Shown: piece by piece, positions 1 to 64,000 of the stretch
Numbering within the stretch: the stretch's first letter is position 1
Layout of the letters: each line of letters begins with the position of its first letter
Sequence record: NC_054932.1
Direction: 5' to 3' (one strand)
DNA: 64,000 bases
From: Escherichia phage teqdroes
Notes under the pieces: model-generated
The model's input: the letters and a program-made list of their open reading frames with translations, nothing else
What the model was told of the DNA's origin: nothing
The model's database searches: none
Made by a program: the position numbers and the translations under genes

Positions 1-299
1 AAACTTTGAACTGTACGTTGACTCATGGCACCAATAAGATATTTACTAACCCCTGATTTTCTTATCAGTTTTTGTGTGCCAGCAGTAATTAGCGTGGTAA
101 TTCCCTGATTAATATCACCTTGAGTCAATCCTAACCAATCTGAATTTAGGCCCAAGTTATTATAAGAAAAGTTGCTAATTGAACTTATCAACGAAGAGCT
201 TTTAGTTGATGGAGTTGTCGCAAAAACGCAGCTAAACATATTATTACGTTGGAAATCTGCGTTTATTGCTTGATTATTAAATTCCTCTAAAGAATACAT
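1..299 (-). CDS. 54: baseplate tail tube initiator gp54, N-terminal part (gene runs off the window start)
   Basis: Minus-strand ORF starts at ATG 299..297, overlapping the gp48 stop (TAATG), and stays open to position 1; translation begins MYSLEEFNNQAINADFQRNN; sits where gene 54 lies in T4. Confidence 0.6.
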   Translation of the reverse strand, partial: MYSLEEFNNQAINADFQRNNMFSCVFATTPSTKSSSLISSISNFSYNNLGLNSDWLGLTQGDINQGITTLITAGTQKLIRKSGVSKYLIGAMSQRTVQS

Positions 300-1393
300 T
301 AAAAAGTCCCCGCATATAAAGAAGCACGGTTTAACGTGATAATTTCTCTCATAGTAATCTCAAGAGTAAATGTACTAGGGAGGTTTGGAGCAATAGCTAA
401 TCCGTTAAAGTTACCATTAGGTGTTTTATCAAATCTGATACTCTGGATTTGACATGGACCGAATATTTCCGTTTTTCCATCAAACTTAGATGTTGCACCA
501 AAGTTTTTCACCATCCAAACTGTCGGGTTTGAAACTACTAGAACGTTAGTTAAACTCGATGTCATTTTCTCAAATAGTGTTTTATTTTTAGCTGCGTCTT
601 CCGGAGATAAAGGTTCAATTAACGTAGAACGATACCAATCATCTAAATATCCCTTTATTTCAGCAGCATATTGAGATTTACCCGTTTCACCATAAGAAAA
701 ATAGTTAAAATATTGATAGATATTAATAATAGCCATTAAATCTTCTGTTGAACGTGGAGTCAAATCCCATGTAAACACTTTAGTTCTATTTTCAGCACCA
801 CCATACATACTTCTGGCTGTCGTATAAATCTGTTCATTATTATCAGCCATTATACCTTGTGTTATACTTTCCAGCGCCCCAAATACTGCGGTTGAAGCAA
901 TATTACTTAGCACACCAGTAGCAGTACCTCCGCCTCTACTGATGAGGCTTTCTTGAACATCATTAAATCTATGTGATGATGTATCAACATCAGATTTAGA
1001 TCTCGGTAAAAGAATATTTGCGATAGGAGATTTACTTATTGTTCCTGAATTATTATTTGATATTAATCCATTTGATAGTTTTGATACTGTACTACTAATA
1101 GTGTTTCTAGCTGTACGTAAAATACTCGAAGATGAAGAAGAGTAGTTAGATCTCATCGATCTAAGACTTCCAGAATCCCTAGATGACATATTGTATGCAG
1201 TAAATAATAATCCATTCTTATATAGATCTGTTACCTGGAAGTCCCCTGTAGTGTCATTACCACTAGCACGCCCAGTTGGAAACTGGGCAGTGTATGTTTT
1301 AGTTCCTACTTCTGATTTAGTACTCTGTCCGGCTGAAATTTTCTCACCAGACTTTTTAATTAAATCAGCAGTTATTTCTTTAACAATTGCCAT
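299..1393 (-). CDS. 48: baseplate tail tube cap gp48
   Basis: 364-aa ORF, same length and position (between 29 and 54) as T4 gp48. Confidence 0.85.
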   Translation of the reverse strand: MAIVKEITADLIKKSGEKISAGQSTKSEVGTKTYTAQFPTGRASGNDTTGDFQVTDLYKNGLLFTAYNMSSRDSGSLRSMRSNYSSSSSSILRTARNTISSTVSKLSNGLISNNNSGTISKSPIANILLPRSKSDVDTSSHRFNDVQESLISRGGGTATGVLSNIASTAVFGALESITQGIMADNNEQIYTTARSMYGGAENRTKVFTWDLTPRSTEDLMAIINIYQYFNYFSYGETGKSQYAAEIKGYLDDWYRSTLIEPLSPEDAAKNKTLFEKMTSSLTNVLVVSNPTVWMVKNFGATSKFDGKTEIFGPCQIQSIRFDKTPNGNFNGLAIAPNLPSTFTLEITMREIITLNRASLYAGTF

Positions 1394-1401
1394 ATTATTC
1401 C

Positions 1402-3174
1402 TTAATTAACTCCAGTCGCATCAAATACACCAGGAGCAGTCGTGCTCGTTACGGGTGTCATATTATGAACGACAGTATTTTTCTTAATAACATTATTAGT
1501 ATTATTGATTGAAGGAGATGCTTGTTGAACAGGAGCTTGCTGTGCTTTGTTCTTTTCAATCACCTGGACTTGTTTCGCTTCTGGTGATTTAGCAGAAGTT
1601 TCAGGTTTGGCATTAGGCTGATTTTTCTTGAGCTCTTGATAAGTAGCATCAATTTTAGAAAATCTAGCAGCAAGTTCTTTTTTAACTGCCGGTGAATTAT
1701 TTAAATCCGGGTCATCCATCCGTTTTTTAAGGTCTTCATAGGCAGCTTCAACTGATTTAACCGTTGAGTCTTTACTCATATCAGCTGAATCAGCATATTT
1801 TTCAAAGCGAATCATTGCGGCACGGGCTTCATTAGCCTTCATTAAAGCATTTTTTCTTTCTTCAGGTGAAAGTTGCTTTAATTTTTCTTCTTCTGCCGCA
1901 CGCTCTTCGTCGGTAGTTAGTGCTTCTTTATTATCAACCCCACGAATCCAATTAGATGCACGAGTTTTCCAATTAGCAATTTTATCTAATCCTTTTGCTA
2001 TCGGACCAAGGTCTCCATTCATTCGTTTATCTTGATAATTTGCAACTTTTTCCTGGTCTTCTTTATTGAGAGATGCTCCAGTAGAATTTTGGAAATTTTC
2101 TAATGCTCTTCCTTCTACTTCATCAGCAGTATCCTTCATACCAGGAATGACTCGAAGAATTGCAGCAGATAATTTAGCCATACCTAATTGAATAAGTTCA
2201 CCTAAATTAAAAAGAACACTTCCGAGTCCTTCAACAATAGCTGCTGTCAATCCACCCCAATCTCCCGCTTCCCAAAGTTGTTTAATTTTATCAATAGAAT
2301 CAAAGATGCTCTGTAATAAAGGACCCCATGTTCCGGTTTCGCTAGAGAATTTAGTAAAGTCAGTATTAAATAAATCCCAGGCTTTTGAAAATTTATCTGA
2401 CCAATATTTAAAATGAACCATCAGCAAGTCTATTCCAATAACAACAGCCAATATCATTGCAGTCATTTTAGCAGCTTCAATAGCAGCACTGATGGTGTAC
2501 TTAAATAACATGCTTGATATTTTATCACTAATTGAAATGGATTTCTTAAATCCAAAATCAACTGTCTTTGTTAATTTATCTAAAGCTTGAGATAATTTTA
2601 AGTTAAATGCTTCTTTTTTCTGTTTTTCTTCTGGTGATTCTTGCTTTGGCTCAACTGGCTGAGGGGTAGGGAAAAAATCAGCGTCAGGATCATTATTAAC
2701 TGCTTCGGGAGCCGGTAATAAAGGACCCACAGATTCAGCAGTATCATCCTCAACGACTTTAACAGGAATAGCGCTTTCAACTGTAGCTAAACTAGTCCCA
2801 GTCTGTTGAATTCCAGCTGTCTGAATTTTTTGTTCTAATAAACTCGTTAATTTATCTAATTTGCTTCCGAGTGATTCACCGATTTCTTTATTAATATTGT
2901 TGCCAATTTCGACAGTTTCAGCAATTAACTCAGAACCGGCAGTAGTATCACTCACTGCGCTTTCTACGTTACCAATTGCTCCAACTATTTCATTCGATTT
3001 TTCTTCGACAGTTTGAGCTATTAATTCAGAAGCAGCTTGAGTATCATCCAATTTCGTAGATATATCATTAAGTCCAGATAAAGTGTTAGAAGCAGATTTA
3101 GCCGCTTCCTGTGTTGGTTTATTATCTGAAATAACTTTTCTACGCATCGTTTGCATTTCTTGTGGCTTTTTCAT
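1402..3174 (-). CDS. 29: baseplate hub / tail length determinator gp29
   Basis: 590-aa ORF, T4 gp29 length and position; long helical Ala/Glu/Lys-rich regions. Confidence 0.85.
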   Translation of the reverse strand: MKKPQEMQTMRRKVISDNKPTQEAAKSASNTLSGLNDISTKLDDTQAASELIAQTVEEKSNEIVGAIGNVESAVSDTTAGSELIAETVEIGNNINKEIGESLGSKLDKLTSLLEQKIQTAGIQQTGTSLATVESAIPVKVVEDDTAESVGPLLPAPEAVNNDPDADFFPTPQPVEPKQESPEEKQKKEAFNLKLSQALDKLTKTVDFGFKKSISISDKISSMLFKYTISAAIEAAKMTAMILAVVIGIDLLMVHFKYWSDKFSKAWDLFNTDFTKFSSETGTWGPLLQSIFDSIDKIKQLWEAGDWGGLTAAIVEGLGSVLFNLGELIQLGMAKLSAAILRVIPGMKDTADEVEGRALENFQNSTGASLNKEDQEKVANYQDKRMNGDLGPIAKGLDKIANWKTRASNWIRGVDNKEALTTDEERAAEEEKLKQLSPEERKNALMKANEARAAMIRFEKYADSADMSKDSTVKSVEAAYEDLKKRMDDPDLNNSPAVKKELAARFSKIDATYQELKKNQPNAKPETSAKSPEAKQVQVIEKNKAQQAPVQQASPSINNTNNVIKKNTVVHNMTPVTSTTAPGVFDATGVN

Positions 3175-3704
3175 TCAAATAATCCAATAATATTGCCAAT
3201 TCCAGTTATTGGACCATTAGGGCCAGGAATTGCTAAAGTTGTAAAAATATCATTTGCCCATTTTAAAACGAATGCTGGCATCTCAAGAAAATTAATTTCT
3301 TTAACTTCATCATTGACCTTAAGTAAGCATTTAGATAACATATCGCTCACCGTTAAAAATTGTTCAAATTTTCCAGGAGGTCTAAAATAAAATGTATTTC
3401 CTTGGTATTGAAATTCCAATCTTTGGCATACATAGACATCATTAATGTCATAAGTATAGCCATCTATTTCTTTACGAGATTTAATCTTTCCATTAAATTC
3501 CAATAAATGAATAGAAACGAAATCAACTTCTGCCGGTGATAAATTCGGACAAATAGAATCAATAAGAAGTTTTAAATTTTCATCAGGACCTTTAACATCC
3601 TTTAAAATGTTATAATGTTTAAGACCCATTTTAGGAATAGAAACTTCTTTATTGCTTATTGGAAGAACTACTTTCTTCAGTGGTAGTATCAGATTTAAAT
3701 TCAT
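3171..3704 (-). CDS. 28: baseplate hub distal subunit gp28
   Basis: 177-aa ORF between 27 and 29 as in T4; 5' end overlaps the 3' end of gp27. Confidence 0.8.
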
Positions 3705-4824
3705 TTTTAACCTTAACTGGGTCTATTGTTTCCAGTTTCGTTGCATTAGTGAACATATAAAGATGAGTTACTGAATTATTATTTGATAATTCATGGATAA
3801 CTTCATCAACGTAAAATTCTGTTTTAAATTGGTTTTTACTATCATTAAAAATAATTTTAACACCAGGAGTCAAGTTAAAATTACCGACAGTAGAACATTT
3901 AGCATAGCCGTCATATTGTGCCATAGTTTGAAGACGAATAGCTTCTTCATATCCATTCCTATAAGTCATTTCAGAATAAGCACCTGACCTTGACACTACA
4001 ATAGAGTTTTCGCCCTTTCCTGTAGTAATCATTGGCAGTGAAGAATCTAAAAATGAATGAGCATAGATAGTAGCATTTTTCATTGGGTCACGTTTGTGAG
4101 GATTCGATTTAGTCAACCAAACAAAATCATATGCTAATGGGTATTTTAATTCTTGGACAAATTGACCTATTAAAGATGGCTCACCGACAATCATTGGATA
4201 TGGTTCTTGATTTATCATCATATCATAGTCCATCATGTTAACTCCCATGATGTCTTGCCACACAAATACAAATTTGTCACTTCCCACAGCTAGAGCAACT
4301 TCTCTTACATATGACAAATAGTTTTCAAATGTGCTAGTCCATGGAATATCAGGAACATAAGCATTTATAGCATTTATTGCTGGAGTTAATAATGTGCGAT
4401 CTTGATAAATGACACCAAGCATTTCTTTTATAGATTCACCTGCATCAGGGAAAAATGGTCTACCAAATTTAAGATTTTCTATAGAATGAATAGTTCCCAA
4501 TTCAATAGCAATGATGTTATCGCCTTTTGAATCTACTGACACTGAAAAATGCTTACATCCATAAATTCGTGTTTTAACATTATTAATATCATTTGCATTA
4601 GCTACAGAAATCTGAATTATTTCATTTCCATCCATTTTTGTATGGATGTTTTTAGAATCATAAAACTGCAGCATTCCTTCATTTCGGCCATAAAGAGAAT
4701 CCCGCATAGTTAATGTAGTAATAGTAGCAGCTAATTCAACAAATCTATTATTACTCCAAGCGTCGTAGCTATCAAATAATTTAACGCTGAGATTTGGATA
4801 TCCGGGGCGTTGCAACATACTCAT
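3649..4824 (-). CDS. 27: baseplate hub subunit gp27
   Basis: 391-aa ORF, T4 gp27 length and synteny. Confidence 0.85.
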
Positions 4825-5573
4825 TATTGTTTATCCTTCTCAATCAGTTTTAATACGAATCCGCGCTCAGCAGGAATCATTTTCATTATTGAATTTAAGC
4901 TATAATTACTTTTTACGAGTGTGTGATTAATTTGATAAAAAGTAAATATCTCATCTGGGTTAACTAATAGCTTAAACACGTCTACTATATCAGTGTATTT
5001 TTTAATGTACTTATTACAGCATGACATATGTAGAGTTAAATTAATAGGATTCATTGCATCGAGAATTTGTTCTAATGTTTCTATCTCGATGGCGTCAACG
5101 AGTTCTATTTGACTAGACTCGCTAATTTCCTTCCAATCATACCAAATTTCATCTACTTGAACAGAATGAATATTTTCAGTAATCATCTTTGCTTTATTTT
5201 CATAAAACTCAGAAGGAAACTTTAATTTAATTTTAACATTAGCTACATCAAAAACAGGTTCCTTTAATTCTTTTTGGTATATTTCAAATGGAACTGTCTT
5301 TTCTTTTTTACATTTTGGACATACGAATGTGACTGGTACTTTTGTTTTACCTATTGACCCTACAAATACCTGCAAAAATATAAATGGTTGCCAAGTCTTC
5401 GGATAGTCTCCAAAATAATCATCAATTAAATCAGTAATTATTTCTTTTTGTTCTTGTGGTGACCGATGTTCTATATCGTTTCGAACTAACAAAAAATCTC
5501 GATAATCTTCTACCGTAAATGGTTTAAAACGATGAACACCATCTGGTAATTTACAACGAATAATGTTTGCCAT
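4824..5573 (-). CDS. 51: baseplate hub assembly catalyst gp51
   Basis: 249-aa ORF, T4 gp51 length and synteny; CxxC pairs present. Confidence 0.8.
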
Positions 5574-5624
5574 AGATGCTCCTTTTATTCTATTTATAAA
5601 TATGATAAATAAAGGAGCTAAAAT

Positions 5625-6251
5625 ATGTATGAATACAAATTTGATGTGAGAGTTGGTTCTAAAATAATCAATTGTCGCGCATTCACGCTTAAAGAATATC
5701 TAGAACTTATTACTGCCAAAAATAATGGTTCTGTAGAAGTAATTGTTAAAAAGCTAATCAAAGACTGCACAAATGCAAAAGATTTAAACCGCCAAGAATC
5801 AGAACTATTGTTGATTCATTTATGGGCACATTCTCTCGGTGAAGTTAATCACGAAAACTCCTGGAAGTGCACCTGTGGAACTGAAATATCAACCCATATA
5901 AATCTATTACATACACAAATAGATGCACCAGAAGACCTCTGGTATACACTGGGTGACATTAAAATTAAATTCCGATACCCTAAAATTTTTGATGATAAAA
6001 ATATAGCCCACATGATAGTATCATGTATAGAAACGATTCACGCTAACGGGGAAAGCATTCCAGTTGAAGACTTAAATGAAAAAGAGCTGGAAGATTTATA
6101 TTCTATCATCACAGAGTCAGATATTGTAGCTATAAAAGATATGCTTTTAAAGCCTACTGTTTATTTGGCTGTTCCAATTAAGTGTCCAGAGTGTGGAAAA
6201 ACCCATGCTCACGTAATAAGAGGCCTCAAAGAGTTCTTTGAGTTACTATAA
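5625..6251 (+). CDS. 26: baseplate hub subunit gp26
   Basis: 208-aa ORF divergent from gene 51, as in T4. Confidence 0.8.
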
Positions 6252-6649
6252 TGTCAAATATTAATAAGCTTTATTCTGACATTGACCCGGAAATGAAAAT
6301 GGATTGGAACAAAGACGTTTCAAGATCACTTGGATTAAGGTCAATTAAAAATAGTCTTTTAGGAATTATTACAACAAGAAAAGGTTCAAGACCGTTTGAC
6401 CCTGAATTTGGATGTGATTTATCTGACCAACTTTTTGAGAATATGACTCCTCTTACTGCTGACACAGTTGAGCGTAATATCGAAAGCGCAGTAAGAAACT
6501 ATGAGCCACGTATTGATAAATTAGCAGTTAATGTAATACCGGTTTATGATGATTATACTTTGATAGTAGAAATACGCTTTTCGGTCATTGATAACCCTGA
6601 TGACATTGAGCAGATAAAACTACAACTGGCTTCCAGTAATAGAGTATAA
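6251..6649 (+). CDS. 25: baseplate wedge / sheath initiator gp25
   Basis: 132-aa ORF; start overlaps the gp26 stop; T4 gp25 length and position. Confidence 0.85.
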   Translation: MSNINKLYSDIDPEMKMDWNKDVSRSLGLRSIKNSLLGIITTRKGSRPFDPEFGCDLSDQLFENMTPLTADTVERNIESAVRNYEPRIDKLAVNVIPVYDDYTLIVEIRFSVIDNPDDIEQIKLQLASSNRV

Positions 6650-6676
6650 TGCTTCACGTATAAACGTGGTATAATG
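6646..6676 (+). promoter_or_regulatory. MotA-dependent middle-type promoter upstream of uvsY (MotA box TGCTTCA about 13 bp before a TATAAT -10)
   Basis: Sequence aaTGCTTCAcgtataaacgtggTATAATg read directly; spacing fits T4 middle promoters. Confidence 0.5.
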
Positions 6677-6715
6677 AATCTAAGTCCATCCAATAACAAT
6701 TGAATAGAGAACAAT

Positions 6716-7129
6716 ATGAGATTAGAAGATCTTCAAGAAGAATTGAAGAAAGATGTGTTTATAGATTCGACTAAATTACAGTATGAAGCAGCTAATAATG
6801 TGATGTTATATAGTAAATGGCTTAATAAGCATTCAAGTATTAAAAAGGAAATGCTTAGAATTGATGCACAGAAAAAAGTTGCTCTTAAAGCTAAATTAGA
6901 CTACTACTCGGGACGAGGAGATGGTGATGAATTTAGTATGGATCGTTACGAGAAATCAGAAATGAAGACAGTTCTATCAGCTGATAAGGATGTTTTAAAG
7001 GTTGATACCTCGTTACAGTATTGGGGGATTTTATTAGATTTCTGTAGCGGAGCTCTTGATGCTATCAAATCACGCGGATTTGCTATTAAGCATATTCAAG
7101 ACATGCGAGCATTTGAGGCTGGAAAATAA
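6716..7129 (+). CDS. uvsY: recombination mediator protein UvsY
   Basis: 137-aa ORF, T4 UvsY length and position after gene 25. Confidence 0.85.
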   Translation: MRLEDLQEELKKDVFIDSTKLQYEAANNVMLYSKWLNKHSSIKKEMLRIDAQKKVALKAKLDYYSGRGDGDEFSMDRYEKSEMKTVLSADKDVLKVDTSLQYWGILLDFCSGALDAIKSRGFAIKHIQDMRAFEAGK

Positions 7130-7353
7130 TGAGATATAGCATTGATGATGCTTTTAATTATGAAGAAGAATTTGAAACGGAAATTCAATTCTTAATGAAA
7201 AAGCATAATCTTAAGCGTCAGGATATTCGTATCCTGGCCGACCATCCATGCGGTGAAGATGTCCTTTATATTAAAGGAAAATTTGCCGGATATCTTGATG
7301 AATATTTTTATTCTAAAGATATGGGCATTGATATGCATATGAGAGTTGTATAA
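7129..7353 (+). CDS. hypothetical protein (uvsY.-1 position)
   Basis: 74-aa ORF whose start overlaps the uvsY stop. Confidence 0.6.
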   Translation: MRYSIDDAFNYEEEFETEIQFLMKKHNLKRQDIRILADHPCGEDVLYIKGKFAGYLDEYFYSKDMGIDMHMRVV

Positions 7354-7356
7354 ATA
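7349..7356 (+). promoter_or_regulatory. late promoter core TATAAATA
   Basis: Exact TATAAATA about 25 nt upstream of the small ORF at 7382. Confidence 0.45.
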
Positions 7357-7381
7357 GATATATAATTCAGAGGAGACAATC

Positions 7382-7549
7382 ATGTCAGATAAGATTTGTG
7401 TTGTCTGTAAAACTCCAATCGATTCTGCATTGGTTGTTGAAACAGACAAAGGTCCTGTACATCCTGGGCCTTGCTATAATTACATTAAAGAACTACCAGT
7501 TTCAGAAAGTTCGGAAGAACAATTAAATGAAACACAACTTTTGCTATAG
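7382..7549 (+). CDS. small Cys-containing protein, 55 aa (uvsY.-2 position); not in the supplied ORF track
   Basis: ATG preceded by GAGGAG; translation MSDKICVVCKTP...GPCYNY...; below the track's 60-aa cutoff. Confidence 0.5.
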   Translation: MSDKICVVCKTPIDSALVVETDKGPVHPGPCYNYIKELPVSESSEEQLNETQLLL

Positions 7550-7572
7550 TGTGACCTTTAGTCTATAGTTTT

Positions 7573-7601
7573 GGCCCTTCCTTTTTGGTTGGGCCTTTTT
7601 T
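7573..7601. terminator. hairpin GGCCC...GGGCC followed by a T-run, between convergent uvsY.-2 and uvsW.1
   Basis: Inverted repeat plus TTTTTT read from sequence. Confidence 0.55.
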
Positions 7602-7604
7602 AAT

Positions 7605-7847
7605 TTAAAAGCTTTCTTCTACTTCATCGTCTGAATCTTCTAATTCAGCTCTTTTTCCTGCCAAAGCATCTCTCACAGAGATGTCATCAGTATCTTTTAA
7701 TTCAGTTTCTTTGACTCTTTTCTTATAATAAGCTTCAAGTTCTTCTAAACCTTCTAATGTTTGACAAGAGGCAATTTTACCCATAAATTCATCAATAGAA
7801 GCTTCATAAAGAAATTGTTTAAATTCTAGTAACATCTTTTTCTCCAA
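7605..7847 (-). CDS. uvsW.1: UvsW.1 small acidic protein
   Basis: 80-aa ORF immediately downstream of uvsW on the same strand. Confidence 0.7.
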   Translation of the reverse strand: MEKKMLLEFKQFLYEASIDEFMGKIASCQTLEGLEELEAYYKKRVKETELKDTDDISVRDALAGKRAELEDSDDEVEESF

Positions 7848-7860
7848 AGGGCCGAAGCCC

Positions 7861-9372
7861 TTATAAATTAACTGTTTTCATTACGTAATTAAATTTTTCA
7901 TCTGCGTAGCGCTGAATACGATCAATGCCGTGTTTTAAAAGATAGTTCAAATGAACATATTTCTTTTTAGTATTAGCAGATTTTGGCTTAACACCACAAT
8001 CATCTATGAGGTCCCAGACTGTTGCTATTGTCTTAGAACCATGCTTACGTAATACACGACCGATTGTTTGTAATACAATGATTTTTGATTTAACACCGTG
8101 CGCTAAAACAACGTGATGCAGATTTTTAACTGAAATACCAGTAGAAAATACACCATAACTAGCTACTATAATTATTCCTTTACCATTTTCAGCTAAGGTT
8201 TTCATTATATTGCGGGTTTCGGTATCAACTTCCCCTGATACGTAATAAACTTTATCGTATTCATTTTTAATTAAATCGAAAATAGCTTTACCATGTGATA
8301 CATGTTTAAACATGACAAAAGCGTTTTCATCTTTTTGCGCAAGCTTAATAGCTAATTTAGCGATCCATTTATTTCTTTTACTAAGCCCAGTAATAATTTT
8401 TATTTCTTCTTGATAAGTTTTTCCCTTTAATTTAGTAGTGAACTCATCTGGATAGCGAAGAAAAATACTATTAATTTTTAGCTCAGTTACTTGTCCATCT
8501 TCCATTAATTTAGAAGTCGTTACTGGCTTAAATATTTCACCAAACATTCCAACATACTGCATGATATTAGCTTTGCCATCACGTAATGAACCTGATAGAC
8601 CAAATTTAAACATACAGTTATTTAATCCTGATATGATAGATGAAATACTTTTTCCTGTAGCAAGATGGCATTCATCATTCATCATCATTCCAAACTGTGA
8701 GAACCATTCTTTTGGTTGTTTTACTACAGTTTGCCATGTACCAACAACGACTGGTGCATCATTTTTATATTTATCATCTTTTGATGCTCCGCCACCAATT
8801 TTCTTTATCATTGCATGGCTGAATAAACGATAGTCAACGAAGTCATCAGCCATCTGAGTTGTCAGAGCAGTTGTTGGAACAATGATAAGAATTTTACCTT
8901 CATAATTTTCCAAATAATACCGAGCAAGCAAAGCTTGAATTAACGATTTACCAGCGGATGTTGGAAGATTAAGAATTCTACGACGATTAACTAATCCTTC
9001 GAACACTGCATCTTTTTGATACCAGTGTGGTTCAATTCTTTTATTTCCTGAATAGATTTCTAATTTAGAAAGCCATTCATCAAAATCTTTTCTTGATAAT
9101 TCTTCTTTTTCGTTAATTTGTGGGTCAATCCAGGCTTTATAGCCAAAGTTATCACAGAACTTTTTAATTTGCCCGACTAAGCCAAATGGAAGAAGACGAT
9201 TATAATCTAAAAGACGGATTCGTCCATCCCAGTGGCCATATTTGTATTTCGGATTAAAACGATACCCATCAGCTTCAAAGCTAAAGAAATCACGGAGTTC
9301 ATGAAATGTACTTTCTTCACAATCAATTCTCACGTGACTAAAATCATAAAAATGTACTTTAATGTCAGTCAT
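7861..9372 (-). CDS. uvsW: ATP-dependent SF2 helicase UvsW
   Basis: 503-aa ORF; Walker A-like LPTSAGKS, DEAH-like MMNDECH; T4 UvsW length and position. Confidence 0.85.
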   Translation of the reverse strand: MTDIKVHFYDFSHVRIDCEESTFHELRDFFSFEADGYRFNPKYKYGHWDGRIRLLDYNRLLPFGLVGQIKKFCDNFGYKAWIDPQINEKEELSRKDFDEWLSKLEIYSGNKRIEPHWYQKDAVFEGLVNRRRILNLPTSAGKSLIQALLARYYLENYEGKILIIVPTTALTTQMADDFVDYRLFSHAMIKKIGGGASKDDKYKNDAPVVVGTWQTVVKQPKEWFSQFGMMMNDECHLATGKSISSIISGLNNCMFKFGLSGSLRDGKANIMQYVGMFGEIFKPVTTSKLMEDGQVTELKINSIFLRYPDEFTTKLKGKTYQEEIKIITGLSKRNKWIAKLAIKLAQKDENAFVMFKHVSHGKAIFDLIKNEYDKVYYVSGEVDTETRNIMKTLAENGKGIIIVASYGVFSTGISVKNLHHVVLAHGVKSKIIVLQTIGRVLRKHGSKTIATVWDLIDDCGVKPKSANTKKKYVHLNYLLKHGIDRIQRYADEKFNYVMKTVNL

Positions 9373-9422
9373 GTCTAAATACCATGTAATAAATATATCT
9401 ATATTTATACTGAGGAAATATT

Positions 9423-10103
9423 ATGATAGATAAAGATTATATTGCAGAGCTGAAGGCTCTTGATGATAATAAAGAAGCTAAAGCTAAACTAGCTGAATAT
9501 GCTGAACAGTTTGGTATAAAGGTCAAAAAGAATAAATCTTTTGATAATATCGTTGTTGATATTGAAGAAGCCCTCCAGAAGCTCGCTAGTGAACCTATGC
9601 CAGAGACTGATGGGTTATCTATTAAAGACTTAATTGATGCTGCTGATGCCGCAGAGGGATTAAAATATGACGATGAAGAAGTCAATCCAGAAGCAGCACT
9701 TCTGATTGATTCTCCAGTTAAATCTGACATTAAAATTGAAGTAGTAGAAACGGATAAAATTCCTGAAAATACCGATGTTTTGATTGAAGATACTCCTTTT
9801 GTTGAAGAAAAATTCGAACAAGCTGTAGCTGAGATTATTGAATCTGAAAAGCCGTCTGTATTTACTCTTCCGGAAAACTTTAGCCCGAATCTTCAGTTGA
9901 TTGGAAAAAATCCAGGATTCTGCACTGTTCCTTGGTGGATTTATCAATGGATTGCTGAAACTCCGGATTGGAAATCTCACCCAACAAGTTTTGAGCATGC
10001 GTCAGCACACCAAACTTTATTTAGCTTAATTTATTACATTAACCGTGACGGATCAGTTTTAATTCGTGAAACACGCAATTCTTCTTTCGTAACATTAAAA
10101 TAA
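9423..10103 (+). CDS. inh: Inh, inhibitor of prohead protease gp21
   Basis: 226-aa ORF next to hoc, as in T4. Confidence 0.75.
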   Translation: MIDKDYIAELKALDDNKEAKAKLAEYAEQFGIKVKKNKSFDNIVVDIEEALQKLASEPMPETDGLSIKDLIDAADAAEGLKYDDEEVNPEAALLIDSPVKSDIKIEVVETDKIPENTDVLIEDTPFVEEKFEQAVAEIIESEKPSVFTLPENFSPNLQLIGKNPGFCTVPWWIYQWIAETPDWKSHPTSFEHASAHQTLFSLIYYINRDGSVLIRETRNSSFVTLK

Positions 10104-10112
10104 GGATAACTT

Positions 10113-11243
10113 ATGGCTTTTACAGTTGATATAACTCCTAAAACACCTACTGGAGTTATAGATCAGACTCAGCAGTTTACTGCTACACCCAGTGGTGAAA
10201 CTGGAGGTGGAACTATTACCTATGCTTGGACTGTAGATGATTTTCCACAAGATGGAGCTGAAGCAACTTTTAATTATGTATTAAAAGGACCTGCCGGTCA
10301 AAAGACTATTAAAGTAGTTGCAACAAATACAGTTCCAGAAGCTGAAGCTGAAACAGCAGAAGCTACTACAACTATCACAGTTCAAAATAAGACACAGACA
10401 ACTACCTTGGCAGTAACTCCTGATAGTCCTGCTGCTGGAGTGATTGGAACAGCTGTTGAATTTACCGCTGCCTTAGCTTCGCAGCCACCAGGTGCATCTG
10501 CTACGTATCAATGGCACGTTGACGGTTCTCCTGTGGGCGAAGCAACTTCTGCTACATTCAATTACACTCCTACCACAAGCGGAGTTAAAACAATTAAGTG
10601 TGTGGCTCAAGTAACCGCGACAGATTATGATGCAAAAGAAGTTACTTCTAATGAAGTGTCGCTGACTGTTAATAAAAAGACAATGAATCCACAGGTTACA
10701 TTGACTCCTCCTTCTATTAACGTTCAGCAAGATGCTTCGGCTACATTTACTGCTAATGTCACTGATGCTCCAGAAGAAGCGCAAATTGAATATTCATGGA
10801 AGAAAGATTCTTCTCCTGTAGAAGGATCAACTAATGTATATACAGTTGATACCTCATCTATTGGAAGTCAAACTATTGAAGTTACTGCAACTGTTACTGC
10901 TGCTGATTATGATAGCAAAACTATTACGGCGGAAGGTCAAGTTCAAGTGACTGATAAAGTTGCTCCAGAACCAGAAGGTGAATTACCTTATGTTCATCCT
11001 CTTCCACATCGTACTTCAGCTTACATCTGGTGCGGTTGGTGGGTTATGGATGAAATCCAAAAAATGACTGAAGAAGGTAAAGATTGGAAAACTGAAGATC
11101 CAGATAGTAAATACTACCTGCATCGTTACACTCTTCAGAAGATGATGAAAGACTATCCAGAAGTTGATGTCCAAGAATCGCGTAATGGATACATCATTCA
11201 TAAAACTGCTTTAGAAACTGGTATCATCTATACCTATCCATAA
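10113..11243 (+). CDS. hoc: highly immunogenic outer capsid protein Hoc
   Basis: 376-aa ORF with tandem Thr/Val-rich Ig-like repeats (recurring ATxTVTAxDYDxK); T4 Hoc length. Confidence 0.85.
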   Translation: MAFTVDITPKTPTGVIDQTQQFTATPSGETGGGTITYAWTVDDFPQDGAEATFNYVLKGPAGQKTIKVVATNTVPEAEAETAEATTTITVQNKTQTTTLAVTPDSPAAGVIGTAVEFTAALASQPPGASATYQWHVDGSPVGEATSATFNYTPTTSGVKTIKCVAQVTATDYDAKEVTSNEVSLTVNKKTMNPQVTLTPPSINVQQDASATFTANVTDAPEEAQIEYSWKKDSSPVEGSTNVYTVDTSSIGSQTIEVTATVTAADYDSKTITAEGQVQVTDKVAPEPEGELPYVHPLPHRTSAYIWCGWWVMDEIQKMTEEGKDWKTEDPDSKYYLHRYTLQKMMKDYPEVDVQESRNGYIIHKTALETGIIYTYP

Positions 11244-11249
11244 TCATAA

Positions 11250-11275
11250 GGGGCTTCGGCCCCTTTCTTCATTTT
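11250..11275 (+). terminator. hairpin GGGGC-UUCG-GCCCC followed by a T-rich tract, after hoc
   Basis: Read from sequence. Confidence 0.55.
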
Positions 11276-11332
11276 GAAAGCACACAAAACACAATCAGAA
11301 AATGATGTATATAATGGCACCAACTCGATAAC

Positions 11333-11548
11333 ATGAGATTGATTATGAGAACTGAGGTTGTGGTGTTTACTCTTCATGAGTCTGGAAAGTCATTCATTGA
11401 AATTGCTCGTGAATTAAACTTACAGGCAAAAGAAGTGGCTGTATTATGGGCTCGAGCTATGACTGCTAAGAATAAATTTGAAACTCGAGAAAAAGTTGTC
11501 TATAGAAAAAGACATATCAATAAAAAGGTGAAAAATGGAACAGTATGA
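11333..11548 (+). CDS. hypothetical small protein (24.3 position)
   Basis: 71-aa ORF; start uncertain (ATG 11333 or 11345). Confidence 0.5.
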   Translation: MRLIMRTEVVVFTLHESGKSFIEIARELNLQAKEVAVLWARAMTAKNKFETREKVVYRKRHINKKVKNGTV

Positions 11549-11813
11549 TCTTTATGAAAATGAATCTTTTGCTAATCAATTACGCGAAAAAGCATTCAAA
11601 AGTAAACAGTTTAAGCTAGAGTGTTTTATTAAAGATTTTTCGGAACTTGCTAATAAAGCAGCTGAACAAGGTAAAACACATTTTAATTATTATTGTATTG
11701 CTCGTGATAAATTGATTACTGAAGAAATTGGTGATTGGCTGAGAAAAGAAGGATTCAGCTTTAAAGTTAATAGTGATCAGCGTGATGGTGATTGGTTAGA
11801 AATTACATTTTGA
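11535..11813 (+). CDS. hypothetical protein (24.2 position)
   Basis: 92-aa ORF with AAGGTG ribosome-binding site. Confidence 0.55.
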   Translation: MEQYDLYENESFANQLREKAFKSKQFKLECFIKDFSELANKAAEQGKTHFNYYCIARDKLITEEIGDWLRKEGFSFKVNSDQRDGDWLEITF

Positions 11814-11822
11814 GGATTAATT

Positions 11823-12827
11823 ATGTTTAAAAAGTATAGCAGTCTTGAAAATCATTACAACTCTAAATTTATTGAAAAACTTTATAGCTTGGGATTGACT
11901 GGTGGGGAGTGGGTAGCTCGTGAAAAGATTCACGGCACAAATTTCTCATTGATTATTGAGCGTGATAAAGTAACTTGCGCTAAACGTACTGGACCGATTC
12001 TTCCTGCTGAAGATTTCTTTGGGTATGAAATTATTTTAAAGAATTACGCTGATTCCATTAAAGCAGTACAAGATATTATGGAAACCTCAGCGGTTGTATC
12101 TTATCAAGTCTTTGGCGAATTCGCTGGACCTGGCATTCAGAAGAATGTCGATTATGGTGATAAAGATTTTTATGTATTTGACATTATTGTCACTACAGAA
12201 AGTGGCGATGTGACTTATGTCGACGATTATATGATGGAATCATTCTGCAATACATTTAAATTTAAAATGGCTCCACTTTTAGGTCGCGGTAAATTTGAAG
12301 AGCTTATTAAATTGCCAAATGATTTAGATTCTGTCGTCCAAGATTATAATTTTACAGTAGACCATGCTGGATTAGTTGATGCAAATAAATGCGTTTGGAA
12401 TGCCGAAGCAAAAGGCGAAGTATTTACCGCTGAAGGATATGTATTGAAACCTTGTTATCCTTCTTGGCTGCCTAATCGCAATCGTGTAGCGATTAAATGC
12501 AAGAATTCCAAATTTAGTGAAAAGAAAAAGTCTGATAAGCCTATTAAAGCTAAAGTTGAACTATCAGAAGCTGATAACAAATTGGTGGGAATTTTAGCTT
12601 GTTACGTTACACTGAACCGGGTAAATAACGTTATTTCTAAAATTGGCGAAATTGGTCCAAAGGATTTTGGAAAGGTGATGGGGCTAACTGTTCAAGATAT
12701 TTTGGAAGAAACTTCTCGTGAAGGTATTACTCTAACTCAAGCAGATAATCCTTCTTTGATTAAGAAGGAATTAGTTAAAATGGTACAAGATGTACTTCGT
12801 CCAGCTTGGATTGAGTTGGTGAGCTAA
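11823..12827 (+). CDS. rnlB: RNA ligase 2 (Rnl2)
   Basis: 334-aa ORF; nucleotidyltransferase lysine motif in [10 protein letters not shown]; T4 Rnl2 length and position. Confidence 0.85.
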
Positions 12828-12832
12828 ATAAA

Positions 12833-12858
12833 AAGGGACCGAAAGGTCCCTTTGCTTT
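12833..12858. terminator. bidirectional hairpin GGGACC-GAAA-GGTCCC between convergent rnlB and gene 24
   Basis: Perfect 6-bp stem with GAAA loop, T-runs on both sides. Confidence 0.6.
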
Positions 12859-14140
12859 ATTCATCAATAATAATTTTTGGTAATTTAACACCTAATAAAA
12901 CAGACAAATCTGAACGACCAGCCATTTTATCCATGTCTCCACCGTCAATTATTCTTGCTTCTTTTTCATCTTTTGCTACGGTATAAGGATTTGCTGATAA
13001 AGCATATCTAACTAATAAACCGATAGACGGCTGTAAGCTTTCTGGATCAACAACAACTTTAAATGCACCTACATGTTCAGGGTCATCTAAGTCGAGACCT
13101 TCTGTATACGGAGCATAGAAAATTGATCCAACAATTTCTTTTTCACCGATATTTTCTACTACACCAACGATTACATAATCTAATGGGCTGTTAGTATCGC
13201 AATAAAGCGGTAAACCATTAGCTAAGAACCCGTAGGCATTTTGTGAAAGATATTTATCATCTTCCGGTTTATGTTTTAACCAACCTGATGCAGCAAGAAT
13301 CGCAGCAGCACGAGCTGAAGCTACACAAAATGTTGCTGTATAAGTTGATTCTTTTTGGATATGTGAAACCATTTCACATACCATTCGATATAATGAACGA
13401 CCCGCTTCAGGTGCAGATGCATAACTCAAATCGATGAATCCACTATCAGTAATTCCTGTAACTTTATAGCGTTTTGACACTGTAATCAAAGACTGCAGAA
13501 TATCTTTATTGATTTCATCCGCCATTTCGGTTGCAAGCAAATCTTCCAAGAAATTAGGAGCATCGAATCCATTTGCTTCTAAATCTTGTGCTAATTCAAC
13601 TGTGATGCCAGTTTTAAGTTTACGAGATTTAACGGCGGTTTGCCATTTATTAATCTGGAATCTAGCATCCGCAATTTCACTATCAGAGCTTTCAAATTTG
13701 CTTGTTGACGCTGCGTCAGAAAATAGACGAACCTTTAAAAGAACAATTGCAATCTGAAGAGCTAACTCTAAGTCGCTTTCTTCAATATCAGCAAATGGAG
13801 TATCTTCTAATACTTTATAAACGATATTATTATATTTGAATAAATCGCCTTTATTGAGAGTTAATTTAGACTCTTCTGTCAATTCTGTGATTTGTTCTCG
13901 GTCTACATATCCAGCTTCGCCAGCGTAAGTAGCACCAGTTTTAAATGTAAATTCATTGTCTGGGTTAAGGTATTTGATACCATAAAAAGCAGCAACAGGT
14001 TGATTAGTTCTTTGCGTTGCTACAATGTCAGAATATATTAATTTAGTGGTAGCGCGAGTCAAAGCAACGAGATTTGGGCGACCGATTGAGTTGCTATTCG
14101 TTGTGGTTGATTCGCGCAGAAGTTCGTTGATTTTAGCCAT
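12857..14140 (-). CDS. 24: capsid vertex protein gp24
   Basis: 427-aa ORF, paralog-like to gp23; T4 gp24 length and position. Confidence 0.9.
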   Translation of the reverse strand: MAKINELLRESTTTNSNSIGRPNLVALTRATTKLIYSDIVATQRTNQPVAAFYGIKYLNPDNEFTFKTGATYAGEAGYVDREQITELTEESKLTLNKGDLFKYNNIVYKVLEDTPFADIEESDLELALQIAIVLLKVRLFSDAASTSKFESSDSEIADARFQINKWQTAVKSRKLKTGITVELAQDLEANGFDAPNFLEDLLATEMADEINKDILQSLITVSKRYKVTGITDSGFIDLSYASAPEAGRSLYRMVCEMVSHIQKESTYTATFCVASARAAAILAASGWLKHKPEDDKYLSQNAYGFLANGLPLYCDTNSPLDYVIVGVVENIGEKEIVGSIFYAPYTEGLDLDDPEHVGAFKVVVDPESLQPSIGLLVRYALSANPYTVAKDEKEARIIDGGDMDKMAGRSDLSVLLGVKLPKIIIDE

Positions 14141-14167
14141 TGCGCTTTCCTTTCAGTTTATATGATT

Positions 14168-14175
14168 TATTTATA
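14168..14175 (-). promoter_or_regulatory. late promoter core TATAAATA for gene 24
   Basis: Reverse complement of tatttata, about 30 nt upstream of the gp24 start. Confidence 0.55.
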
Positions 14176-14185
14176 CCATAAAAAC

Positions 14186-14208
14186 AACTAAAGGGACCCG
14201 AAGGTCCC
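14186..14208 (-). terminator. hairpin GGGACC-(UUCG on the minus strand)-GGTCCC downstream of gene 23
   Basis: Stem-loop then T-rich run on the minus strand. Confidence 0.55.
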
Positions 14209-14223
14209 TTAAATCGTCAAAGA

Positions 14224-15789
14224 TTAGATACCTTTAACATATACACGGCGGAAGTAAGCGTTCTTACCAAGGCTGTTCAGGATAGAAGGCATACCACTCT
14301 GAATGCGAGAAGCCGGAGCCTGAGCAGCGGATTCTGCAAATGGGTTGATACCGATACCGTAACGAGTTTTGAATCCCATTACTGGTTGGAAGTTCTTCGG
14401 ATCGGAACCACGCAGCGGAGTCAGAGCTACATATGGAGCATAGTAAATACCAGCATCCATTTCGTTCGGACCTTTATAACCTACAGTGAAATAATCCTGT
14501 TTAGCATACTGGTCGATATATACACGGTATTTACCACCCAGAACACCTGCAAATACTGACTTAGTAGTATCAGTATTAAAACCGGTTGCCAAACCTTGAG
14601 CAGCATAAGAAATGCCAGTATCAACAGAAGCCAGTACGTTAACTACGTTACGAGAAGCGATAATGAAGTTACCTTCGCCGCGACCGGTTTGACGAGCAAT
14701 TTCAACTGCTTCTTTGTCAATCTGGAACAACAGAGCTTTAAAGGATTCACCCGCCCAGCGAGCACCACGAATATCGATTGGGTCCTGGAAGTCAAATACA
14801 CCAGCTTTAGAACCCGGAGTCAGAGTCATACCAGATTTACCAACCTGAGCTGAGTAGTTAATCCAATCAACAACTTCACGGTTGATTTCCAGCATAATTT
14901 CTGTAGCCAGAATACCAGACAGTTCAGCGTCAGCATCCATACCGTGAACAGCGCGGAGGTCTTGTGCTAATTCGATAGAGTAAGCAGCTTTCAGCTGGCG
15001 AGATTTAGCTTCGATAACTTGTTTATCGATACGGAAGCCCATTTCATTCCATGGGTTATCGGTAGAACCGTTGAAACCTTCCTGGAGTTCAGCGATAGAA
15101 GTAGCCATACCTTCAGCGATTTCTACCAGTGCACCAGCTTCCATTTGTTTCTTAATTTCAGCATCTAATTTATCTGCATCAGTTGCGCTTGCACTAATTG
15201 TTACTTGAGCAGAAGCTTGCAGATACACAGTACCAGTGTCCTGGAAGAAGTGAGTATAGATATCACCTACTGTGGTTTCTGTGCTAGCAGCCAGAGCTGG
15301 GAATTTCTTAGCAGCACCCTGACCAGAGAACATTGCATCTGGACCATACATTGGGTGGAATGCTTCTTTAGCACCGGCAGCGATCGGATCTTTACCATAT
15401 ACCGCGCGGAGTGCGAATACCTGACCGGTTGGGCTGTTCATCGGCTGAACACCACAAATATCGAAAGCAATCAGGTTAGGAATAGCACGACGTACCATAC
15501 CCATAACAGCTGGGCCAATCTGAGTTACTGCGCCAGAAGTCTGACCTGCAGCGATGTTGGTAGCATTGTAACCGTGGTCACCACCGATTTCAGCTTCTGT
15601 TAAGAAAGAACCAAATGCCTGAGCAATTTTTTCGTCTTTATATTCTGGAGCTGTCTGGAAATCTTTTTCCTGGTTTTCAAAGATTTTAGCGATAATCGCT
15701 TGTTTGCTATTAGCAATTTCCGGTAAACCTTCACCTTCCAGTAATGGCTTCCATTTGTTCAAAAGTTCAGCTTTAGTTTTGATAGTCAT
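14224..15789 (-). CDS. 23: major capsid protein gp23
   Basis: 521-aa ORF; sequence recognised as T4 gp23 (MTIKTKAELLNKWKPLLEGEG...). Confidence 0.95.
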   Translation of the reverse strand: MTIKTKAELLNKWKPLLEGEGLPEIANSKQAIIAKIFENQEKDFQTAPEYKDEKIAQAFGSFLTEAEIGGDHGYNATNIAAGQTSGAVTQIGPAVMGMVRRAIPNLIAFDICGVQPMNSPTGQVFALRAVYGKDPIAAGAKEAFHPMYGPDAMFSGQGAAKKFPALAASTETTVGDIYTHFFQDTGTVYLQASAQVTISASATDADKLDAEIKKQMEAGALVEIAEGMATSIAELQEGFNGSTDNPWNEMGFRIDKQVIEAKSRQLKAAYSIELAQDLRAVHGMDADAELSGILATEIMLEINREVVDWINYSAQVGKSGMTLTPGSKAGVFDFQDPIDIRGARWAGESFKALLFQIDKEAVEIARQTGRGEGNFIIASRNVVNVLASVDTGISYAAQGLATGFNTDTTKSVFAGVLGGKYRVYIDQYAKQDYFTVGYKGPNEMDAGIYYAPYVALTPLRGSDPKNFQPVMGFKTRYGIGINPFAESAAQAPASRIQSGMPSILNSLGKNAYFRRVYVKGI

Positions 15790-15807
15790 TTGTGTTAACC
15801 TTTAAAA

Positions 15808-16617
15808 TTAGAAACGAGATGCGACTTTCGCATATACACTTACAATATCTTCTGCACCCTGTGCAGCTTTATCTTCTACAGCTTCAGTGACGAAATTCAG
15901 TCCGGCTGCTTCAGTATCAGGAGTATTTATACTCTCAGTAATAGTGCTTTCATCTTTATTAGATTTCTTCACCATTTCTACGATTGCACTCAATTTACTT
16001 GAGAATGCATCTGAATAATCCATACCTTCGACCAGAGCAGAGACTTTTTCTTTTTGAGACTCAGTCAGATCTTTAGTACTTTCGCTCAATGCCACTTCAC
16101 GCTGCACATAATTGATATATGCGTCACGCTTATTGAGTTCTTCGAACAGACGAGCTGATTCTTCTTTATGTTCTTGCAGCTCTTCTTCCATTTCAGCTAC
16201 AACATCAACCGATTCTTCTGGAACAACAACGTTGTGTTCAACAAAGAGCTCTTTTAATCCACCAAGCATGGATTCAAACAGTTCGGCTTTGATGCCTTTA
16301 TCAACTGCTAATTTATTTTCAGCGAGCCATTCTTTCGCAAGATGGTCAATGAATTTAGAAGCTTGCTCAGCGATTTTCTTCTCAGCTTTTTCTTCGGCTT
16401 CTTCTTTATTTTTTTCTACTTCTTCTTCTGCTTTTTCAGCAATTTTAGCGATATGAGATTCAGCTAATTTAACGGCGTGCTGCTTGACGGTAGCTTCGAA
16501 TACAGTGCCGAAAGTTTCTTTTGCTTCCGGAGAAATATTAACTGATTCGAAAATACTATCAAGAGCAACGGAAGCATCAATTTTCTGCGCTTCGGCAATC
16601 AGTTGTTCTTTAAGCAT
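15808..16617 (-). CDS. 22: prohead core scaffold protein gp22
   Basis: 269-aa Glu/Lys/Ala-rich helical ORF between 21 and 23. Confidence 0.9.
   Translation of the reverse strand: MLKEQLIAEAQKIDASVALDSIFESVNISPEAKETFGTVFEATVKQHAVKLAESHIAKIAEKAEEEVEKNKEEAEEKAEKKIAEQASKFIDHLAKEWLAENKLAVDKGIKAELFESMLGGLKELFVEHNVVVPEESVDVVAEMEEELQEHKEESARLFEELNKRDAYINYVQREVALSESTKDLTESQKEKVSALVEGMDYSDAFSSKLSAIVEMVKKSNKDESTITESINTPDTEAAGLNFVTEAVEDKAAQGAEDIVSVYAKVASRF
15924..15931 (-). promoter_or_regulatory. candidate late promoter for gene 23 (TATAAATACTCC on the minus strand, inside the gene 22 coding region)
   Basis: Exact TATAAATA on the minus strand about 135 nt upstream of the gp23 ATG. Confidence 0.4.
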
Positions 16618-16644
16618 TTTGTAGTCCTGTTGTTTAGATAATAA

Positions 16645-16652
16645 TATTTATA
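16645..16652 (-). promoter_or_regulatory. late promoter core TATAAATA upstream of gene 22
   Basis: Reverse complement of tatttata in the 3' end of gene 21. Confidence 0.45.
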
Positions 16653-17286
16653 ACGCTTTTTTCATGGCCTCTGCGAGAGCCATATAGGCGTCATCGGCAC
16701 TTGTATCGGCTTCCGCCGTCTGTGATTCGGTAATTTCCTTAGGAGTTACCCATGCATCTGGAGCACTTGGACCCCATACTGCATCAACACCTACAGTTAA
16801 TTTGAATCCTTCGTTTACGATACGATAACCTTTATTTGTGTCAGTCAATGAACCTAATCCACGAGAAGAAACTCCTGGAATCCATCCGGCACGAATATTA
16901 GCTGCTAATTTATCTCCAGGACCATGGTCACCTTCAATAACACGAGCTCGTCCGTATACGTCATTTCCTTTCCACCACATATCTTCTATAATGATAGCGG
17001 CTTGCATTGGGTCAACATTAGCGCGTGGAGGATGATTTAATTCTCCGAGAGCTTGTTTAGTTAAAACTTGCTCATTAATATAGTCTTTTACCGCTTTTTC
17101 CAATATACGTTTTGGATAAAGACGTTTATTTCTATTGACGACTTCCGCTTGCATGAATATTCCTTCGATGTATAAACCCGGTTTTAAACCTAAGTCTTTT
17201 CCATCATGAGATTCAAGCATTGGCACGCCATCAATAATTTCGCCAGGTTGACCCCAAGTTTCAATTAGTAATTGGGGTTCATTCAT
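16648..17286 (-). CDS. 21: prohead core protease gp21
   Basis: 212-aa ORF, T4 gp21 length and position. Confidence 0.9.
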   Translation of the reverse strand: MNEPQLLIETWGQPGEIIDGVPMLESHDGKDLGLKPGLYIEGIFMQAEVVNRNKRLYPKRILEKAVKDYINEQVLTKQALGELNHPPRANVDPMQAAIIIEDMWWKGNDVYGRARVIEGDHGPGDKLAANIRAGWIPGVSSRGLGSLTDTNKGYRIVNEGFKLTVGVDAVWGPSAPDAWVTPKEITESQTAEADTSADDAYMALAEAMKKAL

Positions 17287-17711
17287 TAGCTTAATCCTAA
17301 TGCTTTACGGCGTTTAAGAGCTTTTTTACGCTTACGCTGAGCACGAGATTGACCTGCTGGATTGGCAATCTTCGTTTTGGTAGCTTTACGAGCAATTTGT
17401 CTACGTTTTGCTTTAGACAGCCCAGTGGTTTGAAATGCATTACGTTCACGCGTTTTGCGGTCTTTAGTGCGAGTAATTTCACCACGGGCGGAAACATGTT
17501 TAACGATAAATTCATTTAGCGGCATATTTTCATTAATAGAAGCTAATGCAACCGCTAAATCAGTTTCATCATCAAGCATATTCTCGACAATTGTATTTAT
17601 ATCGTCTTTATTTAAAGCAGAAGACAATTCGTCAAAGCGACCCTGTGCTTCAGGAATAAGTGCTTCGACATTCTCGAGAACTAATTCATGAGTTTCAGGG
17701 ATCAGAAGCAT
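17286..17711 (-). CDS. 68: prohead core protein gp68
   Basis: 141-aa ORF with basic C-terminus; position between 67 and 21. Confidence 0.8.
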
Positions 17712-17949
17712 TATTCATCATCCTCGTCTTCGTCAGAGTCTTCGTCTTTTTTGTCGTCTTTATCATCACTATCTTCGTCTTCGTCATCATCCTCGTCATC
17801 AGGTTCTTCACCTTCGATTAAGAAATTACGAGCGATAGCGATTTTTTCTTCTTTAATTAAATCAATCGTTCTTGCAGCCATGGCTTCAGCAAATAATTTA
17901 CGAGCGGCTACGAGGTCGTTTGATTTAATAGCTTCAATTAAACCTTCCA

Positions 17950-17950
<1 letters not shown>
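17711..17950 (-). CDS. 67: prohead core protein gp67
   Basis: 79-aa ORF with a poly-Asp/Glu C-terminal tail. Confidence 0.8.
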
Positions 17951-19575
<1,625 letters not shown>

Positions 19576-19607
19576 TTAAGCAGGATGGGGATTTCTCCCC
19601 ATTCATT

Positions 19608-20099
19608 TTATTCCCAATAATCGAGAGCAAGAGTTACTTCAAAGGTTTGGATTTCATTGTTTGAATCCCAATCTAATTGAAGTTCACCCACGTTAGTAGG
19701 CCACAGACCTTTAATTTCAATTTCTTTTGTTACTGTTTTAGCGTCACGAGCGTATTGACGAACGATAGCGCTCTTTTTATACTCGGCAGGTTTTCCACCA
19801 GTAATTTCGTTTCCTTGCCCCGCAGCAATGCTTTGCCAATCAACGAACTTCTGGCGAGCATCATGTGCCTCATCGTTCATTACTGTAACAGTCCAGTCAT
19901 CGAATGTACGATCACCTGCTACGTTAATTTTACGGTTCATAAATCCGACTGGAATTTTTTCTACAATACCAGCTGGTAAAGCAGTGGCTTTACATTGAAA
20001 CGTAAAATTTTGTCCAAGATAAGAAATTTCTACTTGGAATAAGTTAGGTCGCGCAAAATCACCCGATTCAAACGCGCGTGTTACATCATCTACAAACAT
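19608..20099 (-). CDS. 19: tail tube protein gp19
   Basis: 163-aa ORF, T4 gp19 length and position. Confidence 0.9.
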   Translation of the reverse strand: MFVDDVTRAFESGDFARPNLFQVEISYLGQNFTFQCKATALPAGIVEKIPVGFMNRKINVAGDRTFDDWTVTVMNDEAHDARQKFVDWQSIAAGQGNEITGGKPAEYKKSAIVRQYARDAKTVTKEIEIKGLWPTNVGELQLDWDSNNEIQTFEVTLALDYWE

Positions 20100-20113
20100 A
20101 TTAGCCTCTGTAG

Positions 20114-20121
20114 TATTTATA
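20114..20121 (-). promoter_or_regulatory. late promoter core TATAAATA upstream of gene 19 (proximal)
   Basis: Reverse complement of tatttata. Confidence 0.5.
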
Positions 20122-20172
20122 TCCCTATGTTTAACCTAGGGCATATAGAATTAAAGAATTAAGGATATAGTG

Positions 20173-20180
20173 TATTTATA
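20173..20180 (-). promoter_or_regulatory. second TATAAATA upstream of gene 19, next to a GGCCTG...CAGGCC hairpin (20182..20199)
   Basis: Reverse complement of tatttata. Confidence 0.4.
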
Positions 20181-20215
20181 TGGCCTGCCGAAACAGGCCT
20201 TTAGAATGCACCGTA

Positions 20216-22195
20216 TTAACCTGCAAGACCAGTTAACTCATCGAAATCTGCACCAGTAGCAGTTGCTACGAAGTTTAAGGTAATGTAGTTAATGCTTCTA
20301 GCCGGTTGGATGTAGAATGTTGCAACAAACTCATTTCTATCAATTACTGACGGAGTGTTATTTGTTGTATCGCAAACTACACGATATTCATAAATTCCAC
20401 CGAGAGCTTTAATTCCCTGTAAGTACTGGGCAGTTTCTGTGCGGAATGATGAACGAGTAAACGCGTTGTTTAATTCGAACAAACGATATTTTGAACTACG
20501 TCCGATATTCGTTTTCAACATATTAAACAGACGACGAACGTTAATACGATCAAATGGAGAAGGAACAGAAGTAGCTGTTTTATCACCATACAATACGTAA
20601 CCATCACCACCTGTACCAGTTACTGGGTTGATAGCTTCTTGGTATAAACGGTCGCGCTGAGCCTGGCGAGTTTCAATAGCCAGTTTAATAACGTTAAGAA
20701 TCTGACCACGATTATAACCAGCTGGAGACATCCAAGTCTGAGATACGTTATCAGTTCTTGCGCATAAACCAGCAATATCAGCTGCTAATGGAACCCAACG
20801 ATTCACATCATTATATTTGTCATACTGATACTTATAGTTACCATCAATTGCTGCGTAGGTTGAACTGATATTAAAGTTATTATCAGTGTATGAACCTGCT
20901 GCAGTTCTCCAATTGACTAAGTTATCAACAGCACGAGTTACAGGAATTCCAACTACAGTTTCACGCGGAGGAGAGCATAATACTAAGCAATCTTGGCGAG
21001 CATCCCCAATTGAAACGACGTGTTTTTGGACAGTAGATGCTGTTTCTAAAGATTCACCGGCACAAGAACCCGCAATAAACAGTTGAACATCAACGGATTC
21101 ACGGTCAGCAAAGAAGTCCCAAGCTTCCATCAAATCTCCTGCTGTTACTTCAGCATTTGATGATAATCCACCAGACAGAGTTAAAATTCCAGAGAAGCCT
21201 TCTGGCCAGTTTTGTGCAGTTGCAAAAATATATTCTGAACCACCTTTTGCGAAAAAGTCATCGATATAGATGTTACTATCGTAAATATCTTTTTCACCAC
21301 GCTTAGTTGAAAGAACAACGCTTTGAACAATAGCATCATTACGACGAACTATAATAGCATACTGTGAATCAGTTTGTGGTCCATATCCAAACACTGCTTT
21401 AGCAGTAGATGCACGAGTACCACCACCTGGATAAATTGGGAGTAATGCAGAAGCTCCTTTTGCGTAGTCAGCTTTAGATACGATTTCAATTTCAATTTTA
21501 TCGCCTAATTCGCCTGGATAAAGAGCTACTACTCCTGGAATTCCGTATTTTTTAAGATTTGTTTGAAAGTCAACCGCTGTCATAGCAGCTTCAGCATTTT
21601 CAATTTCAGCTAATAAAATACCAGAATCAGTAATAATTTTTCCAAGAGTTATTACTGCAGCTAAACCAGAGGAAGACGAAGAAATTTCCGCAGTCCAGTT
21701 AGAACCTAATTCCGGATATTCACCGACTTCTTTCGCTTTAGCGATAATTTTTGCAGTAGGAATATTAATTTTCTTAATTTTTCCATCTGCGTCTACTTCA
21801 GTAATTTTACCTTCAGTTTCAATATCATCTGAAACATATTTGACCGTGATTTTATCTCCAACTGCATAGTTACTACCTGGGGTAGAAATTGTGTATTCAA
21901 TATTACCAGCAATCGGAGATGAGTTTTTAGCGGTATCTCTATCAACAGCACGAACTACTCGTAAGTCATTTCCGTACTGCAAGAAATTCATCGCAGACAT
22001 AAAATAGTCAGCAGTTTCAGCGGTTGGTTGACCAAAAGTATTAACTAAATCTACTTCATTTGTAACCTGTTTAATCTGAAAAGCAGGACCCCACTGGAAT
22101 TTACCGGCCAAAGCTGCTGTACCAGTAGAGTTATTAACCACGGTGCTTTGAACCGTAGTTTCTTTGAGCTCAATGCCCGGAGATAATAAAGTCAT
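20216..22195 (-). CDS. 18: tail sheath protein gp18
   Basis: 659-aa ORF, T4 gp18 length and position. Confidence 0.95.
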   Translation of the reverse strand: MTLLSPGIELKETTVQSTVVNNSTGTAALAGKFQWGPAFQIKQVTNEVDLVNTFGQPTAETADYFMSAMNFLQYGNDLRVVRAVDRDTAKNSSPIAGNIEYTISTPGSNYAVGDKITVKYVSDDIETEGKITEVDADGKIKKINIPTAKIIAKAKEVGEYPELGSNWTAEISSSSSGLAAVITLGKIITDSGILLAEIENAEAAMTAVDFQTNLKKYGIPGVVALYPGELGDKIEIEIVSKADYAKGASALLPIYPGGGTRASTAKAVFGYGPQTDSQYAIIVRRNDAIVQSVVLSTKRGEKDIYDSNIYIDDFFAKGGSEYIFATAQNWPEGFSGILTLSGGLSSNAEVTAGDLMEAWDFFADRESVDVQLFIAGSCAGESLETASTVQKHVVSIGDARQDCLVLCSPPRETVVGIPVTRAVDNLVNWRTAAGSYTDNNFNISSTYAAIDGNYKYQYDKYNDVNRWVPLAADIAGLCARTDNVSQTWMSPAGYNRGQILNVIKLAIETRQAQRDRLYQEAINPVTGTGGDGYVLYGDKTATSVPSPFDRINVRRLFNMLKTNIGRSSKYRLFELNNAFTRSSFRTETAQYLQGIKALGGIYEYRVVCDTTNNTPSVIDRNEFVATFYIQPARSINYITLNFVATATGADFDELTGLAG

Positions 22196-22223
22196 TTTTA
22201 ATCCTCTTTAATATGCTTTAATA

Positions 22224-25364
<3,141 letters not shown>

Positions 25365-25405
25365 GATTTCTCCTAATCTGGGCTTTAATTAGTTTATAAT
25401 ATTTA

Positions 25406-27107
<1,702 letters not shown>

Positions 27108-27138
27108 TTAAAATCCTTTGGGGCCTTGCGGCCCCATG

Positions 27139-28602
27139 TTATGCTGGTGATAAAAAGGTAGAAAGCAATACCCATTCGCCGTCTTTACGAACGTAAGCTT
27201 GCCCATCTCTTGGCGCTTCAGGAATATAACCGGCTTCTTGGAGAGCTTGAACATCGCCTTGTAAAGAAGATATATTGCCTTTAGCTGTATTCACTTCTTG
27301 TGTAACTGATGCAATGTTGGTTTCGTTAGCTTTTATTGAATTGGTTAATCCGCGTTCTTCAACAGTTGAACCGTTTGGATTAGTTCCATTTACTAAAGTA
27401 TTTAACGCTACAACTTGCCCTTTAATTCCTGTGCTGTTATTACCAATCTCTACTTGTAGGTTTTGAACATCATTATTCAAGCCTGAAACAGAAGTTTCAA
27501 TTGTAGAAACTCGGTTTAAAAGAGACCCAGGAGGAGAAGGTTGTCCACCACTAGAATCAGTTCCAACAATTTGGTTTAACCATGAAACATTCGCTCTTAA
27601 ACCAGATGAAGTGTTTTCACCGACGATTCCATTTAGAGATTCGATTGAAGTTGTATTATCTTTGATTTGGCCTTTAATACTTGAAGGAATATCGTCTGAT
27701 CCAATAGAAGTTTCAATAACGGTTAAACGCTGTTTAATACCTCCACTTTGATTTAGCTCTAAATTAATAGATGCAATATTATCAGTGTTTGTATTAACAC
27801 TCGTGATAATCGAATTATTTCCTGGATATCCTATTGAGGTCTTAATAGCACTAATGTCAGACTCAACTGTTGTCTGTTTAGTGTCAATTTCATTTAAACG
27901 ACTGTAAACGTTCTGTGAAAATGACGGTGGTTTTGGTCCAAGCTCTTCGCGAAGATTACCAACTTCAATAGTCAAAGAACCTACATCAGATTCAATAAAT
28001 TTTGTTTCTAATTCGCTTAAACGTATTCCCTGTGAAGTAATGACATCAGTATTATTAATAATGCGATGCTTCATTCCACTACTAGGATTTCCTACAACAG
28101 GAAGACCATTAATATCTTGACCTGTGTATTGTCCAAGTTCACGCTTTATCCATAGTAAATCATTTCTGATCGTTCTGTATACAGAGTTGGCCTCGGAGTT
28201 AAATGGACCAATATCAGCAAGAATGCTGTCAACTGTGCTATTAGTCCCATTTAATATTTCTGTATGTTCACTGGTTAGCGTTTTAAGGTCAGAAATATCA
28301 TTTTTATTGATACTTATTTGGGCCAAAGCTTCAATATCACCAGATACATCTAAGATGCCCTGAATTGTTTTAATATCACTATTTGCGGTTTCTAAAGATG
28401 TTTTAAGTATTCCAATGTTTTTATCAAGAACTTCAACATTTCTTAGTACAGAAACTGTAGGTCTATTCATTGAACCTTCGCTTCCATACTGTGTGTCAGC
28501 TCCTAATATTTCTTCGCCGTTTTTAATCCAGGAAATGCGGCTCTGGCCCTCTGCAGGAGGGCCGTCAACGAATGGTAAGTCATTCAGTACAATATCTGTC
28601 AT
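27139..28602 (-). CDS. wac: fibritin (whisker antigen control protein)
   Basis: 487-aa ORF with long heptad-like segmented coiled coil; position between 12 and 13. Confidence 0.9.
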
Positions 28603-30182
28603 TCTTTTACCTTAATTATGTAGTTTAAAGAAATGTTCCATGGACGTGTTTCATTTCCAATTAATTCAGGGCGATTTAACGTATATTTGGAATTTCGCTG
28701 CGATGCCGGGTCAATTTCATATCCATCATTGGTGAAGTATGAACGGTTATCCCAGTCAAGTCCTTTACGTGTACCAACAAAATTTGATCTACGGGTATTA
28801 CCGAATGCCCCAGAATCATCATGCTCACCAAATCCACCAGCATGTTTATGATAAGACATCTGCTGTTTCTGTACTTCACCAACATATCCACCAGTACAAC
28901 CTACACCTAATCTAGGTTTACCAAATTGGTCATTACCATTAACATTTGGATTTGTTAAGTGAGAGCCACGACCAGAGCCACGAACAAAAAGACCACGCAT
29001 GTCAGGCAATCCAGGATTTGATGAGCTTCCGCCATATCTTGTTCCAATTCTAGAAGCATATAATGGACAATCTGACGCTGAAACAGTTCCACCGTGGCAA
29101 AAACGCCAAGCATCACTAGGAAGACTATCAGCGGCCCACATCATAATAGCTCCGACAGGAATAGTTCTATCAATTTCATTTTGTGTTACGACACGCTTAC
29201 CTTGAATATAACCACCGGTCATGTTAACTGTTCCGGTAATATTTGCTCCACCTGAAGCTATTGTAAGCGTGTTATTAATGCGAAGTGTTCCATTGATAGT
29301 TTGACCGCCTCTTTGGTGGATAACGTCAGCATTCCAAGCTAAGGCTGATGAAGCATCTCCTCCACTCTGTGAACCGGCCGTTGTTGTTAATCTAACTACG
29401 CCTCTCATTGACGTTGTAGAACCACGACCATTAAGAGTTGCGCCAGTAACCGCAACAGAAGCATTATTCGAGTTAACTTCTGATTGTGTTCCTAATTTAA
29501 TTACGCCTTTATATTCTTCAGTAGCAGATGAATTCATAAACGTATAAGGAGAAATTGCATAGCCTTCTCTCAAAGTTCCCTGACGAACCTGCGCTACTGT
29601 TGCTAATTGAACAACACCTTGGTCCGATTCAGTAGCTGTGGTTTCAGAAGGAGCAATTTGCGCAATTAATTTAATAGCTAACTGCTGTGTTTTTAATGGA
29701 GTCATTGCAGTAGTATCATCTGCACCAGCTAATGCTTGCGGTAGAGATGAAATTTTAATAACACCATTCGAGGATTCAGTTGAAACTCGTGTTTCAAACG
29801 CATTATTAAGAGCAACAGTAAATTTAGCTGGAGTTATAGAAGATTCATTATTAACTCCGGCAATGGCTTCATCATTGGTTGAATATCTTGTTAATCCGTA
29901 AACAGTTTCAGTTGCGTTTGGATATGATAATCTTGTTGCCAACGTTGCTGGTGTAACTGCTTTGGTATTATTAGTTCCATCTATAACTTCCTGTTCAGTG
30001 GCAAGAAATAAAATTCCCTTTGTTGTTGACGATGCATCAGGAACTCCATTTACGCCAGCAGGAGAAATGGCTGCTATAGCAGCCTGAACATCAGTAATCT
30101 CTGGTGGAAAATTCGTATCGGTAGGATCAAATTTTACATAACGAGATTCATTAGAAACGTGTTGATATGTATTATTACTCAT
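28599..30182 (-). CDS. 12: short tail fibre protein gp12
   Basis: 527-aa ORF, T4 gp12 length and position. Confidence 0.9.
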
Positions 30183-30838
30183 GCTGTTCTCTCAAAATGA
30201 TAAAATACTGTAGGAGTCTGCTGATTATCTAAAGTTACAGTTTGTGCGCCTAATAAATTCCATGTACCGTAGCCAGGTTTAGACTCAGAAATAATTTCCT
30301 GTGAAATAGTTATTCCATATGTAGAATATGTGCTTAATACATGTTTTTGATTATCTAAATAAGTAACTTCTAATTTACTACCATCTGTTGGATGGTCTTT
30401 ATATGAGTTAATAGCAGTAAATGACGCAATAGCTTCTTGAAGGGCAACACGAACTTTTGCAACAAACTCAATTGCCGTCATTCCAGTAGTTGCTGAAACT
30501 GGAAGACCAAATACTAATACCGTAACAGGAGAACCCGGAGGAAGAGAATCGTCTGTTACAGTTCCAGAAAATGCCCAATAATCGGTTTGAGAAACACCCT
30601 CAGGAGAAACACCAGTTTTATTAGTAATAATTGTACCAACGTCTTTTATAGAAAAATTATGAACATCATTAATAGCTGATTCTACGTTTGGTTCATAAAA
30701 TCCTTTCGCTAATTGAGAAATTGTCACTGACCCAACTGATTGACGATTCATTACATCTATATTACCAGCTTTAGGTCTAAAACCAAGAAAATCGGCTAAG
30801 CGGGAAATAACTCCCGCTTTATTATTAAGTAAACTCAT
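30179..30838 (-). CDS. 11: baseplate wedge / short-tail-fibre attachment protein gp11
   Basis: ORF open to 30856; start at 30838 overlaps the gp10 stop and gives the 219 aa I recall for T4 gp11. Confidence 0.85.
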
Positions 30839-32646
30839 TATGCAATCCTTATCCAACGATAAACTGTAATATATGGTTGAATGTTAGTTATTGATGTTGG
30901 CGGAGTGTGAGTAGAGTTAGTAGATGCTTTAGCTTCACGGTATTTAGTGTAAATTGGACCGGATTCATCTGGATCGTATTGACACCCACCAACAATGACT
31001 GATCCATTTTCATCAACTATTAGAACTTCTTCATCTGTTTCAGTTGCAGGAAGATTAGCATTTTCCAATGTAACAGAAGTAGAACCACCTGTTCCACCTG
31101 CAGTATGTGAAGGATTTCCACCCGAATCTAAATCGTTGTTATTTAGAGCAAAGTTAGGGTCCGAAATATCTTCATTCCATCCAACTAAAACTTTTCCTTG
31201 CCCAAATAATTTCCATGAGCCGAATCCCATATATGTAACAGGGTTGTTTGGATTAACAGCGTTTTCATATATAGTTCCAATAGGATAAATCGTATCAAAG
31301 ATATTTGAAACAGCATTAAATTCGCGTTGATAAGATTGAACTGCTTCTACATTTGGCCAACCAATTTTATCGAAGTCTGTTAAATTTACATCACCAGAAA
31401 TATCTACTCCCGGTCCTTGAGATACATAAAGATTATCAGTTTCATCAATAATCTCGTCTTTTGTTAATAATGTGCCTAAATCATTATTAAACCAGGTGAT
31501 ATTGATAATGTCACCATGCTCAAATACTCTATCGAAATGTAAAATTTCCGGTATGCCGTTTTCATCAGTTTCAATTGAATAATCGGTATGAGATTGTTCC
31601 CAAGTTCCACCTAAAACAGAGCATTCTACTTCATCGTCTGAATCGGCACCAACACAATGAAATAATGGCATTCCAACTGTGCCAGCCAATTCCTGCAAAA
31701 TCCCATTAAAACGAACCTCAAGAGAGTTAGGATTAATAGGTTCTCCTGGAATTAATCCAAAAGCAGAAAATGGAATTGATTTCATTGTTGATAAATCAGT
31801 AACGTAAATACTTCCTTCTAAAGAAGTTTTTGACGTTAATTTTGAATCTAACAATCTAATTTGACGTCTTGTATATGAACTTCTCCACTGCGATACACCA
31901 TCCATAAATGTTTCAATTTGAACAGTGTCACCAATATTACAAGGCTGTCTTAATCGAATATTAAATCCATCAAGAGGAACCAGTTCTCCTTCATTTTCGC
32001 CCGGAGAGCCAAAATCGCTGTTTTCGCTAAACACATCGCCATAATATAATTCGTTACCACGATGTTTTACTCTGATGTTATTTACATTATAACTAGTTCC
32101 ACGGAAAACATCTAAAAAGTCTGTTTGTCCTTGGACTTCGACTAAAAATTCTTTACGAGCTACATTACTAATGTCTGAACTGGTAATTTTGTCAATTTGT
32201 TTATTTTTGACATATTCCCAACGTCCTGGGGCACAATACACTAGTTCTAAATCGCTGAATTGAACATTAATTTCAACTGGTACTGCAGACCCTTTAATCG
32301 TATCGCCGGAAGCAGCTACTAGTGTAACTGGGTTGACGTTCCATGTAGCAAATACGTCTCTAGCTCTAATTACCTTGTTGTAATCATTAACTGTACCCTT
32401 TGGAAGACTTATAGTCACTCTTCCAGAAGATGTATTAATAGCGTATGATTTTCCCCATTCTGCTGTTAATGTTTGTCCTGATGAAGCATTATAAGTTTTC
32501 CAGGCACCGGCTGAATATGGAACATCACCATCACCGAGTTCATAATAAAGCTCATCAAAGTTTTCATTTATTTTTATACCACCTTTACGCAGGTAGTCAC
32601 CGGTACCATCATCTACAACATTACCGATATTAATATTTTGTTTCAT
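30838..32646 (-). CDS. 10: baseplate wedge protein gp10
   Basis: 602-aa ORF, synteny. Confidence 0.9.
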
Positions 32647-33512
32647 TATTGAGCCACCCCGATTTTCTGCGTAGCGATAACTTTAACTGCTGCTCTCATA
32701 CCGACAGTTGAAGAACTTATAGTCGCCGTTACATAATTTTCTTTAATACTAAATGCAATATTAGCGATTTCGTCTTCTTCGGTTTCATTCCCAACCCGCA
32801 TGACAGCATATTCAGAAGAAATTACCTCTGAATTAACAGTATCCACAAGAATATTTATTTCTGCTGTTTTAATTTTTCTTCCATCTACCGATTGGCACGT
32901 AACTAGCAATTTAGCCATATTGTATTCAGTGCGATGAAATAGTGGAATATCAACTGATCCGGATGTAGAAATATTCCATGTACCTTCAGCTGGTGATTCC
33001 TTTTGTCCAAACATACTTTCAATAGAATAATTCCAAACCGATGTAGAATTATCAGATGAAATACAGCGTAAAGTAACTTTACTATATGGGCTAGTTACTA
33101 CTAAATTACCTGAAACACCTTTAATTGAATCAATAGCTTGAATTGTTAGAGGATTAGTAACTGATATTGATCCATTAGAGTTAATAAATTCAACGCAGTC
33201 GCCAAGTTCGCCTCTTTCAATGATAACTTTAACACCTACAGTAGAGGTATCAATATCATGCCTAGTGCCAACTTTCACTGGAGTTGCATACTCCGTAATA
33301 GAGTGTTTTTGATAATATCCAGTAGCATGGATAATTTGACCATCTGCTCCAGTGCCATTTGCTACTGCCATTTTACGCTGATCGCCAAACGCATTATAAA
33401 TTGCGTTAAAATCACTATTAATTTTATTACCACCGTCGAATAAGATATCACCAGTAGAAGCGTTACCAATTTCGCCGGTATCAATCAATTTCTTTGGTTC
33501 TTGAATGAACAT
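32646..33512 (-). CDS. 9: baseplate wedge / long-tail-fibre socket protein gp9
   Basis: 288-aa ORF, synteny. Confidence 0.9.
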   Translation of the reverse strand: MFIQEPKKLIDTGEIGNASTGDILFDGGNKINSDFNAIYNAFGDQRKMAVANGTGADGQIIHATGYYQKHSITEYATPVKVGTRHDIDTSTVGVKVIIERGELGDCVEFINSNGSISVTNPLTIQAIDSIKGVSGNLVVTSPYSKVTLRCISSDNSTSVWNYSIESMFGQKESPAEGTWNISTSGSVDIPLFHRTEYNMAKLLVTCQSVDGRKIKTAEINILVDTVNSEVISSEYAVMRVGNETEEDEIANIAFSIKENYVTATISSSTVGMRAAVKVIATQKIGVAQ

Positions 33513-33536
33513 AGCGGTTTCCTTATGAGTTTATAG

Positions 33537-33544
33537 TATTTATA
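33537..33544 (-). promoter_or_regulatory. late promoter core TATAAATA upstream of gene 9
   Basis: Reverse complement of tatttata. Confidence 0.5.
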
Positions 33545-33552
33545 AAGAAAAA

Positions 33553-33570
33553 GGGAGCCCATGGGCTCCC
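33553..33570 (-). terminator. palindromic hairpin GGGAGCCC-AU-GGGCUCCC downstream of gene 8
   Basis: Perfect 8-bp palindrome followed by a T-run on the minus strand. Confidence 0.55.
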
Positions 33571-33575
33571 TTAAT

Positions 33576-34580
33576 TTAAAATGTAAACAGAATATTGATT
33601 TCTTCTGTTTGATCCATTGCCATAATAATAGGTGGCCTATTTTCCATATAAATCATTTCACCCGAATGCCTCATTAAATCTTCTGGATCATAATAATCCT
33701 TTTCAGCTTTAACGTTTGGGTCATTTGGATGAGCTTTAGCTTCAAGAGGATTCGTGATTATTGATATTTGTCTAAATCCTTTATTTCCTGGCAATGCAGC
33801 TTCAGGAAAATAAACTGAATCTAAATATGCTTTAAAACGAATAGTATTTGCCTTAACACGGTAAATTAATCCAAAATCATCTTGTTGCCAAGTGAGATTG
33901 TCTTCATATCCCCATCTAGTCGGGTCTTCTTTTAATTCCTCAGGCCAAGGAACCACGATATATTCATTCGTGCATCTATTTATAGATACATCAGGCGGAA
34001 TCTCAAATAGATATTCCCACACATACCCGTCTCCTGGTTCAATTGTTCCTTCAGCATCTCCTCGGCCTTCAGGCGGAGTCATTGACCTAGCAGAAGGAGT
34101 CCATTTTCCACCTAATTTGAGGCATTCATCCTTATCAGTTAAAGATGTTATTGAACACATTCCGGTATCAGGAACATCTAAACAACGATATACTAACCAG
34201 CCTGCGCCTGATTCAGTAGCATTGTAAGGAGCTGAGTTACACACTACAATATCGTTAATTCTAAATGTGTATGGATCCGGATATCTAGTATCTCCCCAAT
34301 CTCTGCGAGGAATAACAGCATCAAGCATTGATGGAAGAACCTTTACTGTTCCCATCATATGCGTCCACATGTCAGTTACGCCTAATACAGAATCGGTTGG
34401 ATAAGGTGGGGCAAAGCCCACCTCATTTTCATTTGATGACCACGGTTCTGATCTTCCAAATGTGATAAAGATAGTGTTTTTATCCGGACCACTTCCAATT
34501 GAATTATAAAAATTCAACATTTTTTCTGTTCTAAATTTTGAAGTAACTATCGCACGATAGATAACACTTGAATCATTCAT
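33576..34580 (-). CDS. 8: baseplate wedge protein gp8
   Basis: 334-aa ORF, synteny. Confidence 0.9.
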   Translation of the reverse strand: MNDSSVIYRAIVTSKFRTEKMLNFYNSIGSGPDKNTIFITFGRSEPWSSNENEVGFAPPYPTDSVLGVTDMWTHMMGTVKVLPSMLDAVIPRRDWGDTRYPDPYTFRINDIVVCNSAPYNATESGAGWLVYRCLDVPDTGMCSITSLTDKDECLKLGGKWTPSARSMTPPEGRGDAEGTIEPGDGYVWEYLFEIPPDVSINRCTNEYIVVPWPEELKEDPTRWGYEDNLTWQQDDFGLIYRVKANTIRFKAYLDSVYFPEAALPGNKGFRQISIITNPLEAKAHPNDPNVKAEKDYYDPEDLMRHSGEMIYMENRPPIIMAMDQTEEINILFTF

Positions 34581-37500
34581 CTATTTTAACCTGTGTTGGA
34601 TTTTCAGGGTCTCTTGGATTTCCTATATTGTCTTTTAGACGTTTATTAACTAAATCTCTAAATTGTGCAAATGTTGTTCCAGATGCGTCAAATAGAGGAC
34701 TCATTAATTTACGTCGTTCAGACGGCAATTGACCTTGAAATATTGAATTGTTATTTTCAGCATTATAGTCATCAGGAAGAGGATATTCTACACCAGCCAT
34801 TGGGCCAGGCTCATAAATTGCTTCGCCTGTTACTGAATCATGCTCAATTTCACCAGTTGGAGTTAATTTAGCTACTCTATCAGCATATTCAGTAGGCAAT
34901 CCAGAATCCCATTTATAGTTTTTGTATTTATTAATTATAGTCTCTGTATGTTTAAGAGTTAAACCAACATTAATAAACATTGTTAAAAGGGTAATTGCTA
35001 TAAATCCAAATCCTACTGGATGAACAAAACGAATAACGTCAGATTTCCAGCGGGAAGAAGGTAAATTGGATTTAATTTTCATTACATAGTATGATCTACT
35101 TCTATTAATATAGTCTATATTGTTTTGAAGCAAATCCTTTCCTTTAACCCCACGAATAATTTCGCCTTCAAAACTAGGGAGTCTTTCTGCTTTAACTTCT
35201 TGACCAGCAATTAATCGTCCTAAAAGATTATGAATAGTTACGGTCCATTGCAATTTACCATTAGAATAGCTTCTTTCTATATAAGTAACATTACATCTTC
35301 CTGTTGCCGTATAAATCGTTTGTCCTACTAAATCTTCAGTCAAAGAATCAGATTGAACGATTATGTCATATTCAGTACCAGCCCCAGATTCAATTTCAAT
35401 TTCAACTTCTTCATTATAAAGAACTTTAAAAAGAAATTTGTATGATGCTTCAATTCCTTTAGTAGAATAAAAATCATAGCTACGTGATTCAAAGAATCTC
35501 GCAACAGCATCGCGTTTGTCAGCATTTAAATAAATGTTTCTTTTATATATCTCTGACCACAAATATTCCCATGCATGCTCTTCTCGTGGATATTGGTTAC
35601 GAATTAAATTTCGTAAATTGTTATACTGAGTTCCATATCCATCAGAAAGATATTGAATATATGCTTCGCAAAATGCTTCAAAATTCGAATCCTGTAACAA
35701 ATAAGAATCAGGCATCATTGTGCCAATTAATGGTCTTAAATCAGGGTCAGCTAATCCACGCTCTTCTTCTGGTGACCAAGGAGTCTCATGCTCTTGGTTT
35801 TGTAAAAATGCTTTTAAAAATACTTCAGTTGGCTTCCAAATAATTTCTACTGTATCTCTCACACGATAGTTAAAATCATAGTAAGAAATTATTTCACCGG
35901 AGGCTTTGTAGAAAAGCATTCCTGATGCGTATTTTTTAAATCCAGTGAATTTGACATTTGGCATTACTATAGTGCAATCACCATCATCCCAGTATTCATG
36001 AACTAATCTATCTGGTGATGTTTCCGGAATATTTTCTATAACTTTAGTGTATTTTAAATCAGCATAAACTACTACAACCCTATCGGAGTTGTTTATCCAA
36101 CAACGGGTGTTAGATTTTTTAGACCAATTAAAGAACGGTTCTGCGTAGTATTTCATTGGCTGAGGCGTAAAAGTTTCCCAATCAGATTTTTCATCCGCTA
36201 TAAATGCCATCATATGATAATGCTTATCAGCTAACCATTCACGAGGAAATTCATATTTAACAGCACCGATTAACTGATATTTCACCACAGTTTCAGGGTC
36301 ATTAACAACATTATCACTTAAAAATTTAAAATTACTCGAAGACAGAGAAACTAATTTACCGTCAGTTGACATATTCGCATATCCGGGTTGAATACGTCTT
36401 CTTTCTTCTTCAGTATTACCAAAAACTCTTTTCCATGTTTTTTCGTCATGATTTAAAACATATATTCCTTTATCAGCGGAATCAATTATTTTTGATGTTC
36501 TAGGATTAGCATTTAATGTTTCAACTTCACCAATAATAAGAGCAAAAACTTTATCACCGATAGAATCCATTTTATAGCATACTGCTTTAGGATTTCCGGT
36601 TATAGTCATGGTATCAGGTTCAAAAAGTCTTTCCGAATATGTTGGAGATAATGGATCAGAATCTATAGGTGCATTACTCGTTTTTATGTATCTAACTTTG
36701 TCTCTGGCGACAACGTAAATGTAATCATCGGTGCAAGTAATAGCTTCTGCAATGCGGTATACATTCGCTGGCAAAGTCGCGTAAGTGGCAAAAATTTCTA
36801 CATCAAATCCTAGATGTAATTGGTCGCCAAGTTTAGCAAATGTTATATCCTGAGAACTAAATCTGACATCATCAGCTGACCATCTAACATCAGTAGATTT
36901 GCGGCCATAGAAAATCTTGTCGTATCCTAGAACGTATGTAGTGTTCGCAGATTGGTAATATACTGTCTTAGATAAAGGATATCCTACACGATCATTGAAG
37001 AGCTTTACAGCTTTCCAGGTTTGTCCTTTATCATTGGATACTTTAACTACAGGTTGATAACGCTCAAAAAGATATAGAATCCCTTCTGATTCCATCAAAT
37101 AAACTCGATTAATATCCTTACATACCTGCTGAATAGAACCTTGTATTTCATGATACTCATTTTCACCAATAATAAAATTACTTATTGATGAAACATCAAC
37201 ATATGATGGGCTGAATTGGAACGATTCATTCATCAATGCAGCCATTATAGTATCATTATTAAAATTAACATAATCAGAATTATTAAGAGTAAATTTTTCC
37301 TGAATGAATTTATTAGCTAATTGCATTTCAATCATGTTTTGAAATGTATAAGCATTTGTAGCAAAAGTTTCAAACTCTTCGGTATAAATCCAATCAGACT
37401 GCTCAAAATCTTGTGCAGCTGTGGCTACTCTAATAATGTATGTTGTTAATGGATCAGCATCATCAAAAAAGAAACTATTATTTGCTGTATATCCTAAATT

Positions 37501-37671
37501 AATCCAACGATATTGATTACTCGGGAGTTTTTCCCCCGAGTTTGTTTTTGTCTCAGCGATTTCTACAAAATAGTAGAAATTAGCACCAACGTCATCCCAG
37601 CGTACTTGCACCTGATTTGCGGATAACTTGGAAATTCTGAGACTAGTGACTGAAGGTGCTTTTACTGTCAT
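34573..37671 (-). CDS. 7: baseplate wedge protein gp7
   Basis: 1032-aa ORF, synteny. Confidence 0.9.
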   Translation of the reverse strand: MTVKAPSVTSLRISKLSANQVQVRWDDVGANFYYFVEIAETKTNSGEKLPSNQYRWINLGYTANNSFFFDDADPLTTYIIRVATAAQDFEQSDWIYTEEFETFATNAYTFQNMIEMQLANKFIQEKFTLNNSDYVNFNNDTIMAALMNESFQFSPSYVDVSSISNFIIGENEYHEIQGSIQQVCKDINRVYLMESEGILYLFERYQPVVKVSNDKGQTWKAVKLFNDRVGYPLSKTVYYQSANTTYVLGYDKIFYGRKSTDVRWSADDVRFSSQDITFAKLGDQLHLGFDVEIFATYATLPANVYRIAEAITCTDDYIYVVARDKVRYIKTSNAPIDSDPLSPTYSERLFEPDTMTITGNPKAVCYKMDSIGDKVFALIIGEVETLNANPRTSKIIDSADKGIYVLNHDEKTWKRVFGNTEEERRRIQPGYANMSTDGKLVSLSSSNFKFLSDNVVNDPETVVKYQLIGAVKYEFPREWLADKHYHMMAFIADEKSDWETFTPQPMKYYAEPFFNWSKKSNTRCWINNSDRVVVVYADLKYTKVIENIPETSPDRLVHEYWDDGDCTIVMPNVKFTGFKKYASGMLFYKASGEIISYYDFNYRVRDTVEIIWKPTEVFLKAFLQNQEHETPWSPEEERGLADPDLRPLIGTMMPDSYLLQDSNFEAFCEAYIQYLSDGYGTQYNNLRNLIRNQYPREEHAWEYLWSEIYKRNIYLNADKRDAVARFFESRSYDFYSTKGIEASYKFLFKVLYNEEVEIEIESGAGTEYDIIVQSDSLTEDLVGQTIYTATGRCNVTYIERSYSNGKLQWTVTIHNLLGRLIAGQEVKAERLPSFEGEIIRGVKGKDLLQNNIDYINRSRSYYVMKIKSNLPSSRWKSDVIRFVHPVGFGFIAITLLTMFINVGLTLKHTETIINKYKNYKWDSGLPTEYADRVAKLTPTGEIEHDSVTGEAIYEPGPMAGVEYPLPDDYNAENNNSIFQGQLPSERRKLMSPLFDASGTTFAQFRDLVNKRLKDNIGNPRDPENPTQVKIDE

Positions 37672-39650
37672 TGTGATATAGGCTCCAAATCGATAGTTAA
37701 GTATTGTGGACGTAAGTCATTTTCAAATACAATCAGTGAACCATCGCGAGTAAAGATAACATCATCGGTTGGGTCAGAATATAATTCAATGGTCTGAACT
37801 TCAAATTTTTCAGATGTTAAATTAATTTTAGCGATATTCCAATAAATCATGTCAGCCGGATAATTTATTTCACCGATAACATAATATTTGTCACGTCCAT
37901 CAGAATTTGCTAATTTATTAAAATCATTGCCTGTATACGGCTGAATGTTTTCATTTTCTGTAACATCGCCAGAAGCAAATGGACCAATAATAACTTTACC
38001 AATTCCTTTAGAATCTCGGTCTGTTGATACTATACGAACGTCATATAATACATCTTCTTCTAAACCAGTATCAGGATTTACAACCTTTCGTCCAGAATTA
38101 AATGAAAACGTATTAGATTCCATAGAACGATCTTTTATTTGATTATTGTATTTAATACCTGCTTCAGGCGTTTTATAGAAGTTTTGTACTTCACGAACCA
38201 TTTGAATAGTCGCTGATGAACCAATGACAGAATGATCTGCATCATCTACATATGTCAACATCTTAGACTTGGCAAAAGACGAGTTAAAAATTTCTACATC
38301 TTCGGTATAATAGCGATCAATTTTATCAATTATTTGACCTTCAAGCCACTGCTCGGATTCTTGCAGTTTATTTAAAGCATATGTGACTTTTAAATTAGTC
38401 TTAATAAAAAGATAATTAGGAGAAATAATTGATGGCGTAATAGGAGCTAAATTATAGTCTTTGAGATAATTTTTAATATCTTCACGTTGTACAGTAGTTA
38501 GATACAGACCTGATTTAGGTTTAGCAGCAATAAATGCATACCCAGGTTTAGTAGAATCAGTGAAAGTTTGAACTGCTTGAATAATAGAACCAAATCTCTC
38601 TGAAACGAATGTATCATAGTCAGTCGCAGTTACGCATCGTTGTTGGGTTTCGCGTTTAATAGTACCCAATTCGCGAATACGCTCAATATCTTCTGGATCA
38701 CCGCCGCCATCTGCCCCAACAAAATCTGGGTCATCGTTTGGATTTTCATTAATATTGATGACAGTTATATTTGTTAATGTATCTGCGTATGAAAATCCGA
38801 CTGCTCCGTTCGCGTCAGCACCATTAGTACTAATGTACTCAATAACAATCGTAGAGTTCTGAGTAGGTTTAAGACCTCCGATATAATTAGCGGTCAAAGC
38901 TCCTTCAGAAGCATTAACAGAAATTTCACCTTCACCAAAATAGAATTCAGTGTTTCCATCAATAGTTTCACGCATATAATAAATCGTTGATGTTGAACCA
39001 GCATGAACCATTGACTTTCTCGTCCAGTTAATCCATTCCGCTCCATCAACATATAATTTAACCTGGTTTCTATCAATATTTTTATCATAAATGATAATAG
39101 GTGTTAATTTATCATAAATGATTTCAGTTCTTACTATACGTCCCTGGGCCAATTTTAAACGCGGAAAATATTGGTTATTTTTATCACGAATAGCAATAAC
39201 GTCTTCGGTAGAAACGAAGTTGTATGGATTAACAGAAGTATCTTTTGCATATGCTAAAAAGCGAGTTCCGCGAGGAATAGTAATGTAATTCCTATTCAAT
39301 GCGTCGGTGCATGTTAACATAATTTCGGTCTGCGCAGCGGATTTTGAAGTAGGTAAATATCCGTTATCTTGTGCAGCTTGAACAACTGAACTTCGTAAGT
39401 TAGCAGTACGCATAAAGCTTTCATACACAGCAGCATTACCAAACTGTTGAATGTATAATGTATTATAAGCTAAAAGGTCACACAGAACGTTTAATCTTGA
39501 GCCTTCAAAATCATAATCCAAAAATTCATTTTGACCATTAAGCCATTCAATGAGGTTTTGTTTTATTTCAGCAAACGTACCCCCGACGAATATCTCGGGA
39601 ATAGCATTTGCTGTTCTTGTTAATTGATAATTTACAGGGGTATTTGCCAT
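37668..39650 (-). CDS. 6: baseplate wedge protein gp6
   Basis: 660-aa ORF, synteny. Confidence 0.9.
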   Translation of the reverse strand: MANTPVNYQLTRTANAIPEIFVGGTFAEIKQNLIEWLNGQNEFLDYDFEGSRLNVLCDLLAYNTLYIQQFGNAAVYESFMRTANLRSSVVQAAQDNGYLPTSKSAAQTEIMLTCTDALNRNYITIPRGTRFLAYAKDTSVNPYNFVSTEDVIAIRDKNNQYFPRLKLAQGRIVRTEIIYDKLTPIIIYDKNIDRNQVKLYVDGAEWINWTRKSMVHAGSTSTIYYMRETIDGNTEFYFGEGEISVNASEGALTANYIGGLKPTQNSTIVIEYISTNGADANGAVGFSYADTLTNITVININENPNDDPDFVGADGGGDPEDIERIRELGTIKRETQQRCVTATDYDTFVSERFGSIIQAVQTFTDSTKPGYAFIAAKPKSGLYLTTVQREDIKNYLKDYNLAPITPSIISPNYLFIKTNLKVTYALNKLQESEQWLEGQIIDKIDRYYTEDVEIFNSSFAKSKMLTYVDDADHSVIGSSATIQMVREVQNFYKTPEAGIKYNNQIKDRSMESNTFSFNSGRKVVNPDTGLEEDVLYDVRIVSTDRDSKGIGKVIIGPFASGDVTENENIQPYTGNDFNKLANSDGRDKYYVIGEINYPADMIYWNIAKINLTSEKFEVQTIELYSDPTDDVIFTRDGSLIVFENDLRPQYLTIDLEPISQ

Positions 39651-39658
39651 TTTAAATC

Positions 39659-39952
39659 CTATTTAATGAATACTTTAGATGATGCCTGAGCCACAGTATC
39701 ACCGCATGATATTGGATCAGCCATTTGAACAGCTTTCTTTCCAGTGACATATACTTTAGAAGTTCTGGGTTGTGTCACTCCGCCATGTGTTTCATATGGC
39801 TTTTTAATTTCTGTATGTTCTGTAATTGGATCGCCTGCTACGAGAACAGCAATTCCTCCAGTGAATACTTTACTTTGTGTAGCATTCACAACTGTTGGAG
39901 GCCACGCTTCATGGCCAGCAGTAACACACTTATCATAACTTAATCCTGACAT
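39659..39952 (-). CDS. 5.4: PAAR-repeat tip protein of the cell-puncturing spike gp5.4
   Basis: 97-aa Gly/Val-rich ORF between 5 and 6. Confidence 0.8.
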
Positions 39953-40510
39953 TTATGGCCTCTCATACACATAGCTTCTCAGTTTATTAGCCCAACGACT
40001 CCAATTTCCAACTATAGTTTTAGTATAATTTTTAACGAGAGTTTTTCTTACTGGAGCAGGAGGATCTGCCGGTTCAGTAGTATCAGAAGATGACCTAGAA
40101 TTACTGCCAGAACCTCCAGATTCACTTTGTTCTTGGTAGTCATATATTAATGTTACTTCGTAAGTGAATGTCTTCTGGAGATTTTGAGGAGCTTTCCACA
40201 AATACAACTGAGTATCAGAATCAGTAGGAAGTTCTTCCCATGAAGCAGCAGTTTTAAATTCATCGCCTAAACGATATTTCAACGCGTCATTTCCGAAACC
40301 AAATACAGATTCATATGTTCCATATAAGCGATTTTCTTCTACTAAAACTCCAGGAGTTTCTTCGTAACTAGTTATATTTATAGATACTAACGTTTCACCT
40401 GTTTCTAATTGAGCGGTAAAGGTGACGTCGATAGAAGAACCTTCCATGGATTCTCCTAAATCAGCGCTCATTGGAAGTATATTAGCCAATGTCAATCCTC
40501 GATCCATCAA
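39953..40510 (-). CDS. hypothetical protein (5.1 position)
   Basis: 185-aa ORF immediately downstream of gene 5. Confidence 0.6.
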
Positions 40511-42209
40511 TTGTGTATTGACCAGATGAAATAGAACTCATAGATGCCATTTTTTCTGTCCAATCACCGCCAACGTCCCAATCAACTGTCCCAGCAACTT
40601 TCCAAGAAAGATTTCCATTTACTGTATTAGTTTGATTACCTTCAACTAAAGTGGTAGCATCTCCTTTAACTGTAATGTCAGCATTGCCTTCAACTACAAT
40701 AGTAACATTACCTTTGACTAGGATAGTTCCATTACCTTCAACCGTCTTAGTTTCATCGCCACGTACAAATATTGTATTGCTTCCATCTATTTGGTGAAGA
40801 CGATTATCCATGTTATAATAAATTTCTGAACCACCGACGTTAGTCTTTTTATCACCGGCTACCAAAAAATTACCATCAGCGTTGGTTATATCATACAAAT
40901 TATCAACAGTTTTTCTTGTTCTTCTTCCTGACGGTGATACTTCTTCATAAGTTCCAGTTGGATGAACTAATCTGTATCGTTCTTGCCCAGGGGTATCATC
41001 AAATTCTTGGATATGTCCACTTTCAGTTTCCATTGTATGCACATAAGGATATTCACCTTTATATGAAGAAACTGGTTCTTTGAATAAAATTCTCGAGTCA
41101 TTTGGAATAGGAGGATCAGCAGGGTCAGAAGATTTAGCTACAGTAGCAGCCATTGCTGATAGAGACCTAGCTGGGGTTTTCACTTCAACACCATATGATT
41201 CCAAATTTCCCGTAAGAATAATCATGGTAACACGGGATGCACGGCCTTTTGTTTGTTGATACCACAATGAATCACGACCAGCTTTATATGCTTTTTCCCA
41301 ATCTCCGGCTAACATAGCAGTTAACATTGTGTTAAATTTAGCTACACCGCCAACACCCATCTGAAATGCCATATTTTCTAACGCCATTTGACGAGAACGA
41401 TTAACTGCCTGCCAAACTGGGCCAACTTTAGAATGTGATTTAATGTCCCGTTGCATATCAGCCAAATCACGCTCAAATAAAGCTGTCGCCTCTTCCATTG
41501 TAATAGAACCTGGGTTTCCAGTAATTTCACGACCAACTTGTTTTGATAAAACTTTATTAATTTGAGCCATATCACGAACTGGCTGCTTCATGATAAGATG
41601 ACCAATACCAATTGTCGGATATCCTTCGGTATCCCAATAAACTTTTAATCTTAATCCTTCATCACGGCGAAGCATTTCAGCCATTGACATATTTGGATTA
41701 TCATCGGTTGGAATCTCTGATAGTGGTCTATCATCGGGATTTATTGCGGTGTCTAAGTTACTATCTTGGATAATGTTAGAAGACGAATCATATCCTACTT
41801 CTCCGCCTTGGTTTAATACGTTCGTATCATTTCCTAAACGTCTAGGATACTGCCCAGTTGGGTCAGAAAATCCTTCAAGTCTATTCGGTTTTTCGCGAAC
41901 TATTCCACCATATGTGCCAAGGACAATTCCGTTAGTTTTCCATTTGTCTAAAAAATGACCATAAACTCTAGTTCCTTCTACTGGCCCTGTAACAGAACCT
42001 CCAATTCCTGACATCGCTGCAGAAGTTATAGGTTGAATAACTGACATCCATGGTAATTTTTCAGTTGGAATACCCATTACATCACCTTGTGCTCTTTGGG
42101 GTGGATGCAAACCAACCACACGAACACGAACACGACCTAATTTTAATGGGTCCATTCTATCTTCAACAACACCAACAAACCAATTAAGGTTATTACTTAT
42201 CATTTCCAT
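40482..42209 (-). CDS. 5: baseplate hub / tail lysozyme and cell-puncturing device gp5
   Basis: 575-aa ORF with an internal T4-lysozyme-like segment (GYPTIGIGHL...) and C-terminal VxGxxxxxV beta-helix repeats. Confidence 0.95.
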   Translation of the reverse strand: MEMISNNLNWFVGVVEDRMDPLKLGRVRVRVVGLHPPQRAQGDVMGIPTEKLPWMSVIQPITSAAMSGIGGSVTGPVEGTRVYGHFLDKWKTNGIVLGTYGGIVREKPNRLEGFSDPTGQYPRRLGNDTNVLNQGGEVGYDSSSNIIQDSNLDTAINPDDRPLSEIPTDDNPNMSMAEMLRRDEGLRLKVYWDTEGYPTIGIGHLIMKQPVRDMAQINKVLSKQVGREITGNPGSITMEEATALFERDLADMQRDIKSHSKVGPVWQAVNRSRQMALENMAFQMGVGGVAKFNTMLTAMLAGDWEKAYKAGRDSLWYQQTKGRASRVTMIILTGNLESYGVEVKTPARSLSAMAATVAKSSDPADPPIPNDSRILFKEPVSSYKGEYPYVHTMETESGHIQEFDDTPGQERYRLVHPTGTYEEVSPSGRRTRKTVDNLYDITNADGNFLVAGDKKTNVGGSEIYYNMDNRLHQIDGSNTIFVRGDETKTVEGNGTILVKGNVTIVVEGNADITVKGDATTLVEGNQTNTVNGNLSWKVAGTVDWDVGGDWTEKMASMSSISSGQYTIDGSRIDIG

Positions 42210-42783
42210 AAGATTTCTCCATTATACGTATAAGGTCGTTCATAAATGAATTGATGTCTGATTTTGCTATTATTTTTATTTGACGAAGTTTTTCATTTTC
42301 AAGAACAGCCGCTTCATACGTATCGACCGCAGCAAGTGCTCCTTCATATTGAGGATATTTTCTAGCTTTATCGCCTTTGTCATACCAAACATATGGATTA
42401 TCATCGTATGATATTAAATTATAAAATTTTTCACCGTTCTCATTCACATGATATACTATTTGGTCTCCACCCACATTTTTGTATTTTTGTATAGATGCTT
42501 GATAAGCTGCTTCTTGTGAAGTAATCCATCCATAATACGGATCATAATTATCATTACACATCAATAAAACCCAATACAGCTGTGGATTTCCATATATAGT
42601 ATTTGCTAATTCTTCCGGGCGTGGTGAACCTTTAATATAATAAGTACGTAAGCGGTATCCCGCAAGAGCGCGTTTAAAATAGTCTTTATAGTTTCTAAAA
42701 ATATCTGTCATAGGAATAGTCGGCGCGTTTTTATTCACCGTTTTGGCCGCATATTCAATCGGATCAAAAAATGTAAAGAGCAT
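42193..42783 (-). CDS. 53: baseplate wedge protein gp53
   Basis: 196-aa ORF, synteny. Confidence 0.85.
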   Translation of the reverse strand: MLFTFFDPIEYAAKTVNKNAPTIPMTDIFRNYKDYFKRALAGYRLRTYYIKGSPRPEELANTIYGNPQLYWVLLMCNDNYDPYYGWITSQEAAYQASIQKYKNVGGDQIVYHVNENGEKFYNLISYDDNPYVWYDKGDKARKYPQYEGALAAVDTYEAAVLENEKLRQIKIIAKSDINSFMNDLIRIMEKSYGNDK

Positions 42784-42796
42784 GGGCCCTCCTGTT

Positions 42797-42804
42797 TATA
42801 AATA
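42797..42804 (+). promoter_or_regulatory. late promoter core TATAAATA for gene 4
   Basis: Exact motif about 27 nt upstream of the gene 4 ATG. Confidence 0.5.
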
Positions 42805-42811
42805 TATTATC

Positions 42812-42819
42812 TATTTATA
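42812..42819 (-). promoter_or_regulatory. late promoter core TATAAATA for gene 53 (divergent from the gene 4 promoter)
   Basis: Reverse complement of tatttata. Confidence 0.5.
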
Positions 42820-42830
42820 AGGAGAATCCA

Positions 42831-43283
42831 ATGGCATATTCTGGAAAATGGGTTCCTAAAAATATATCAAAGTATAGAGGTGACCCTAAAAAAATTACGT
42901 ATAGATCAAATTGGGAAAAATTCTTTTTTGAATGGTTAGATAAAAATCCAGAAATTATTGCATGGGGTAGTGAAACAGCAGTAATTCCTTATTTTTGTAA
43001 TGCAGAAGGGAAAAAACGTAGATACTTCATGGATATTTGGATGAAAGATTCTTCTGGGCAAGAATTTTTTATTGAAATAAAACCTAAAAAAGAAACACAA
43101 CCACCGGTTAAACCAGCACATCTAACAACCGCAGCGAAGAAAAGATTTATGAATGAAATTTATACATATTCTGTTAATACCGACAAATGGAAAGCAGCGC
43201 AAGCTTTAGCTGAAAAGCGTGGAATAAAATTTAGAATTCTAACAGAAGATGGATTACGAGCTCTTGGCTTTAAGGGGGCATAA
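42831..43283 (+). CDS. 4: head completion protein gp4
   Basis: 150-aa ORF, synteny. Confidence 0.85.
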
Positions 43284-44107
43284 TGGCTATTTTTCAAATA
43301 ATTAATGAAAGCACTCCCCAAGTTCCAAAGGTTAAGCAATCATTAAACGAAAAGAAATGGATTCAAATAGGTCTTGAATACAAAAAGGCCAAAGCAAAAG
43401 GAATGACAGGAAAGCAATTTGCTGAAGAAAGAGGAATCAAATACTCTACGTTTACTTCGGCAATGTCAAAATATGCTTCAGGAATTAAAACAGCTGAAAA
43501 GATTCAAAAGCTTGAATCAAAACCAATGAATAAGCTCAATAAGCAAGAAAGACAACTGCTTATGATAAATTCATTCAGACAAACATTGCGCGATAAAATT
43601 CGTAATGAAGGTGCAGCAATTAATAATAAAACCAGAAAGTGGTTTGCTGAAACTATTAAGCAAGTAAAAGGACATAAAGTTGTTCGCCCGCAGCCGGGAC
43701 GAATATATGCTTTTGCTTATGATGCTAAACACAAGGAAACTCTTCCTTACTGGGATAAATTTCCTTTGATAATTTACCTTGGTTTAGGTAAGCATAATTT
43801 AATGTACGGATTGAACTTGCACTATATTCCACCTAAAGCTCGTCAGCAATTTCTAGAAGAGCTTTTAAAGCAATATTCAAATACACCTACTATTACTAAT
43901 AAAACGAAATTAAAAATTGATTGGAGTCAAGTGAAAGGATTTAGGGGTGCAGACCAAATGATTAAGGCATATATACCCGGTAATATTATGGGTAGCCTTG
44001 TTGAAATCGCCCCGAAAGACTGGGCGAACGTTGTGTTGATGCCACTTCAGCAGTTCGTTTCAAAAGGAAAACGTTTCTCTGCAAACAAAGTCTGGTCAAA
44101 TATCTAA
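43283..44107 (+). CDS. 2: DNA end protector protein gp2
   Basis: 274-aa ORF, synteny. Confidence 0.85.
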
Positions 44108-44213
44108 TTCTATTATCTTCCATTCTTTTCTGTTGTTTGTTCTAAATGGAATTGAATGGAAGGGACTTAGACCCATTATACCACCAACAGTTATAAAGCA
44201 TTATGAGGAATAT

Positions 44214-44744
44214 ATGTCGCAAGCTCTGCAACAAATTTTTAACCAAGCAAATACAACTAACTTTGTAGTATCAATACCACATAGTAATACTACATCTGCT
44301 TTTACTTTAAATGCTCAGTCAGTTCCTATTCCAGGAATTAGAATACCTGTTACTGATACCGTGACTGGGCCGTTTGGACTTGGCCGAGCACAACGACCAG
44401 GTGTTACATTTGAATACGATCCACTCATTGTGAGATTTATAGTTGATGAAGAACTTAAGTCGTGGATAGGAATGTATGAATGGATGCTAGGAACTAGTAA
44501 CTATCTTACAGGTGAAAATACTGCCCAAAAAACAGGTCCTGAGTACATTACGCTTTACATCTTAGATAATAGCAAAACTGAAATCGTGATGTCAATAAAT
44601 TTTTATAAGCCTTGGGTTTCTGACCTATCTGAAGTAGAATTTAGCTACACAGAAGATTCAGACCCGGCTTTAGTATGTACAGCTACGATTCCTTACACCT
44701 ATTTTCAAGTAGAAAAAGATGGTAAAATTATAGCAGAAGTTTAA
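44214..44744 (+). CDS. 3: tail tube terminator / tail completion protein gp3
   Basis: Track ORF opens at 44133; ATG 44214 with GAGGAA ribosome-binding site gives the 176 aa I recall for T4 gp3. Confidence 0.8.
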   Translation: MSQALQQIFNQANTTNFVVSIPHSNTTSAFTLNAQSVPIPGIRIPVTDTVTGPFGLGRAQRPGVTFEYDPLIVRFIVDEELKSWIGMYEWMLGTSNYLTGENTAQKTGPEYITLYILDNSKTEIVMSINFYKPWVSDLSEVEFSYTEDSDPALVCTATIPYTYFQVEKDGKIIAEV

Positions 44745-44793
44745 TGCTTCAGTTTTGTGTGTTATAATCTTAATTAAATTTGAGGAGAAACAC

Positions 44794-45518
44794 ATGAAAC
44801 TAATCTTTTTAAGCGGTGTAAAGCGTAGTGGAAAAGATACTACTGCTGATTTTATCATGAGCAATTATTCTGCAGTTAAATACCAACTTGCTGGTCCTAT
44901 TAAGGATGCATTGGCTTATGCATGGGGAGTATTTGCAGCAAACACTGACTATCCTTGCTTAACTCGTAAAGAGTTTGAAGGAATTGACTATGATCGTGAG
45001 ACTAATTTAAATCTGACTAAATTAGAAGTAATCACGATTATGGAACAAGCATTTTGCTATCTTAATGGTAAAAGCCCAATTAAAGGTGTGTTTGTTTTTG
45101 ATGACGAAGGAAAAGAATCAGTTAATTTCGTAGCATTTAACAAAATTACTGACGTTATAAATAATATTGAAGATCAATGGTCAGTCCGTCGTCTGATGCA
45201 AGCCCTAGGTACGGATTTGATTGTTAATAACTTCGACCGCATGTACTGGGTAAAATTATTTGCTTTAGATTATCTTGATAAATTTAACTCAGGTTATGAT
45301 TATTATATCGTTCCTGATACCCGTCAAGATCATGAAATGGATGCGGCTAGGGCGATGGGTGCTACAGTAATTCATGTAGTTCGTCCTGGTCAAAAATCCA
45401 ATGATACACATATTACAGAAGCTGGATTGCCAATTCGTGATGGCGATTTAGTAATTACAAACGATGGTTCTCTTGAAGAACTTTTTTCTAAAATTAAAAA
45501 TACACTAAAGGTACTATA

Positions 45519-45519
<1 letters not shown>
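44794..45519 (+). CDS. 1: deoxynucleoside monophosphate kinase gp1
   Basis: Start MKLIFLSGVKRSGKDT (P-loop) with GAGGAG ribosome-binding site; 241 aa from this start. Confidence 0.9.
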
Positions 45520-46216
<697 letters not shown>

Positions 46217-46228
46217 TTTCACAAAGTT

Positions 46229-46260
46229 GTTTACATACTGATGAGGTAGTGATACTATTA
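46229..46260 (+). promoter_or_regulatory. early promoter (GTTTAC -35, extended -10) with the -10 inside a GATGAG/CTCATC stem-loop
   Basis: Read from sequence upstream of ipI. Confidence 0.55.
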
Positions 46261-46288
46261 TCTCATCAAAATTAATTAGGAAAATAAA

Positions 46289-46576
46289 ATGAAAACATTT
46301 AAAGAATTTACTTCTACAACTACCCCGGTTTCTACCATTACCGAAGCTACTCTTACTTCTGAAGTTATTAAAGCAAATAAAGGACGAGAAGGTAAACCAA
46401 TGATTAGTCTGGTTGATGGCGAAGAAATCAAAGGTACTGTTTACCTAGGTGATGGGTGGTCTGCTAAAAAGGATGGTGCTACAATCGTTATCTCTCCTGC
46501 CGAAGAAACTGCGTTGTTTAAAGCTAAACACATTTCTGCAGCACATCTCAAGATTATTGCTAAAAATCTTTTGTAA
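46289..46576 (+). CDS. ipI: internal protein I (IPI), capsid-packaged anti-restriction protein
   Basis: 95-aa ORF; mature part ATLTSEVIKANKGREGKPMISLVDGEEIKG... recognised as T4 IPI*; N-terminal propeptide ends in an I-x-E gp21-type site. Confidence 0.85.
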   Translation: MKTFKEFTSTTTPVSTITEATLTSEVIKANKGREGKPMISLVDGEEIKGTVYLGDGWSAKKDGATIVISPAEETALFKAKHISAAHLKIIAKNLL

Positions 46577-46595
46577 TAAACAATTTCACAAAGTT

Positions 46596-46627
46596 GTTTA
46601 CACGGGGTTTTAGTAGTGATACTATTA
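46596..46627 (+). promoter_or_regulatory. early promoter, part of the repeated promoter/RBS cassette
   Basis: GTTTAC then GTGATACTAT; identical downstream 55 bp repeated at 46913. Confidence 0.55.
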
Positions 46628-46661
46628 CCCTATCAAAACAAATGTGAAATTGGAGAATAAA

Positions 46662-46895
46662 ATGAAAACGTATCAAGAATTTATTGCTGAAGCTGCTGAT
46701 GTAAAAGTTGAGTTTATTTACATTGGTAAGAAAGATAAAATGGGCGAAATGCCTCATGGAGTTCTTCGTGATGCATTAGATAATTTCGGTCAACTCGGTG
46801 GTGAAGAGTTTGGTGATTATTTTGTTATCTATGGACCAGAAAAAGTCATCGAGAAATGGGCTGATAAATATAAATCAATTTTTCGTAAAAAATAA
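46662..46895 (+). CDS. internal-protein-like small protein with capsid-targeting-type N-terminus (MKTYQEFIAEA)
   Basis: ATG 46662 after GGAG; 77 aa; the track ORF begins upstream at a GTG. Confidence 0.6.
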   Translation: MKTYQEFIAEAADVKVEFIYIGKKDKMGEMPHGVLRDALDNFGQLGGEEFGDYFVIYGPEKVIEKWADKYKSIFRKK

Positions 46896-46934
46896 GTTTA
46901 CTTTTAGATAGGGTAGTGATACTATTACCCTATC
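46896..46934 (+). promoter_or_regulatory. early promoter with the -10 in the loop of a perfect 9-bp hairpin (GATAGGGTA...TACCCTATC)
   Basis: Read from sequence. Confidence 0.55.
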
Positions 46935-46961
46935 AAAACAAATGTGAAATTGGAGAATAAA

Positions 46962-47147
46962 ATGAAACGTTGTGAATTAATTCGAAATGTTGCTATTGCA
47001 ATTTCTGCTTCCGCTTTTAGTTTTTCAATGTTTGTTGGATTTATATGTGGATTATTGACTACAGCAGAAAATGTGTTTTCACTTGTAGTAGCATTTTTAA
47101 TTGGTTTAATTGCTATTGTTATGGATAAAATTTCTAAAGGTGAATAA
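46962..47147 (+). CDS. small hydrophobic (membrane) protein, 61 aa
   Basis: ATG 46962 behind the same RBS cassette; two hydrophobic stretches. Confidence 0.5.
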   Translation: MKRCELIRNVAIAISASAFSFSMFVGFICGLLTTAENVFSLVVAFLIGLIAIVMDKISKGE

Positions 47148-47558
47148 ATGAGTATTAACGAATATTATGTTTATGCCGGGGATTATGCAAATCCTTCTCA
47201 TTTTGAAGGTAATTTAATACCTGATAAAGTTTTTAATACTCCTTTTGAAGCGTGGAGTTGGATTGAAAGTAAAAATGGATTTTCTTACCGTTATGTTGAA
47301 GTAACTGATTGGAGAGGAACTAAATATCCTAAAGACCATTATTACGTAAATCCATCTAAGGTAAATTTTCTTTTATTCGCAGGTGATAATTATTATCCTT
47401 GTGGCGGATATGATGATTTAATTGCGTATGCTGAAACAGAAGATAAACTGCGTGATATCATTAAAGAAAATGAAAATAAACCAGATTATGGTTCCAATCG
47501 TTTCGACTGGTGGCAAATCGTAAATGCCCATACTCATGCTATCGTTGATAGAGGCTGA
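47148..47558 (+). CDS. hypothetical protein
   Basis: 136-aa ORF directly abutting the previous stop. Confidence 0.5.
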   Translation: MSINEYYVYAGDYANPSHFEGNLIPDKVFNTPFEAWSWIESKNGFSYRYVEVTDWRGTKYPKDHYYVNPSKVNFLLFAGDNYYPCGGYDDLIAYAETEDKLRDIIKENENKPDYGSNRFDWWQIVNAHTHAIVDRG

Positions 47559-47560
47559 TA

Positions 47561-47848
47561 ATGATTCTTTATGCTAAAGTATCATCCATTGAAAATGGAT
47601 ATAAATATGATCAAGAAGCAGCTAAAGCCTTGATTGATGATTATGGCATTTTAACATGTTTTGAAGTTGAAAAGGTTTACATTGACCGTTCATCTTCTCA
47701 GGTTAAATTAGTGAAGGAAGACCGTAAATTTAATACAGTAAATTTTGATTTCTTTATTGAAACAGAAAAAGGTCCTCTTGAATATGATATTTTCAAGAAT
47801 CCTTTGGGTCTTGAATGCATCGTAAATATGTATTATCATAAATGGTAA
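47561..47848 (+). CDS. hypothetical protein
   Basis: 95-aa ORF. Confidence 0.5.
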   Translation: MILYAKVSSIENGYKYDQEAAKALIDDYGILTCFEVEKVYIDRSSSQVKLVKEDRKFNTVNFDFFIETEKGPLEYDIFKNPLGLECIVNMYYHKW

Positions 47849-47945
47849 ATATGCTTTAAGAATTATTTGTTATTATTAACTCATACCGCACTGATTAATA
47901 CCCTCTATCATCAAGGGTTCTTGCTAAAGAGCCTTTGTTAATAAT

Positions 47946-48018
47946 TGGGAATTAGCCAAGTTGGTAAGGCACTGGATTTTGATTCCAGGATGCAAAGGTT
48001 CGAGTCCTTTATTCCCAG
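47946..48018 (+). tRNA. tRNA-Gln: tRNA-Gln (anticodon UUG)
   Basis: Cloverleaf folded by hand; acceptor TGGGAAT/ATTCCCA; CCA not encoded. Confidence 0.75.
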
Positions 48019-48019
48019 C

Positions 48020-48106
48020 GCGAGAATGGTCAAATTGGTAAAGGCACAGCACTTAAAATGCTGCGGAATGATTTCCTTGTGGGTTCGAGTCCCACTTCTC
48101 GCACCA
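48020..48106 (+). tRNA. tRNA-Leu: tRNA-Leu (anticodon UAA), long variable arm, CCA encoded
   Basis: Cloverleaf folded by hand; acceptor GCGAGAA/TTCTCGC. Confidence 0.75.
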
Positions 48107-48111
48107 AATTT

Positions 48112-48185
<74 letters not shown>

Positions 48186-48231
48186 ATTTATGACTCGTCG
48201 TGAGACGCTCAGTTCTTTATTAGGGACTGAT

Positions 48232-48840
48232 ATGCATTTTTATCTTTATAAAATAACAAATAAAATTAATAATAAAATTTATATTGGTGTGCATTCTACC
48301 GAAAATTTAGATGATGGATATATGGGTTCTGGTAAATTATTAAAAAGAGCCCAAGACAAGTATGGTATAGAAAATTTCTCTAAAGAAATATTAGAGTATT
48401 TTGATGATAAAGAATCTATGCTTGAAGCCGAGAAAAATATTGTCACAGAAGAGTTTTTAAATAGACCAGATGTGTATAATTTAAAACTTGGCGGAGAAGG
48501 TGGATGGGACCATATAAATAATTATCCTATGACAGATCAGCAACGCGAATTAATTTCATTGGGTGTTAAAAAGGCACATTCTAACGGAAAATTAAAAGGA
48601 TGGTCTTCAAATGGATTAATGAAGAATGGCTTTGCTGGTAAAAATCATTCTCAAGAAGCTAAACGTAAAATAGCAAAAGCAAACGAAGCAAAAGTTTCTG
48701 CGGATGAAAGAAAAAGAAGAATAGAAATTTCTAAATTATATGATTTTTCTAAGCGTGGTGAATTATCTAAATATGCTAAGCATATTGGCGTAAGTCATAC
48801 TCAAGCAAAAAGAATTCTAAATCAAATTAACAATATATAA
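48232..48840 (+). mobile_element. segB: GIY-YIG homing endonuclease (SegB-like) inside the tRNA cluster
   Basis: FYLYKITNKINNKIYIGVH...YMGSG GIY-YIG motif; track ORF opens at 48190 but ATG 48232 has an AGGGA ribosome-binding site. Confidence 0.75.
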
Positions 48841-48846
48841 ATATTT

Positions 48847-48936
48847 GGAGGCGTGGCAGAGTGGTTTAATGCACCGGTCTTGAAAACCGGCAGTCGCTCC
48901 GGCGACTCATAGGTTCAAATCCTATCGCCTCCGCCA
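48847..48936 (+). tRNA. tRNA-Ser: tRNA-Ser (anticodon UGA), long variable arm, CCA encoded
   Basis: Cloverleaf folded by hand. Confidence 0.75.
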
Positions 48937-48942
48937 GTTTTT

Positions 48943-49018
48943 GCTGATTTAGCTCAGTAGGTAGAGCACCTCACTTGTAATGAGGACGTCGGCGGTTCGA
49001 TTCCGTCAATCAGCACCA
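48943..49018 (+). tRNA. tRNA-Thr: tRNA-Thr (anticodon UGU), CCA encoded
   Basis: Cloverleaf folded by hand. Confidence 0.75.
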
Positions 49019-49019
49019 A

Positions 49020-49094
49020 GGCCCTGTAGCTGGAAGGTTCAAGCAAGCGACTCATAATCGCCAGATGGTGGTTCAATTCCACCCAGGGCCACCA
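49020..49094 (+). tRNA. tRNA with CAU anticodon (Ile2/lysidine-type or Met)
   Basis: Cloverleaf folded by hand; identity between Ile(CAU) and Met cannot be decided from sequence alone. Confidence 0.6.
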
Positions 49095-49106
49095 AATTAT
49101 GAATTA

Positions 49107-49193
49107 GGGGAGTTATCCCGTAGAGGTAGCGGTGTGGACTGTAAATTCATTGTCATTGCGACTCGGGTGGTTCGACTCCACCACTCCCCACCA
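49107..49193 (+). tRNA. tRNA-Tyr: tRNA-Tyr (anticodon GUA), type II long variable arm
   Basis: 87 nt with CCA; anticodon loop CTGTAAA; T-arm GGTGG-TTCGACT-CCACC; acceptor GGGGAGT/ACTCCCC. Confidence 0.55.
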
Positions 49194-49197
49194 ATTT

Positions 49198-49272
49198 GGA
49201 TGTGTAGCTCAATGGTAGAGCGATCGCCTGTTAAGCGATTGGTTATAGGTTCGAATCCTATCACGTCCGCCA
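49198..49272 (+). tRNA. tRNA-Asn: tRNA-Asn (anticodon GUU)
   Basis: Cloverleaf folded by hand; anticodon loop CTGTTAA. Confidence 0.6.
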
Positions 49273-49386
49273 AATTTGTGACAACTGTCACATTAATATC
49301 TACTTGACGCGATTATAGGGGTTGAACTGATCACTCTTCTCTTAATTTCGTGTGAAGACATCTTGATTGTTGGAGTAGGTATTAAT

Positions 49387-49462
49387 GTGGCCGTAGTTCA
49401 GTTGGTAGAACTCGAGATTGTGATTCTCGTAGTCATGGGTTCGACTCCCATCGGTCACCCCA
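49387..49462 (+). tRNA. tRNA-His: tRNA-His (anticodon GUG)
   Basis: Cloverleaf folded by hand; anticodon loop TTGTGAT. Confidence 0.6.
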
Positions 49463-49466
49463 ATTA

Positions 49467-49542
49467 CGGGGCATAGCTCAGAAGGAAGAGCAAGGACCTT
49501 CTAAGTCCTAGGTCGTAGGTTCGATCCCTACTGCCTCGACCA
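49467..49542 (+). tRNA. tRNA-Arg: tRNA-Arg (anticodon UCU)
   Basis: Cloverleaf folded by hand; anticodon loop CTTCTAA. Confidence 0.7.
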
Positions 49543-49560
49543 ATTATAAGTGAGGAAAAT

Positions 49561-49911
49561 ATGAAAGGTAATGTTTATTTAGTAGTTCATGATTTAACAT
49601 TTTACTTCAATGAATATGAAAAACATATCTCATTTCGTGAAATTAATTTACTTTATCAACACGCGGATTATATTTATATTCAAAACGAATTTGGTCATTG
49701 GCAATTTCTCAAAAATCGTTCATTTGGCTTAGATGGTTACGAATACTTTGAACGTAAAGACCTTTTAGATAAAATTCCGTTATCTACGCAATATCAAAAT
49801 CACAAATCTTTATATAAATGCCGTCCAATTCGAAATGTTGAATCCGCGTATGAAGCAATTGATTTATGGCGTGAACGCCGTAAACAGATTGATGCTTTAA
49901 AAGAATATTAA
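49561..49911 (+). CDS. hypothetical protein
   Basis: 116-aa ORF directly downstream of the tRNA cluster. Confidence 0.5.
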   Translation: MKGNVYLVVHDLTFYFNEYEKHISFREINLLYQHADYIYIQNEFGHWQFLKNRSFGLDGYEYFERKDLLDKIPLSTQYQNHKSLYKCRPIRNVESAYEAIDLWRERRKQIDALKEY

Positions 49912-49914
49912 GAA

Positions 49915-50248
49915 ACCGGGTCGCTACCGGTAAGTCGTCGGACTGATGTTCCCTGAGTAAGGAATTGCGTTAATAATCTTTGCGTTTATTGATGCCCTCT
50001 TACATCACAGCAGAAACGGCGCACCGAATTATCGATTCGAGGAAATATCTTTGCCGTAAGCCGAGTAGCGTTTTTGACGGAACGTTCGGATATGGTCGAG
50101 ATATGGCCTTTTAAAAATATTGAGTAGCGTCAACTGCTTAATAACCGGGTTCGAATCCCGGCGTTTCGTACAAACACTTGCCTTAGCAGGTGGAACCCCG
50201 ACAAGGTTGCCGCAAGGCTTAGCCCCGACCGAAAGGTTGGGGCTTTTT
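49915..50248 (+). ncRNA. candidate stable small RNA region (compare T4 species 1/2 RNAs), ending in a rho-independent terminator
   Basis: About 330 bp with no convincing ORF; tRNA T-arm-like CCGGG-TTCGAAT-CCCGG at 50145..50161; hairpin plus T-run at 50221..50248. Confidence 0.35.
50221..50248 (+). terminator. rho-independent terminator AGCCCCGACC-GAAA-GGTTGGGGCT plus T5
   Basis: Read from sequence. Confidence 0.65.
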
Positions 50249-50250
50249 GG

Positions 50251-50258
50251 TATAAATA
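50251..50258 (+). promoter_or_regulatory. late promoter core TATAAATA upstream of the IP-like ORF
   Basis: Exact motif about 37 nt before the ATG at 50295. Confidence 0.5.
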
Positions 50259-50294
50259 AGTATATTAAAACCACGAATTAAAACAGGAAATAAG

Positions 50295-50768
50295 ATGAAA
50301 TCATATGCTCAATTTTTAAATGAAGCGGTGTTAAATGAAGCATCTAGCACCGAAATTCAAGCTGTCGCAAAAGCAGCCATTGCCGCGGGTAAATATTCCT
50401 ATAAAGATGCTTCCGATGAATCACGATTCCAATTTGCTCGTGATATGAAAGCCGAAGGATTTACAGGGAATGCAGTTAGTATGGCCTGGAAAAGTTTAGT
50501 TGCTACTGGCGCTGCTTTTGCAAAGGCTTCAGGTAAACCTGCTCCTAAAGCAGATCCTAAAGCTACACAAGAAAAAAATATTGTTAAAGGAATTATCTCC
50601 AAATATGAAGCTATCCTTAAAGAGCTTTTAGTAATCAAAACTGAAGGTCAAAAGTTAGCTCGTGCTTATAGTTTCAAAGATAACCCACATGCTCACTCTC
50701 TTGAGTATGTTGAAGACATCCAAAAAATTATTAAAGACCGCATTTGGTCTGCTAAACAAATCAAATAA
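50295..50768 (+). CDS. internal-protein-like protein (157 aa) with capsid-targeting-like N-terminus MKSYAQFLNEA
   Basis: N-terminus resembles the T4 internal-protein targeting sequence with L-x-E sites; bracketed by homologous terminators. Confidence 0.5.
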   Translation: MKSYAQFLNEAVLNEASSTEIQAVAKAAIAAGKYSYKDASDESRFQFARDMKAEGFTGNAVSMAWKSLVATGAAFAKASGKPAPKADPKATQEKNIVKGIISKYEAILKELLVIKTEGQKLARAYSFKDNPHAHSLEYVEDIQKIIKDRIWSAKQIK

Positions 50769-50775
50769 CATTCTT

Positions 50776-50803
50776 AGTCCCAACCGAAAGGTTGGGACTT
50801 TTT
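50776..50803 (+). terminator. rho-independent terminator AGTCCCAACC-GAAA-GGTTGGGACT plus T-run
   Basis: Homologous to the 50221 terminator with compensatory stem changes. Confidence 0.65.
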
Positions 50804-50936
50804 GGTATCTAGGCCTTTCTGGGCCTCTCTAGGCATCATTTAGTTTCTACCCTTTATAATATATTATCCTATCTTTTAATTGCCCCTCCTGACCCTAGAA
50901 TTCCCTAAAACTTTTTAAAAATTTTTTCACAAAACT

Positions 50937-50968
50937 GTTTACATCCCTTTTCTTCCATGGTACTATAC
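50937..50968 (+). promoter_or_regulatory. early promoter (GTTTAC ... TGGTACTATAC)
   Basis: Read from sequence. Confidence 0.5.
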
Positions 50969-51009
50969 AACTATCAACTACTGATACAGAAAACAACTCG
51001 GAGAACGAA

Positions 51010-51273
51010 ATGGATAATTACGGCGAACTGTTCAACTTCTTTATGAAATGTGTTTCAGAAGATTTCGGTCGTACAGTGAATGATATTAAAGTTATCGGTC
51101 CTGATCATCCGATGTTTGAAACTTATGCGGTAATGGGCAATGAAGACGGTCAGTGGTATACTGTAAAGGTTGTGATTAACATGTTCACTGCTGAAAGTTA
51201 TGTTAAACTGTCTTCTAAAGTTTACCATGATAACGACGAAATCGCAGAAGAATATTTCAATAATATGAAATAA
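51010..51273 (+). CDS. hypothetical protein
   Basis: 87-aa ORF. Confidence 0.5.
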   Translation: MDNYGELFNFFMKCVSEDFGRTVNDIKVIGPDHPMFETYAVMGNEDGQWYTVKVVINMFTAESYVKLSSKVYHDNDEIAEEYFNNMK

Positions 51274-51312
51274 GTTTACATAGGCTCATGATTGAGATAT
51301 TATGAGCCTATA
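51274..51312 (+). promoter_or_regulatory. early promoter with the -10 in the loop of a perfect 10-bp hairpin (ATAGGCTCAT...ATGAGCCTAT)
   Basis: Read from sequence. Confidence 0.55.
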
Positions 51313-51329
51313 CAAATGAGGAAAACATT

Positions 51330-51665
51330 ATGAAACGTAACTTTAGTAAAGCTTTTTGTAATAGAAATAATTATCCTGAAGAGCTTTTTGAATCTAAGGA
51401 CTTTAAAGAGTTTAACGAACGTTCTCAAAACATGCCTGTACAATGGGTGTTAGATTATGCCAAACGTATCTTTGAAGGCGTGCGGGATATTTGTCCTGAT
51501 GATGAAGCTCCTTATTTTAAAAAGGCTTGGGAACTCGCCAACCAAGCATATATCAATGCTTTAGAATCTTCTAAAGGTACTGACGATGATTTTATTTTAT
51601 TAGCTATCAATGATGCCGTTATTGAGGCCATCAACGTCTTTATCGACGAGCTAGACGAAGAATAA
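51330..51665 (+). CDS. hypothetical protein
   Basis: 111-aa ORF. Confidence 0.5.
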   Translation: MKRNFSKAFCNRNNYPEELFESKDFKEFNERSQNMPVQWVLDYAKRIFEGVRDICPDDEAPYFKKAWELANQAYINALESSKGTDDDFILLAINDAVIEAINVFIDELDEE

Positions 51666-51696
51666 GTTTACAATCTATTAAAACGTGATATTATCT
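51666..51696 (+). promoter_or_regulatory. early promoter (GTTTAC ... GTGATATTAT)
   Basis: Read from sequence. Confidence 0.5.
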
Positions 51697-51721
51697 AATT
51701 ATACCAACCTAAGGAAATACT

Positions 51722-52315
51722 ATGAACACACTGAAGAAAATTGTTGAGTTTATTCGCACTAAACTTGGTTCTGCTATGGCTAAAAATCTATCTGTTGAAG
51801 AACAGTATACTGCTGCAGCAGCAAAACTACTTGATAAGATTAAAGATCTAAAAACTGCTTCTGTTAAATCTATTAATGAAGAAAAGCGTATTCGTGAACT
51901 TATTGTCGAAAAGAATAAGCAGGCCGAATCAAAAGAGCGTGAAATTCGCAAGCTTCTTTCGGAAGGTCAAGATGTAACAATGCATGCTAAACTTGGTTTA
52001 CTATATCGTCGAACAGCTGAGCAGTTGACTACTAAAGCTGATGGTTATGCTGAAATGCGAATTGAAATCGCCAAGAAAGTAGTTGAGTTAGATGATGCTC
52101 GCCAAGAACTTGCAGTTAAATTGGAATATATCCGTGAAACTCGCGCCGCGAATGCCCTCGGAATTAGTACTGCCGATGATGTAGTTGAAATTGCAGCACT
52201 GACTAAGGTTGATATTGAAGATACTCTTGCTCGAGTTGAAACCTTTAATGGTAATATTTCTGGGGTTGAAACTACCTCTGCCGATGTTCAGGAATATATT
52301 AATTCTCTGAAATAA
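51722..52315 (+). CDS. hypothetical coiled-coil protein
   Basis: 197-aa helical ORF followed by a GGGGC-UUCG-GCCCC hairpin. Confidence 0.5.
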
Positions 52316-52356
52316 TGATAAGGGGCTTCGGCCCCTATTACTTGGAGTAAATAGGA

Positions 52357-52965
52357 ATGAAAATGCAAAGTGATTTCAATTCAATGTTTGAAGAATTCCA
52401 AAGACAAGTTGATGTTCCAGACCAATTATTAAATGCTCTTAAACGTATGGCAGAAGGACGTAATTATTATTGGGGTTCTTCATATGAAACTGATGAAAGT
52501 CTTTCTGGAAGATTTTCTAGAGGTAAAAAGTCTTTAATACGTCCTGGAATACTTATTAACAGTATTGAATCAATTCATTCATTGACATGTGATTTTGATG
52601 TTGAATTTACTGATTTCATTTCTCCTGAATGGTCAGTTTGTTATTTAAACGACGATTTTGATTATCTCGGTGTTTATAGTTTAAGTGATGCATGGTTTAA
52701 ACGTAATTTACAAAAGTCAAATTTATTTTATATTGATACTACTGTAAAATTTCGGGGCAAGAAATATTTCTTTACTCTTATAGTTGATTCTGAAACTAAG
52801 CATGAAAATAAGCGTATTCTTAGTAAAAAGAATATCTTAACTATTGTTGATGATCTTTTTGATAAATTCGTGGAAAATCCTAGTTTTGAAAGCGATTTAT
52901 TACTAGAAAAATTTGTTAAGGAATGTAGAGAATATGTCAAAGCCATCAATGTATCTTCCAAGTAA
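52357..52965 (+). CDS. hypothetical protein, first member of the coupled tandem array
   Basis: 202-aa ORF; C-terminus FVKECREYV carries the shared junction motif. Confidence 0.5.
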   Translation: MKMQSDFNSMFEEFQRQVDVPDQLLNALKRMAEGRNYYWGSSYETDESLSGRFSRGKKSLIRPGILINSIESIHSLTCDFDVEFTDFISPEWSVCYLNDDFDYLGVYSLSDAWFKRNLQKSNLFYIDTTVKFRGKKYFFTLIVDSETKHENKRILSKKNILTIVDDLFDKFVENPSFESDLLLEKFVKECREYVKAINVSSK

Positions 52966-53326
52966 ACCCTTAAAGTATGAATTAAAGCGCCAGCTAATTT
53001 CTACTGATGTATTAATAGGTCCTGTAATAGCTGTATCATTTGTAATTCTACTGGGGGTTGGAATAGTTATAGATGTTATGACTGATATTGAATCTAATAT
53101 AATATTTGCGTCAACATTAATTCTTCCAATGATAGTTCCATTTTTATTAATACCTGTAAATTGGGTAGGATACTGGTATCAAGGAAGGCATTATCGTAAA
53201 CGCGTACGTGATTGGAAAGCACAGTGTAAAAAGATTAAAAAGGAACATCAGCTTAAACTTGCTGCGTATGAATTTGATGAAATTATGAAATTTGTTAAGG
53301 AATCACGATGCAAAAGCCAAAACTAA
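52934..53326 (+). CDS. predicted membrane protein (two transmembrane segments)
   Basis: ATG 52934 after AAGGAA; track ORF begins upstream at TTG; overlaps the previous ORF end. Confidence 0.5.
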   Translation: MSKPSMYLPSKPLKYELKRQLISTDVLIGPVIAVSFVILLGVGIVIDVMTDIESNIIFASTLILPMIVPFLLIPVNWVGYWYQGRHYRKRVRDWKAQCKKIKKEHQLKLAAYEFDEIMKFVKESRCKSQN

Positions 53327-53670
53327 ATAAAGTCAAATATTCGCTTCCTGAGTCATTTTTAATTTTTGCTGTGGCGTTGGCTGCAGCTCTTGCGGGTAGT
53401 CTTTTTGGATTGTTAATTGACTGTCTTATTTTAAACATTGACGGCACAGTAAATATAATAGAAGTTTGGAGTGAACTTCACTATACTAAAATTATTTCAT
53501 TATTTTCATTCTTTGGTACCATGTTATATTTTCATTATGATAATTTTAAAATAAATTGGCAAAGAAAAAAAGATTACAAAATACAATTAAAGGAATATAA
53601 TAGCTACATGTCTTATATTGAAAAAGAATCAATGGAAGAGTTTGTGAGTGATTGCAGGAAAATCAAATGA
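53308..53670 (+). CDS. predicted membrane protein
   Basis: 120-aa ORF with hydrophobic core; C-terminus DCRKIK. Confidence 0.5.
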   Translation: MQKPKLNKVKYSLPESFLIFAVALAAALAGSLFGLLIDCLILNIDGTVNIIEVWSELHYTKIISLFSFFGTMLYFHYDNFKINWQRKKDYKIQLKEYNSYMSYIEKESMEEFVSDCRKIK

Positions 53671-54155
53671 TTTTAAAAACTCGCTGGTATGATTTAGATG
53701 ACGGGGATGATGGCATTTCAGTTGATAGAGTTGACTGGAATGGCTGTTCCGAAGATATGAAAAATTTGCTGATTAGGGAGTTTAGAATGGGATATCAACC
53801 AGTTAAGCCATCTACTGCAACAGATGATAAATTCGTGTGTATTCATAATGGTCGCGCTAAATTAACGAACGCTGATTGGTTCACAGATAAAATTATGATT
53901 CTGTGGTACATTATTAGTTTTCCTGTGACATCATTTGTATTTTGCTTCTTTGGAGAAAGTCCAGTAGACAGAACGGGAGATTGGATTATTTTAACCATAC
54001 TTGTTAATATTTTTACAGCAGCAATACTATCTGGGATATGGTACACGTTCATTGAAATGCCATGGCGTTTACGCAGACAACAAAAGATTTTTGATGAAAA
54101 GAAATATACCCAAAATTTAAATAGCTTTATCACTGAATGCAGGAAATTAAAATGA
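53667..54155 (+). CDS. predicted membrane protein
   Basis: ATG overlaps the previous stop (ATGA); C-terminus ECRKLK. Confidence 0.5.
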   Translation: MILKTRWYDLDDGDDGISVDRVDWNGCSEDMKNLLIREFRMGYQPVKPSTATDDKFVCIHNGRAKLTNADWFTDKIMILWYIISFPVTSFVFCFFGESPVDRTGDWIILTILVNIFTAAILSGIWYTFIEMPWRLRRQQKIFDEKKYTQNLNSFITECRKLK

Positions 54156-54592
54156 AAACATTATCAGCTGGTATTATCTTTATGACAGAAGATAAAGATT
54201 TATTTATGGGTCGGGTTACTGGTTCTCGTAAGCCTGGAATGATGGCACATCGCTGGGATATTCCAAAAGGTCGTGTAGAATGTTCTGATTTGAGCGCATT
54301 AGATGCAGCACGAAGAGAATGTTTAGAAGAGACCGGTTTTAGCAATTATAATCCAGACCTTCTAGAAGACCTAGGTGTATTTAAATATTCTAGTAATAAA
54401 GACTTACAGTTATTTTATTATACGATTCCAGTAGAGCATGAGATGTTCAGAAATTGCCATTGCGAGTCTTATTTTGAAAATAAAGATGGCGTTATGATTC
54501 CAGAGATGGACGCTTTTGCTCTTATTCCTCGTACTCAGTGGCAATATGTGATGGGTCCTTCACTTTACCGAATAATGAACAACCTCTTTTAA
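54137..54592 (+). CDS. nudE: Nudix hydrolase NudE
   Basis: Nudix box GRVECSDLSALDAARRECLEETGF; alternative start at 54152 (ATGA overlap). Confidence 0.8.
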   Translation: MQEIKMKTLSAGIIFMTEDKDLFMGRVTGSRKPGMMAHRWDIPKGRVECSDLSALDAARRECLEETGFSNYNPDLLEDLGVFKYSSNKDLQLFYYTIPVEHEMFRNCHCESYFENKDGVMIPEMDAFALIPRTQWQYVMGPSLYRIMNNLF

Positions 54593-55123
<531 letters not shown>

Positions 55124-55126
55124 AGT

Positions 55127-55163
55127 TGTTTACTTTCTCCTAGAATTGTGATAGTATATTCAC
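55127..55163 (+). promoter_or_regulatory. early promoter with the -10 in a TGTGA/TCACA stem-loop
   Basis: GTTTAC then TGTGATAGTATAT. Confidence 0.5.
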
Positions 55164-55182
55164 AGTTACTTGGAGGGATAAA

Positions 55183-55599
55183 ATGACTCGTATTAATTTG
55201 ACTTTAGTATCTGAACTTGCTGATCAACATTTAATCGCAGAATACCGTGAATTGCCGCGTGTTTTTGGTATAGTTCGTAAGCATGTGGCAAACGGTAAGC
55301 GCGTTAAAGATTTTAAAATATCTTCTAAATTTATTTTAGGTTCTGGTCATGTTACTTTCTTTTACGATAAGTTAGAATTTTTGCGAAAGCGTCAATCGGA
55401 CATTATAACGGAATGCTTAAAACGCGGGTTCAGTATAAAAGATACTGAAGTTCCTGACATCAGCGATATTCCAGTAGAATGGAAAAATGATTATAATCCA
55501 TGCAAATCAGCTATTAAATTGAGTCAACAACGACTTGATGAAAAAATTTTAATGAAACCACATTGGTATAAGTATTACGGTAAAAATATTTACATTTAA
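55183..55599 (+). CDS. denV: endonuclease V, pyrimidine-dimer DNA glycosylase
   Basis: 138 aa, [17 protein letters not shown]...; recognised as T4 DenV-like. Confidence 0.9.
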
Positions 55600-55608
55600 A
55601 GGAAACAT

Positions 55609-56082
55609 ATGAAAACATATCAAGAATTTATCACTGAAGCAGCTATTAATTCTCAAATTATTGCTGAATCTTTTACTGATCTTTTGAAATTTAAAAAAGG
55701 TCAAAAAATCACTGCTGTATTGGATGATGGTACAGAAGTTGAGATGGATGTACAGGGATATAATTATGCAGTAGATGGAAAACTGTATAATAAATCTCAT
55801 GCTAAATTTGATTCATTTGACGACTTTGTTAATACAGTTGAAGATGAAAAAACTCGTAGATCCATTGCAACTGGTGATGCTAAGGTTCTTATGGCACATG
55901 GTCATGAACGCATTCGCGCTAAACAGAATAAAATGGGTGAAGATAATTTTGCATTAGTTGGTTATCAATCTGGTAAACAAACTTATGGCTATCAACGTAC
56001 TGCTACCATGTATAACAAAAATGGTAAAATTGCCTTTGTGAATAGTAAAGGTTCTATTCAGTACGTTAAATCGTTCAAATAA
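55609..56082 (+). CDS. internal-protein-like protein (157 aa) with canonical capsid-targeting N-terminus MKTYQEFITEA
   Basis: N-terminal 11 residues match the T4 internal-protein targeting sequence; AAGGA ribosome-binding site. Confidence 0.6.
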   Translation: MKTYQEFITEAAINSQIIAESFTDLLKFKKGQKITAVLDDGTEVEMDVQGYNYAVDGKLYNKSHAKFDSFDDFVNTVEDEKTRRSIATGDAKVLMAHGHERIRAKQNKMGEDNFALVGYQSGKQTYGYQRTATMYNKNGKIAFVNSKGSIQYVKSFK

Positions 56083-56187
56083 GCAAATAAGAAATATGGG
56101 AACAACCTGGACCTCATGATTCTGTGAGGGATTCCCGCCAACCTGTAATAAGGTCGAGCCTGAGCGCGGTAATGGGTAAATACAGAA

Positions 56188-56775
56188 ATGGAAAATTCAT
56201 GCGCCATGGAATGGCCCAAATTTAGAGATAACAAAATGAGAACATTTTTAACTGGTCCTTATCTATCCCTGATGAATGCTTTTACACACCATTCTGATGC
56301 TAGAGTAGAAGAAATTTGTAAAAACGATTATATCCCACCATTTGAAGACTTACTCAAGCAGTATTGCACACTTCGATTAGATGGTGGCAGACAATCCGGT
56401 AAATCAACTGCTGTGACTAACTTTGCTGCTAATTGGCTGTATGATGGTGGAACAGTTATTGTTCTTTCTAATACTTCAGCTTACGCTAAAATTTCTGCAG
56501 GCCACATTAAAAAAGAATTTTCTCGTTATTCTGGCGATGATATTCGATTCCGCTTATTTACCGATTCTGTCCGTAGTTTTATCGGTAATAAAGGAAGCAA
56601 GTTCAGAGGTTTATCGCTTTCGCGGATTTTGTATATAATCGATGAGCCTGTTAAATCTCCTGATATGGATAAAATTTACGATATTCATATTGAAACTGTG
56701 CACCACTGTTGCAATAGTAAATGCTGCATTGGTGGTATTACTCGTCCACAGTTTTTCATAATCGGAATGCAATGA
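56188..56775 (+). CDS. hypothetical P-loop protein (vs.8 position)
   Basis: 195-aa ORF with Walker A-like GGRQSGKST. Confidence 0.5.
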   Translation: MENSCAMEWPKFRDNKMRTFLTGPYLSLMNAFTHHSDARVEEICKNDYIPPFEDLLKQYCTLRLDGGRQSGKSTAVTNFAANWLYDGGTVIVLSNTSAYAKISAGHIKKEFSRYSGDDIRFRLFTDSVRSFIGNKGSKFRGLSLSRILYIIDEPVKSPDMDKIYDIHIETVHHCCNSKCCIGGITRPQFFIIGMQ

Positions 56776-57101
56776 TGACAGACACACAGCTTTTCGAATA
56801 TCTTTATTTTTCGCCAAAAACTATTAAAAATAAATTGGTGAATCATTTTGAAATTTTGGCAAATAATAACGTCTTGAGCGAATTTTATCCTAAGCAATAC
56901 AAATTACAAAAAGGCGTATTCAAAGGATGCAGAGTTTTGTGCACTGCTCCTAATGCAAGATTAATGAATAAAATTCCATATTTTACCATGGAATTTATTG
57001 ATGGACCTTTTAAAGGACTAATCACCCAAAGTTTAATGGCATATGATTCTGAGCCATTTTTAATTAAAGAACAGTCTTGGATAAATTTATTTTCTAATTG
57101 A
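56772..57101 (+). CDS. hypothetical protein (vs.7 position)
   Basis: Start MMTDTQ overlaps the upstream stop; track ORF extends upstream. Confidence 0.45.
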   Translation: MMTDTQLFEYLYFSPKTIKNKLVNHFEILANNNVLSEFYPKQYKLQKGVFKGCRVLCTAPNARLMNKIPYFTMEFIDGPFKGLITQSLMAYDSEPFLIKEQSWINLFSN

Positions 57102-57107
57102 GGTTAT

Positions 57108-57470
57108 ATGAAAGCATATCAAATTCTTGAAGGCACACATAAAGGTACTATTTATTTTGAAGATGGTATTCAAGCACGAATTATTGTCTCCAAAACCTTT
57201 AAAGAGGACTCTTTTGTAGACCCAGAAATTTTCTACGGTTTGCATGCCCGTGAAATTAAAATTGAACCACAGCCTACAGTTAAAATCGAGGGTGGTCAAC
57301 ACCTGAACGTTAACGTTCTGCGTCGTGAAACTCTGGAAGATGCAGTTAAGCATCCGGAAAAATATCCGCAGCTGACCATCCGTGTATCCGGTTATGCAGT
57401 TCGCTTTAACTCTCTGACTCCGGAACAGCAGCGCGACGTTATTGCTCGTACCTTTACTGAGAGTTTGTAA
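57108..57470 (+). CDS. hypothetical protein (vs.6 position)
   Basis: 120-aa ORF. Confidence 0.5.
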
Positions 57471-57691
57471 TGGCAAAGATAATTATTGAAGGTTCTAAAG
57501 ATGTGCTAAATGCTTTCGCTGAGTGGTTTAGTAATTCAGGCGAACAGCAATTTAACGAAGCGTGGAATATGGGTGATATTGATGGAATTTATCCTACGAC
57601 AGAAATTTCTGTTCAGGGATATGGCATTCATGAACCTATTCGTTTAGTTGAATATGATTTATGTACTGGTGAGGAAGTCAAATATGATTGA
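57470..57691 (+). CDS. hypothetical protein (vs.5 position)
   Basis: 73-aa ORF. Confidence 0.5.
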   Translation: MAKIIIEGSKDVLNAFAEWFSNSGEQQFNEAWNMGDIDGIYPTTEISVQGYGIHEPIRLVEYDLCTGEEVKYD

Positions 57692-57950
57692 AGATATTAA
57701 GGGTTATAAGCCGCATACTGAAGAGAAAATCGGTAAAGTGAATGCTATCAAAGACGCTGAAGTTCGTTTAGGACTTATCTTTGACGCTTTATACGATGAA
57801 TTTTGGGAAGCATTTGATAGCTGTGAAGATGATGAACTCGCGAAGAATTATGCTGAAAGCCTCGATCAGTTAACTATTGCTAAAACGAAACTCAAAGAAG
57901 CCAGTATGTGGGCTTGTCGTGCAGTGTTCCAACCAGAGGAAAAATACTAA
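57684..57950 (+). CDS. small helical protein at the vs.4 position; candidate Acb2-type cyclic-oligonucleotide sponge
   Basis: ATG 57684 after GAGGAAG; about 88 aa; assignment by position only (fourth ORF upstream of regB). Confidence 0.4.
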
Positions 57951-58228
57951 TGGCTCAATTAAGTGCAGGGTTTGGTTATGAGTATTATACTGCACCTCGT
58001 CGTGTATCTGCCGCTCCTAAGAAAATTCAAAGTCTTGATGACTTCCAGGAAGTAGTCCGTAAAGCTTTTCAGGACTATGCACGTTATCTTAAAGAAGATT
58101 CACAGGACTGTCTCGAAGAAGATGAAATTGCTTACTATGAACAGCGTCTTGAACAGCTTAAAAACTTACATGAGGTTCGTGCAGAAGTTTCAAAGTCTAT
58201 GAATAAATTGATTAGATTTAAAGAATAA
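57950..58228 (+). CDS. hypothetical protein (vs.3 position)
   Basis: ATG overlaps the previous stop (TAATG); about 92 aa. Confidence 0.45.
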
Positions 58229-58230
58229 CT

Positions 58231-58260
58231 GTTTACTTTTCCTCTTGACTGTGGTATAAT
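58231..58260 (+). promoter_or_regulatory. early promoter (GTTTAC ... TGTGGTATAAT)
   Basis: Near-consensus extended -10. Confidence 0.6.
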
Positions 58261-58287
58261 TTTTCTATCAGTTAAGAGGAGAATAAC

Positions 58288-58749
58288 ATGACTATCAATA
58301 CAGAAGTTTTTATCCGTCGAAATAAGCTTCGTCGTCACTTTGAGTCGGAGTTTCGTCAAATTAACAATGAGATTCGTGAGGCATCAAAAGCAGCAGGGGT
58401 CTCATCGTTTCATCTAAAATATTCTCAGCATCTTCTTGATCGTGCAATTCAACGGGAGATTGATGAGACATATGTTTTTGAATTATTCCATAAAATAAAA
58501 GACCATGTTTTAGAAGTTAATGAATTCCTGAGTATGCCTCCGCGTCCTGACATTGACGAGGATTTTATTGATGGGGTTGAATATCGTCCTGGACGTTTAG
58601 AAATCACAGATGGAAATCTTTGGCTTGGATTTACAGTTTGTAAGCCTAATGAGAAGTTCAAAAACCCGTCACTTCAATGCAGGATGGCAATTATCAACAG
58701 TCGTCGTTTACCAGGAAAGGCTTCTAAAGCAGTAATTAAAACTCAATGA
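58288..58749 (+). CDS. regB: site-specific endoribonuclease RegB
   Basis: 153 aa, MTINTEVFIRRNKLRRHFESEF...; recognised as T4 RegB-like; synteny. Confidence 0.85.
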   Translation: MTINTEVFIRRNKLRRHFESEFRQINNEIREASKAAGVSSFHLKYSQHLLDRAIQREIDETYVFELFHKIKDHVLEVNEFLSMPPRPDIDEDFIDGVEYRPGRLEITDGNLWLGFTVCKPNEKFKNPSLQCRMAIINSRRLPGKASKAVIKTQ

Positions 58750-58756
58750 GGTAAGC

Positions 58757-59302
58757 ATGAGAAAAGCACTACTCGCTGGTCTATTGGCCATTTCAATGAT
58801 GGCACATAGCTCCGAGCATACTTTCAGTAATGTCCAACTCGATAACATGCGTTACGCGTATCAATTCGGGGAACAATTTTCTAAGGATGGAAAATATAAA
58901 ACATACAAAAATATCCACAAGAGCGGATTAGGTCATATAATGGCAGCCATTTTATGGCAAGAAAGCTCTGGCGGAGTTAATTTAAAATCTAAACCAAAGC
59001 ATCACGCCTACGGAATGTTCCAAAATTATTTGCCTACTATGCGAGCAAGAGTTAAGGAACTTGGTTATAATATGACCGATGCTGAAATAAAAAGAATGTT
59101 GAATAAACGATCCAATTCAGCTTCCTGGGCGTACATTGAGCTTTCTTATTGGTTAAATATACATAAGGGCGATATAAGAAAAGCAATATCCTCTTATAAT
59201 TCGGGATGGAATGTTAAAGCAGGTTCTAAATATGCTTCTGAAGTCCTAGAAAAGGCTAATTACCTTAAAAATAATAAACTTTTGGAAATAGTAAATGACT
59301 AA
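58757..59302 (+). CDS. predicted secreted/periplasmic protein (vs.1 position)
   Basis: 181-aa ORF with N-terminal signal-peptide-like MRKALLAGLLAISMMAHS. Confidence 0.5.
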   Translation: MRKALLAGLLAISMMAHSSEHTFSNVQLDNMRYAYQFGEQFSKDGKYKTYKNIHKSGLGHIMAAILWQESSGGVNLKSKPKHHAYGMFQNYLPTMRARVKELGYNMTDAEIKRMLNKRSNSASWAYIELSYWLNIHKGDIRKAISSYNSGWNVKAGSKYASEVLEKANYLKNNKLLEIVND

Positions 59303-59636
59303 AATTTTGGTTTTATGTATAGGATTAATTTCATTTTCTGCGTTAGCAGATACATCATATACTGAAATTAGAGAGTATGTAAACCGTACTGCAGCGGATT
59401 ATTGTGGGAAAAATAAAGCATGCCAAGCTGAATTTGCGCAGAAATTAATATATGCATATAAAGACGGAGAAAGAGATAAATCAAGCAGATACAAAAACGA
59501 TACATTGTTAAAACGATATGCTAAAAAGTGGAATACCTTAGAATGTTCAGTTGCGGAGGAGAAAGATAAAGCCGCTTGTCATTCAATGGTTGACCGTTTA
59601 GTAGATTCTTATAATCGAGGATTGAGTACTAGATGA
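59295..59636 (+). CDS. predicted secreted protein (vs position)
   Basis: 113-aa ORF with signal-peptide-like MTKILVLCIGLISFSALA. Confidence 0.45.
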   Translation: MTKILVLCIGLISFSALADTSYTEIREYVNRTAADYCGKNKACQAEFAQKLIYAYKDGERDKSSRYKNDTLLKRYAKKWNTLECSVAEEKDKAACHSMVDRLVDSYNRGLSTR

Positions 59637-60112
59637 TTGTAAAATATATCAAGGGCGATATTGTCGCCCTATTTCTTCAAGGTAATATTATTGCGCACGG
59701 GTGCAATTGTTTTCATACTATGGGTTCAGGTGTAGCGGGTCAATTAGCAAGAGCCTATCCCAAAATTTTAGAAATAGATAAAACTACTACCGAGTACGGT
59801 TCTCGTGATAAATTAGGCGATATGTCTATTGTTTTTAAACATAATCCTACAGGATTTGGTATATGCTATAACCTGTATACGCAATACGAACCGGGTCCTA
59901 ATCTTGATTATGGTGCTTTAGTAAACTGCATGATAGAATTAAATCTACAGGCAGAAACCCTTTTGTTTAAACCAGTAATTTACATTCCACGCATAGGTTG
60001 TGGTATTGCTGGCGGTGATTGGGATAAGGTTTCTAAATTAATCGACATGTTTACTCCTGATATTGATTTAATAGTGGTGGATTATGAAAGTACATTACCC
60101 GCATCCGTTTGA
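59633..60112 (+). CDS. macro-domain-like protein (possible ADP-ribose binding or hydrolase)
   Basis: 159-aa ORF; AHGCNCFHTMGSGVAGQLARAYP resembles the macro-domain N-x-x-N ... G-x-G-V-A-x-x-[IL] core. Confidence 0.45.
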   Translation: MIVKYIKGDIVALFLQGNIIAHGCNCFHTMGSGVAGQLARAYPKILEIDKTTTEYGSRDKLGDMSIVFKHNPTGFGICYNLYTQYEPGPNLDYGALVNCMIELNLQAETLLFKPVIYIPRIGCGIAGGDWDKVSKLIDMFTPDIDLIVVDYESTLPASV

Positions 60113-60296
60113 TCCTAAAAACAAAGCAGAAATTATTCGTCAATGGGAACGCATTTGCCGTACTAAATGCCCAATTAATAGTCCACATGATGTAGATAAA
60201 GACTATATTGGAACATTCGTTGAATATACCTTTATTGATAGGAAAGGTCGTAAACAACATGTAGAAGAATATTGCTTAAAGGTTACATGGTTATGA
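60084..60296 (+). CDS. hypothetical protein
   Basis: 70-aa ORF overlapping the previous ORF end. Confidence 0.4.
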   Translation: MKVHYPHPFDPKNKAEIIRQWERICRTKCPINSPHDVDKDYIGTFVEYTFIDRKGRKQHVEEYCLKVTWL

Positions 60297-60499
60297 GCCA
60301 AACTAGTATTCTTAAAAATGCTCATTGTGAAAAGTGTAAATGGCCGGTTGTTTTTGCTTTATGTAATGATGAAATGGCTTGCGATTTCGATTATTGGTGC
60401 TATTGTTCTAATAAAGGATGCATCAATCATAAAGGTGAAGGATTTTATTCAGGATTTTATCCTTATCCTGATTTCGTTAAAGAAGGTAAACCAAAATGA
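60287..60499 (+). CDS. small Cys-rich protein (possible zinc-binding)
   Basis: CEKCKW...CNDEMACDFDYWCYCSNKGC; start 60287 or 60293. Confidence 0.45.
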   Translation: MVMSQTSILKNAHCEKCKWPVVFALCNDEMACDFDYWCYCSNKGCINHKGEGFYSGFYPYPDFVKEGKPK

Positions 60500-60672
60500 A
60501 TGATGATTTAAAATATCAACTATTACGTGAACTCGATGTTTTGATTGAACTTTCTGCACAAAAAGGATTTATAATTGGATCGGGTCAAAAAGACCCCAAC
60601 GGTCATTTAATCGTAGCGGTTATGAATCAGAAACGAGTCATTTTAAAACTTTTGGGGATTAACATACTGTGA
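60496..60672 (+). CDS. hypothetical small protein, 58 aa; not in the supplied ORF track
   Basis: ATG overlaps the previous stop (ATGA). Confidence 0.4.
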   Translation: MNDDLKYQLLRELDVLIELSAQKGFIIGSGQKDPNGHLIVAVMNQKRVILKLLGINIL

Positions 60673-60854
60673 GCCTAAGCAAAGAACAAAAAGATAAATT
60701 GTTTGAGCTTATCCATGAACTTCTAGATGAGCATACAGAAGCAAACACCTTTTATGATGAATACGGCCCGCTATCTCCCGAACAGCAGGAAGAATTTGCT
60801 GATCGGTTTGATAAGAAAGAAAATGAATTAATAGCTTATGTGAATACGCTTTAA
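60669..60854 (+). CDS. small helical protein, member of the ~60-aa paralog family
   Basis: GTG start overlapping the previous stop (GTGA); MSLSKEQKDKLFELIHELL. Confidence 0.4.
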   Translation: MSLSKEQKDKLFELIHELLDEHTEANTFYDEYGPLSPEQQEEFADRFDKKENELIAYVNTL

Positions 60855-60863
60855 GAAGGTGAT

Positions 60864-61445
60864 ATGGCGAGTTTAATTTTTACTTATGCAGCAATGAATG
60901 CTGGAAAATCTGCTTCTCTTTTAACTGCTGCGCATAATTATAAAGAACGTGGAATGAGTGTATTAGTTCTTAAGCCTGCTATTGATACTCGCGATTCTGT
61001 CTGTGAAGTCGTTTCTCGCATTGGAATTAAGCAGGAAGCGAATATTATTACAGATGATATGGATATTTTCGAGTTCTATAAATGGGCTGAAGCACAAAAA
61101 GATATTCATTGCGTATTTGTAGATGAAGCTCAGTTTTTAAAAACTGAACAGGTGCATCAATTGAGCCGAATTGTTGATACATATAATGTTCCTGTTATGG
61201 CTTATGGATTAAGGACTGATTTCGCTGGAAAATTATTTGAAGGTTCTAAAGAACTTTTAGCGATTGCAGATAAACTTATTGAACTAAAAGCAGTTTGTCA
61301 TTGTGGTAAAAAAGCGATTATGACAGCTCGATTAATGGAAGATGGAACACCAGTTAAAGAAGGTAATCAAATCTGTATTGGTGATGAAATTTATGTTTCT
61401 TTGTGTAGAAAACATTGGAATGAATTAACCAAAAAGCTCGGTTAG
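60864..61445 (+). CDS. tk: thymidine kinase
   Basis: 193 aa; P-loop AAMNAGKS; C-terminal CHCGK...C zinc motif. Confidence 0.9.
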   Translation: MASLIFTYAAMNAGKSASLLTAAHNYKERGMSVLVLKPAIDTRDSVCEVVSRIGIKQEANIITDDMDIFEFYKWAEAQKDIHCVFVDEAQFLKTEQVHQLSRIVDTYNVPVMAYGLRTDFAGKLFEGSKELLAIADKLIELKAVCHCGKKAIMTARLMEDGTPVKEGNQICIGDEIYVSLCRKHWNELTKKLG

Positions 61446-61454
61446 TGCAAAAGT

Positions 61455-61462
61455 TATAAATA
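61455..61462 (+). promoter_or_regulatory. late promoter core TATAAATA
   Basis: Exact motif about 25 nt upstream of the ATG at 61488. Confidence 0.45.
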
Positions 61463-61487
61463 GGTTTATCTAACTAAAGGGGTATAT

Positions 61488-61700
61488 ATGCTACAATTAA
61501 CTGAAAAGCAACTTCGCAATCTTACTGTTCTTCAATTAGATGAAATTCGTAGGGAAGTTGGAAATATCATTTCAGCTTTGCGTCGAGAAGTATCACTCAA
61601 CCAATCTCCGGCAGACTATACTAGATTGCGAAATTTTGAAAAATACCTTGATAAAGTTAAGGCCGTGCATCGGCATAAAGTAAATACAGGACAAAAATGA
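61488..61700 (+). CDS. hypothetical small helical protein
   Basis: 70-aa ORF. Confidence 0.5.
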
Positions 61701-61712
61701 TAGGAGGCCTTT

Positions 61713-62006
61713 ATGGCCTTAAAAGCAACGGCACTTTTTGCCATGCTAGGATTGTCATTTGTTTTATCTCCATCGATTGAAGCGAATGTCGATCCTCATT
61801 TTGATAAATTTATGGAATCTGGTATTAGGCACGTTTATATGCTTTTTGAAAATAAAAGCGTAGAATCGTCTGAACAATTCTATAGTTTTATGAGAACGAC
61901 CTATAAAAATGACCCGTGCTCTTCTGATTTTGAATGTATAGAACGAGGCGCGGAGATGGCACAATCATACGCTAGAATTATGAACATTAAATTGGAGACT
62001 GAATGA
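61713..62006 (+). CDS. rI: lysis inhibition regulator rI (periplasmic antiholin)
   Basis: 97 aa with N-terminal signal/anchor MALKATALFAMLGLSFVLSPSIEA. Confidence 0.85.
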   Translation: MALKATALFAMLGLSFVLSPSIEANVDPHFDKFMESGIRHVYMLFENKSVESSEQFYSFMRTTYKNDPCSSDFECIERGAEMAQSYARIMNIKLETE

Positions 62007-62389
62007 AATTCAGCGACTTTTCACAAAGTGGAAAACCTTCAAAGGCAGATGAATACTTAGGTTTATTAATGGCTGCACAAGCTTATTTTCATTCTGCACA
62101 TTTTGAAACTAAAAGTTATGCTAGACACAAAGCATACGATTTTATTTTCTCCGAGTTGCCAGATTTGATTGATAAATTTGGTGAGCAATATTTGGGGTAT
62201 TCTGGTAGAAAATACACACCTTCAATTCCAGATGCCAGTAAACTTCCTACCGACACAATTAAAATGATTGATCGCATACTAGACCAATCTAACAGCATTT
62301 ATAAAGAAATGCCTCCAGCCATTCAAAGCACGATAGATGATATTACTGGAATGTTTTACCAGAGTAAGTATCTTCTTTCCCTCGAATAA
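62003..62389 (+). CDS. hypothetical protein (rI.1 position)
   Basis: 128-aa ORF overlapping the rI stop. Confidence 0.6.
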
Positions 62390-62393
62390 CATT

Positions 62394-62416
62394 AGTCTCC
62401 TTCGGGAGACTTTTTT
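62394..62416 (+). terminator. rho-independent terminator AGTCTCC-UUCG-GGAGACT plus T6
   Basis: Read from sequence. Confidence 0.65.
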
Positions 62417-62426
62417 CATTTTACCG

Positions 62427-62458
62427 GTTTACTTTCCGTCTGAGCCGTGGTACTATAC
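62427..62458 (+). promoter_or_regulatory. early promoter (GTTTAC ... GTGGTACTATAC)
   Basis: Read from sequence. Confidence 0.5.
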
Positions 62459-62484
62459 AACCATCGGATAAAGAGGAGAACATC

Positions 62485-62673
62485 ATGAAAATTGAAGCAC
62501 TTAATCAAGAAGGAAATATCTACGTCATCATTAATGGTGATTTTTTCGTCGACATGGATGAAGTTACTAGTGAAGAACTTGTAGAACTTCTTAAGAAACG
62601 TTATAATATGTGTGATGAAGTTGCAACTCACATGGCGTGTGCAATATTCTCTCTTTCATATGTGGTGGAATAA
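62485..62673 (+). CDS. hypothetical small protein
   Basis: 62-aa ORF. Confidence 0.45.
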
Positions 62674-62876
62674 TGATTAGTATCGAACAAGCGGATAAGA
62701 TTAAAGAATTGGTAGCTTTAATTCGTAAAGCAGACGAGGAACTTAGTGACTTTGCTTGGTTTTCGTCAGGCATTGCAAATAAAGGCATTGATGAACTTGA
62801 AGCTAAAGTTGATAATGCTTTAGAAGCGTTAGATATGTTTCTTGATGAAATTATCGATCATAATACGAGAGTTTAA
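62673..62876 (+). CDS. small helical protein, paralog family
   Basis: Start [13 protein letters not shown] overlapping the previous stop. Confidence 0.45.
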   Translation: MISIEQADKIKELVALIRKADEELSDFAWFSSGIANKGIDELEAKVDNALEALDMFLDEIIDHNTRV

Positions 62877-62878
62877 GT

Positions 62879-63073
62879 ATGCTAACACGTGAACAGTTTG
62901 AAAAAATCATTAAATTAGCACGTGATATTGAAATAGATTCATACCAATTAGCAGTTGAGCATTGTGAAGGATATTCATACGACGGTATAGAAGCAGCTAA
63001 AAGAGATTTGGATAAATCCAAAGCTAAGTTAGTTCAATATCTTGAAATGATTAGGTGGAATAATGAAAACTGA
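62879..63073 (+). CDS. small helical protein, paralog family
   Basis: MLTREQFEKIIKLARDIE... Confidence 0.45.
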   Translation: MLTREQFEKIIKLARDIEIDSYQLAVEHCEGYSYDGIEAAKRDLDKSKAKLVQYLEMIRWNNEN

Positions 63074-63236
63074 AAAGCAGATGTTTTTAATGAAGCTAAT
63101 TGAAGAATATGCTAATGCAGTTTCTGACTATGAGTATTCTGCTCGGGAAAGAGGTACGGCTTTCGCTAAAGAAGAATTGAAAATCATGGTTGATGCTCAT
63201 ACAAAGCTTCAGAATTTTATCGAAAACGTCATTTAA
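63063..63236 (+). CDS. small helical protein, 57 aa, paralog family; not in the supplied ORF track
   Basis: MKTEKQMFLMKLIEEYANAV...; ATG inside the previous ORF's last codons. Confidence 0.4.
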   Translation: MKTEKQMFLMKLIEEYANAVSDYEYSARERGTAFAKEELKIMVDAHTKLQNFIENVI

Positions 63237-63238
63237 TG

Positions 63239-63270
63239 GTTTACAAGTTGGCAAGGTTATGGTATAGTAA
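63239..63270 (+). promoter_or_regulatory. early promoter (GTTTAC ... TGGTATAGTAA) with imperfect flanking inverted repeat
   Basis: Read from sequence. Confidence 0.5.
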
Positions 63271-63400
63271 TCTTGTCAACTGCCAAGGAGAAGAGAATGA
63301 AAGTTTTGTTTGTTGTGTATGTGATGATTCAATATAATTACCCAATGTTTACTTATAATTTGGTAAACAACATTATTGATATGATTCAGAGGAGTATGTA

Positions 63401-63586
63401 ATGACAAGTGAGCAGGCTTTTAAATTAAGAGAATTAATTGAGACGTATAGTAAAGCTGTTCATACATCAACAATTATTGATGAATCAGCTTTCTCCGGAC
63501 ATGCTAACAAGATTAAATACAAAACTCTTATGGAAGAAGCTAAAGTAAATCTTGATTCTTATATTGAAACTTTAATTGGTAAATAA
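63401..63586 (+). CDS. small helical protein, paralog family
   Basis: MTSEQAFKLRELIETYSKAV... Confidence 0.45.
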   Translation: MTSEQAFKLRELIETYSKAVHTSTIIDESAFSGHANKIKYKTLMEEAKVNLDSYIETLIGK

Positions 63587-63587
63587 T

Positions 63588-64000
63588 ATGAAAGCTGTAA
63601 TTGAAACAACTGATTTGTTCGGTGACCTAGTTATCGAAAAACGCGGTAATGTATACGTTCTGACGCAGGAAGACGATAGTATTACTATTCTTCCTATGGA
63701 ACTGGCTGCGATTTTATCTTATGCTCCCTCAGGAGTTACCGGTGTAACTAATATTACAGGTGACCTCCAAGTTCGTTTTTATCGTGGCCTTTACGGCGGT
63801 AATATTGAAACTGAATTTATGTGTCTTTCTATCAACAATTGGGCAACATTCGTTGCCAAGGTGAAAGAATTCTTAGAATCTGAAACAGTTGAAACACCCG
63901 AAAAGGATAAACTTCAATGGGCTAAAGATCGCGGTGCTAACATTATTAATCCAGTAGCTGCAAACTATACTACGACTTTGGATGTCAAGACTTCTTATGA
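63588..64000 (+). CDS. hypothetical protein, 5' part (continues beyond the window end)
   Basis: ORF from ATG 63588 is open to the window end. Confidence 0.5.
   Translation, partial: MKAVIETTDLFGDLVIEKRGNVYVLTQEDDSITILPMELAAILSYAPSGVTGVTNITGDLQVRFYRGLYGGNIETEFMCLSINNWATFVAKVKEFLESETVETPEKDKLQWAKDRGANIINPVAANYTTTLDVKTSY

Follow-up and report, generated by a model that had tools for sequence, protein, structure and literature searches.

What are the tiny ORFs that surround tk and rI in Escherichia phage teqdroes, do they descend from a single gene, and what might they do for the phage? T4 is the best-studied lytic phage, and roughly half of its genes are without known function. Here, we address these questions in a 64,000-nucleotide stretch of the teqdroes genome (sequence record NC_054932.1), hereafter called the window. 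It belongs to a Tequatrovirus, and its closest complete genome is that of phage Bas42 (99.2% identity). An initial annotation, made from the sequence alone, had singled out five small ORFs as a family of helical paralogs with a suspected arms-race function. We start with the ORFs themselves and their common descent, afterward move on to their expression, fold, and distribution, and end with the roles that can be proposed for them.

Five small genes of one family

The five ORFs are indeed present on the + strand and are genuine genes. They are paralogues that diverged long ago and belong to a single family, Pfam DUF7438 (PF24219). Copy 1 (60669-60854; 61 aa, with a GTG start) is the orthologue of T4 Tk.2, shows 90% identity to the phage JS10 protein of that name, and belongs to phrog_653. 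Copy 2 (62673-62876; 67 aa), copy 3 (62879-63073; 64 aa), and copy 4 (63063-63236; 57 aa; phrog_2758) are the orthologues of T4 MobD.4, MobD.3, and MobD.2a, respectively, going by the annotation of T2 and, for copy 3, of both T2 and T4. MobD.4 counts only 60 aa in T4 and T2, and the difference from copy 2 comes from an indel in the loop of the hairpin. Copy 5 (63401-63586; 61 aa; phrog_4859) has no counterpart in T4 or T2, and similarity to T4 stops near 63404.

Several of the ORFs had been said to overlap their neighbor's stop codon, and such overlaps with neighboring genes are real. The start of copy 1 overlaps the stop of an upstream 58-aa ORF at 60496 (GTGA), and copies 2 and 5 each have one base in common with the preceding stop (TAATG). 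Copies 3 and 4 additionally overlap each other by 11 nt. Two of the ORFs had been counted as shorter than 60 aa, which is correct for copy 4 only. Obligatory two-gene modules, each consisting of a copy and the small ORF it overlaps, were considered and rejected because the pairings are not conserved: in T4, tk.3 rather than the 58-aa ORF lies directly upstream of tk.2, and both T2 and T4 have mobD.2 without copy 5.

Common descent is carried by two lines of evidence. First, all five ORFs match DUF7438 over profile positions 1-56/57 of 57, at 57.0-69.6 bits against a curated gathering score of 25 bits; the E-values run from 2.9e-19 (copy 1) through 2.7e-17 (copy 3), 1.4e-15 (copy 5), and 1.8e-15 (copy 4) to 2.5e-15 (copy 2). 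Second, each copy was scored with a leave-one-orthogroup-out HMM, built from members that show below 40% identity to that copy, next to 2000 composition-preserving shuffles. The copies reach 22.1-40.6 bits versus a shuffle maximum of 9.3-13.6, and none of the 2000 shuffles attains the observed score. Although pairwise BLASTP among the five copies is weak (25-34% identity), their similarity goes beyond composition, and the proposal of one paralogous family is upheld.

Profile-profile comparison divides the family into two subgroups. Tk.2, Tk.1, MobD.4, and MobD.3 make up one of them, with links mostly at 51-93% probability and just 25% for the Tk.2-MobD.4 pair. The other unites MobD.2a and copy 5 (mutual link at E 7e-4), and the direct tie between both subgroups is weak. 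A six-frame search with the family HMM recovers exactly these five in the window; no further confident copy turned up there or in the remaining Bas42 genome. The 58-aa ORF at 60496, rI.1, mobD.5, and mobD.2 were rejected as members on that basis.

At the DNA level, a search for repeats and an alignment of the copies gave nothing more than short matches of the kind expected by chance, which speaks against recent duplication. The orthogroups are, moreover, common to several genera. The duplications are old, and the copies do not form a rapidly expanding array.

Names that mislead

DUF7438 is not new. It is already catalogued in Pfam, the NCBI name 'DUF7438 family protein' is in use, and PF24219 is assigned to all homologues in public data. 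T4 Tk.1, Tk.2, MobD.4, MobD.3, and MobD.2a belong to the same family as our five ORFs and do not differ from them in kind; compared with the T4 set, this phage has copy 5 and lacks Tk.1. PHROGs divides the family into three groups (653, 2758, and 4859), which hides the paralogy.

Two functional labels deserve mention. Copy 5 is called a 'helicase loader' via phrog_4859 and also in several GenBank records. We rejected a T4 gp59-type helicase loader (~217 aa) for this 61-aa protein, for which DUF7438 is the only match above threshold. In this genome, the actual 'replisome assembly protein' has a gene of its own (654 nt) at another place, next to that for the ssDNA-binding protein, which is where gp59 lies. 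The label seems to be an annotation error. For the MobD.4 and MobD.3 orthologues, the RefSeq label 'MobD' (molybdopterin-guanine dinucleotide biosynthesis) was likewise rejected, as they gave no such Pfam or NCBIfam hit. It appears to derive from the T4 gene name mobD.x, mobD being the neighboring homing endonuclease gene.

Early transcription

The T4-type early-promoter pattern occurs four times in the window, where 0.01 occurrences are expected. One promoter (62427-62456, + strand; GTTTAC-N14-gtggTACTAT) heads the string mobD.5, copy 2, copy 3, and copy 4, and in phage SA20RB this site carries a T4 early promoter annotation. A second (63239-63268, + strand; GTTTAC-N14-atggTATAGT) heads mobD.2 and copy 5. 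Another one (58231-58260, + strand) lies upstream of the string that runs from regB, vs.1, vs, and tk.4 to copy 1 and tk; no other match to the early-promoter pattern lies closer upstream of copy 1, which is probably read from there. Downstream of rI.-1, an intrinsic-terminator-like hairpin with a T-run (62394-62411, + strand), annotated as a rho-independent terminator in SA20RB, divides the tk-rI unit from the unit of mobD.5 and copies 2-4.

For T4, early RNA is reported for five DUF7438 members and protein for four of them (Tk.1, Tk.2, MobD.3, and MobD.4), with MobD.3 and MobD.4 classified as 'early RNA, early protein' and Tk.1 and Tk.2 as 'early RNA, middle protein' (PMC9697503 supplements). 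Together, the promoters and the T4 omics classes of the orthologues support the earlier designation as early proteins.

Fold, conserved base, and charge

The shared helical hairpin that had been suspected is found in the AlphaFold2 model, with helices at 3-25 and 33-59 (pLDDT 91.8, pTM 0.73). Each copy is predicted to be soluble and to fold into an antiparallel hairpin of two helices, ~60 residues long. This fold is generic, and no informative structural relative was found; the DUF7438 profile detected no sequence relative among PDB chains, and the Pfam, PADLOC, and NCBIfam searches returned no enzyme or defense family. With ~60 residues, two helices, and no enzyme family match, catalysis is unlikely. 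The copies may rather be accessory early proteins that work by stoichiometric protein binding.

Column entropy within the orthogroups of Tk.2 and MobD.4 is close to zero at approximately residues 1-20 and the last ~13 residues, and it is high, with indels, at approximately residues 20-46. The hydrophobic core positions are kept across the whole family. We propose that the nearly invariant 'base' of the hairpin would be a common scaffold and probably a (putative) self-association surface. It would consist of the N-terminal [ST]-x-E-Q helix cap and K-L-x-E-L-I, packed on the C-terminal L-x-x-[YF]-[IL]-E-x-L. Which partner a given paralogue binds could then be set by the variable part, which spans the end of helix 1, the loop, and the beginning of helix 2, so that each paralogue would have its own.

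Aqs1 dimerises and binds LasR. This small inhibitor of host regulators (PDB 6v7u) comes from Pseudomonas phage DMS3, thus from a different phage lineage and host; it has 11% sequence identity to our proteins, and the DUF7438 profile did not match it among the PDB chains. The modeled hairpin of ~60 residues resembles Rop, the ColE1 RNA one modulator (PDB 1nkd, 1rpo, and 7kae), itself an antiparallel two-helix hairpin of that size. By analogy, the copies could dimerize into four-helix bundles and, by binding RNA, adjust how stable early transcripts are or how well they are translated. We deem this very improbable: Foldseek gives an E of about 1.3 for what is a generic fold, the Pfam Rop profile has no match at E <= 1, the PDB profile search returned no Rop chain at E <= 10, and two members are strongly acidic, which is unfavorable for RNA binding.

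That acidity brings up another option. Copy 1 is very acidic (net charge -10, pI 4.3), copy 2 carries a net charge of -9 with a pI of about 4.3 as well, and copies 3-5 range from -3 to -1, so charge is not uniform in the family. Like Ocr or Arn, Tk.2 and MobD.4 might mimic nucleic acids and block DNA-binding proteins of the host, such as restriction enzymes or other nucleases, and the near-neutral members would have another activity. So much charge in 61-67 residues fits such a role, as does the early expression of both proteins, and T4-like early regions hold several inhibitors of this type (e.g., Arn, annotated in Bas42). Mimicry is nonetheless quite unlikely, considering that acidity is not family-wide, that the Pfam and PDB searches gave no sequence match to known mimics, and that a 60-residue hairpin offers a short charged surface unless it is oligomeric.

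The T4 PseT.1 family (PF26888) occurs in the same phages and resembles DUF7438 at both ends, with an N-terminal M-x-T-x-EQ-x-x-x-[LI]-K-G-L-I and a C-terminal L-H-x-Y-I-x-S-L-V. It is also predicted to form a two-helix hairpin (helices 4-32 and 40-75, pLDDT 94.7). PseT.1 differs in its length (72-76 aa), its locus (by pseT), and the lack of a Pfam DUF7438 hit, and profile-profile comparison links both families at 37.8% probability (E 3.4e-4). One could go further and regard DUF7438 as a modular array of counter-defense or host-takeover inhibitors, with a shared base as scaffold or dimer interface, a hypervariable tip by which each paralogue would neutralize a host defense or host factor of its own, built-in redundancy, and PseT.1 as a more distant branch of one superfamily. 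As the paralogues would be redundant, single-gene screens in T4 would have missed their function. Taken as a whole, this extended picture is unlikely.

Distribution and selection

When 1.84 billion representatives were searched exhaustively with HMMER, 32 clusters emerged, mostly of ~60 aa, and every named cluster is from a T4-like phage. Departures from this are truncated entries, a fusion of 117 aa, and a single repeat protein (936 aa) that seems spurious. DUF7438 is restricted to T4-like phages of enterobacteria, and our five single-domain ORFs (57-67 aa) fit its type of about 55-70 aa. Two distant metagenomic members (P0137 and P0135) have only strings of small, unannotated phage-like ORFs as their context.

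Copy number among T4-like genomes, flagged at the outset as worth checking, is variable, with 0-5 copies per genus-level locus scanned: five in T4, T2, and the window, two to three in Mosigvirus and Dhakavirus, and one in Jiaodavirus. Seven other genera have no member within 6 kb of tk, and tk, rI, and rI.-1 are still there. Tequatrovirus genomes themselves range from three to probably six copies and show decayed remnants and swapped alleles. HY03 has three copies only, pSs-1 and moha carry copy 5 as decayed remnants, and Tk.1, present in T4 and T2, is absent from the window; in a tblastn census, Tk.1 and copy 5 were each found in 191 of ~500 Tequatrovirus-level records. The Tk.2 of the window shows 54% identity to T4 Tk.2 versus 70-77% to Dhakavirus-type Tk.2, and tk is 100% identical to that of T4. 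Judging from these identities, the pattern points to allele exchange.

The variable junctions harbor homing endonuclease genes, namely VR5_105, which separates tk.2 from tk, and mobD, just downstream in T4. Since presence/absence junctions are homing endonuclease sites in relatives, mosaicism could arise without host-driven selection. The genes might even be carried along almost neutrally in an early region prone to recombination, persisting by linkage and homing-endonuclease-driven exchange with little effect on fitness. The variable junctions would agree with this, as would the decayed remnants and deletions in close relatives and the lack of a phenotype in three genome-wide T4 studies. Selection speaks against it. 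For the Tequatrovirus loci, pooled dN/dS amounts to 0.11, 0.19, 0.13, and 0.07 for copies 1-4, respectively, despite substantial synonymous divergence (0.12-0.22); these whole genes are under purifying, not diversifying, selection. With orthogroups kept across genera, a hydrophobic core conserved family-wide, and proteins detected in T4, we regard mere passengers as rather improbable.

Purifying selection and old orthogroups would equally suit a role in the phage's own processes. Wherever a genus has copies, they directly precede tk and follow rI/rI.-1, and translational coupling to the neighbors is frequent. They might thus serve as adaptors or assembly factors for early complexes, such as the nucleotide-precursor machinery by tk, or as lysis-timing modulators by rI. 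However, tk, rI, and rI.-1 persist in genera without members found within 6 kb, loss of a single copy is common among close relatives, and knock-down or disruption in T4 comes without a fitness cost. We consider such an internal role possible, albeit unlikely.

Dispensability and the proposed function

DUF7438 genes are not required for growth on laboratory E. coli. The T4 members are 'Not Fit' in CRISPRi-ART (PMC11879866) and 'Non-essential' in HIDEN-SEQ, where insertions were tolerated at 15/16 to 20/20 sites, and a T4 deletion from nrdC.11 to mobD.3 is viable (PMC9825161). No DUF7438 member is listed among the main-text hits of HIDEN-SEQ, be it for the DarTG2 condition or for clinical isolates, and Tk.1, Tk.2, and MobD.2a-4 all have q = 1 in two of its comparison tables. 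The neighbor gene tk.4 is AdfM, an anti-DarTG2 factor, and an anti-Septu factor, nrdC.1, is encoded at another place in T4. Our literature search on DUF7438 and its gene names returned the genome-reduction paper only (PMC9825161), and no partner, toxicity, or defense phenotype is reported for any member.

Taking everything together, our best explanation is that of early, dispensable, and conserved hairpin proteins that bind partners, likely host factors or defenses. We put it forward tentatively, with a somewhat less than even chance of being right as a whole; the non-uniform charge and the homing-endonuclease junctions as a source of mosaicism count against it. Host factors or host defense proteins would be the most likely partners, which would make the copies host-takeover or counter-defense modules, and this is the least-supported step of the proposal. 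The arms-race inhibitor of a host factor or defense protein that was originally suggested is plausible on circumstantial grounds, namely dispensability in T4, copy and allele variation among close relatives, and AdfM as a neighbor. On the other hand, the old duplications, the low whole-gene dN/dS (0.07-0.19), and the absence from the hits in the HIDEN-SEQ main text weigh against it.

Significance and perspective

DUF7438 is one of the few multi-copy small-protein families of T4, with five copies, and its copy number and alleles differ between phages that are nearly identical otherwise. For now, the main use of the analysis is one of clean-up: three PHROG groups are united under one Pfam family, and two misannotations that have spread, 'helicase loader' and 'molybdopterin-guanine dinucleotide biosynthesis protein MobD', are flagged. 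If tip-specific inhibition of host factors or defenses proves true, a compact and easily engineered inhibitor scaffold would be gained, and the family would help to explain host-range differences among therapeutic T4-like phages.

Genomic setting and expression

The window belongs to a Tequatrovirus, and over its stretch 60400-63700 it shares 99.2% identity with Escherichia phage AndreasVesalius (Bas42), with at least 80% of this stretch covered in about 450 T4-like genomes. The direction of early transcription in T4 corresponds to the + strand of the window, along which the gene order is regB, vs.1, vs, tk.4, tk.3-type ORFs, a 58-aa ORF, copy 1, tk, rI.1, rI, and rI.-1, followed by mobD.5, copies 2, 3, and 4, mobD.2, copy 5, and a MobD.1-like gene. 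The five small ORFs with the shared N-terminal motif [S/T]xEQxxKLxELIxxY are all present exactly as the initial annotation described them, on the + strand. Based on T2 and T4 annotations, copy 1 (60669-60854) is the Tk.2 ortholog, copy 2 (62673-62876) that of MobD.4, copy 3 (62879-63073) that of MobD.3, and copy 4 (63063-63236) that of MobD.2a; copy 5 (63401-63586) is without T4 counterpart, as similarity to T4 ends near 63404. The next gene (63588-64000, + strand), of the MobD.1 type, runs off the window and matches PF24449 (T4_y05I_N, "y05I-like putative transcription factor N-terminal domain") at E 1.2e-31.

On its + strand, the window has four occurrences of the T4 early-promoter pattern GTTTAC-N14-nTGGTAnnnT, where 0.01 would be expected. 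A site at 58231 heads the gene string containing copy 1. Another (62427-62456), preceded by a terminator (62394-62411) and listed as an early promoter in the annotation of a close relative, lies just upstream of mobD.5 and copies 2-4, and a further one (63239-63268) just upstream of mobD.2 and copy 5. In T4, MobD.3 and MobD.4 belong to the "early RNA, early protein" class, Tk.1 and Tk.2 to the "early RNA, middle protein" class, and mobD.2a has early RNA without a protein call (PMC9697503 supplements). The suggestion that these are early proteins thus holds up, with middle protein timing for Tk.1 and Tk.2. Between tk and rI.1, a T4 late-promoter box, TATAAATA (61455-61462, + strand), is annotated as such in phage SA20RB; late transcription may therefore also cover the rI.1-rI-rI.-1 unit, which separates the two groups of copies.

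One old family

The five genes share no nucleotide similarity, and pairwise BLASTP identity among the copies is 25-34%. All five nevertheless match the full length of PF24219 (DUF7438), scoring 57-70 bits (threshold 25 bits). Since this profile may include the same T4 proteins, each copy was also scored with its orthogroup left out, against an HMM of family members with under 40% identity to that copy. This gave 22-41 bits per copy versus a maximum of 9-14 bits for composition-preserving shuffles (n=2000), so that the similarity exceeds composition and the proposed single paralogous family stands. Profile-profile comparison of narrow orthogroup alignments divides it into two subgroups, namely Tk.2/Tk.1/MobD.4/MobD.3 (mostly 51-93% link probability, with the Tk.2-MobD.4 pair at only 25%) and MobD.2a with copy 5 (mutual link E 7e-4); the PHROGs division (phrog_653, 2758, and 4859) follows the same lines.

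DUF7438 is already curated in Pfam and so named at NCBI, and hence is not new as a family; no publication in the searched literature assigns it a function. Copy 5 carries the unsupported label "helicase loader" via phrog_4859, and the label [quoted passage not shown] appears to derive from the T4 gene name mobD.x. Many GenBank/RefSeq records propagate these labels for orthologs of copy 5 and of MobD.4/MobD.3, respectively, and we found no domain evidence for either.

Scanned with the family HMM, the window shows exactly five copies, and the other 104 kb of the Bas42 genome show none. Among 5.8 billion proteins, a word-indexed search yielded 120 matches; each shares 54% or more identity with one of the five copies, and all carry PF24219 except for a few truncated fragments. 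Only 32 clusters emerged when 1.84 billion representatives were searched exhaustively with HMMER; they are mostly of about 60 aa, and the named ones come from Tequatrovirus, Mosigvirus, Kanagawavirus, Enterobacter phage IME523, Citrobacter phage Merlin, and similar T4-like phages. Tk.1 of T2/T4 is a member as well (Pfam E 4.6e-15) and is missing from the window. Leaving aside obvious frameshift artifacts, the sole multidomain member seen is a 117-aa protein (P0137) from Logan metagenome contig SRR27947026_8630 (L022 6001-6354), in which an N-terminal DUF7438 hairpin is fused to about 57 aa of unannotated C-terminal sequence; its gene lies within a string of small unidirectional phage-like ORFs.

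The PseT.1 family (PF26888) may be a distant extra branch at a different locus. It has the same N- and C-terminal motifs and a predicted two-helix hairpin (pLDDT 94.7); its Bas42 ortholog (bas42_0057, 76 aa; L003 16303-16530, - strand, outside the window) scores E 0.013 against the DUF7438 HMM, and hhalign links the two families at only 37.8% probability (E 3.4e-4, 61 columns).

A predicted helical hairpin

AlphaFold2, run on a 44-sequence alignment, confidently predicts the anticipated fold, an antiparallel two-helix hairpin (helices 3-25 and 33-59, pLDDT 91.8, pTM 0.73). Hydrophobic positions conserved family-wide show heptad-like spacing in both helices. By standard helix-capping rules, the N-terminal motif would begin with a helix N-cap ([ST]-x-E-Q) and continue into the first turns of the core. 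Rop-like RNA binding by such hairpins seems very improbable to us.

In the Tk.2 and MobD.4 orthogroups, about 20 first and 13 last residues are almost invariant, and most substitutions and indels fall in residues ~20-46 (end of helix 1, loop, and start of helix 2). Net charge marks copies 1 and 2 (-10 and -9) as very acidic and copies 3-5 as near neutral; DNA mimicry, which would concern the two acidic members, is an unlikely role.

Turnover among T4-like phages

Copy number varies among T4-like genomes, from zero to five per genus locus and from three to probably six within Tequatrovirus. In one phage per genus, surveyed 6 kb to each side of tk, there are five copies in T4, T2, and the window, two to three in Mosigvirus and Dhakavirus, one in Jiaodavirus, and none in Karamvirus ZX13, Tegunavirus, Muldoonvirus, Slopekvirus, Krischvirus, Pseudotevenvirus, and Tulanevirus. 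About 500 records contain tk at 95% identity or more; copy 5 and Tk.1 each occur in 191. HY03 has three copies, and vB_EcoM_112 probably six, because it has Tk.1 and a full-length match from mobD.4 to the copy-5 region. Shigella phage pSs-1 (L019 3981-4058) retains a 19-aa in-frame copy 5 remnant, MTSEQAFKLRELIETLIGE, left by an in-frame internal deletion that may have occurred between short ELIET/IETLI repeats at the two gene ends. In Mosigvirus moha (L007 7804-7896), a copy-5-type gene has decayed to a 31-aa stretch between stop codons, in which the final 22 residues correspond to the C-terminal helix.

Tk.2 exists as two alleles, the window's being 54% identical to T4's and 70-77% to the Dhakavirus type, despite a tk 100% identical to that of T4; this points to allele exchange by recombination. 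The tk.4 ortholog (59633-60112, + strand; macrodomain protein AdfM) likewise has two alleles among Tequatroviruses, only 57-58% identical despite 99-100% identity of the nearby tk. Dimorphism among these phages extends to the 58-aa ORF (60496-60672, + strand; phrog_3452) that overlaps copy 1 at its stop (61-63% versus 97% identity); T4 has no homolog of it at this position, tk.3 directly preceding tk.2.

In relatives, the same variable junctions are occupied by homing endonuclease genes, and the junction upstream of tk looks like an insertion hotspot. In Dhakavirus VR5 (L009 5276-6013), tk.2 and tk are separated by a free-standing gene for a "site-specific intron-like DNA endonuclease", which occupies exactly the Tk.1 position of T4/T2, a position at which the window has only a 9-nt spacer. 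Aeromonas phage Aes508, too, carries an HNH homing endonuclease gene immediately before tk. In short, it is established that DUF7438 is an accessory family with a mosaic distribution across T4-like phages.

The reference T4 table on which CRISPRi-ART relies gives mobD.2a as 117 nt (38 aa), and the tail of the protein (P0130) diverges past residue 33. The gene is intact (57 aa) in T4 "wild" (KJ477684; L006 4632-4814), the T4D genome of HIDEN-SEQ (174 nt), T2, and the window; a frameshift or sequencing error in the reference is the probable cause.

Selection, fitness, and possible role

Nei-Gojobori dN/dS, pooled over seven Tequatrovirus loci, is 0.11 for Tk.2 (within the same allele only), 0.19 for MobD.4, 0.13 for MobD.3, and 0.07 for MobD.2a at a synonymous divergence of 0.12-0.22, from which purifying selection on each of these genes as a whole is clear. 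That the copies are near-neutral passengers of a recombination hotspot is improbable.

CRISPRi-ART classes all five T4 members as "Not Fit" (PMC11879866), and a deletion spanning nrdC.11-mobD.3 is viable (PMC9825161). In the HIDEN-SEQ transposon sequencing preprint (bioRxiv 10.1101/2025.11.20.689424), all five are "Non-essential", and q = 1 for the members covered in two comparison tables (all five in one, Tk.1 and Tk.2 in the other), one of which shows depletion of rIIA and rIIB. Its main text names no DUF7438 member among the anti-defense hits; it reports that the tk.4 product, recently named AdfM, counters DarTG2 in T4.

A role as phage-internal adaptor is conceivable, if rather doubtful. 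Tentatively, we favor partner-binding hairpins. As small nonenzymatic proteins they would act through partner binding, with the conserved base (the N- and C-terminal ends) as scaffold, possibly a dimer interface, and the variable tip setting specificity. The most plausible partner would be a host factor or defense protein, in view of laboratory dispensability, population-level turnover, and the adjoining anti-DarTG2 tk.4. The initial annotation took repeated duplication as a sign of an arms race. The paralogy is borne out, yet as a premise it is weakened because the duplications are old and purifying selection acts across each gene, leaving the arms-race idea reasonable but unproven. The observation of a five-member family is confirmed, and its copies are firmly established as real, constrained, early-expressed genes of one old paralogous family.
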